Positions 1 through 64,000 of a stretch of 64,000 nucleotides of DNA are shown here, in pieces. The stretch comes from Salpingoeca rosetta (lineage: Eukaryota > Protista > Choanoflagellata): positions 2,382,615-2,446,614 of the forward strand of contig JAWQFM010000002.1 of assembly GCA_033442325.1 (NCBI GenBank). The letters are read 5' to 3'. A program made the position numbers and the translations under genes. The notes under the pieces were generated by a model. The model made no database searches. It was not told the DNA's origin and was given only the letters and a program-made list of their open reading frames with translations. The first letter of the stretch is position 1. The number at the start of each line of letters is the position of its first letter.

Positions 1-263
1 TGGGAAAGGTGTTGGGGGGGGGCGAAGGGGAAAGCAAACACTCACACTCACACGTACACATGTCTTTACTCACTGACTCACTCACTAGCACTCACACTCA
101 CACTCGCACACATGTCTTTACTCACTGACTCACTCACTAGCACTCACACACACACACACACACTCACACACACACTCACTCACACACACACACACACACA
201 CACATCTTCACACACACACACACACACACACACATCTTCACACACACACACACACTCACTCAC

Positions 264-334
264 CCCGACACGACGACTGCCGTGTACAGGATGATGCGGG
301 ACACCACCCACGCCAGCCTTCCTCCTGTTTGCAT
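264..334 (-). CDS. Possible first exon of a gene running off the left edge (MQTGGRLAWVVSRIILYTAVVVSG, signal/TM-like)
   Basis: ATG at 334 on the minus strand, a hydrophobic peptide, then a GTGAGT donor at 263 and a (GT)n intron. No homology recognised. Confidence 0.35.
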
Positions 335-1480
335 GATGACCAGCAGCAGTGAGCATACGTGGATGCCACGACGTCGCAGATTACCACCACGATGTCAAGA
401 ATAGCCCAGAACAAAGACAGGAACAGCAGCAACACACAGTTGCTTGCTTTGAAGGCGCTGACATGTGACATGACATGACTCACGCATGAGTCACACATCA
501 CAGCCCACTCCAAACTTGTTCACCATCGCAACAACCCCAAATACAAACACAAACCACAACAACACAAACAGCAAACACGTGCTAAATACAAACACACACA
601 TCGAACAGGAAGCAACGAGGAAGCACACACCCCTCCCACGCTTCATGTAGCCACGCAGCAACACACACCCACACGCATTCTGCCAACACAACCCCCAAAC
701 GCTTGCAGCACGAACCGCTTCCGATCATGGTTTGCGACAGCACAAGAGACAAATACGCTGACGTCAGCACAATCAGTGGTGTCCTTTGTTGTTGCTGTTG
801 TGAGATTATTTTTGGCGTGCGTGCTGGTTCTTGCTTGCTCTTGCTTTTGCTTGCGTTTGTGTTTGTGTGTGTGCGTTCGTTCGCTGAGTCAGATTTTCTC
901 TGTTGTTTGTTACGCACACACACACAGTCAGCAGTGCTCGGTCGCCCGTTTCTTGCTCATTTCTTCCCGCACCCCACCACCAAGAAGAAGCAATTGTTCA
1001 CGCAACACGCATCTCGCCTCATCATATCTCTTTCTCTCTGCCACCGTGTCAGTTTCACCGCAGCGGCTGTTTGTGACACACTCTCTCACCCAAGTTGCAG
1101 CCAGTCAGCACGCTTGGCATTTCCCCTTGCTGTTCCTCTCCTCCCCTCTCCTCTCTCTTGCATCCTTTCCCGCCACACACTCGACGAGTGAACAAAACCG
1201 CCTTTGTTTTGTTTCTGCTGAGTCCCACTCTCCATTTGCCAACACACCTCCACATCAGCAGCAACAGCACCCACAAATAACCTCCACCGATCCCTCCTCC
1301 ACTTCCGAGGTTCGTTTTCGGAGAACAGACAAGGATTGAGCTCTCTCTCTCTCTCATTTTGATCGTCAGGACATCCACCACCAGAAACAACAACAACAAT
1401 CATCATTCGATAACAGCAACGCGGCGCGAAACAAAAGCACTCAGATACCCCGCCATATCCTCACATCAGGACAGCCCATC

Positions 1481-3604
1481 ATGAGGACAGACACGCCAGC
1501 CACAATGGCATCTATTGTTCGGCAACAGCACCTTCATCACCACCACCACCACCACCACCACCGCAACAGCCATTGCATGGTGGAGCCACCATGCAGTCCG
1601 TGCCCTGTTCCCGCCCCTTCCCCTGTGGCGGACAGCACGTTCAATTTTCCTTTTGAGCCAACGCAACAACAACAACAACAACAACAGCCACAGCTTTCGG
1701 TGGCGGCATCATCGTTTGATCAGTCTGCAGCTGCATCGACCGGCGCTGCCGCTCCCCCCGCGCCACAGCTGACGCCTCTCCCGCTCCCCCGCCTCGTCGA
1801 TCGCACCACAACGGAGGAGGTCGAGGCGCCAGAAGCCGCGGAAGAGGACGCCCTGCGCTCCCCCATTGCGCCCCCGCCCTGCTGCGGCAACTCCACGCCA
1901 CCAAGGAGCCAGGGCGCCAGCAGCGTGTTCACCTTCGACAACACCAGCGCCACCTACAACTACAACCACTACAACCACCACAACAACAACAACAACCACG
2001 ACGACGACAGCAGAAGCAACAGCAGCGCGGTTAGCGACATCTTTGATTTCGAGTTTGCTCCACCAGCCACCACCATGGAGTATTTCCACGCCTATGACTT
2101 TGACGATGGCTTGGAGTACAACGACTCTGGATCGGGCCTCAACCTCGACCTGGTGACCGGCTCCGCATCCCATCCCCAGCAGCACCAGCACCAACACCAG
2201 CACCACCAACACCAACACCAACACCAACACCAACACCAACACCAACACCAACCCTTTGTCATGGCAAGTGGCAATGTCACGGCACCAGCTGCTGCCACCG
2301 CCAACAGTAGCAACGACGCCGCCTTGATGCGTCAAGTGGGCGCCAAGCCGCCATCGCCAAACGCGCTGCCGCACTCGTTCCCGTTCTTCCCATCGCCCAA
2401 CGATGACCCGCTCGACGCCTGGGCTCTGCCGCCAACACCGCCACCATCTCTGACCCCGCATCAGCAACAGCAGCAGCAGCACGAGGAGGAGGCAGAGGTA
2501 GACAGCGCGCGCGCCCAGGATCGCCCGCGCTCCAACACGCCGCGCAGTGAGATGTCGGCGGCGACGTCGCCGTTCAACAATCTGCGGTCCGAGCCGCGGT
2601 CCCCCGAGCAGTTCAAGCCGGACGCGCACAGCTACGGGGCGGACGTTGCCGAGGCAAAGAACGCATACGCGCACTCCAGGGCGCTGTTCTGTGGCGCGTT
2701 CACGCCCACGCCGCCGGCACCGCCAGCGGAGATGCCGGTGACGTCGATGGCGACGAGCAAGGACGACGAGATGGACGCCATCCTGGAGGAGGGCGCGGAG
2801 CTGTTCTCTGGCCCGCTGCTGGCAACCCCAACACCGTCGTCGCCCGCAGCGGCGCATCTTGTGCACATGCAGTCGACAAGCATGTTTGAGCACCTGTCGA
2901 TTGCCGACAGCGGCAACAGCACCCCCAAGCGGCACAATCACGACCACGATGACGGTGATGGTGACGACGACGACGACGATGACTCCGACGGCGAGGACGA
3001 AGAGGAGGAAGAGGATGACGACACGCGCATCGGCAGCAAGTTTGCGCGGGCGAGCAAAGGCCGCCGCAGCACCAAGGGGTCGTCGCCAGCAGGCAAGAAG
3101 CTGACGGCGTCGGGGCGGGCGAGCAAGAAGGGCCGCAGCCCGCGCAGGGGCAACGCCTCTGGTCGCAGCAGCACCACCAGCACGGCCAGCAGCGGCAGCA
3201 CGAAGCGCGGCAAGAAGCGGGCGCTGCGTTCCAAGGCGGAGATCCGGGAGCAGGACAGCAGGTGGGACCCCGCGCTGATGACGTGCCCCATCCAGGACCT
3301 GCGGCGGTGGGTGAAGGAAAACAACCTGTCCAAGGAGGACGAGGACAACCTGAAGGACGCGCGCAGGCGGTACCAGGGGCGCACGCACAAGCGCCGCAGC
3401 CGCGCGGGCCTGACGGGGTCGAGCCAGCGACTGCAGGAGCTGCGGGAACAGGCCATTGACCTGAAGCGGCGCATTGCACAAGCAAAGGGCAACGTTGCCG
3501 AGCTCAAGCGCGAGTGGGAGCGGCTCAAGGCCATCTGCAAGCAGCACGGCGTGGACATTGACCGCCTTTGCCTCGACATGGACAAGGCCAAGACCACAAA
3601 CTAG
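1481..3604 (+). CDS. Intronless bZIP transcription factor, Maf/CNC-like extended homology region, 707 aa
   Basis: The C-terminal ALMTCPIQDLRRWVKENNLSKEDEDNLKDARRRYQGRTHKRRSR resembles Maf [41 protein letters not shown]. A heptad L/L/A/L/L zipper follows. The N-terminus has poly-H/Q/N and acidic-aromatic tracts. Confidence 0.8.
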   Translation: MRTDTPATMASIVRQQHLHHHHHHHHHRNSHCMVEPPCSPCPVPAPSPVADSTFNFPFEPTQQQQQQQQPQLSVAASSFDQSAAASTGAAAPPAPQLTPLPLPRLVDRTTTEEVEAPEAAEEDALRSPIAPPPCCGNSTPPRSQGASSVFTFDNTSATYNYNHYNHHNNNNNHDDDSRSNSSAVSDIFDFEFAPPATTMEYFHAYDFDDGLEYNDSGSGLNLDLVTGSASHPQQHQHQHQHHQHQHQHQHQHQHQHQPFVMASGNVTAPAAATANSSNDAALMRQVGAKPPSPNALPHSFPFFPSPNDDPLDAWALPPTPPPSLTPHQQQQQQHEEEAEVDSARAQDRPRSNTPRSEMSAATSPFNNLRSEPRSPEQFKPDAHSYGADVAEAKNAYAHSRALFCGAFTPTPPAPPAEMPVTSMATSKDDEMDAILEEGAELFSGPLLATPTPSSPAAAHLVHMQSTSMFEHLSIADSGNSTPKRHNHDHDDGDGDDDDDDDSDGEDEEEEEDDDTRIGSKFARASKGRRSTKGSSPAGKKLTASGRASKKGRSPRRGNASGRSSTTSTASSGSTKRGKKRALRSKAEIREQDSRWDPALMTCPIQDLRRWVKENNLSKEDEDNLKDARRRYQGRTHKRRSRAGLTGSSQRLQELREQAIDLKRRIAQAKGNVAELKREWERLKAICKQHGVDIDRLCLDMDKAKTTN

Positions 3605-4268
3605 GCAACTCGTTGCAGCAACGTGTGGCGCATGTTGAGGTGTTGGTGGTGGTGGTGGTGGTGTGCGCGACCTTTGTAGGCAACTGGCGTCTTTTTGGAA
3701 GCAGGGGCTGAGATGTTGTTGTTGTTGTTGTTGTTGTTGTTCTGCACCCGCTTCCAACCTGTTGATTTGATGTGACACCCTTTTCCCCATTTCTTCTTCT
3801 TTGTTTCTCTTGTCCACTGTGTCCACAGTGTGCCATCTTGCACCAGATAACCAGACATCATGCTTGCCTTTGCCTTTGCATTTGCCTTTGCATTTGCCTT
3901 TGCCTTGCTTTCGTGAAACCAGACATATGCACCCGTAACTGTACCGCTTCTATTGCCCCTTCTTTTTTCTGTCTCGTCTTGTGTCAATTCACGTTGTGAT
4001 GATGATGATGATGACACTTGCATCACATGTGCTCTCTCTTCGGGTGCCTGCCCTTTCCCTCCTTTTTTGGTTTTTCCCTCTTCCCCTCTTGTCCCTTCTT
4101 GTTCCTCCTCTTTGTCTGTTTCTGCTTGCATCGCCAAGCGGTGCTGGCCCTTCTTTGTAACATAAACACACATTGGCCTTGCGTGCCTCACGCAACCAAA
4201 TCCCAAACAACTACATGATCATGTCAGGACACGAGGGACGACAACATGCGAGTTGGGGGGGGGGGGAT

Positions 4269-10882
<6,614 letters not shown>

Positions 10883-10956
10883 TTTTGTTGTTGTCGTTGT
10901 TGTCGATGTTGTCGGTGATGACGATGAGAAATCGCAACGAACAACAACAGTGAACA

Positions 10957-11063
10957 ATGTCAACCACCGCGATGGAGCTGCGAGAGCAGTGTGAGCAGTG
11001 CCTGGCTGACCTCGCCCCAGCCCTGCAGGTGTGGCAACAGCCCTCTGTGTTTGTGTGTGTCTG

Positions 11064-11098
<35 letters not shown>

Positions 11099-12400
11099 GT
11101 GTGTGTGTGTGTCTGTCTGTCTGTCTATGTCTGTGTCTGTGTGTGTCTGTGTGTGTCTGTCCGTGTGTGTCTGTCTGTGTGCGCGCGCGAAAGCAACTCG
11201 CACTGTGGGGCAGTGTGCAACTCCGTCTCTATCTGCGTGCGTGATGTCGCCCTTACCCACTGCGATGGCAGGTGGACGATGAGAAGCTGACCGCGCTGGG
11301 ACACAAGCTGGCAGCAACGCCGGCTGCGCTTGAGCTTCATGCACCACGACTGCCGCTCACCTTTGGCAGCCGAGCTCAGGTTCGATCGTCTGTGGGCGCG
11401 TGCCTCGATTGCACTCCCGTGCTTTGTATTGAACAGGAAGGGTGACAGACAGACCCCCCCCCCATCTCCGTCCTCCCTCCCTGACGGCGGTCACCTCACC
11501 CACAACCGCGCGCCATCTCTTGCAGGAGATCAACTTCTACATCATCCTTGCGCTTGCAGACGATCCAACGTGTGCCTGGAGGGGGGATGCGGAGAAGCAC
11601 TTTGGTTGCTCCTATTCACACTTCTTGCTGAAGGGCTTCATGGCCATGTACATATCCGGTGTCGACTTTACCTCAGACGCCCTCTCCAACCTTGAGCTCT
11701 ACGACATCAGGTTCAATGTGTGTCTGTCCGTGTCTGTGTCTGTGTCTGTGTTTGTGTGTACCTGTGTGCATGTGGCTGTCTGTCTGTCTGTCTGCCTGTC
11801 TGCCTGTCTGTCTGTCTGTATGCCTGCATGCATCACAAGAGCCAGTGGCAGCGCATCACGCGACAATTGTCACTGCATCACACGTGCCGCCGACACCGCC
11901 CGCGCTTGCTTATGCCTGCTGTGTCGACTGACTGGCTAATGTCTCTGACACCCCCGTTTGCAGCTCCAACTTTGACATTCCACTCACGGGCGCAACGTCC
12001 AAGACTGTGATGCCGGGCGTGGAGCAGCTGCAAGACCACACCCTCAAGTGTGTATGTGAGTGAGTGAGAGTGTGTGTATGTGAGTGAGTGAGTGTGTGTG
12101 TGTCTGTGGCTGTCTGTGCATGTGTCTGCGCCTGTGTCTGTGGCAGTCTGTGCCTGTGTCTGTGTGAATACCCCACCTAACGACCCACCACCACGACGAT
12201 AATCACGACCAATCTGCAAGGCCGCTCGCCCAATCCCTGACGTCTCGGCTGCGTGCTATTGGCACTGCGGCTGCACATGCGCATCTGCGCTACCCCGGTG
12301 ATGCTGTTGTTGATCTGTTGGCACGACAGCCGAACGCCGCCCAGCCCATCGCCGCAGCCATCGCAGCCATCTTCCCGCAGCTCACAGATGAGGTTGCGCG

Positions 12401-12482
<82 letters not shown>

Positions 12483-12741
12483 GGCACTGAGGATCAACCT
12501 TGCTTCATTGCTCTCCGTTTGGAGACGCGTCCCCATTCAACCCAATCTCAGCACCACAACACCGCAACCGTCCTGACCATGTTGACACTGCCGTGACTGT
12601 CACGATGCAGGTGGCAATTGGTGCGCATCTGCTGTGGCTGCACACGAGCGCACATGCCGCCGCCGCCCGCCTTCATCTCTGCTTCCGCAAGGACGACGAC
12701 GCATGCAACTTTCACGACATTGACACCATCCCACCTCTCCC

Positions 12742-12825
<84 letters not shown>

Positions 12826-13250
12826 TTGTGTCTGTGTGTGTCTGTGTCTGTGTGTGTGTGTGTGTCTGCCTGCGTGCACGTCTGTCTGTCTGTCTGCAAT
12901 CTGGACCCTACTCACCACCAGCCAATGGCACTCACCATCATCATTCCACACAACCGCATCTGTTGCATTGCTGTTTGTCGTCGTGGCCATTGCTACTGCC
13001 AGAGTTGCCGCAATGGCCTGCTGTTACAAACTCCACGACCGACTCAAGGTCAGATGCACGCGCACTCATTCATTGCTATTTTGGCGTTCATCACACACGC
13101 ACACACGCGCACGTGCGTGCATTCCATCGACCCCACTCACACCCCGTTGCTGTGTGGTGTGTGTGTGTTCAGGCTGCTGGCGTGGAAGTTCCGCTGTTCC
13201 ACATTGCAACCGCTGTCTGCCGCCTCAAGGACACACATGACGACGCATAG
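10957..13250 (+). CDS. Divergent queuosine salvage protein (QNG1/C9orf64/DUF2419)-like, multi-exon
   Basis: Exons give [42 protein letters not shown]...LHLCF...FHDIDTIP and RVAAMAC. These resemble, from memory, the motif order of the DUF2419 family. The 3' exon phases do not join cleanly. Confidence 0.5.
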
Positions 13251-14078
13251 CACACGCACGCACACATGCACTCATTCATACACCCATACACTCATGCACA
13301 TGCGTGCGCACACGGAAAACCACACACACACACACACACACACACCTTATCAATGCAATAGTCAGTCTTGCTGTGAGACCTGTTGTTTTTAAAATGGTGT
13401 GAGCTGGGAGCACCCAAAGCCACAGCGTGCGAAATGCAATAAAGGACAACCACCACAGCTATTCATTTGCGTTCCATCGACAGACGTGACGTTAACGTGC
13501 ACACACGCACATGTGTGGACGCGTGTGGAAATAAGGAAAAACAAAAGGCTGTTGTGATTCGTGCATAGGTGCAATCGCGTTCACACCAAGCGCGCGCGCG
13601 TGTGTGTGTGTGTGTGTGTTTGGGGTTGGGGGTTGGAAGCAGAGGAGGCGACAGAATAATCAAGGGAGGAGGGGCGAGCGAAGGAAGAAAGCAACAAACC
13701 AAGCGCACAAGCAAGCAAAACGACTGTCAATGAAATCAACTCATTGTGTGTGTGTGTGTGTGTGCAAGACATGCGTGGTGGACGGCAACGTTGAGTATCA
13801 CATTTCGCCATTCACTGCGCACATGTCAAGGGAGAGCCGGCTCTCACATGAACACATGTGCAGCTGTGGCGATGATAGTGATGACAGTGACGAGAGTAGA
13901 GATGGTGATGGGCGGGCGTCATTCAACAGCCGCAAGGGGAACAAAAAGAAACGGTGAGAACATGGGATCAGGGGATGACATGCAACGCGTTGAAGAACAG
14001 AAAGGAAAAGTGAAGGTGGACGATCAGATCAACACACGTGCGCGCATGTTGTTGTGATCGTGCTGTTATCGCTGGCGG

Positions 14079-15992
14079 TCACGGGACTGTGTACGTTCCG
14101 GGGCTGTGGATGAAACGAAGAGTCGCCACACGCACATACACGAACATACACACACATACACACGCGCACATACGAGAGCAAGTCAGATTGGCGAAGCTGT
14201 GAACGATACACGTCCACGACAACACAAGCAAACACGAACGCACCATGGCATCACACCACAGCACGCACACACGCACACGCACACGCACACACACGCACAC
14301 ACACACACACGCACACACACACGCACACACGCACACGCACACGCGCACGCACACGCACACGCACACGCACACGCACACGCACACGCACACGCACACGCAC
14401 ACGCACACGCACACGCACACGCACACGCACACGCACACGCACACGCACACGCACACGCACACGCACACACCATGGGGTTGGGGTTGTCTTGGGCTTTGCG
14501 AGGACGGGACGTGGCGCGGTGGCGCCAAACGCGGGCTTGGCCTTTGATCCTGTTGTTGTCGGCGTCTTGTATGTGCTCAGAAATTTCTCAGGGCCGTCAA
14601 CACCATAGTGGCCCACGCTGGTGGATTGTGGATTGTGGGAGGTGGGGGTGAGAGGAAGCGTGAGATGGTGGCGGGTGTACTCGTGTGTTACTGTGTGTGT
14701 GTGTGACTGTGTGTGTGTGTGTGACTGTGTGTGTGTGTGTGTGTGTGTACCTCTGTGTGTTTGTGTGTGCTAACTGTGCGTGCCAACTCTGTGTGTGTGT
14801 GTGCGTGTGTGGGTGGGTTGGTGGGTGCGCGCGCAATTGTGTGTGTGCGTGTGTGTCGGCTTGGCTGTCTGTTGGTTGGTTGGTCCATCTGCGCGGCTCT
14901 GCCTGTGCAGTGCCAATAATACATCCACATGGGGGCACATTTGTGTCGTACCATGGGCTTGGCGGGGTGATGGTGGCCTTGAACCTGTCCTGCTGCGACC
15001 CAAAGGGCGACACCTTCTGCGAGGTCTGCGGTTTGTTCCACGACAACTCGTCCAGCCGCGCCGTGTGGTTCTGCAACACGCATGATGCGGCGTTAAGTGT
15101 GGAGATGGAGAAGCGTCATCATCACGCATCGAGGAACAAGGCCTCCATGACACATACGCACGAAAAGAGAGAGCTAGAGCAACGAAAGTACAACAGTGTC
15201 ACGCTCATGCACTGAACACACGCATACCCAAACTCACGCTCACACACACACACACACAAACAAACTCAAACACACACACGCACGCGCCCTTGCACCAACG
15301 AACCAGGAGCTCTCGATCAGCAATGTCCTCCTTGAGTGATTTGTTGACGGCGAAAGGATCGGGCCGCTTGCCCGTGGTGAGCGTGCCTGTAAAAAACACA
15401 AACACATACAAGCATGTGAGCTGTTGACTGTCATCATTCCACAATGAATCGCAAGCGAGTGCATTAACACACAACAGCAACGTGAAAAGAGCGTCCAAAC
15501 GCACCCGCACACTACACACACAACCATACACAAACAACCCCAGCAGACAACCCCGCTTCACGCAATCAAACATACACGCACGCACACACACACACCTCGC
15601 ACGCTCCTTGGCTTGGAGCCGACATCGTGGCCAAAAGTGTGCTGCTTCGGCGAGTACTTTGTAGGGTCCGTGAGCGGGCGAGCAGTGGACGCTTCCAAGC
15701 GCGATCCCGCTTTCTGTAGGGGCACACAAGCAACCAACACGGTAGGAGAGATCGGGTGTGTTGTTCAGACGAAGTGGTCAGATGGAGCCAAAGGCGACAT
15801 GTGGCGGCAGTGTTCGCGCGAGGGCGCGTGGGACGAGAACAGCCCAAGCAACAAATCTCACGACGCAACAACAACAACAACAACACAAGGTTGAGGTGGT
15901 CCACAACTCATTGCACGCACACCCACGTCAACAACGAAACGCACCGAATCGCGCGGGCTGGAGGAGCCGAATCCTGGGCGCGGGCTGGACAT
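14079..15992 (-). CDS. STPG/ODF3 (SHIPPO-repeat)-like ciliary microtubule-associated protein
   Basis: Exons alternate FGS/T..PR motifs (PGFGSSSPR, PFGSQQDRF, PAFGATAPR) with P-x-x-Y motifs (DPTKYSP, SPWYDT, VGHYGV). The last junction yields PCPGTYTVP-stop. Confidence 0.65.
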
Positions 15993-16463
15993 GGATGGTG
16001 TTGCTGGCAGTGCAAACGAGCGAGTGGCGCGAAAGCGGAGCGAGGTCAACGTGAATGAAGCACGCACAGAGATTGTCTTCTTTGGTGCTGATGAAGCAGC
16101 TGATCTATGACACAGAGGCGGCGGTGGGGAGGTCGTTGTTAGGATGAAGGTGGTTGTGGAAGGTGGTGGGTTTTGATGTGGTTGTGGCTTTGGTGGCTTT
16201 GGCCGTGGCTGTGGCTGTGGATGCCAACCCAACTCAACTCAAACGTGCGTGCGTCAGTGGTTGTTGTTGTTGTGCGATTCTTGCTTGCCTCTGGTTTCGG
16301 TGTTTTGCGCGCACTACGCCACTGCCCTTGAAACAACAACGGTGCCGAAACTGACAATGAATAATAACATGTTTGTTCTTGTTTTGGTGTTGGGTGCCGA
16401 CACCGACAGGCAAACCCATTCAAGGATACACAACCAGCCACCAACAGACAAACTTGGTGAGGA

Positions 16464-16865
16464 TGATGAGTGGGCCACTGCCGCCAACGACGACGACCAC
16501 AACAGTAACGACGACGACAACAACAGCGACAGCAGCCACCGCGATGGCACCGGCATTGGACCCCGTGGCTTTGCTCGAGGATGCGTTTGGTCATGTGAGT
16601 TGGAAGCTGGCTGTGTATGATTGTGATTTGTGTGTGAGTGTGTGTCTGTGTGTGTGTGTGTGTGTGTGTGTCTGTGTGTGAGTGTGTGTGTGCGCGCGCT
16701 CGCGTCTGTTTGATGTGAGCTGTACTCCACGGCGCAGGTCCCTTGCTGCCAGCTCACTGGCTTGTTTCGATCGTGTAGATCAGGGATAAGCGAGCAGGGG
16801 ACTGTGCAAATGCGTTTTCCATCCCACACGCCCGGCAGATTCTGCACTACCTCGACACCTACCCT

Positions 16866-16905
<40 letters not shown>

Positions 16906-16914
16906 CGTGTGTGC

Positions 16915-16955
<41 letters not shown>

Positions 16956-16977
16956 CGTGTGTGTGTGTGTGTGTGGC

Positions 16978-17020
<43 letters not shown>

Positions 17021-17386
17021 GTGTGTGTGCGTGGCTGTCTGTCTGTCTGTCTGTCTGTCTGTGGCTGTGCCTACCTGTGCCTATCTGTGTCTATCTGGCT
17101 TTCAATCTGTCTGCCTGTTCATGCGTATGCGTGCGTCCCTCTTTACAACTTTCTCCCCTCCGCTCCCCTCCTCTCCCTGTCGCTCCGTGTGCCACACACA
17201 CACACACGCTTCTTTCCTTCTTGCGACTGACATGAGACAAGTGCTTGCGTTGGTGGCGCCGTGCAGATGTGCTGTTGATGGGGCACACGAAGAAGCTGCG
17301 CAAGGTGGCGGAGACTTGCTTGGAATCTTCTTCACAACAAGACCTGCTCTCAGCGTTACTTGCAGCCGTAAGTCGTGTGTGTGTGC

Positions 17387-17463
<77 letters not shown>

Positions 17464-18366
17464 TTTTCTGTGTGCTTTTTCTGTGTGTGTGTGTGTGTGT
17501 GTTTCTGTCTCTCAACATGCTTTGCTGTCTCGATGTGCATGTTCAATGGTGCCCCACCGTTTTTCACAGGATGCAGTGAACATTGGAAACGGCGGCGCAA
17601 CCACCAATGCACGAACCCAAGTACAATCACGTACGTATGCAAGTGAGTGAGTCTGTCTGTCTGTGCCTGTCTGTCTGTGTCTGTCTGTGTCTGTCTTTCC
17701 TTGTGTCTGTCCATCTGTGTATGTGTGTGGCATCTTGCGTCCATGTGAGCGCAGACCTTTGCATGTGCCTTCTTGGGTGTGTTCCCTTGGCGCCTCCCTT
17801 GCCGCCATCGTCACTACTTCCATCATCACCAACATCATCGTCACCACCCATCCGTCTGGTGTGCTGTGCAGCCCAACACACCTCAACAGAGACGCCGGCG
17901 ATGCGCCGACAAGCGGCTGCAGACGCCATTCGACACACGTTGCAAGGTGTGCCCTTGACACATTGTTCTTCCGGCATCTGCCTGTGCATGTGTGTGTGCA
18001 TGTGTGTGTTTGTGCCTGCTGCTTGCGCTGACGTTCAGTTATTGCTTGTCGTGTTTCCCGCGCTTTTTTGAACAGGCACATCCCTGCACTCTCTCTCAGA
18101 TGCACTTCACGTGAGTGTGTGCATGTGCATGTGTGATGTGTGTGATGTGTGTGTATGTTCTTGTGCTTGTCTCGTGCACGCCTGTGTGGTGTGTGAGTGC
18201 CTTGCCTTGATCTTGTGTACCCCTTTACGTTGCCTTGATGCTACCTGCGTGTGCCATTGCCATGACCACGCCTGCAGACAACGACGTTGGAAGAAGCCGT
18301 GCGAATGCTGCGCCAACTCAACACGGCCGTGCTCGAAACAGCATCCATGTACGACTGCACACTTTT

Positions 18367-18453
<87 letters not shown>

Positions 18454-18768
18454 CAGTGCTCACTCTTCCACTCGTCGCACTGTTCTCCCTCTCACACATA
18501 CATACGCATACATACGCACTGCAGCTGCACGTTTGATCTCTTTGCTGTAGACAATCTCAAGCCGGGCCACCTGCGCAAACTGGAAAAGGCAGTGCGGTGC
18601 GTCGCATGCCACGCCCGTGATGCGAGCGAACCGAAATGGAAGAGATGAAGAGAAGAGAGAGGAGGGGTTGTTCACTTGCTTGTTTGTGCTTGCTTGTTTG
18701 TTTGCTTGTTTGTGCTTGTTTGCTTGTAGTACCCTGCTTCGAACTGAACAACTACGTCGCTCACCCTC

Positions 18769-18854
<86 letters not shown>

Positions 18855-19270
18855 ACAACAACAAACAACAAACAACAACATCCACATGCAAACATCATCA
18901 AACGCACACATCCACACGTGTGCACACGCACACACCCTCTTTGTGTTGCGCGTGTAGGATATCTCTGGATTGGCAGCTGGCGCAGAGCGTTGTGCATGAC
19001 AGTGGGAGCCGCTCCGCGACAACAAACACTGCCACCACAACCACAACCGCCACCACAACCACAACCACCGCCACCGCCACAGCAGCGACGACGAACCATG
19101 CGTCTGCGGGGATGGCAAACGCGTTTGCAGCAGCACCGCCGCCGCCACCACTTGCACCCATCGCCACATTGGCCACTACATCAGCCACAGCAGGGACAGC
19201 ACCAGGACACATGACAACTGCTGTCACGACAGCACCCTCGGCATCGTTATCGTCCTCCTTTGGGCCGTAA
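16464..19270 (+). CDS. Uncharacterised multi-exon protein with a possible SAM-like segment
   Basis: In-phase GT-AG exons 16464-16594, 16779-16866 and 17267-17367 give APALDPVALLEDAFGH|IRDKRAGDCANAFSIPHARQILHYLDTYPD|VLLMGHTKKLRK. Later exons give NLKPGHLRKLEKAVR|ISLDWQLAQ...SSFGP-stop. Some middle phases are unresolved. Confidence 0.5.
18768..18852 (+). repeat. (CAA)n trinucleotide microsatellite, intronic
   Basis: Direct reading of an uninterrupted caa run. Confidence 0.95.
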
Positions 19271-19410
19271 CATGAGGCATCAAGTGAGAGCGTGACATAC
19301 CCCTCTCTGCATTCACCCCGCCATTGCTTTCATTTGATCCGCTTTGGTTCGTTGTATTGTTGCGTCTGTGATGTTGAGCTGCTCATCGCTTTGCTGCCTG
19401 TCCTTGTCAT

Positions 19411-19460
<50 letters not shown>

Positions 19461-19643
19461 TGTCTGTCTGTCTGGCTGTGTGTCTGTGTCTGTCTGTGTG
19501 TGTCTGTGTCTGTGTCTGTGTCTGTGTCTGTGTGTCTGTGTCTGTGTCTGTCTGTGTGTTTGCGCTCTAACCGATCCATAAACGTTCGGAAACCTTCAAC
19601 ATTTGGCCAACGGTTGCAGCACGATGCAGACACACACACACCA

Positions 19644-19725
<82 letters not shown>

Positions 19726-20534
19726 CACCACCAAAAACACACAGTCAGCACAAACAGCAACCCTCCCGGCACCGCGCATCAGATAAATGGTGTATGATTT
19801 GTATGAAATTTCGGCATTCCACGTACGCCACCGCCGCCAAGTGCTTTGAATGTCGCGACCACCACGCAAACAACCAGCAACACACGCACCCCTCTCCGAG
19901 CCAAGACGCATCGCGCGTCGCACGAGTTGCCTGCCAACCATGCCATTCTCCTGGAAGCGAGTGCATGCGTGCATACAACGCAAGGGAGGACGGAGATGGC
20001 AACGTAGTGGCATTGCCAGCACACTGGCACGGTTGGAGGGGTCAACGCTGCCCATCTCCTGAGAATCAACCACCGGTACGCACACGTTCGCCTCGCATTC
20101 CACTGGTTTCAACCCTGCTCACTTCGCCACCAGCCACATCTTTAAGCGCACACACAGGCACGCACGCAGTCGCTCACGCACAGTCTGCCCTTTCATTCTC
20201 TGCTGCCACCCATCTTCCCTGTTTCCCGTGCCAGCCAAAGGTATGCAAGCCCTTGCTTCAGCTCCTCTGCTGCACCCGCACAGCACCACCACCTTTGTGC
20301 GACTACTGCTGCTGCCACCACCGCGTCTTGCCTTCTTTCTTGCCTTGCCCTAACTTGCCCCCTTTTTGCTTGCATCGCCGTCTGCCCACCTTGTCATTCC
20401 CCGCTCACCCTCCCTTCTCGCTCGCTGCATACCATTCCTTCCTGCCATTCCATTGGTTCGCCCTTGCCTGCAAGCAGAGGCTTGTGTTGGTGGTGTTGGT
20501 GGTGTGCCACAGGGGACCAGCCATCTGCGCCTGC

Positions 20535-21080
20535 ATGAGAAGCAACGGATTACGTACCACGCGCATTCCAAGCCCGCAATAGACTGCACCTTGCCCGTGC
20601 CTTGATCGCGCCCTTCCTCGCGCCCTTCCACATACACATCCCCGTCTCCATTTCCCGGCCTGCCACATACACTCCCTCCCTCGCACTCCGTTGCCTGGAT
20701 CGGCGATGTTGATGTCTTGGAGGCACACATCGACAAGAGCCTCAACGTCAACGTTCAACACCCATCGGTGCGTGCTGCAGCCTTGCTCTGCTTGTTCTGC
20801 TTCATCACCCACGCCATCGCTGCTTTCTGCATCATCATATCATCATCGCCCTCTGTTACGCCACGAACTCACCCATAGTCGCCCATACCACACACAAATA
20901 CAACCACGAACCAAACACCCATTACTTTCCACCAGACACGCGTCACCCCGCTGCATTATGCTGCACGCCGCGGTCATGTTGAGATTGCCCGCGTTCTCAT
21001 CGCACACGGCGCAAACCCGGCCGCTTGCTCAAAGGTCCGTTTGTGTCTGTGTGTGTGTGTGTCTGTGTGTGTGTGTGTGT

Positions 21081-21140
<60 letters not shown>

Positions 21141-21530
21141 CGCATCGATGTGTTTCCTTCGATCATGTATGCGTGGCGCATTTCTCCCATTCTCACTCTC
21201 GATAACCACCATATCCCTTGTTTGGTCGGCTGAGCAGGAGGGCTTGACCCCATACGATATGGCCCGCAAACACAAGCAAAGCGACATTGCCGACTTTCTG
21301 GAGAAGATTCGCAAGGTGCGCTTGTATGCGTGTGTCTGTGTGTCTGTGTGCGTGTGAGTCTGTGTCTGTGTCTGTGTGTGTCTGTGTGACAGATCTGCGA
21401 CAACTGGAGCTTTCGTCAGCAAGACGATTGCTGAGTGGTGAACAGCTGAAACATTCATCGCATCCGCTCTACTTGCCCCACTTTCTTGCTCACTTTGCTC
21501 TGCTGCCATCTCTCCCCTTGCCTTCTCTGA

Positions 21531-21563
<33 letters not shown>

Positions 21564-21876
21564 TGCAGTGTGTGCTGCATCTTCTCCCACACGAGAAGGA
21601 CATGGTCGTCGTCCGCGAAATCATCGAACGCGCAGACAACCTCGACTCCCGCCGCTACGTCAGTTCATTCACTTTGCTCTTGTGTGTCTGTGTCTGTGTG
21701 TCTCTGTGTCTGTGTGTGTCTTTGTTTGTTCGTCTCTTTCTCTCCGTCTCTCTGTGTCTGTAACTGTTGTCGTCGTTCACTGCCTCTCGTCGCATATTCC
21801 CCCCCCCCCACACACACACACACACATTCGCTTGTACTCACCCAGCAAATCACCCGATCGCGAAAAATACACTCAC

Positions 21877-21910
<34 letters not shown>

Positions 21911-22146
21911 GACAGCTCGGCGTGACCCCGCTGCACATTGCATGCGCCATTGGACAAGCAGAGATTGTGCGCATGCTGCTCGCGAGAGGCGCTTCCACAA
22001 AATACAAGGACCCGGTGCGTCATTGCCACTCTTCTTCCTTGCTGACCTTGTTGTTGCTGCTGCTGTTATTGTTGTTGTTGTAGTTGTTGCTGCTGCTGTT
22101 ATTGTTGTTGTTGTAGTTGTTGTTGTTGTTGTTGTTGTTGTTGTAG

Positions 22147-22193
<47 letters not shown>

Positions 22194-22771
22194 GCTGCTG
22201 CTGCTGCTACTGTCCTGGAGGCTGCTGTTCTTTTGTGCTGCTGACTGCATACATCACGTGCTTTGCAAGCATCCCTCCATTTCCGCACGCTTGCTCATAC
22301 GCCAGTGCTGTTATGTGTTCCCACTTCCTCTTTCTCTTTCTCTTTCTCTTTCTCTTTCTCTTTCGCTTTCTCTTTCTCTTTCTCATTCTGTTCTTCTTCT
22401 TTCTGTTCCTCTTGTCCTGCTGCTGCTGTTGCTCTTGAAATGACAGCGCAAGCGAACGTGTTTGCACTTTGCCGTCATCCACGGCCACAGGGAAGTGGTC
22501 TCCCTCCTCCTCGCATCAGGCATGAAGACAACATCACAAGACGACGTGAGTACTTTCTCTCTGTGTGTGTGTGTGTGTGTGTGCATCTGTGTGTGCGCGT
22601 GTGTGTTTGCCGCGTGAATCCTCTGCATTCCTCTCACCGCTCCATCGCTGCTCCGTGTCATGTCATGTCTATCTCCACCCCCCAGACGGGCCAGACCGCA
22701 GCCGAGTACGCCCGCGCCATGTACCCCGACATCTGGAAGGTCTTCGAGGTGCGTGAACACATGAGAGAAAG

Positions 22772-22860
<89 letters not shown>

Positions 22861-23270
22861 TGTGTTTGTGTTCGCTGTGGTCCTTTGCTGTGTGTGTGTT
22901 TGCGTTTGTGTCAAACCACTGCCATTTTTTGCCTTTGATGACCACGTTGCATTTGTACATGCGTGCTCGCTTGTATGCTTGCTCACGTGCTCGCTTTTAC
23001 ACACGCACACCTCTCACACGACACCTCGACACGGCCATGCATGCGATGAATCACAGAGCCCACCGGAGAAGATCAACTTTGCAGAAATGTACGGCAGCGG
23101 GAGCGGTAACAACAGCATGTCGTCGCGCGCGAGCACAGCGCAACTCCTGCCGCCATCGCAGTCACAGCCCGGATCGCCGCCCTTCTCGCCACAGCTGCAC
23201 CAGCTCGAGCGCATGTCCCAGTCCTCGGGCAGCTCAATCTCCCTCCTCTCCTCCCCAGGACGCATCAGCG

Positions 23271-23313
<43 letters not shown>

Positions 23314-23616
23314 GTGTGTTTGTGTCTACGTGTGTTGTTTGTGTGCACTCCAAACACTGCCGTCCATTTTTTCTTCACCTACACACACACACACACACAT
23401 ACACACACACACACACCTTTGTTCCCACCTCAGCCGACGGATATGGACGAGCTGCGGGAGTTCCTTGACGACTTGGACCTGGTGGACAAGGCGTACCACG
23501 TGCTCATTGCAAACGAGGTCTCGGACGTGGAGACGCTTCGCCTCATGTCAAAACAGGACATGATCTCCATCGGCATCAAACTTGGCGTTGCTCTCAAGAT
23601 TATCGGCCACCTCTAA
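20535..23616 (+). CDS. Ankyrin-repeat and C-terminal SAM domain protein (5' end uncertain)
   Basis: Ankyrin exons: TRVTPLHYAARRGHVEIARVLIAHGAN, EGLTPYDMARKH, LGVTPLHIACAIGQAEIVRMLLARGA, RTCLHFAVIHGHREVVSLLLASG and TGQTAAEYA. The last exon is SAM-like: ELREFLDDLDL...LRLMSKQDMISIGIKLGVALKIIGHL-stop. Confidence 0.85.
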
Positions 23617-24877
23617 GCATTCACCCGGCCAATCGCTCGCCGCTCCCAGCACCAACCCCTAGTCCTACTCCACGCACTGTTCCCCGCCCCTCTCCCTGTC
23701 AACTTGTTGAGGAATCCTCCCCCGTACACTCCCCCGGGTGCGCGCTTCCGTGTCCCTGCTCCTGCTCCTCCTCCTCCTCCTCCTCCTCCTGCTCCTCCTC
23801 CTCCTCCTCCTCCTCCTCCTCCTCCTCCTCCTCCTCCTCCTGTTCTGCTCCTTGTTCCGGACAACGTACCAACCTCTTTGTTTCTATTGAAACCAAGGGT
23901 TTGTTTTATCCTTTGTTATCTCTTTGAGTGCGCGCGCATGTGCCATTTCCCACGTTTGGGTTGAGCCGCTGCCTGCCTGCTCGCCTTTCTTGCCGCTTTT
24001 GTGTTTGGGAGTTCTCCCGTTGCAATTTATGTTACAGGACTCGTCAGGTGCTTGTTGTTGTTGTTGATGGCTGGTTGGTGTGCTCTGTGCATGGTTTGTG
24101 TGACCACCACCGCCGCCGTTGCGTGTGCGCGTTTGAGTTGTGGTGAGTTTTGGGTTAAGTGGGCGAGTGAGTGCTGCTCACGGCTGTCTTTGGCTGCTGC
24201 CATTCACAGAGCCGTCTCTGTTGTGTGCAGGGAGGAGACGTGAGAAGCCGCTGCACCCTGGTGTGGCCGTGATGCGCGTGCCTGGTGTGCCGTGATGCGC
24301 GTGCCTGGTGTGCCGTGATGCGCGTGCCTGGAGTGATCGCGCTACACTCTTCCCTCCCTGTTGTTTTTGTTGTTGTCGTGGTTAAACCCTGTACATGCAA
24401 CGCTGTTTGTTGTGCTGCATCGGTGTCGTTTGCGTTTATTTGTAAGTGCATGTGCATGTGTGTGCATGTGTTGTTCGTAAGGTTGCGTGTGAGGTTGTGT
24501 AAGTCGGTGTATACTTTGCAAGTCCCACATGCCTAACCCCCTCATAAAAGCCAAACCAAATATGTAGCGTGCAGGGGTGTTTGCAGTGGAAGTGTGGGTG
24601 TGGGGGCGTTTGCAACGTGGGGAAGATAGAGTTGCTGCTGCTGCGCAAAGCAAAACACGACAGCACATCAAACAGGTTCAGACAAGTTTTAATCCGTGAT
24701 TTCTTGCTTTCTCTTTTTTGGCGCCAAAACAACAAGAGACGACCGCCAACACACACATCACACGACATCACGGATACGAACACACACACACAAGCGTGCC
24801 TCAGCCAGATTCAGCCCTCTTGTCGTGCCCTCGATTGAGCTCACACTTGCTTCTCCTCCTCACCCTTCCAACCAACC

Positions 24878-24992
24878 ATGGACGGTGGCTTTGGTGGTGG
24901 CGGCTTTGGTGACTACAACACATCCAATGGCGGTATGCACGCTGTACGTGCGTGTCTGTGTGCGTGTGTCTCTGTGTGTCTGTGTGTGTGTA

Positions 24993-25036
<44 letters not shown>

Positions 25037-26666
25037 GATTTCTTGCATGGTTTTTGTGCCGGGGGTGCGTGTGTACCCTTATCTCATTGTTCGATCCGCG
25101 TCTCACCGCGTGCTGCTGCTGCGCCGCTGCTCAGGTGGATTCATGACTGGCGAAGGCGGTGGCTTTTCCAGCCAGAGCCCCGCAGATGCTGGCATCAAGG
25201 TTCGCTGCAGCACCATTCAGTGTGTGTGTCTGTCTATGCAGCGAGGAAGAGATCTACTCGTGCACACACACGCACACACACGCACATACACACGCACATA
25301 CACACGCACATACACACACACAGAGCACACACATACACACACAGAGCACACACACGCGCACACACGCCAACACGCACACACGCACATTTCTCCCTCTCTC
25401 TCTTTCTTACACAACACAACAAACAAAACACATGTGCTCACGGTGCCTTGTTGTGTGGATGTGTGCGTGGATGTGTGCGTGTGTCTGCCCACAGCGCATC
25501 TCCACAGTGACGCCCGTGTGCGTGAAGCAAGTCAAGGACGCGCAGCGCGGTGACGACACCAGCTTCATCGTCAACGGCGTCGCTGTGGACAAAGTCGCCC
25601 TGGTGGCCGTCATCCGCAACGTGCAGCAGAAGGCCACCCGCATCTCCTACAACGTGGAGGACCACACGGGTCTCATTGATGTCATGCAGTACCTCTCTGG
25701 TGGCGATGACGAGGAGGAACCCCAAGTCCCAGAGGAGGTGGCACAGAACAGGTGTGCGTGTGTCTGTGTGTGTCTGTGTGCGTGTGTCTGTGTGTGTCTG
25801 TGTGTGTCTGTGTGTGTCTGTGTGTGTGCGTCGATACTGTGGTGTCGCTGCGCCAATGTCGCAGTGTGTATCCATGCTGTGCCCATGCCGGAGTGTATAC
25901 CCATGCTGTGCCTTGCAGCGGTGGTGTGTGCGTGAGCGCAAAGCACTGCCATGCATGCGCCCTACCTGTGCTCACGGACCGCCATTACGCTTGGCTTCGC
26001 TTCCTTCGTGGTTTGCGCACAATGGTCCAGGGAGGGCCGCTACGTGCGAATTGTTGCGTCGATACGCGCGGGCGAGGACGACTCAAAGCGCCTCAACGCG
26101 TTCCTCATCACCCCAATCGACGATCACAACGAGCTGACATACCACTTTCTCAATGTCGTCTACGCCAACTTGGTCAGCAGCCACGGCATCCTCGGCGTAA
26201 GTGACTCCCCCCCCCCCCTCTTTGCTGGCGTGCTGAACACTTGCTTCCGCTGCTTGTTGTCCACCACCACCTTGCTCCACCACCACCTTGCTCCTTGCCT
26301 ATTGTGTTTGTGATCCCCCGGCCGGCCTTCTATTTATTCGTGATCCACTCACATGCAGTCCTTTCTTTGTGTTTGTGTTTGTTCCATTTTCTCACCCCCC
26401 CCCCTTCCCCTTTCAACCACGTTTCACCCACAGGAGCGCAAGCTTGGTTTGCAGGCGGGTCAGCCGCGTGGCTCACAACCGTCCCAGGCCGGTATGGCTG
26501 GGCAAGGCATGGGCACGGCGACCAACGGCGCAACCGCCTTCAACAACACACCAGTGCGTTGATTTTCTGTGCATGTATGTGTGGTGGTTGCGGTGCTGCT
26601 GCTGCTGCTGCTGGTGGTGGTGGTGATAGTTGCGCTCACTCACACACACACACGCACACACACTCG

Positions 26667-26697
<31 letters not shown>

Positions 26698-27026
26698 TCT
26701 CACACTACGCCTTGTGTGTGTGATGAAACAGATGGACACGGGACTTCCTCGCAACTTGCAGGCTGTGCTCAACGTCATCCAAACAGAGGGCAGCGCATCG
26801 GAGACAGGTGTTGGCATGTCCACCATCCTCGACCGCCTCAGACCACAGGGCTTCAACGAGCCACAGATCAGGTGCGCGTGTATGTGTGTGTGTGTATGTG
26901 TGTCTGTGTCTGTCTGTGTGCGTGTGTGCTGTGTGTGTCTTGTCTGTCTGTGCGTTTGCGCATGAACACTGTTGCTCAACCTCATCAAAAGCATGGACAC
27001 TATCTTAACCTTTGGTTCCCCCCTCC

Positions 27027-27105
<79 letters not shown>

Positions 27106-27185
27106 CTGCTGTGGAGGAGCTGCTGAACGAAGGACAAGTGTACTCGACCGTTGATGACGACCACTTCAAGAGCACAGATGATTAA
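24878..27185 (+). CDS. RPA2: Replication protein A 32 kDa subunit
   Basis: Gly/Phe-rich N-terminus (GGFM...SQSP); OB fold [10 protein letters not shown]...[12 protein letters not shown]...YVRIVASIR...[20 protein letters not shown]; winged-helix end [28 protein letters not shown] at 27183-27185. Confidence 0.95.
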
Positions 27186-27913
27186 ACCCAACGGATTCAA
27201 CCCCCTACACATCCCCACTCACACGAACGTACACACACACACACACGCACATGCCCTTGCCCACAAACACACGTGCGTGCATTATGCTGTTCCCTTTCCC
27301 ACTGTTAGTAGCTCCCTGTATGCGTTTGCGTTGTTGCTTATATGTTGGCAACACGCCACCACAGCCTCTCTCTGCCTCCTTTCGTGTTTGCTTAAGCAGC
27401 CCCTTCCCCCTTCGCACATCCCCGACCGCCTTCTTTGATGGACTGTTCAATAATCACTCACCAACGCAAGAGAAAGCTTCATGTCATGATACAATACACA
27501 AAGACGAGGGAATGCAAATAGATACATGGCATCGCTGGAAGAAAGATACACACAGCTAAATACAACTTGATACAAACTCGGTTCAGGTGATGAAAGCGAG
27601 TTGGGACCCGGTTGGGAACAACCAACGTAGAGTACACAAAGCACAAAGGGTTTTCAATTCGCTCTCCTCCTTTCGACACATTGACCTCAACAACTCAATC
27701 TCAAATAGCACAGAGCCAGCAATATGCACAACGGCTGACGGGGTATGTTACACGTCTCACACCACACCACGCACCTACACACACACACACACACACACGC
27801 CACGCACTTACACACACGCGCGCGCCACGCACTTACACACACGCACACACACACACACACAAATCACACCACACCACACCACACCACACACCACACACAC
27901 ACACACACACACA

Positions 27914-30881
27914 TCATGCACGCTCGGTGGAGGGGTCATCACTGGCTGTGGCTGCTTCTGTTGTTGCACGCAGTGGCGGTGGCGGTGGTGGTGGTGGAGT
28001 GCCAGGCAGAGTCGCTGAAGGAGTAGACGATTCCACACCTGAAGCTTGTGATGGCATGACAGCTGGGGCCACGGAGGTGGTGGGAGCACTGCTGGTGCCC
28101 CTGCCAATGCCGGTGCTGCTTGAGGTTGTCGTGGCGATGGAAGTGACAGGGGTGGCGCCAATGACACCAGTGCTGGTGCTGGCAGAGGTGGTGGGCGCAG
28201 CAGTGACTGTGGTAGCGATGCCAGTGGTTGAAGTGGTACATGTGGTGGCAGGCGATGCAGTCGTCACTACACCCACGGTTGCGGTGCTTGCAGTTGCAGC
28301 GCTGGTGGTTGTTGTGCTGGTGGTCACGGTGGCACTTGAAGGCGATGACTGGAAGCCAAAGAAGGTAGGGCCCATGATGGGGTGGGCAGTACCAGCGCCA
28401 CCAACACCTGCGCCACCAACACCTGCGCCACCAACACCTGCGCCACCAGTGCCAGCACCACCAGTGCCGACGTGCGTCATGGGTGCACCGCTGTGCATGT
28501 AGGCCTGAGCCACGTTAGCAGGGGTGTAGGGATAATCACCACTGGCATGGGGATGGCCCGCGTATGGTGCTGCGGATGTGGGCGCCAGGCTGTACACAAG
28601 CCCCGAATCAGACCACTGCTCGAAAAACGAGGATGGAAGCCGCTGCCTCACGCGTGGCTTGGTCGTGCAGACCACGCAGGAAGGATCCGAACACATGGGC
28701 AGACCCGTGCTGGGGTTGACAGTCGTCTTGTGCGCTGGTGGCGGAGGTGGTGGCTGGTTCGCTTCGGCCACCTTCTTCTTCACTGCAGCCATCATCGCCT
28801 CCTGAAGAAGTGTCGTTGAGACGCTGGACATGGGCAGCGTCTTGCGTTTGGACTTTGCTGGTCGCTGATCTTCACCAGGCGTTGTGCTCGCAGGGAACAA
28901 GCTGCTGCTGGTACTGCTGGTGGTGTTGGTGGTCACAGGCGTCGCAGTCGTGTCGTTAGTGGTGATGGAGCTGCTTGTGGTGGCGCGGCTTGTGAATGCT
29001 GGTGGCGTCGTCGTGGTCGGCAACGGCGTGCTTGCTGAGCCGCCACTCGTTGTTGTCGCGGTGCCGCCGATGCCGGCTGCGTTCATGCTGGCGGTGCTTG
29101 CGGAGATGGCTGTGGAGATGGGCCCTGGTGGCAGCAGCACTGTATGTGTTGGAGCTGGTGCTGCTGCCGGTTGCGACCAGGACGATTCTCCGCCCGTCGC
29201 ACAAGCCACAGAAGACGGCATGGTGCTCACAACCCTTCTTCCCGTGGCAACCGCTGGCATTGCTGACGAGGCCATCGGCTGCCATGCAGGTGCAGCAGTA
29301 GCAGCAAACTGCCCCCTTGTGCTTGGGTTGTAGAAAGCCTGCGTAGCCGTCGTCGAAGACGCAGTGCTCACCGTGGTCGTGCCCACTCCACCCAAGCCGG
29401 CCGCCGTGTAGAAACTGGCATTGCCCATGGCTGTGTTTGGCATGCTCGCCGCTGTGGTACCCGCGGTAGCAATGCCAGCGCCTGTACTTGTCACGCTCGC
29501 TGCCGTTGACGCGCCTGGCGCGGCGATTGTGCTGCCCGGCACTGAACAACCAGTATCGGTATCCGGGGACGCAGGGCGCGATGAAGACAGGCTGACCAAG
29601 GCCAAGGCGGCTGTCGTTGTGGCTGACACGGCCGCGGGCCCTGTGCTCTCACTCGCGCTCGTGGCGGTGGTTGTGGTGGTGGCGGTGGCAGCGGCCGGCT
29701 GTCCTTCCACATCGGGTGCGTAGAGTGGCACTGTGAAGGAGGATGAGGAGGTGGACGAGGATCCGGCAGTAGCGGATGCAACATTCATAGGTTTTACAGC
29801 AGCGACAGCAGCAGACGAAGAAGAAGAAGAAGTTGTTGTTGTTGTTGTTGTTGCTACTGTTGCTGCTGTTGTTGTTGTTGCTGTTGCTGTTGCTGTTGCT
29901 GTTGCGGCTGCTGTTGTTGAGGCGGTGATGCCCTGCACAGGCGACGGTGACATGGCTGGTATCATTGTCATGGGCACGCCATGTGACCCCACGGGATGGA
30001 ACATGAGAGGCATGTGCGCCATGCCCGGCATCATGGGCATCATGCCAGGTGGTGCGGATGGCGCTTGTGCCATGGCTGCCGTGGACATGCCAGACATGCC
30101 ATGTGTCGGTGCTGTGGTTGCTGATGGCAGCGCTGACGTCTTCGTCGGTGCCGCTGCTGCCGCGTCCGGTGTTGTTGCTGTTGTTGCAGAAGCAGGTAGC
30201 ATTGCCACTTGTGGTCCCCAGTGCATGCCACCTGGAGCTACCCAGTACCCGTTGGTGACCACAAACCCCATGTGTGGATGTGGATGCTGCTGATGACTCG
30301 CGCCGTGTGGCTGGATGAACACAGCGCTGTTGTAGACGCTCATGCCCTGGGCCTGCAGCGGCCGTGGACTGCTGACGCTGGTCTCGCCTTTATCTGCTTG
30401 CCCGCGGCTGATGTTTCCGCGTCCGGTTTGACCTTGCCGCTGCCGCCCCGGCCGCTGCGCTTTCCTCTTCGCCGTTGTCACTGCGGCTGTTGTTGTTGAC
30501 GGCGATGACGATGCTGAAGACGCTGCTGAGGACGACGGGCTGTCGGCGGACGTGGGCTGACTGCCGCTGCTGCTGGGGCTGACCTGTGGCTGGTTGCCGG
30601 CCGCTGCTTGCTTCTCGGCCTTCATGCACTCGACAACCTTGCGGGCCAGCGCGATGTCAATCTTCTCTGGGTTGACCGTCATCCCAAAGCGGCTCACTTC
30701 CACGACGTTGGAGCTCCGGCACTTGTGCAAGCGCGTCGTGCCGTCGGGGAGCGTTTCCGTCACAACAATCCACGTCCTGCCAGGCAAATGAGATGGGGCG
30801 TTACAAGAATAGCAAGGGGTGGAGCAAGTTGCAAGCCGTGAGTTGCACGTGGGGTGGGGGTGGAGCACACAACACACACAC

Positions 30882-30960
<79 letters not shown>

Positions 30961-33843
30961 GACCAGGTGGGCAGTGGTGCTTGCATGCATTTCAGCAGGG
31001 CGTGTGTGCACACGCAGCTTGCTTGCAAGCACAAGCAGGCGCAACTCAGACGAAATGCCCCACAACATGTGCCTGCAAGCATAAATGCACATGCCCACAC
31101 TCACACCACACACACACACACACGAGCACAAGCACACAAGCACACAAGCACACACACACACAAGCACAAGCACAAGCACACACAGCTCCACAACAACCAG
31201 CAATGACAAGCACCAACACGATGACCACTGGCATGTACGCACGATGGAAAGTTGGGCGGTCCCGTGAGCTTGCCGCGGTGACACCCGCCACTCTTGGACT
31301 TGATCACAATGTCTGCGCCCTCTTTGAGGAAGTTGAACAGAACCGTGCTACCCAACCGCTTGAGGGCGGCGCGAGCAGGGCGAATGCCGTTGATGCGCTC
31401 CTCGGTGGGCTCCCAGTCGAGATTGGACGGGCGCGCGCTAATCTCTGGCCGGTCGCCAACTTTGAGGCGAACCCAAGTGCTGGGGAACATGGGCGGTTGC
31501 ACGACGACGGCCTTTTCGCCCTCCTGTGCCTCCCCCTTGCGAACAATGCATCCTTCCAGGGCCCCGGGCAACCGCTTGACGACCACCACGTCACCTGCTT
31601 GCAGCTAACCGAACATTCGGCAACAACAAGACACAAACCGCAAACGTTAGTGGACACGCTTGGTCACATCCAACCTTCAACGGCATCCTCACCTCACAGA
31701 GCGACACAAACATCATGCCTGCAAGCACAACCTCAGAGCCGGATGAAGGTGTGACTGGCTCCACACGACAACACACACACATACACGCACATACACACAT
31801 ACACACGACACACATACACGCATACACACACGCACACGTCTCTCCCTCCCTGTTTCGCAACAAGCACGCACCGAGACAAACTTGAGCTTTCGCTCGCAGC
31901 GGCCAAGCTCCTCCACGAGAACTTCCAGGGCTTGGTTGACTTTGCGAGGCTGCCGCTTGGACTTTGCACGGGCCGAAGAAACCCTTGAGGGCTTGTAGGT
32001 ACCGTCGCGCTGAGAAGCTGGGGGGCGCTTCGCAGCCTTGCGCTTCTTGGTCGGCTTGCGGCCCGGGGTATGCGGTGTCTGCTGCTGCTGCTGCTGCTGC
32101 GTGGTGCCCACACTGCCGCCCTCCACTGCCGGCGCTAGCGGCGGCGCTGGTGTAGCGCCTTTGTTGTCGCTGCTGCTGTCGCTGGAATCGCCGCCGGCTT
32201 CTGCCTTGCGGTAGCGCAGGGGTGGGCGGGATGCCCGCTTTGGGCGCTTGCGCACGGGCACTCCCTCGCCATTGACCACGGGGATGAGTGAAGCGGGGAT
32301 GGCAGCGCCTGGCTGTGGGGTGGGGCCATGGCTCTCGCTGCATGGTGTATCTGGTTGGGGCTTGCGCTTTGCGGTCGCCCCCTTGGTGGCAGCACTCTTG
32401 GACGCCTTTGCCTTGGCTGTTGCAAGGCCACGTTTGGGCGTGGCGGCCTTGGTGCTTGTGTGCTTGGCAGCGGCGCTCTTCTGCTTGGCACCCTTTGCTG
32501 CGCGCGCCTTGGCAACGGCGTCCTTTGGCTTGCCAGCGCCAACCTTTGCGACCTTGGCCTTCTTCTTTTGCGGATGCTGCTGCTGGTGCTGCTGCTCAGA
32601 GTCGCCAGTGCCGTCGTTGCCGTTGGGTGTGTTCGCAGGCGCCACAGCCGCGGCACTAGGGCCTCTCTTTGAGGATGTAATCTCGTTTGCAGCTGCACGT
32701 AGAGCAAAAAGGAATACGTGTAGCGGTGTGAGTGAGGCAAAGGTGGACGGGAGGTGATGGAATACGAGTCATGTAGGACATGCAATGGATTCGTGCGCAC
32801 GCGTTCACAAGACAAGGGACCACACACACGCTAGCATTCACATGGGGACGTGGAGGGTCGTGTCTGACATAACGTGCAACAACCGAACGCACAGCACACA
32901 GCACTGCACATGCAGACGCCACGCAGAAGACCATGCAATGACAATCGAGCGGCAAGCTGGTGGCATCGCCAGCAGACATACCTGACACGGTCGGAGTGGG
33001 CCCAGCGTGCTGAGGCTGCTCCAGGACGGAGAGTTTGGGTGCCCTGTGTGTGTGTGTGTGTGTGTGTTGTGTTGTGTTGTGTTGTGTGTGTGTGTGTGTG
33101 TGTTGTGTTGTGTTGTGTGTGTGTGTGTTGTGTTGTGTGTGTGTGTGTTGTGTTGTGTGAGTGTGTGTGTTGGGAGGGGAAAGGCTGATGAGATGGTGAC
33201 ATTAACATGTGCTTGCGGTAGTTGTGCATGTACAAGTGTGTTCTCTCTCAAACGGTGTCGCAGTGAACCTGCAATAAGTACTTGTGTCTGTGTGTGTGTG
33301 TGTGTGTGTGTGCGTACAATGTCGAAATGCTGCACTTCTTGGCACTTGCGCGAGGACCACCGGAGGTCTTCTTCGTCGATGGTGTCTTCTTCTTGGCGCC
33401 GGTGGCCTTTGACGCCAGTGTGGCCTTCTTCCGCTGGGTTGTCGCCTTCTTCTTGCCCTTGGTGGTGGTTGTGGTGTCTTGGGAGGCAGCTGCTGTGCCC
33501 GTCGAGGCGAGGCGGAGCTTCCGGCGCGTTTTTGGCGTCGGTGGGTCGGGAAGCTGAGTCGGAGATTGGGGGTTGTGTGGGAACGGCTGACTGCTGGCCT
33601 CGAAGACGAAGTCTGCCACGGCGAGGAGCTCCACCTCAGGGTTGTGAACCGAGTAGTAGACCCGTTTCCGCAAACGACGCAAGTCTCCGTAGGTCAGTGC
33701 CTCTGTGTCGACAAGCAGCTCGCTCGGTGGGTGCGTGGGTGCCAACGGGGCGGGTACCTTCTTGGACGATAAAGGGACCTTGCTGCTGCTGCTGCTGCTG
33801 CTGCTGTTGTTGTTGTTCTCCTCCTTCTTGCTGCTGCTGCTGC

Positions 33844-33897
<54 letters not shown>

Positions 33898-34453
33898 CCT
33901 TCTTGTTGCCGCTGCTGTGACATGCCTTGGTGGCCACTGCCGACGATGACATGCGCGCTGCTGCCGTTGCCACTTCGTCTTCGCTGATGACTTCTTCTTC
34001 TTTGGTGGAAGGTGGCGGCGATGGTTGGCTCAACGTCAATGATCCAGACGAGGAAGAGGCGGAGATTGAGCCGCGCGACGGTGACGAGGCGTGCGAGAGC
34101 TTGCGGTTGGTGGACGATGACGATGATGAGGGGCCCGCAGCAGGGTCACGCGGAGAAGATGATGGAGCTGAAGGAGCCAGTGAAGGGGACGAGGACGGGG
34201 ACGGTGATGGTGGCGTGGATGCGCCGTTCTTGAGTGAGTGAGGCGTGGGTCCAATGGCCATCATGGTTGCCTTGCTGGTGGTTGAGGACGCTGACGTGTC
34301 GACGGGTGGCGGGGCGGGTGTTGTGTCGACAGTGGTGGTGGGTGGGGCGCTGGTTGCTGGTGTGGCGGGCTGCTCTAGGGCCACTTGGTCTGAGGTCGTG
34401 GCCTTCTTGGCGGTCTTGCGACCACCTGCTGTCGCGGATGCGGTTCGCGGCAT
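27914..34453 (-). CDS. Large low-complexity (S/T/A/P/K-rich) probable nuclear protein with two tandem small beta-rich repeats, multi-exon
   Basis: Long ORF segments at about 33318-34453, 32983-33044, 31873-32692, 31241-31594 and 27914-30776 are bounded by GT/AG and join approximately in phase. Basic NLS-like tracts are present. The repeats are PPMFPSTWVRLKV...ARPSNL and PPNFPSTWIVVTE...CRSSNV. Confidence 0.7.
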
Positions 34454-35367
34454 GCGCTCTGTCGAGAGGCGTGTGTCGAAAGCCGAGGCCTGTCGACAGG
34501 GGTATGCGTGTATATCGTATGCTCGTGTGCGTAGCTTGCGCGCGCGTGCGTGCGGCGCGTGTTGAAGAGCGGGTTTCCGGTGGCGCGCGCGCGTGTGTCG
34601 GGGCGCGGGCTTGTGTCTATGGGTGCGTGTTTGCGCGCGCATACGTGTTGTGGATGTGTGTGTGTGTGTGTGCGCGCGCGTACGTGTTATGCGTGTGTGC
34701 GTGTGGGTGTGGGTGTGTGTGCGTGTGTGTGTGTGCGTGCGTGCGTGTGTGCGTGTGTGTGTGCGTGCGTGCGTGCGTGCGTGCGTGTGTGCGTGTTTGA
34801 GCAAGGGGTGAGCAGTTTGGCGCGTAAAAGGGTGTACTACAAACAACGCCAGTGATTCTCAAGGATGGAGGCGGATATCAACCAGCACAAACGCATACAA
34901 CAAGCAGAGAGCCACCGAAGGAAAGCAAGTGAAAATGGCGCGCACCGTGGCGGCATTGTGTGCGCGCCAATGCTTACCGAGGGTGGCTAAGAGGATGCCT
35001 GAACGCGGTCGGTGCAACTTGGAGAGTTGTGGTCAGTCACAGGTGTGCGGTGTTTGAGCGTGGGCGTGCGCGTGTGCTTGGGTTCACGCGCAAACGAAGA
35101 AGTTGTGCGTGTTGTGTGTTTTGCGGTGGTCTGTGATGAGCTTGCGTATGTGTGTGGTTGGTGTTTGATGAGGGTGGCAAGGTCGGGGTTGGCGGGCTCG
35201 GTAAGAAGAAAAATCAAGGAAAATGCAACAAGATTTCTCAAATGAGCCGATCATGTCATTCGTGCCAATTCAACAAATGACATCATTCCATAACTCCTTT
35301 GAGCTGCAGCATAAAACAAACCATTTTCGCGTGATGACCACATGTGTGTGTGTGTGTGTGTTTGTCT

Positions 35368-35419
<52 letters not shown>

Positions 35420-35729
35420 GTGTGTGTGTGCGTGTGTGTGTGTATGTGTGTGTGTGTGTATGTGTGTGTGTGTGTGAATTCTCATGTGCGCGCGCGAGTC
35501 ATGTCAACATTGGCACCCCTTCCCTGTCACTTTCCATATCAACCGGTAGGCTGTAATGGAAAAGACAAGCAAGGACAAGAAGCAGGGCAGGGGGGCACGA
35601 GGCACCAGGGCAGTATGGTGTGTTGATATGATGCAACAAAACCACAACACGTTAAGCAAAATACACGTGGACGGGGCGGGGGGACGCACGCACAGGACAG
35701 AAGGACAAACACACAAGGCAGGCATGCGA

Positions 35730-36481
35730 TCAGGCATCTGCGTGCAGGATCTCCTCAGTGAAGCGCTGATAGTTGATACCCTACGTGTGCGTGTGTGTTT
35801 GTGTATGTGTGAGTGAGTTGAGTGCGTGTGTTTGTGTGTGAGTGTGTATGTGTGTGTGCGTGCGAGTTTGAGTGCGTGCGTGTGTGTGAGTGAGTTGAGT
35901 GCGTGTGTGTGTGTGTGTGTGTGTGCGTGTTTGAGTGCGCGTGAGTGAGTTTGAGTGTGTGAGTGAGTTTGAGTGCGTGTGTTTGCGTGCATGTACACTG
36001 TCCATGGAGAGTGAGACCAACACGACGACGACGACCACCACGACCACCACCACGACCACCACCACGACCACCACCATGACCAGCAACAGTAGTGTCGGTG
36101 CAAGAAGCGCATGGTGGAGGAAAGGGGCATGCGCAGCGGCTGACGCAGCTCAAAACTATCGCATGTCACTCACATTGTTGCGTGCATCGCCACCCTCGGC
36201 AAAGTGGCGAGCGAGTGTGCGAATCTCCTGCAGTGTCAGGTCGGCCGTGTGCTGCACAATCACGCCCTCAAACACGTCCAGTGGCAGCACCCCATGCTCC
36301 TAACAAAGCACAGCGCGGAGGCGTGAGAGGGAGAGTGTGAGTGTGTGCGAGAGAGTGTGTGTGCGAGAGAGTGTGTATGTGTGCGTGCATGTGCAAGCGG
36401 CGAGTGGATGTGAACATGCATGCGCCAATGAGGGAAAGCGCACAATCACAGTGGCAGAGTGAAGACGACGGCTACGGTCCT

Positions 36482-36552
<71 letters not shown>

Positions 36553-38052
36553 AGCAAGCAAGGCCTTCGACCAACCACTGAGTCTGCGCCCTGAAGGGCC
36601 GCCTGCACGCTCGGTGCATTGTCGCGAAGTGATTGTCTTGCTTTCGCAGACACAGCGTCCACGTCGCTCTCCGGCATCTAGCAATGGACGGGCGTGGTTG
36701 CGTTTGAGTGTGAGCGAGTGCGTGTGCGTGTGATTGTGTGTGATTGTGTGAGTGTGCGTGCGAGTGTGCGTGCGAGTGTGTGTGATTGTGTGTGCGTGCA
36801 TGTTTTGAATGTGTGGGTGCACAAGCACGTGCATCGATGTACAAGGAAAAGAGACGTGTTGAACGCAGGAAGAAGCAAATAGCACGGCAGAAATGCCGAC
36901 ATCATGGGTCGTTGCCACTGTGTGTCTGTTTGTGCGGCTGGTGGACTGCAATCAAGCACAGCGCCCACATGTTCAAGCACAACACGCGAGGGCATCCATA
37001 CCTTGTTTTGCTCCATGAAGGTAAACGTAAAGTCGGATGCGTCTGTGAGGAGGAACCTACGAAATGGCAAGGACACCGTGAGAACGTGCATGACAAGAAA
37101 CCTCATCTAATCAACAACGTGGCGCGCACGCAAAAAAAAAAAAAAAACGTACACACGCACACACGCAAGCAGCAATGTAAAGCACAAGAGTGCGCTGCAA
37201 ACGAAGCAGTCATTCGCAGGGGGAGCGCGGCAAACACATACCTGTGCTTGTTGGCTTCGATGACAGCACCAAGGCGGAAGTCCTCAACACCGTACGCGCG
37301 AGATGTGCCTGGCACCTTCAGCTGGCAGCGCTCAAGGAACTTGCCTGCACGCGTGTTTGGGGGGGAGGGACGGGGCGACGGGGCGAAAGTCGCTGCTGTC
37401 AGCTATACGTATGCAAGCGTGTCGACGTTCACACACAGAGAGACAGAGAGATAGACACACATACATACACGTAGACACAGACATACGCCGCACATATACA
37501 CAGACACATAGACACACGCCCGCACACATACACAGACACATAGACACACGCCCGCACACATACACAGACACGCATGCATGCACAGACACCCTTACCTCCG
37601 GCGATGCCCGAGTTGCGCTTGCGGCTCTCGAAGATGGCGAGGGTGTCGTCGGCGAGGTAGAATGTGATGGCAAACTCACGGTCCATATCCACGGGGTTGT
37701 CCGTGTCCATGCGCGCCTTAAACTGCAGCGAGCGCGACCCTTCCTGACAAGTGGAACAGGAGGATGATGGGGGTTGCGGATGGGGGAATGTGAATAACAC
37801 ATGCATGTGAATGTGTGTTTGGGTGATTGAGGGACGGCGCAGGAAGAATCCCGGAAGCGTGGTCAATGGTGGACTGAAATGCAGGACACACGTGCACCCA
37901 CGCACCCACCCACACGCACACACACACACACACGCACACACACGCACACACACACACACACACACGCACCCCCCGGCACACACACCCACACACACACGCA
38001 CGCACGCACGCACACACGCACCCACCGGCACACACACACACACACCCACACA

Positions 38053-38095
<43 letters not shown>

Positions 38096-38104
38096 CCACA
38101 CCCA

Positions 38105-38196
<92 letters not shown>

Positions 38197-40339
38197 TGCT
38201 CGCACCTCGAACCACTTCTTGAACTGGCGCTTTGGGGGCTTGAGGATGAGGTGGTTGACGCTGACGAGCGAGTCCTCCTCCGTGCCAAAGCCCGTGTGCG
38301 GCGGTGTTGGCATGCGCGGGATCTCATCCTCCGGCTGAAACGCATTGGACCAGCACAGGCGCGCAAGCGTGAGGGACTCGTGTAAACGTGCAACATTTTG
38401 TTCATTTGTGCGGTTGTGCAATGGCTTGTGTAAGGGCTTCGGCAACCACTACTACGACTACTACCACCACCACCGTCACTGCTACTACCCAGCACCACCG
38501 CCAGCACCGCTACTACCATGCATGACTACCTCTTCGACGTGGATGGGCTCAAAGTGGTCCATGCCATACTTCTCCTTGTAGTATGCCTTTGTAAAATCGT
38601 CGCAGTCGCACAGCAGGACCGTGCGGCCATACACGTTGATCTCAGCACCAATCTCAAGGTCCTTGTCTGTGTAGTGTGCTGACTCGCCACTGCCCGTGTG
38701 CAGGCTGTCGAGAATGTGTCGGCCTTGCAGCCCTGATGTGTGTGAAGTGTGTGGGGAGCGTTGGGGGGTGGTGGTGGTGGTGGTGGTGAACAAACGATGG
38801 GTGTGAGCGAGAAATGCAGTGTGTGGATGGTTGTATAGCGACAGGGACAGGTGGGAATGTTCGGCAGAGCAAAGTAAGTGCCTCATGCACACACCTGACG
38901 GGGCAAAGACGTTGAGGAGGGTTCTGCTGGTGACGGCGCCCGGCACCTTGGTTTGGCCGTGGTGGTCCTGGCGGGCAAATCAAGCAGAAGCATCGGTGAG
39001 GATATAACAAAATAAAAGGTGTATGTGTGTGTGTATGTGTGTGTATGTGTGTGTGTGGAGAGTAGCATGAGGTTCCAAGGTTGAGTGTTGCAGGTGAAGA
39101 GCAACAAAATCAAGCAACACACACACACACACACACACAAAACACAAAACACACGCACACACGCACACACACACACACACAAAACACAAAACACAAATAA
39201 ACACATAAACCCTCACAAACACAGAACACACATGAAACACACGCACACAAAAACGAACATATACAAACACATAACCCCTCACAAACGCATAAACACGCAC
39301 CTTTGGCAGCTTCTGGCGCCGCAGGAAGACCCCTGGTCCATCGCGGCCGCTGTTTGGCTGCTGCACCTCACGGATCTCAAGTGTGTCGTCCGCAAGGAAG
39401 TAGTGCAACACAAGATACCGCTTCTCCCCAAACTCGCTGGACACCCGCAGCCACGGTTGGAGTTGCATGTGTATGTGGAGAAAGGGGGGGGGGGGGAAGG
39501 GAGGGGGAAGGGAGGGGGAATTGGGGTTGGAGTGGAGATTGGATGAGGGTGGACGACTAAAGGTGTGGAGAAGAGGATGCTGCTCAGGTCTGGCGGAATT
39601 AATTCCACGTGCACCAGAACACACAAAAAACACAAAACACAAACAAACAAACAAAAACACACAGACACACAGATACACACACGCACATACCTGTCAGAGT
39701 CGTCCCAGAGGCAGTAGAAGCGGAGGACCTTGCGGTCGTTTTCGAGAAACTGCTTGAGCTTGTCCTGGCGCTCGTATGGGCGAAGCGGCACCTGCGTCGC
39801 CTTGGCGTTCTACAAAAGTACGTGTACGCATGTGTATGTGTGTGTGCATGTGTGGTTTTAAAGTGGAGATGAGAAGCGGGAGCGTGAGGGTGAACATGAG
39901 GAGCGGTGGGAATGAGACCGGCTAAGACTGCACCAAAACACATGTCACAGCCACACAGCTGTTGAACACGGGAATGCACACATACACACAACACACACAC
40001 ACAACATGCAGACGTGCACACATCAACAGCACGCACCTCGCGGAGGGTTGAGTATGGGTCTGTTGGCGGCTGGAGTGGCTGGCCGACGCTGACGCCGAGC
40101 TTGGTGAGGAAGTCACGCGTGAATTTGTCGCAGTCGTAGATCAGGAACGTGCGCCCGTAGATGGTAATCTGCACGCGCACAGGGGAGGGGGAACAAGGCA
40201 ATGAGTCCCTGAACAGGCACACAACACAACACAGCACACAACACAACACCATACACACACGTGCACAACCCATATTTGCGCGTGCACTCGCATGAACACA
40301 CGTACGCGTGCACAGACGCACAGACACAGACACACGTGC

Positions 40340-40390
<51 letters not shown>

Positions 40391-40841
40391 CACACACACA
40401 CACACAAAGCAACGCAGTACAGCACAGCACAACGCAGCGGAACGCAGGACAACACAGCGCAGCAGTGTGCCCGCACCTCCTTGCCGACGTTGAAGTCCTC
40501 CACCTCGTAAAACTCGTCATCGCGCGGCGCAGGCTTGGGCACGCGGTGTCGTCGCAGCAGCTTGCCTGGCATGGTGGCGTCGGCAGCAGCAGCAGCAAAT
40601 ACGCACGGAATTGTGTGTCGGGTGAGTGATTAATGGGGAGGATAGGGTGCATTGCTGGTGCAGTAAACGCAGCAATGATAACACCATGCAGATACAGACC
40701 CAGGCAGCACCCAAACACAGCAAAGGTACACAGACACAGATACATGGGCACAGACACACAAACCCACACAACACACACAACAGCCACGCACACACACAGC
40801 CACACACACACACACAACACGCACACACACACACACAACAG

Positions 40842-40898
<57 letters not shown>

Positions 40899-41867
40899 AA
40901 CAAACAAACAAGCAACAGACGCACAGACACACACACAGACACAGACACACACAGCAGCAACAGCAACAGCTCACGCGCAACCGACCTTGCGGGAGACCGC
41001 TGTCTGCCTTTGGAGGCTCAATGACCTCCAGAGTGTCGTCCTCGGGAAAGAAGAAGATCTTGCACTTGCGAACGCGAAAGTGCTCCTCGCGCCGCTCGTG
41101 CACCGCCTCCTGAAAGTACGCGTCAAACGACAGCGTCTGCGCGTGTAGTGTGTGTGTGTGTGTTCGTGTGTGTGTGTGATGTTGTGTGTGTGTGTGATGT
41201 TGTGTGTGCAAGAAAGAAAGGGTGGAGACAGGTAAGGGGGGGATGGACGCATGCTTGGATCGAATGTACATCAAGGCGAATGCATGCGGACACGCTTGCG
41301 TCCAAACGGATGCACCTGTCGGTCAAAGACGAGCCATGCTGGCTGCTTGGCAACGGTGGGATCACTGCGCAGAGTGGAGCTGGGGACGCGCTTTGCTTTG
41401 TCTGCAGAGGGTTGCATAATTTGGGGGGAGGGGACGGATTTGGAGTTAGGTAACGTTGAAGGCTTGCAGTGCCTTGATCTGTGAGTACGTGCACACAAAC
41501 TCAAAAAAACAAAAACAACAAAGGGCAAAGCACAGCAACCGCCCACTGCACAAGCAGAAGCATGTAAGCAAGCACGCAAGCAAGCACACACCTGAATCTG
41601 AGAGGACGACGGGAACGCCGTTTGCGAACGTCAGCTGTTGCTTGCGGGGCTTTGGCGCCTGGTCAGTCTGATGGCACAAAGGAGCAAGGGCCATAGAGCA
41701 CCAAGCGTGAGCACATGTCACCGTGTCACCTGGACAACATTGAGCAGTCGTCTCCCACTTTGCACACGACACACATACACACGAACACACACGACCACAT
41801 GCTGCGTCTCTCTCACATTGAAGGAGTTGCCAGGGAGCGGTGGCAGCGTCGATTGGCGGAAAGCCAT
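35730..41867 (-). CDS. EFHC2: EF-hand domain-containing family member C2 (Rib72-type DM10 axonemal microtubule inner protein)
   Basis: [26 protein letters not shown]|[12 protein letters not shown]...[95 protein letters not shown]...[12 protein letters not shown] (three DM10 domains). The end is EF-like: [16 protein letters not shown]-stop. Confidence 0.92.
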
Positions 41868-41888
41868 GGCGGCTGTCAAGCTGTGTGA

Positions 41889-41943
<55 letters not shown>

Positions 41944-44096
41944 GTGTGTGCGTGAGTGTGTGTGTGTGTGTGCGTGAGTGAGTGAGTGCGAGTGTCTGCG
42001 TATGTATGTGTGTATGTGTATGTGTGTATGTGTATGTGTGTGTGTGTATGTGTGTGTGTGTGTGTGTGAGTGTGTGTGAGTGAGTGTGAGTGTGAGTGTG
42101 GCACAGGAGGCAAGAAGAGTTCTTCTCGACTCGACGTTGACTACAGCTACATCGTCGCCTGCATCGCCGCCACAACAACACTCCCTCATCACATCACCGC
42201 CGCCTCCTCACCCTTTTTTCGGTCGCGGTTTGTTGGGTTTTCCTTCGCAACGGCAAATTGTGATGTCTGTTACGGGTGTGGGATAATTGCTGAGTGTTTT
42301 GCAACATGAATCAACACAGTGTATTTCCATGAAAACTTCAACAAACAATCGTACCCACCCATATTAGGGCATGGAATCATTATCAAAATAAAAGAAAAAT
42401 GACCACGCAAATGTAAAACATGTTTGAACATGACATGATCCTAATGCTTTTCTTGCTGCTGCTGTCTGTGGGCCTCTTCTGACTTCGCTTCTTCGCTTAG
42501 CGTGCAAGCACGTGATGTGGCGACGAGGGCAAAGACCAGAAGCAAGAACAAACACATTAAGGCAGAGCACCGAAGTGGCCGGATTGGCCAAAGGTGGTTG
42601 GCGTGGGGTTGGGTGGGACAGACCGTGGCCCACCGGTTTACGCCGGAGTGCCCCGCACTGTGGTGGCGAAGGAGCTAATTCTGTGATGTTTTGCTTCAAA
42701 ACTCCATGATCACTTCCTTGCACTTCCACACGATCGAAGTCGACCGTTTGACCCATGGGGGTGTGGCGTGGCTGGGCAACGGCGCGGGTCGAAAGGTGTT
42801 GCGTGGCGGGGCGGTTGCCGTGATGTAGCGTGCTGTGCTGTAGCGTGCTGTGGTGTGCTCAGTGGGGGTTGGTGTCGAATACCGGTGCATGCACGCAACA
42901 ACTTGTCCAGTAGCGCGCCACAGGGAAGTGCCAAGGGGCGTGTGTAGTGTTTTGTGTGGGGAGAACATCGGGACAAAACGACACGCTGCTGCGAGGCTAA
43001 ACACACGCCCTGCATTGCGCGTGGGCCAATGTGCAGGCCATGAGGCGTGGATGACGCCACGCGACGACAACTTGCTCGCACACCCACGAAACATCCGCAC
43101 AACCTTGTGCTTGACATGCAGGGCGCGGTTTCGGTTAAGCGCACTTCCCTTGCACATCCAAACATAAAGCCAAGCTGCACACTGACCAGGGACACTTAGG
43201 CTGTGTGTTTTGCTTTACGCAACGCGCCAAACAAAGAGGCAACACCACACGCAACAAACACACACACTTGTGCACACATGCACACGCGCGCACACGCACA
43301 CACACACAACAACAAAAAAAACTAAAACGGCTTGATGTTCGTTGGAGGGGGCAGGGGATTCGTTTGGTTGGTTGTGGCCCACTCGTTGTCCAAGCCAAGC
43401 CGCCAGCAGTTTGGTGCTCTTCCACAAACTCACGCACACGCACACACAGCACACAGCACACGGCGCGCCAAGCGCAGAAAGCAAAGCAAAAAAAAAAACC
43501 AAGCCAAGCCACAACAGCCAAGCACACGCACACGCACACGCACAGATACAAGCGCCAAGCGCCACCAGCCACCACGCCATTACACGACAGCATTGCCGTC
43601 ATCTCGTTCTATTGTTCTATTGTCGCGGCTCCACTTCCTTGTGAGTTTTGCCAGTGGTGTCAGGTGTTTGTTCATTTTCTACACCTCTGCACTTCCCTCC
43701 GCTGCACACCTTACGGCAACCGCTCATCAGCGACCCAGAGCGCCATTGACTGAGCGCGCCCGCTTGACGAAAGAACAAACGCAGAAGCAAACAAAACACC
43801 GCGCCACACCAGCAGCCAAGTTGTCTCCATTCGTGCCACCCCCGTCTCTGTTTCACTCATTTTCTCAACCTCCACTTTCTCCACCAACAGCATCGAGTGC
43901 GCGAGTTTCTCCTTTGCTGGATCATCTCTTGATACCTCCTCCACCACCATCCATTACAGCACCTCCAAGCAGATAACACAACACCAAGACAAAAAGAGCC
44001 GCAACAGCCACCAGCAGCAGCAGCACCAGCTTTGCTTCCGCTGAAACACGCAGTGTCAACCCGAGTTGCCCCTGCTCAGCAGCACAACATCTCAAG

Positions 44097-44187
44097 ATGC
44101 AGCTCAACATGAACATGTTGCTCCTCCAGCTCGCCCTTGTGTGCGCGCTCTTTGCCTCTGCCACGGTAAGCTTTGTTGGTTGTTGTG

Positions 44188-44229
<42 letters not shown>

Positions 44230-46528
44230 GGTTGCCTGCAGGCATGTTGTTGTTGTTGTTGTTGTTGTTGTTGCCTGCAGGCATGTTGTTGTGCGCCTTC
44301 TCCCTCCCTCCTCCCCCCCCCCCTCTCTCCTCTGCTTGTTGTCTCCTTGTGTTCTTTTTCTCCGCTTGCTTTCTCCCCCCCCCCCACACGCTATCCCAAC
44401 CCGGCTGCAGTGCCACCGTCGATTTCCGAGCTAGTCGGGGTTTACTTGGTTCCTTTTGCCGCCGGTCCCTTCTTGTGTCTCTTCTCTCCTGGCTTGTCTC
44501 TCCTTGCCCCCCCCACTCTTTTCCCAGCTCTCTCTCGGTCTCTCTATCTCTCTTCTCTCTCTCTCTCTCCATACCTGGTTCCGTCGCTTGTTTTCCCTCC
44601 TTCCTCGCAGCATTCGTGCTGTTTTCCCATGAGCAACAACAACAACACACAAGGGGGCTGCACTCGCACACACCCACCCATGCATACATGGTGGCGCGTG
44701 TTTTGTCATGGGTGTTGCGTTGCATGCACCATTGCTCGCGCCTCTTTGTGTGTGTGTGTGTGTGTGTGCTTTGCCGTGCATATGCATGCACTCCCATATG
44801 TGTGTGGAAGTGCAATGTGTTGCTCGTGTTTGGTCACTGTTTTGGTCTCTCTTCCATGGTTGCCGGCAGTTGTTTGCAGTTTGTTTGCAGTTGTTTAGCC
44901 GTCTCCCCTCCTCTTTGCTTGGCTACAAGCAATGACCTTTGCTCTCTACTCCTGTCTCCCTCTCCCTTTCTTTTTCCTTTAGTTCACCACCTGACACACA
45001 CGCACACATGCACATGTGGTTCTGCGCAACACGTCGTCACTCACCCACCAACTGTATCCTGCCTTCTTCTTCCTCCTTGCTTTCCCTCCCACCGCCATCA
45101 CCACAGAAGGCAGACAATTGCTATGGCCTTGACGTGTACGCGTGCTCTGCAAACGACGCGTGCACGCTGGACCTGGACGCCAACGACCGCCTGTACTGTC
45201 GCGCCTTCTCCTGCCGCGCCCTCCACGCCGACTGCGAGATTGACACCCACGGCTGCTACTTCAACACCGTGACTGGCGTCTGCTACCCGCTCGACACGGA
45301 GCCCGCATGCGCCGACTACTTCAGCGAGACCACCTGCCCAACAGACCGCTGCTCCTTCCTCTCCGAGCTCAACCTCTGCTACGAGGGCGCCTCGGTTGAG
45401 GCCATCCCTTGCGACGTCACCCACACGCAGATTGGCTGCGGCTACCTCCCCCACTGCGAGTTCCACTACATGTGGGACAACAGCTGGGGCGTGTGCACGC
45501 CACAGTTCCAGGACCCGCCCTGCTACCTCTACGAGCCCGTGCCCGGCCAGTGCCCCGACGACCGCTGCCTCATCGTCCCCACCCTCGAGATTGGCGTCTT
45601 CGCCTGTGCTCCCCTCCCCACCACCACAACCACCGTCCCCAACGAGAGCGGCAGCGGCAGCGGCAGCGGCAGTGGCAGTGGTGACACCACCACCAGCGGT
45701 ACCCTCAGCGTGCTCCCTCTGTCCACCTTCTACTCAACCCCAGCCCCTACCACGACGAGTGGCACCCTCAGCGTGCTCCCTCTGTCCACCTTCTACTCAA
45801 CCCCCGCGCCCACCACGACGAGTGGCACCCTCAGCGTCCTCCCGCTCTCCACCTTCTACTCCACCCCCGCGCCCACCACGACGAGTGGCACCCTCAGCGT
45901 CCTCCCGCTCTCCACCTTCTACTCCACCCCAGCTCCTACCACGACGAGTGGCACCCTCAGCATCCTCCCGCTCTCCACCTTCTACTCCACCCCCGCGCCC
46001 ACCACGACGAGTGGCACCCTCAGCGTCCTCCCGCTCTCCACCTTCTACTCCACCCCCGCGCCCACCACCACAAGCGGCACTCTCCTTGTTTTCCCTCTGT
46101 CCACCTTCTACTCCACCCCGGCTCCGTCTGCGGACAAGGCCAGCAGCACGTTCTCCACCACAACCGTGGTTGTCTTTGCCGTTGGTGTTGTTATTGCTGC
46201 CGCCATCATTGCCGTCGCCATCGTCCGTGTCAAGTAAGTTGCATGTCGATGTCCCTCACCTTGTTGCTGCCGTTTGCTTGTTTGCTTGTTTGCTTGTTGC
46301 ATCGACTGCACCTCTTGGATCTCAACACCCGCTCACCATTGTTGTGTGTCCTCCCACCCCACTCCACTCCACACGTGTAGGTCTCGGCCAAAGGTCCGTG
46401 TTGCCCACGACCTGAGCGCCGTGATTGCAATGGACGACCACGCCAAGGGCCGCGCTGCGCCTGCCTCGCTGAAGAAGGCCGCACACGGTGGCGTCGTCAT
46501 CCCCGTGGCCCCCGCCATCGACGTCTAA
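44097..46528 (+). CDS. Type I membrane glycoprotein: signal peptide, five 4-Cys modules, (SG)6, seven 21-aa Thr/Ser/Pro repeats, TM helix, short tail
   Basis: Exons 44097-44165, 45107-46233 and 46381-46528 join in phase with canonical GTAAG/AG sites. Signal peptide MLLLQLALVCALFASAT; TM VVVFAVGVVIAAAIIAVAIV followed by RVK; the tail ends APAIDV-stop. Confidence 0.88.
45686..46126 (+). repeat. Coding tandem repeat, 7 x 63 bp (TTTSGTLSVLPLSTFYSTPAP)
   Basis: Seven near-identical peptide copies with synonymous codon variation. Confidence 0.95.
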
Positions 46529-48008
46529 AGCATGCCGCAGCTCCAGCAATAGGTCGACGACTGTGGATCATGGCGGGCTTGGTGATGGGCTTGGTGATGG
46601 GGGTGGTGGTCAGCACCGGTTCAGTGAACTTGCCGGCCAACCCCTCTTTGCCAACGCTTACTCCCGCTACCACACGTCACCATGTCGCTCGCTGCGCGCT
46701 GTTGTTGTTACTGCTTTCCTTTCCCTTTCCTTTTTTCTTCTTCGTTTGTTTGACTTCTGGCAAGCCGCAGGCTGCTGCTGCTGCCCCACTCGTCACTCGT
46801 TCGCCCACCTCCCGTTTGTTCAACACCCGGCCGTTTATCTCCACTGTTATTTCTCTCCATGTGCCGTTGGTGTCCTCCTCCCCCCCCCATCTTGTTGCCT
46901 CAACACATCACCGCGTTTTGGCCTGCACTAGCTCTTCCACTTGTCCTCAACAGTGTCTTGCAGCAGCAGCTTGCCTGCCTGCCTGCCTGCCTGCCTGTTG
47001 GATGGACCGTTGCTTGTTGCCGTGCACAATCCGGATTGATGGCTTTGCTTTCCCGGTTGCGACTTGTGACGCGTCATGTGTCCACAGTTCCCTTCCCGGT
47101 CTCAGTCACATTCGCTTGTTTTTTTGTCTTGTGTGTTTGTTTGTCTCGTGTTATTTGTTCGTTTGTTCGTTTGTTCGTTTGTTTGTTTGTTTGTGTGTGT
47201 TTTTCCTTCCTTCTGTATGAACCGCTCTGTGTCAATATCGCCATCGCCACTTTCCATTCACTGTTTCACCAGAAAGCTTTCGTTTCTCTTTTGCGTGTGC
47301 GTGTCGCCACGTCTGTCGTTGATTGCGACTCGCCTCATGGCTGTTGTTGCGCCCTTTCGACGTGCTTCAGGCACACACACGTCTGTGTCTTCGCCATTCC
47401 CTGGCCACTCTGTGCGTGTTTCCCGCCCGACTTTTGTAATTTTTCACCGTCTCCTCCCACTCGGCGGTTACCGCCTGCCCATCTCTCTTCCCTGACGCAC
47501 GGATGCACGAGTATGGTTGTCGTTGTTGCTGTGGTTATTCGCTGCACCGACACACACGGTCGCGCGATGGCTACCTTGCTTTGCTTGCATGCAAGCAGCA
47601 AGCGCGCCAATCAACTAGCATCACCGTCTTACATGCTCGTTGCTTCTAATCAGTGGAGGCGGGAAAGGCAGCGCGTTTTCTGCCTGTGTGTGTGTGTATG
47701 TTTGTTTGTTGAGTTGCTTATATTTAAGGGCAACCCTTGTTTGGATGTATGGACGTGTGTGTCGTGTGTGTATGATTCCTTGTCACGTGTGGGCCAACCA
47801 CTCAACTCAAACTCAAACTCATTCGTTTGCGCCAATTACAACCAAATCATGAGAAAGTATATGTAGATCATGTAAGAACCACAAGGTGTTAAGTGGATGA
47901 CAAGGAGGGCTAGAGGGAGGGCGTGTGTGCGTGTGCTTTAAGGAGAGGGGGAACGTTGGCAGAAGGACAGCGAGCCAAGGTGTGCACATGCCGTGTGTAC
48001 AGTGCCGT

Positions 48009-48048
<40 letters not shown>

Positions 48049-48065
48049 CTCTTGTGGCGACAGGC

Positions 48066-51344
<3,279 letters not shown>

Positions 51345-52161
51345 CTTGGAGCGTTTCAGGAGAAACGGAGCTGATTACAGCCGAGGGGAGGCGAGAAGGC
51401 GTGCAGCTGTCTTTGGGGGGGGGGGGGGTTGTGGCGGTGGTTGAAGCTGATATGGAAGCAGAGGAAATGCCTCAACAAAATGAGCCGACCCGCCATGCTG
51501 AAGACGTGCAAGTAGTGGAGTACGCAATGAATAAAGAAAGCACGGGAGAAGGCCTTGCGTTGGCACGCTCGCTCAGCGCGTGCCGTTTCCTGTGTGCGGG
51601 GTGAGTTGCGTGCGCGAGTCGGGCGTGGTGTATGAGCGAAGCAACGAACGCAAAAGCAATCGTGCAGTGGCACTGAAGCAGGGGTGGAAGGAGTAGACGC
51701 AGGCGCAAAAGAAGGCGATGTTGATGCACAAGAAGACGATGTAGGCGCAGGAGAAAACGAATCAGAAGCAGGAGCAGAAGCAGCAGCAGTCGAAGCAACA
51801 AACAACGAAGGTTACGGTGCTATTCTCACCTTGCTTCTGCCCAAAGCGTGATGCCAGACATGCTAGTGGCTTCGCTAAGCTTCGCTGCATAAGGCCTGCA
51901 TGCCTCCGGCCCCTTGCCTGTCTTTGTGAAGCCTAAGCAATGCAGGCAGTGAATTGTGTCGTGCTATCATCATGCATGGCATCTTGTGTCGTGCTGATGA
52001 CGTGTGCTGGTGGGATGGCTGGTGCTTTGCTTCGTTGCTCGTGGCGTCAGCATCGTTGTGTTGTTGTTCGTTGTTGGCGCGCCCGATTGCCGAAAATCAT
52101 ATGAAAATGTTCATCAATGTTCAAGAATCAAAAAGGCAGCGGACACAGCTCAAACTACAGC

Positions 52162-53377
52162 ATGAGTGTGGAGGACGTGCGTGCGTTGTTGGTGGAGAGC
52201 GTGAGGGCGGTATGTGGGGAACGGGCGATGGCGTGCGACCCATCCATCGCGCAGCTGCTAGGGAAGTCGTCGAGCGTGCTGCGTGCGGGCAACAAGAGCC
52301 GCGCACCGCAGTTTTCCTCGCGGCTCCCCTCAGCCTTGTTTGCTCGCTTGGTCGCCCTTCTTGCCACGCCACCACCACTACCACCACCACCACCACTACC
52401 ACCCTCGCGGCGCCGCGATGGTGGTGTGAGTGACGGTGCTGGCAAAGCACCCTCGTCTTCAACAGCAAGCACGACGACCACAGCCCTTGCAGCTGAGGAC
52501 GACAGCAAACGCGCCAAGCGCACTGGCAGCAGCAGCGGCGGCGGCAGCACCACGGCCACGGACGTTACAATGCAGGGCAGCCCAGGGACAGAAACCGGTG
52601 GGAGGGACTTGACCCTGGCACTTGGGCGGCCGGCTCGTGGGCGAGTACGAGGTCCACTACAGCTGGTCACCATCACGGACTTTGGGCGTGAGAAGCATGC
52701 GCGCTACAGCGATGCTGGAGCGTTTGCGCGTGCCATTGCCGCCGAGCTGGAGGCGCGCGGGCAAGCCGTGTTGGCATTTGTGGGCGTGAACAGTAAGCAC
52801 GACATTGACATCTCCACGCACATGCACGTTGCCAAGCAGCACGCGCACGACATGCTTCTCTGCCGGGACTGTGGTCACTTTTGCGCTGGCTTACGCGGTT
52901 TGCGTGATCATCAGCAGTGCTTTCACAAGCACACCTACGAACACTCGAAGGTACGCAAGCTTTAAATGTGGGCATGGGTGGGGGCATGGGTGGGATACAT
53001 GTGGGTGTGGGTGTTGGCATGAGTGTTAGCATGAGTGGGATCGTGGTCCTGTTTCTCGGCAGACATGCGCCACAAACACCACTACGCATTCACTTTACCT
53101 CATGCACTCACAGCGCGTGCCCTCACGAAATGTGTGCGTGTGCGTGCGTGTGTGTGTGTGGGGGGGGTCTTTCATCGCATGTGCAAACCGCCGCCCTCTG
53201 CTGTGTGATGCAGGAATCTGCGACATTGTCCAACGCGCCAATTGTTCCGTTTCAGAGCAACAGCGCCATGCACGTGCTTGTGGAGCAGTGGCGGAAGGAT
53301 GCGCAGCAGCAGCGCGAGCAAGCAAAGAAGCTTCTCCCACCGCTGCAGGTTGGTTGATGCCGTGGGACTTTTGCGAT

Positions 53378-53410
<33 letters not shown>

Positions 53411-53489
53411 TCTCGTGTGTATGCGTGTGTGTGTTCTCGTGTGTGTGTGTGTGTTCTCGTGTGTATGCGTGTGTGTGTTCTCGTGTGTA

Positions 53490-53552
<63 letters not shown>

Positions 53553-54968
53553 CATGAACTGCAATGCGGCGTTTGTCGTGACCGCACGCCCTTAATCCTG
53601 TTATCTTTGATCATTCAACAGGCGGCAAAGGATGGCGATCTGGGCGCGCTCAAGCGCATGTATGAAGCTGGCGCTGACGTCCACCAACGTGAGCATGTGT
53701 TTTGTGTTGTGCTGTGTTGTGTTGTGTTGTGTTGTGTTGTGTTGTGTTGTGTTGTGTTGTGTTGTGTTGTGTTGTGTTGTGTTGTGTTGTGTTGTGTTGT
53801 GTTGTGTAGTGTTGTGTAGTGTTGTGAGTGAGTGCGTGTGTGAGTGTGCGTGTGTTTTGAAGTGAGATTAAGTATTTTTTAGTGAGTATTTTTGAGTGAG
53901 TGACTGTGTGTGTTGTGAGTGAATGCTTGCCTGTGTTCACTCCTGTGTCCACTCCTGTGTGCGCTCCCGCGTATTGTCCAGCATACCCTCGCCCGTACAT
54001 GTACCCTTGGGTTTTACCGTTGCGGTAAATTACCATCCAAAAGCCAGTCAACGAACGGACAGCACTCACACCATCTCGCCACCACCATCACTCAACAACT
54101 CCAAATTGGCACAGGCGACCGGCACGGGTCTACGGTGCTGCACTGGGCGGCTGGTGGCGGCCATCTGCACATATGCCGCTGGTTTGTTGATGTTGCAGGT
54201 GGTGATGTGGCACACGCGCAGCCAGCGAGCGGCCGCAACGCCCTGCACTGGGCAGCACGCAACGGGCACATGGACGTGCGTGTAGGAGGGAGGGAGAGGG
54301 GATGGGAGGTGTTTTTGCGGAGGGGAAATGAGGGGTGTGTGTGTGTGTGTGTGTGTGTTGGGGGGGGGGGACGCATTATAGAAGGCTGATGTGAGTGTGT
54401 TGTTCGTTTGGTTTCGAACCATGCCATTGCATTCATTGCTCGATTGCTTTGCTCCTCCCTCACTTTCCATCGTCACTTTCCATCGTCTAACCCCCCCCCC
54501 CCACACACACACACACACACACGCACACACACGCACGCACACACACGCACGCACGCACACAGGTCTGTGCGTTTCTTGTTGATCGAGGGGTGGATGTGAA
54601 TTCGAGAACAACGGACGGCACGCCGCCACTGCACTGGGCCGTGTGGCAAAACCATGTGTCCGTGTGCGATTTTCTGGTGGACAACGGGGCCGATGTGCAC
54701 GCTCTCAACGCGTTTGGGTGCAACGCGGTGCAGTGGGCGGCGCAAGGTGGACACGTGCGCATGTGTGAATGGCTGCGCAGTCACGGTGTCGACTTCCACC
54801 TGCTCAACAACAACGGCCACAGCGCGTTCCACAAGGCGGCCATCTACGGTCACGAGGACGTCTGCAGATGGCTGCACGACGAGGTGCGTTGTGGTCAACG
54901 GGAATGGCGGAGATGGGGAGGTGTTGGAGTGAGAAGGTGGAGGATCTGTGTGTGATCTGTGTGTGATC

Positions 54969-55001
<33 letters not shown>

Positions 55002-55375
55002 TCTGTGTTGTGTGTGTGTGTGTGATCTGTGTTGTGTGTGTGTGATCTGTGTTGTGTGTGTGTGATCTGTGTTGTGTGTGCGTGTGTGTGATCTCTGTGT
55101 GTGTGTGTGTGCGCGCTTGCGCGCTCTCTCTTTCTCTCTCTCTGATATTTGTGCATGTACGTGCATGCACACATGCATGTATCCATGCTCCTTGCCTCTG
55201 AGTGATCAGCCAACCCCAACCCCAAGCGTAATTGCTGACTCGACTCACGTCCATGTCACCACTGCAACTAACCGCTGTGCAGGCTGGTCTTGGGCTGGCT
55301 CATCTTGGCGCTGACGGCGACGGCAACACGCCCATGGAGATGGCGCGCCTGGACGGGCACACGCGTACCACAGAG
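52162..55375 (+). CDS. C2H2 zinc finger plus ankyrin-repeat protein (3' end uncertain)
   Basis: CRDCGHFCAGLRGLRDHQQCFH (C-x2-C-x12-H-x4-H) is followed by ankyrin exons AAKDGDLGALK, GSTVLHWAAGGGH, GRNALHWAARNGH, GTPPLHWAVWQNH, GCNAVQWAAQGGH, GHSAFHKAAIYGH and GNTPMEMARLDGH. Confidence 0.85.
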
Positions 55376-55490
55376 GTTGGTGGTGATGATGGTTGGAGTA
55401 GTGGTTAGAGTGGTGGTGGTGGGTAGGGGCTGCTTTGGAGGTGATGGTGTTGTGTTGCAGCGTTTACCGTGTTGGCGTGCGCGCTCGCAC

Positions 55491-55637
55491 ACACTTTGCT
55501 GTTGCCAGGTCTTCTATTCCCGTCACACGCATACACATTCTCACACACACATGAATCTGACTTTGTTTGCATCAGTATCTGTCAGAGCTGCACAAGCGGC
55601 TGACGGATGCATCAAGCGATGACACGTGATGGAATGC

Positions 55638-55694
<57 letters not shown>

Positions 55695-55835
55695 TGCTGT
55701 TGCCAGGTCTTCTATTGCCGTCACACGCACACACATTCTCACCCACACATGAATCTGACTTTGTTTGCATCAGTATCTGTCAGAGCTGCACAAGCGGCTG
55801 ACGGATGCATCAAGCGATGACACGTGATGGAATGC

Positions 55836-55870
<35 letters not shown>
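55491..55870 (+). repeat. Direct tandem duplication of an approximately 200-bp unit ending in (CA)n
   Basis: actttgctgttgccaggtcttctatt...ggaatgcaac(ac)n occurs twice (from about 55491 and 55689) with few differences. Confidence 0.9.
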
Positions 55871-55872
<2 letters not shown>

Positions 55873-56079
55873 GCACACACACAAAAGGGAACGGGCGTTT
55901 AGGGCGGAGCCATGTGTGTGGCTTACTCGGGTCACTATATTGTGAGAATCATAAAATTTCGTACTATTCAGTTATAATTGGTGCTTTTGCTTCCGCCTTT
56001 CGAATTCCGGATACAAAAATAACCCATTCTGCCAATCAGTAATCGCATGCTTTGCGATTATACGGTGTTGGGAATGCCA

Positions 56080-56179
56080 NNNNNNNNNNNNNNNNNNNNN
56101 NNNNNNNNNNNNNNNNNNNNNNNNNNNNNNNNNNNNNNNNNNNNNNNNNNNNNNNNNNNNNNNNNNNNNNNNNNNNNNN
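56080..56179. other. Assembly gap (100 N)
   Basis: Run of n. Confidence 1.
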
Positions 56180-56370
56180 CCGCTTTTTTCCTCCTCTTAA
56201 TTTTAGAACACGGGGTTTTGGGTTTCTCCCGGACCACGGACACGATCACGATCACCTATGTTGTGGTCGTTCCCCTCCTCGTCGTCCCCGTTGCTCTCAT
56301 CGGGCATGTGGGTGGGTGGCATGAGCATGGACCACTCCCACTGCCTTCCATATGCATGCCAAGCAGCCCC

Positions 56371-60489
<4,119 letters not shown>

Positions 60490-60585
60490 GGCGGGCCGAC
60501 TCTGGGGTTATGTGAGGGAGGAGAGGGGACGGTAGAAGGGTGGTATGAGCGAGGGGGCATGGGAAGGGGGGGACAGGAGGGAGAG

Positions 60586-60659
<74 letters not shown>

Positions 60660-60759
60660 NNNNNNNNNNNNNNNNNNNNNNNNNNNNNNNNNNNNNNNNN
60701 NNNNNNNNNNNNNNNNNNNNNNNNNNNNNNNNNNNNNNNNNNNNNNNNNNNNNNNNNNN
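60660..60759. other. Assembly gap (100 N)
   Basis: Run of n. Confidence 1.
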
Positions 60760-60954
60760 ACGTACACATACACACACGCACACACGCACACACGCACACA
60801 CAATCTCTCCCTCTCCCTCTACACACACTCTCACATACACACACGCACACACACACACTCTCTCACTCTCTCTCTCTCTCTGTGACACACGCACACACAT
60901 ACACACACACCATTGATTGTGCGCGTCCGTCCAACGCAAAAGAAAAAACAACAT

Positions 60955-60981
60955 TGCACCGACAAGGACTTGAACCTGCCG
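60955..60981 (-). pseudogene. tRNA-like 3' fragment (T-loop/B-box plus 3' acceptor strand)
   Basis: The minus strand reads GCAGGTTCAAGTCCTTGTCGGTGCA, followed by a T-run. No 5' half is present. Confidence 0.5.
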
Positions 60982-61007
60982 AAAGAAAAACCACAACGAA
61001 GCAAGAG

Positions 61008-61014
61008 AAAAAAA
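61008..61014 (-). terminator. RNA polymerase III terminator (T7) of tRNA-Ser
   Basis: TTTTTTT lies 4 nt after the discriminator base on the minus strand. Confidence 0.75.
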
Positions 61015-61018
61015 TTTA

Positions 61019-61122
61019 CGCACCCAGCAGGATTTGAACCTACGCGGGCAGAGCCCAATGGCTTGCATTAATCCAATTAGGACATTCAAGGCCATCGCCT
61101 TCGACCACTCGGCCATGAGTGC
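61019..61122 (-). tRNA. tRNA-Ser(UGA) with a 21-nt intron at position 37/38
   Basis: Acceptor GCACTCA/TGGGTGC plus discriminator G; D arm TGGCCGAGTGGTCGAAGGC; anticodon stem ATGGC/GCCAT with loop CT-TGA-A[TGTCCTAATTGGATTAATGCA]A; long variable arm GGGCTCTGCCC; T arm GTAGG-TTCAAAT-CCTGC. Confidence 0.95.
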
Positions 61123-61261
61123 AACCATCTCGGTTGCCAAACAAGTGTGAATTTGGGTTTGTAAAGTTTCATGGAATTGTGTGTCCGAGTGAGTGCAATT
61201 TCCGTCGAAGTAGTACACAACAATTCACACGACAGTTCTGCGTGTGAGGACGACGATCACG

Positions 61262-64000
<2,739 letters not shown>

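What the first reader, a model, noticed from the sequence alone, without database searches (positions are those of the whole stretch)
44097..46528. Candidate chondroitin/heparan-sulfate proteoglycan core protein with a syndecan-like layout
Seen: signal peptide; 20 Cys; the motif NE-SGSGSGSGSGSG-D (45647-45682, six SG dipeptides flanked by acidic residues); a Thr/Ser/Pro repeat stalk; one TM helix; and a ~50-aa tail ending I-D-V. Established: clustered Ser-Gly next to acidic residues is the xylosyltransferase acceptor signal for GAG chains (serglycin, syndecans, glypicans), and hydrophobic-x-hydrophobic C-termini bind class II PDZ domains. S. rosetta makes chondroitin sulfate, and a bacterial chondroitin lyase (EroS) triggers its mating. 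Inference: if the host is a choanoflagellate, this could be a surface GAG carrier of non-animal design and a possible substrate in that signalling.
Basis: partly seen in the sequence, partly recalled or inferred. Interest (0 to 1): 0.75.

Follow-up and report, generated by a model that had tools for sequence, protein, structure and literature searches.

The report
Choanoflagellate surface glycoprotein, candidate proteoglycan
This is a real, expressed gene for a choanoflagellate membrane protein with a cysteine-rich head on a sugar-bearing stalk, and its Ser-Gly run makes it a reasonable but unproven candidate, one of several in this genome, to carry chondroitin sulfate.

Summary
A three-exon gene (44097-46528, +) encodes a 447-aa type I membrane protein. 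Both introns are confirmed by transcript contigs from two studies.

- **Layout:** signal peptide, 20-Cys head, N-E-(SG)6-D, seven 21-aa Thr/Ser/Pro repeats, one TM helix, and a 51-aa tail ending I-D-V.
- **Head:** five copies of an unclassified 4-Cys repeat with no Pfam model. The AF2 model is confident (pLDDT 89.7). It looks only faintly PSI-like. At least eight loci in this genome carry the repeat.
- **Orthologues:** two were found, in Barroeca monosierra and on a Tara Oceans contig, both with the same layout.
- **SG run:** the (SG)6 run itself is a young hexanucleotide microsatellite and is not conserved. An SG element does sit at the same head-stalk junction in all three: 3x E-x-E-A-S-G-D in B. 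monosierra, and a non-acidic G-S-G...S-S-G in Tara.
- **GAG machinery:** the genome, about 55 Mb and very probably Salpingoeca rosetta, has XYLT1-like, GT43 and CHGN genes.
- **Family:** it is not a syndecan or serglycin homologue.
- **C-terminus:** the PDZ-type ending is not conserved. V-R-V-x-x-D-L and I-P-V-x-P-A are.

GAG attachment is plausible (about 0.35) but untested. This scan flagged several other SG-bearing candidates elsewhere in the same genome.

The parts
43800..44096 (+). 5' UTR (at least this long)
   Evidence: The transcript contig of run X8 covers 43800-44164 and that of X7 covers 43911-44164. There is no upstream ATG in 43900-44096.
44097..44165 (+). Exon 1 CDS: 23-aa signal peptide (hydrophobic core, A-S-A before the likely cleavage site)
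   Evidence: KD mean 2.35 over residues 8-22. Splicing to exon 2 is seen in X7 and X8. The signal-peptide call is inferred from sequence; no predictor was available.
44166..45106 (+). Intron 1 (GT..AG, 941 nt), full of (TTG)n, (CT)n and (GT)n microsatellites
   Evidence: It is absent from the transcript contigs.
45107..45610 (+). Cys-rich head: five tandem 4-Cys repeats (20 Cys), each a short helix plus a beta-hairpin
   Evidence: Cys columns invariant across 12 relatives; AF2 pLDDT 89.7; top four structural rows are PSI domains, Z 2.2-2.5; no Pfam family.
45641..45649 (+). N-E-S sequon (potential N-glycosylation) overlapping the first Ser of the SG run
   Evidence: It is the only N-x-S/T sequon in exon 2.
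45647..45682 (+). (SG)6 run encoded by (AGCGGC)4(AGTGGC)2, flanked by E and D: candidate xylosylation cluster or flexible hinge
   Evidence: period 6, 96% matches; pLDDT 25-30, disordered.
45686..46126 (+). Stalk: seven 21-aa units (T-T-T-S-G-T-L-S-V-L-P-L-S-T-F-Y-S-T-P-A-P), each with one further S-G
   Evidence: Pairwise codon differences are 130 synonymous against 18 non-synonymous, and 14 of 17 variable columns are third positions. A related hydrophobic motif occurs in both orthologues.
46166..46225 (+). Single transmembrane helix
   Evidence: KD19 3.19; helix 352-374, pLDDT about 75. It is conserved in the orthologues.
46234..46380 (+). Intron 2 (GT..AG, 147 nt, phase 2)
   Evidence: The joint 46233|46381 is seen in X7 and X8. 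The Tara orthologue has an intron at the same place and phase.
46381..46528 (+). Exon 3 CDS: cytoplasmic tail and stop codon
   Evidence: It is single-copy in the genome.
46394..46414 (+). Conserved juxtamembrane motif V-R-V-x-x-D-L
   Evidence: Invariant V5 R6 V7 D10 L11 in alignment A3.
46499..46516 (+). Conserved I-P-V-x-P-A motif (contains a P-x-x-P core)
   Evidence: Invariant I40 P41 V42 P44 A45 in A3. Reading it as an SH3-type ligand is inference.
46517..46525 (+). C-terminal I-D-V
   Evidence: The orthologues end V-D-V and S-E-A, so the PDZ class is not conserved.
46529..46900 (+). 3' UTR (continues beyond 46900)
   Evidence: Contigs X7 record 5 and X8 record 10 run over the end of the laid stretch.

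Best explanation
This is a lineage-restricted type I surface glycoprotein of a choanoflagellate, very probably Salpingoeca rosetta.

- **Shown:** the gene is transcribed and spliced as modelled. It encodes a signal peptide, a confidently folding head of five disulfide-type 4-Cys repeats, a nearly uncharged Thr/Ser/Pro stalk of seven repeats whose amino-acid sequence is under selection, one TM helix, and a short tail with two invariant motifs.
- **Inferred:** the head is a ligand-binding or adhesion module held away from the membrane by a heavily O-glycosylated stalk. The tail couples it to sorting or signalling through D-L-x-x-[VI]-[IL] and P-x-x-P-type motifs rather than through a PDZ ligand.
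- **SG run:** in this reading, the (SG)6 run is a recently slippage-expanded version of an older S-G-D site at the head-stalk junction. It serves mainly as a flexible, glycosylated hinge. A GAG chain is absent or substoichiometric.
For: - **Gene model and expression:**
- **Head:** the Cys columns are invariant in 12 relatives. AF2 pLDDT is 89.7. At least eight loci in the genome carry the repeat, several in very long extracellular-type open frames with Sushi-like or TNFR-like repeats.
- **Stalk:** the repeats differ by 130 synonymous against 18 non-synonymous pairwise codon differences. Related motifs occur in the orthologues: T-L-N-L-S-P-I-N-T-V-Y and T-I-H-L-D-P-M-S-T-V-Q.
- **SG run is young:** it is a near-perfect hexanucleotide repeat and is absent as such from both orthologues. 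Comparable SG runs elsewhere in the genome lie outside secretory proteins, three of them in low-complexity ORFs without a signal-like start.
- **Tail:** the motifs are invariant in three species while the last three residues vary.
Against: - The position of an S-G element at the head-stalk junction is kept in all three orthologues. In B. monosierra it is a textbook acidic acceptor motif repeated three times, which argues for more than a linker.
- The organism makes chondroitin sulfate and must have core proteins (10.1101/139022).
- No ligand, localisation or glycan data exist for this protein.
Confidence: 0.5

Rival explanations
1. It is a true transmembrane chondroitin sulfate proteoglycan. 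In the Golgi, the XYLT1-like enzyme xylosylates one or more serines of the N-E-(SG)6-D cluster, and possibly the T-T-S-G-T sites of the repeats. The linker and a CS chain are then built. The chain sits at the head-stalk junction and would be a substrate of bacterial chondroitinases such as EroS.
For: - **Acceptor rule is met:** Ser followed by Gly in a disordered region, with acidic residues and no basic residues nearby (PMC5992326).
- **Partial conservation:** there are 3x E-x-E-A-S-G-D at the homologous place in B. monosierra. The Tara orthologue also has SG dipeptides there.
- **Machinery is present:** exons at G000 C10:1336088-1339192 best match human XYLT1 (E 2.6e-12 and 2.2e-7). GT43, CHGN and GT7 members are also found.
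- **Biology fits:** S. rosetta CS is shown biochemically, and its proteoglycans are hypothesised as the EroS target, with no core named (10.1101/139022; still none in 10.64898/2026.06.27.734982).
Against: - Only motif-level evidence exists.
- The (SG)6 run is a young microsatellite, and its length is not conserved.
- The Tara orthologue's junction SG sites lack acidic flanks.
- An N-glycan sequon overlaps the first Ser.
- SG enrichment statistics are inflated by tandem repetition.
- The family is restricted to three known taxa.
- This scan noted at least six other SG-bearing candidates in the same genome.
Confidence: 0.35
2. The SG run is modified by a Ser-linked glycan other than a GAG. One example is the phosphoglycosylation (GlcNAc-1-P on Ser) reported for Ser-Gly-rich domains of Dictyostelium cysteine proteinases, which I cite from my own knowledge and did not check here. 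Another is ordinary mucin-type O-glycans.
For: The SG run lies in a Thr/Ser-rich, disordered, luminal or extracellular segment. No evidence specific to this modification was obtained.
Against: I did not search for the relevant transferases. Chondroitin is the only Ser-Gly-linked polymer shown in this organism (10.1101/139022).
Confidence: 0.1
3. It is a diverged homologue of an animal proteoglycan core (syndecan or serglycin).
For: The layout resembles syndecan. There is a sub-threshold Pfam Serglycin hit (E 0.028, 14.9 bits against a cut-off of 30) that covers only the SG run.
Against: - No Syndecan PF01034 hit was found on the TM plus tail of this protein or of the full-length B. monosierra orthologue.
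- The tail motifs differ from the syndecan C1/C2 regions and the E-F-Y-A ending (my own knowledge).
- The Cys-rich head is foreign to both families.
- HMMER over 1.84 billion representatives found only choanoflagellate or metagenome relatives.
Confidence: 0.02
4. It is not a real gene: a chance ORF across low-complexity DNA.
For: The surrounding DNA is rich in microsatellites, and many spurious ORFs overlap it.
Against: - Spliced transcript contigs come from two independent studies.
- Orthologues share 44% identity and have invariant Cys columns.
- Synonymous differences are in excess in the repeats.
- The AF2 model is confident.
Confidence: 0.01

Closest known systems
Syndecans (Pfam PF01034)
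   Same: Both are type I membrane proteins with Ser-Gly sites next to acidic residues in a disordered ectodomain segment, a single TM helix, a short cytoplasmic tail and a hydrophobic C-terminus.
   Different: - There is no sequence homology: Pfam is negative on the TM plus tail.
- This protein has a folded 20-Cys head and a 7x21-aa repeat stalk.
- Its conserved tail motifs are V-R-V-x-x-D-L and I-P-V-x-P-A, not the syndecan C1/C2 regions.
- The PDZ-type ending is not conserved among orthologues.
- GAG attachment is unproven.
Serglycin (Pfam PF04360)
   Same: Both have an uninterrupted (Ser-Gly)n run.
   Different: The Pfam hit is below the gathering score and limited to the run (14.9 bits against 30). 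Serglycin is a small secreted granule protein without a TM helix, Cys-rich head or stalk (my own knowledge).
Thrombomodulin-type 'part-time' proteoglycans (my own knowledge, not tested here)
   Same: The order of parts matches best: Cys-rich extracellular repeats, then a Ser/Thr-rich stalk carrying an S-G-S-G type chondroitin site, then a TM helix and a short tail.
   Different: The repeats here are not EGF domains. There is no lectin domain and no homology, and the GAG is unproven.
PSI (plexin-semaphorin-integrin) domains, PF01437
   Same: Both are small disulfide-rich units of a short helix plus a beta-hairpin. The top four of 48,161 PDB representatives are PSI domains of Met, Sema4D and RON, aligned on repeat 4 (Z 2.2-2.5, rmsd 2.7-3.9 over 34-37 residues).
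   Different: Z is far below any convincing level. There are four Cys per unit rather than eight. Pfam gives no hit and Foldseek gives no hit with E below 0.5.
Unnamed choanoflagellate 4-Cys repeat proteins (for example Salpingoeca infusionum EP00049 P017541, and paralogues in this genome)
   Same: They share the same repeat, roughly P-C-x2-[YF]-x4-5-C-P-x-D-R-C-x-[FY]-x5-6-C, with E from 3e-13 down to 1e-9. At least eight loci in this genome carry it.
   Different: Those proteins carry many more repeats, or combine them with Sushi-like or TNFR-like modules. They lack this gene's SG element, stalk repeat and tail. The stalk repeat finds only weak compositional matches elsewhere in the genome, and the tail is single-copy.

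Membership tests
Syndecan (PF01034) | Conserved TM plus cytoplasmic C1-V-C2 region detected by the Pfam model | tested here: not met
   Pfam scans of exon 2, of TM-only and tail-only pieces, and of the TM plus tail of the full-length orthologue gave no Syndecan hit even at E up to 10.
Syndecan (PF01034) | Ectodomain without a folded Cys-rich domain | tested here: not met
   The 20-Cys head folds with pLDDT 89.7.
Serglycin (PF04360) | Pfam gathering score reached | tested here: not met
   The score is 14.9 bits against a cut-off of 30, and the match covers only residues 179-198, the SG run.
Proteoglycan core protein (functional class) | Enters the secretory pathway with the acceptor segment luminal or extracellular | tested here: met
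   There is an N-terminal hydrophobic signal with A-S-A, and a single TM helix downstream of the SG run. This is inferred from sequence; no SignalP or DeepTMHMM was available.
Proteoglycan core protein (functional class) | Acceptor Ser followed by Gly or Ala, acidic and no basic residues nearby, in an extended or disordered segment (XT1 rule, PMC5992326) | tested here: met
   N-E-(SG)6-D has no K or R within 4 residues. The segment has pLDDT 25-30.
Proteoglycan core protein (functional class) | Acceptor motif conserved in orthologues | tested here: inconclusive
   B. monosierra has 3x E-x-E-A-S-G-D at the aligned place. The Tara orthologue has G-S-G and S-S-G without acidic flanks. The (SG)6 run itself is not conserved. 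Only three taxa are known.
Proteoglycan core protein (functional class) | Host encodes xylosyltransferase, linker enzymes and chondroitin polymerase | tested here: met
   - XYLT1-like exons were found.
- GT43 was found.
- CHGN is at two loci.
- GT7C members were found.
- Xylo_C was not detected, but that search had no positive control.
- B3GALT6 was not tested.
- The literature agrees (10.1101/139022; 10.1101/211789).
Proteoglycan core protein (functional class) | A GAG chain covalently attached to the Ser | not testable with these tools
   This needs lyase digestion with a gel shift, or glycopeptide mass spectrometry.
PSI domain (PF01437) | Pfam model match and the 8-Cys pattern | tested here: not met
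   There is no Pfam hit in this protein or in seven relatives. Each unit has four Cys.
PSI domain (PF01437) | Shared fold | tested here: inconclusive
   The top four VIA-align rows are PSI domains, but Z is only 2.2-2.5. Foldseek found nothing with E below 0.5.
Class II PDZ ligand | Hydrophobic-x-hydrophobic C-terminus conserved among orthologues | tested here: inconclusive
   I-D-V in this protein and V-D-V in B. monosierra fit the pattern. S-E-A in the Tara orthologue does not.

The most novel reading that the evidence does not exclude
This would be the first transmembrane chondroitin sulfate proteoglycan core protein identified outside animals, built on a choanoflagellate-specific Cys-repeat scaffold rather than an animal core. 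Its acidic Ser-Gly acceptor site at the head-stalk junction is shared between S. rosetta and Barroeca monosierra. It could be one of the surface substrates whose cleavage by the bacterial chondroitinase EroS triggers mating. I put the EroS link alone at roughly 0.05-0.1.
Probability: 0.3. Interest if true: 0.8.

Novelty: new variant of a known kind. Interest (0 to 1): 0.5.

Why it matters
S. rosetta makes chondroitin sulfate, and a bacterial chondroitinase induces its mating. In the literature I could search, up to a 2026 preprint on mating adhesion, no core protein carrying that chondroitin has been named.

This gene gives a concrete candidate that can be tested genetically. It is expressed and membrane-anchored, and it has a serglycin-like acceptor run. 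Its closest orthologue has a textbook acidic S-G motif at the same place.

If the GAG is confirmed, proteoglycans would have arisen on non-animal scaffolds before animals. That would also give a handle on how a microbial enzyme is sensed.

If it is not confirmed, the gene still defines an unclassified choanoflagellate 4-Cys repeat with a confident predicted fold, and a conserved cytoplasmic tail worth annotating.

It is one of several SG-bearing candidates that this scan has flagged in this genome, so its individual weight is moderate.

Tried and rejected
- **Pfam:** scans of exon 2, the head alone, the TM piece, the tail exon and seven relatives gave nothing except a sub-threshold Serglycin hit on the SG run and noise.
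- **Word-index protein search, three times** (this protein's head, P0001, P0002): only self hits came back.
- **JGI metagenome scan** with the orthologue alignment: 148 pattern matches, none confirmed.
- **Foldseek against PDB:** no match with E below 0.5.
- **ESM Atlas** by features and by shape: nothing usable, TM no higher than 0.39.
- **Profile of the head against PDB sequences:** only CCCH zinc fingers (muscleblind, tristetraprolin) at E 0.004-0.4. I rejected these as a coincidence of Cys spacing. This domain is extracellular, has Cys rather than His in the fourth position, and the scores are marginal.
- **Six-frame Pfam searches for the xylosyltransferase:** Xylo_C found nothing and had no positive control. 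Branch gave only E 0.19 because the gene is split into short exons. The gene was recovered by matching single exons to PDB XYLT1.
- **Raw RNA reads of two 2026 runs:** 0 and 4 reads. This is no evidence of silence, because the 2011 and 2017 transcript contigs cover the gene.
- **AF2 of the whole exon-2 product with three sequences:** mean pLDDT 50.5, and 25-46 in the stalk. The weak beta tendency there is not trustworthy.
- **Paralogues of the stalk repeat and of the tail in this genome:** only weak compositional matches for the repeat and none for the tail.
- **Loose degenerate pattern for (SG)6:** it was swamped by (TGTGGN)n repeats and was not informative.
- **Joined product:** the spliced three-exon product was never searched as one sequence.
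- **Rejected readings:** syndecan or serglycin homology, a heparan sulfate carrier (S. rosetta yields no HS disaccharides, 10.1101/139022), and a conserved PDZ class II ligand.
Full report
**Observation**

The region 44097-46528 (+) holds a three-exon gene.
- Reading the sequence and the ORF list gives exon 1 at 44097-44165, a GT..AG intron at 44166-45106, and exon 2 at 45107-46233.
- A second GT..AG intron lies at 46234-46380, and exon 3 is at 46381-46528 (TAA at 46526-46528).
- The three exons sum to a multiple of three and give 447 codons. The split codon AA|G encodes Lys.
- Transcript contigs from two runs of different studies (X7, 2011; X8, 2017) show both junctions exactly. They run through the SG tract with the genomic length.
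- Two raw-read RNA runs from 2026 gave 0 and 4 reads, so expression there is low or the libraries are not comparable.
- The joined product was not searched, printed or saved.

**What the protein contains**

- **Signal peptide.** Exon 1 encodes a 23-aa signal-like peptide with a hydrophobic core (KD mean 2.35) and A-S-A before the junction.
- **Head.** The exon-2 product starts with 20 cysteines arranged as five repeats of four Cys.
- **Junction.** A T5 run follows, then N-E-(SG)6-D at 45641-45685. N-E-S is also the only N-glycosylation sequon.
- **Stalk.** Seven 21-aa units lie at 45686-46126 (63-bp period, 91% identity). Each carries one more S-G, so there are 13 S-G dipeptides in all.
- **Membrane anchor.** A TM helix lies at 46166-46225 (KD19 3.19; AF2 helix).
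- **Tail.** Exon 3 gives most of a 51-aa cytoplasmic tail ending I-D-V.

**Is the SG run more than chance?**

- The run is a near-perfect hexanucleotide microsatellite, (AGCGGC)4(AGTGGC)2. It is therefore evolutionarily young.
- The motif (AGCGGC)4 is rare, occurring at four loci in 55 Mb.
- I fetched four other SG tracts. Three sit in large low-complexity ORFs with no signal-like start, and one sits in a short 156-aa frame that may not be coding.
- SG runs therefore arise by slippage in any context. This is the only one of the five that lies in an ectodomain.

**Organism and machinery**

- The window belongs to a 55.45-Mb assembly, matching the published ~55 Mb S. rosetta genome (PMC4054682).
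- The nearest orthologue is from the choanoflagellate Barroeca monosierra.
- An earlier follow-up note of this scan also names S. rosetta. That note is unchecked and is not independent evidence.
- The genome carries CHGN-type chondroitin synthase homologues at two loci, one GT43 gene and GT7 members.
- A multi-exon gene at C10:1336088-1339192 has exons that best match human xylosyltransferase 1 (PDB 6EJ7; E 2.6e-12 and 2.2e-7, against 0.011 for C2GnT).
- Woznica et al. showed biochemically that S. rosetta makes chondroitin and chondroitin-6-sulfate but no heparan sulfate. They proposed that EroS acts on S. rosetta proteoglycans, without naming a core protein (10.1101/139022).
- A 2026 preprint on mating adhesion still names none (10.64898/2026.06.27.734982).

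**Relatives**

- Pfam finds no family. A sub-threshold Serglycin hit covers only the SG run.
- The word-index search found nothing.
- HMMER over 1.84 billion representatives found nine proteins. Two are orthologues at 44% identity.
  - P0001 comes from B. monosierra (EukProt).
  - P0002 comes from a Tara Oceans metagenome contig.
- The P0002 model reads into an intron. The true last exon lies about 210 nt downstream, after an intron at the same place and phase as intron 2 here.
- Both orthologues have the same order of parts: head, SG element, S/T-rich repeats with a hydrophobic motif, TM helix and tail.
- Further word searches and a JGI metagenome scan added no orthologues. The orthologue set has three members.

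**The head**

- The other seven hits, including Salpingoeca infusionum P017541, and at least eight loci in this genome share the same 4-Cys repeat.
- The repeat is roughly P-C-x2-[YF]-x4-5-C-P-x-D-R-C-x-[FY]-x5-6-C.
- It is often present in many copies, or combined with Sushi-like or TNFR-like modules.
- None of these proteins has a Pfam family.
- With a 12-row alignment, AlphaFold2 gives a confident model (pLDDT 89.7) in which each repeat is a short helix plus a beta-hairpin.
- Foldseek finds nothing in the PDB, and the ESM Atlas finds nothing.
- The exhaustive VIA-align search gives only Z 2.2-2.5. Its top four rows are all PSI domains (Met, Sema4D, RON) aligned on repeat 4.
- I read this as 'PSI-like at best, membership not shown'.

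**The stalk**

- The seven units differ mostly at synonymous sites: 130 synonymous against 18 non-synonymous pairwise codon differences. Fourteen of 17 variable columns are third positions.
- The peptide sequence is therefore constrained and is not merely a compositional spacer.
- The orthologues carry a related motif: T-L-S-V-L-P-L-S-T-F-Y here, T-L-N-L-S-P-I-N-T-V-Y in B. monosierra, and T-I-H-L-D-P-M-S-T-V-Q in Tara.
- AF2 gives the stalk low confidence (25-46) and the SG run 25-30, consistent with an extended or disordered segment.
- The stalk is almost uncharged, with three acidic residues and one basic residue in 186.

**The tail**

- Three-way alignment shows invariant V-R-V-x-x-D-L next to the membrane and I-P-V-x-P-A near the end.
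- The last three residues are I-D-V, V-D-V and S-E-A.
- A D-L-x-x-[VI]-[IL] sorting-like motif and a P-x-x-P core are the conserved candidates. That reading is inference only.
- There is no Syndecan Pfam match. The tail exon is single-copy in the genome.

**The GAG question**

Points in favour:
- Human XT1 requires the acceptor Ser to be followed by Gly or Ala and otherwise tolerates many sequences, with a preference for acidic residues (PMC5992326).
- N-E-(SG)6-D in a disordered, luminal, basic-free segment fits this rule.
- In B. monosierra the aligned position carries three copies of E-x-E-A-S-G-D, a classical acidic acceptor motif.
- In the Tara orthologue the junction has G-S-G and S-S-G without acidic flanks, and there is an S-S-G-S-G near the membrane.

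Points against:
- The evidence is motif-level only.
- SG enrichment against shuffles is 13 against 2.6 here, 4 against 1.4 in B. monosierra and 4 against 1.8 in Tara. These figures are inflated by tandem repetition and rest on few independent events.
- An N-glycan sequon overlaps the first Ser.
- This scan has flagged at least six other SG-bearing candidates in this genome.

I put about 0.35 on a real CS chain, and 0.05-0.1 on a role in EroS signalling.

**Verdict**

- The most likely description is a lineage-restricted type I surface glycoprotein: an unclassified Cys-repeat head on a constrained S/T-rich stalk, with a conserved tail.
- Its head-stalk junction carries an acceptor-like S-G site that, in this species, has expanded by slippage.
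- The closest analogy in layout is a part-time proteoglycan of the thrombomodulin type (my own knowledge). It is not a member of the syndecan, serglycin or PSI families.
- The decisive tests are experimental (lyase shift, Ser-to-Ala mutant, non-tryptic glycoproteomics, knock-out) and are feasible in S. rosetta.

Noticed in passing
window 37400-41300 (-): The upstream neighbour on the opposite strand is a multi-exon gene with several DM10 domains (PF06565; E 4e-15, 1e-10 and 6e-7 on three exons). It is probably an EFHC/Rib72-like flagellar protein and is unrelated to the finding.
   Followed up: partly
window from 50198 into the 50-52 kb bins: The apparent GC drop to 0.33 at 50001-52000 in the composition profile is an assembly gap (a run of N) flanked by long (CA)n arrays. 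It is not AT-rich DNA. The six-frame 'ORFs' of 400-490 aa there are artefacts of the Ns.
   Followed up: yes
G000 C10:1336088-1339192 (-), locus L015: This xylosyltransferase-1-like gene is split into many short exons separated by (GT)n-rich introns. It is invisible to six-frame Pfam Branch and Xylo_C searches, but single exons match human XYLT1 (6EJ7) at E 2.6e-12 and 2.2e-7. Whether it has a Xylo_C domain is open.
   Followed up: partly
G000 C19:426513-428531 (+) and C36:368183-368473 (-): Very long open frames (2227 aa and 7278 aa) carry many copies of the same 4-Cys repeat. They may be giant extracellular proteins of the same unclassified repeat family.
   Followed up: no
L002 (G000 C36:67907-71347, -): A paralogue combines the 4-Cys repeats with very long Thr runs and Sushi/CCP-like modules. 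The locus also contains a withheld or gap stretch of N.
   Followed up: no
L014 914-2429 (Tara Oceans contig): The deposited gene call for the marine orthologue (P0002) reads through the last intron into (GT)n-rich sequence. The real tail exon lies at about 2276-2429, and a signal-peptide exon probably lies upstream of a GAA-rich intron.
   Followed up: partly
window 44173-44292: Intron 1 holds a (TTG)n array of about 32 copies containing a 39-bp duplication. Read naively as an ORF from the ATG, it gives a poly-Leu 'protein' (44097-45272) that could mislead gene callers.
   Followed up: no
window 43885-44009: One X8 contig skips 123 nt in the 5' UTR with non-canonical ends (AA..GC). This is probably an assembly or repeat artefact in a (CAG/CAC)n-rich stretch rather than an intron.
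   Followed up: no
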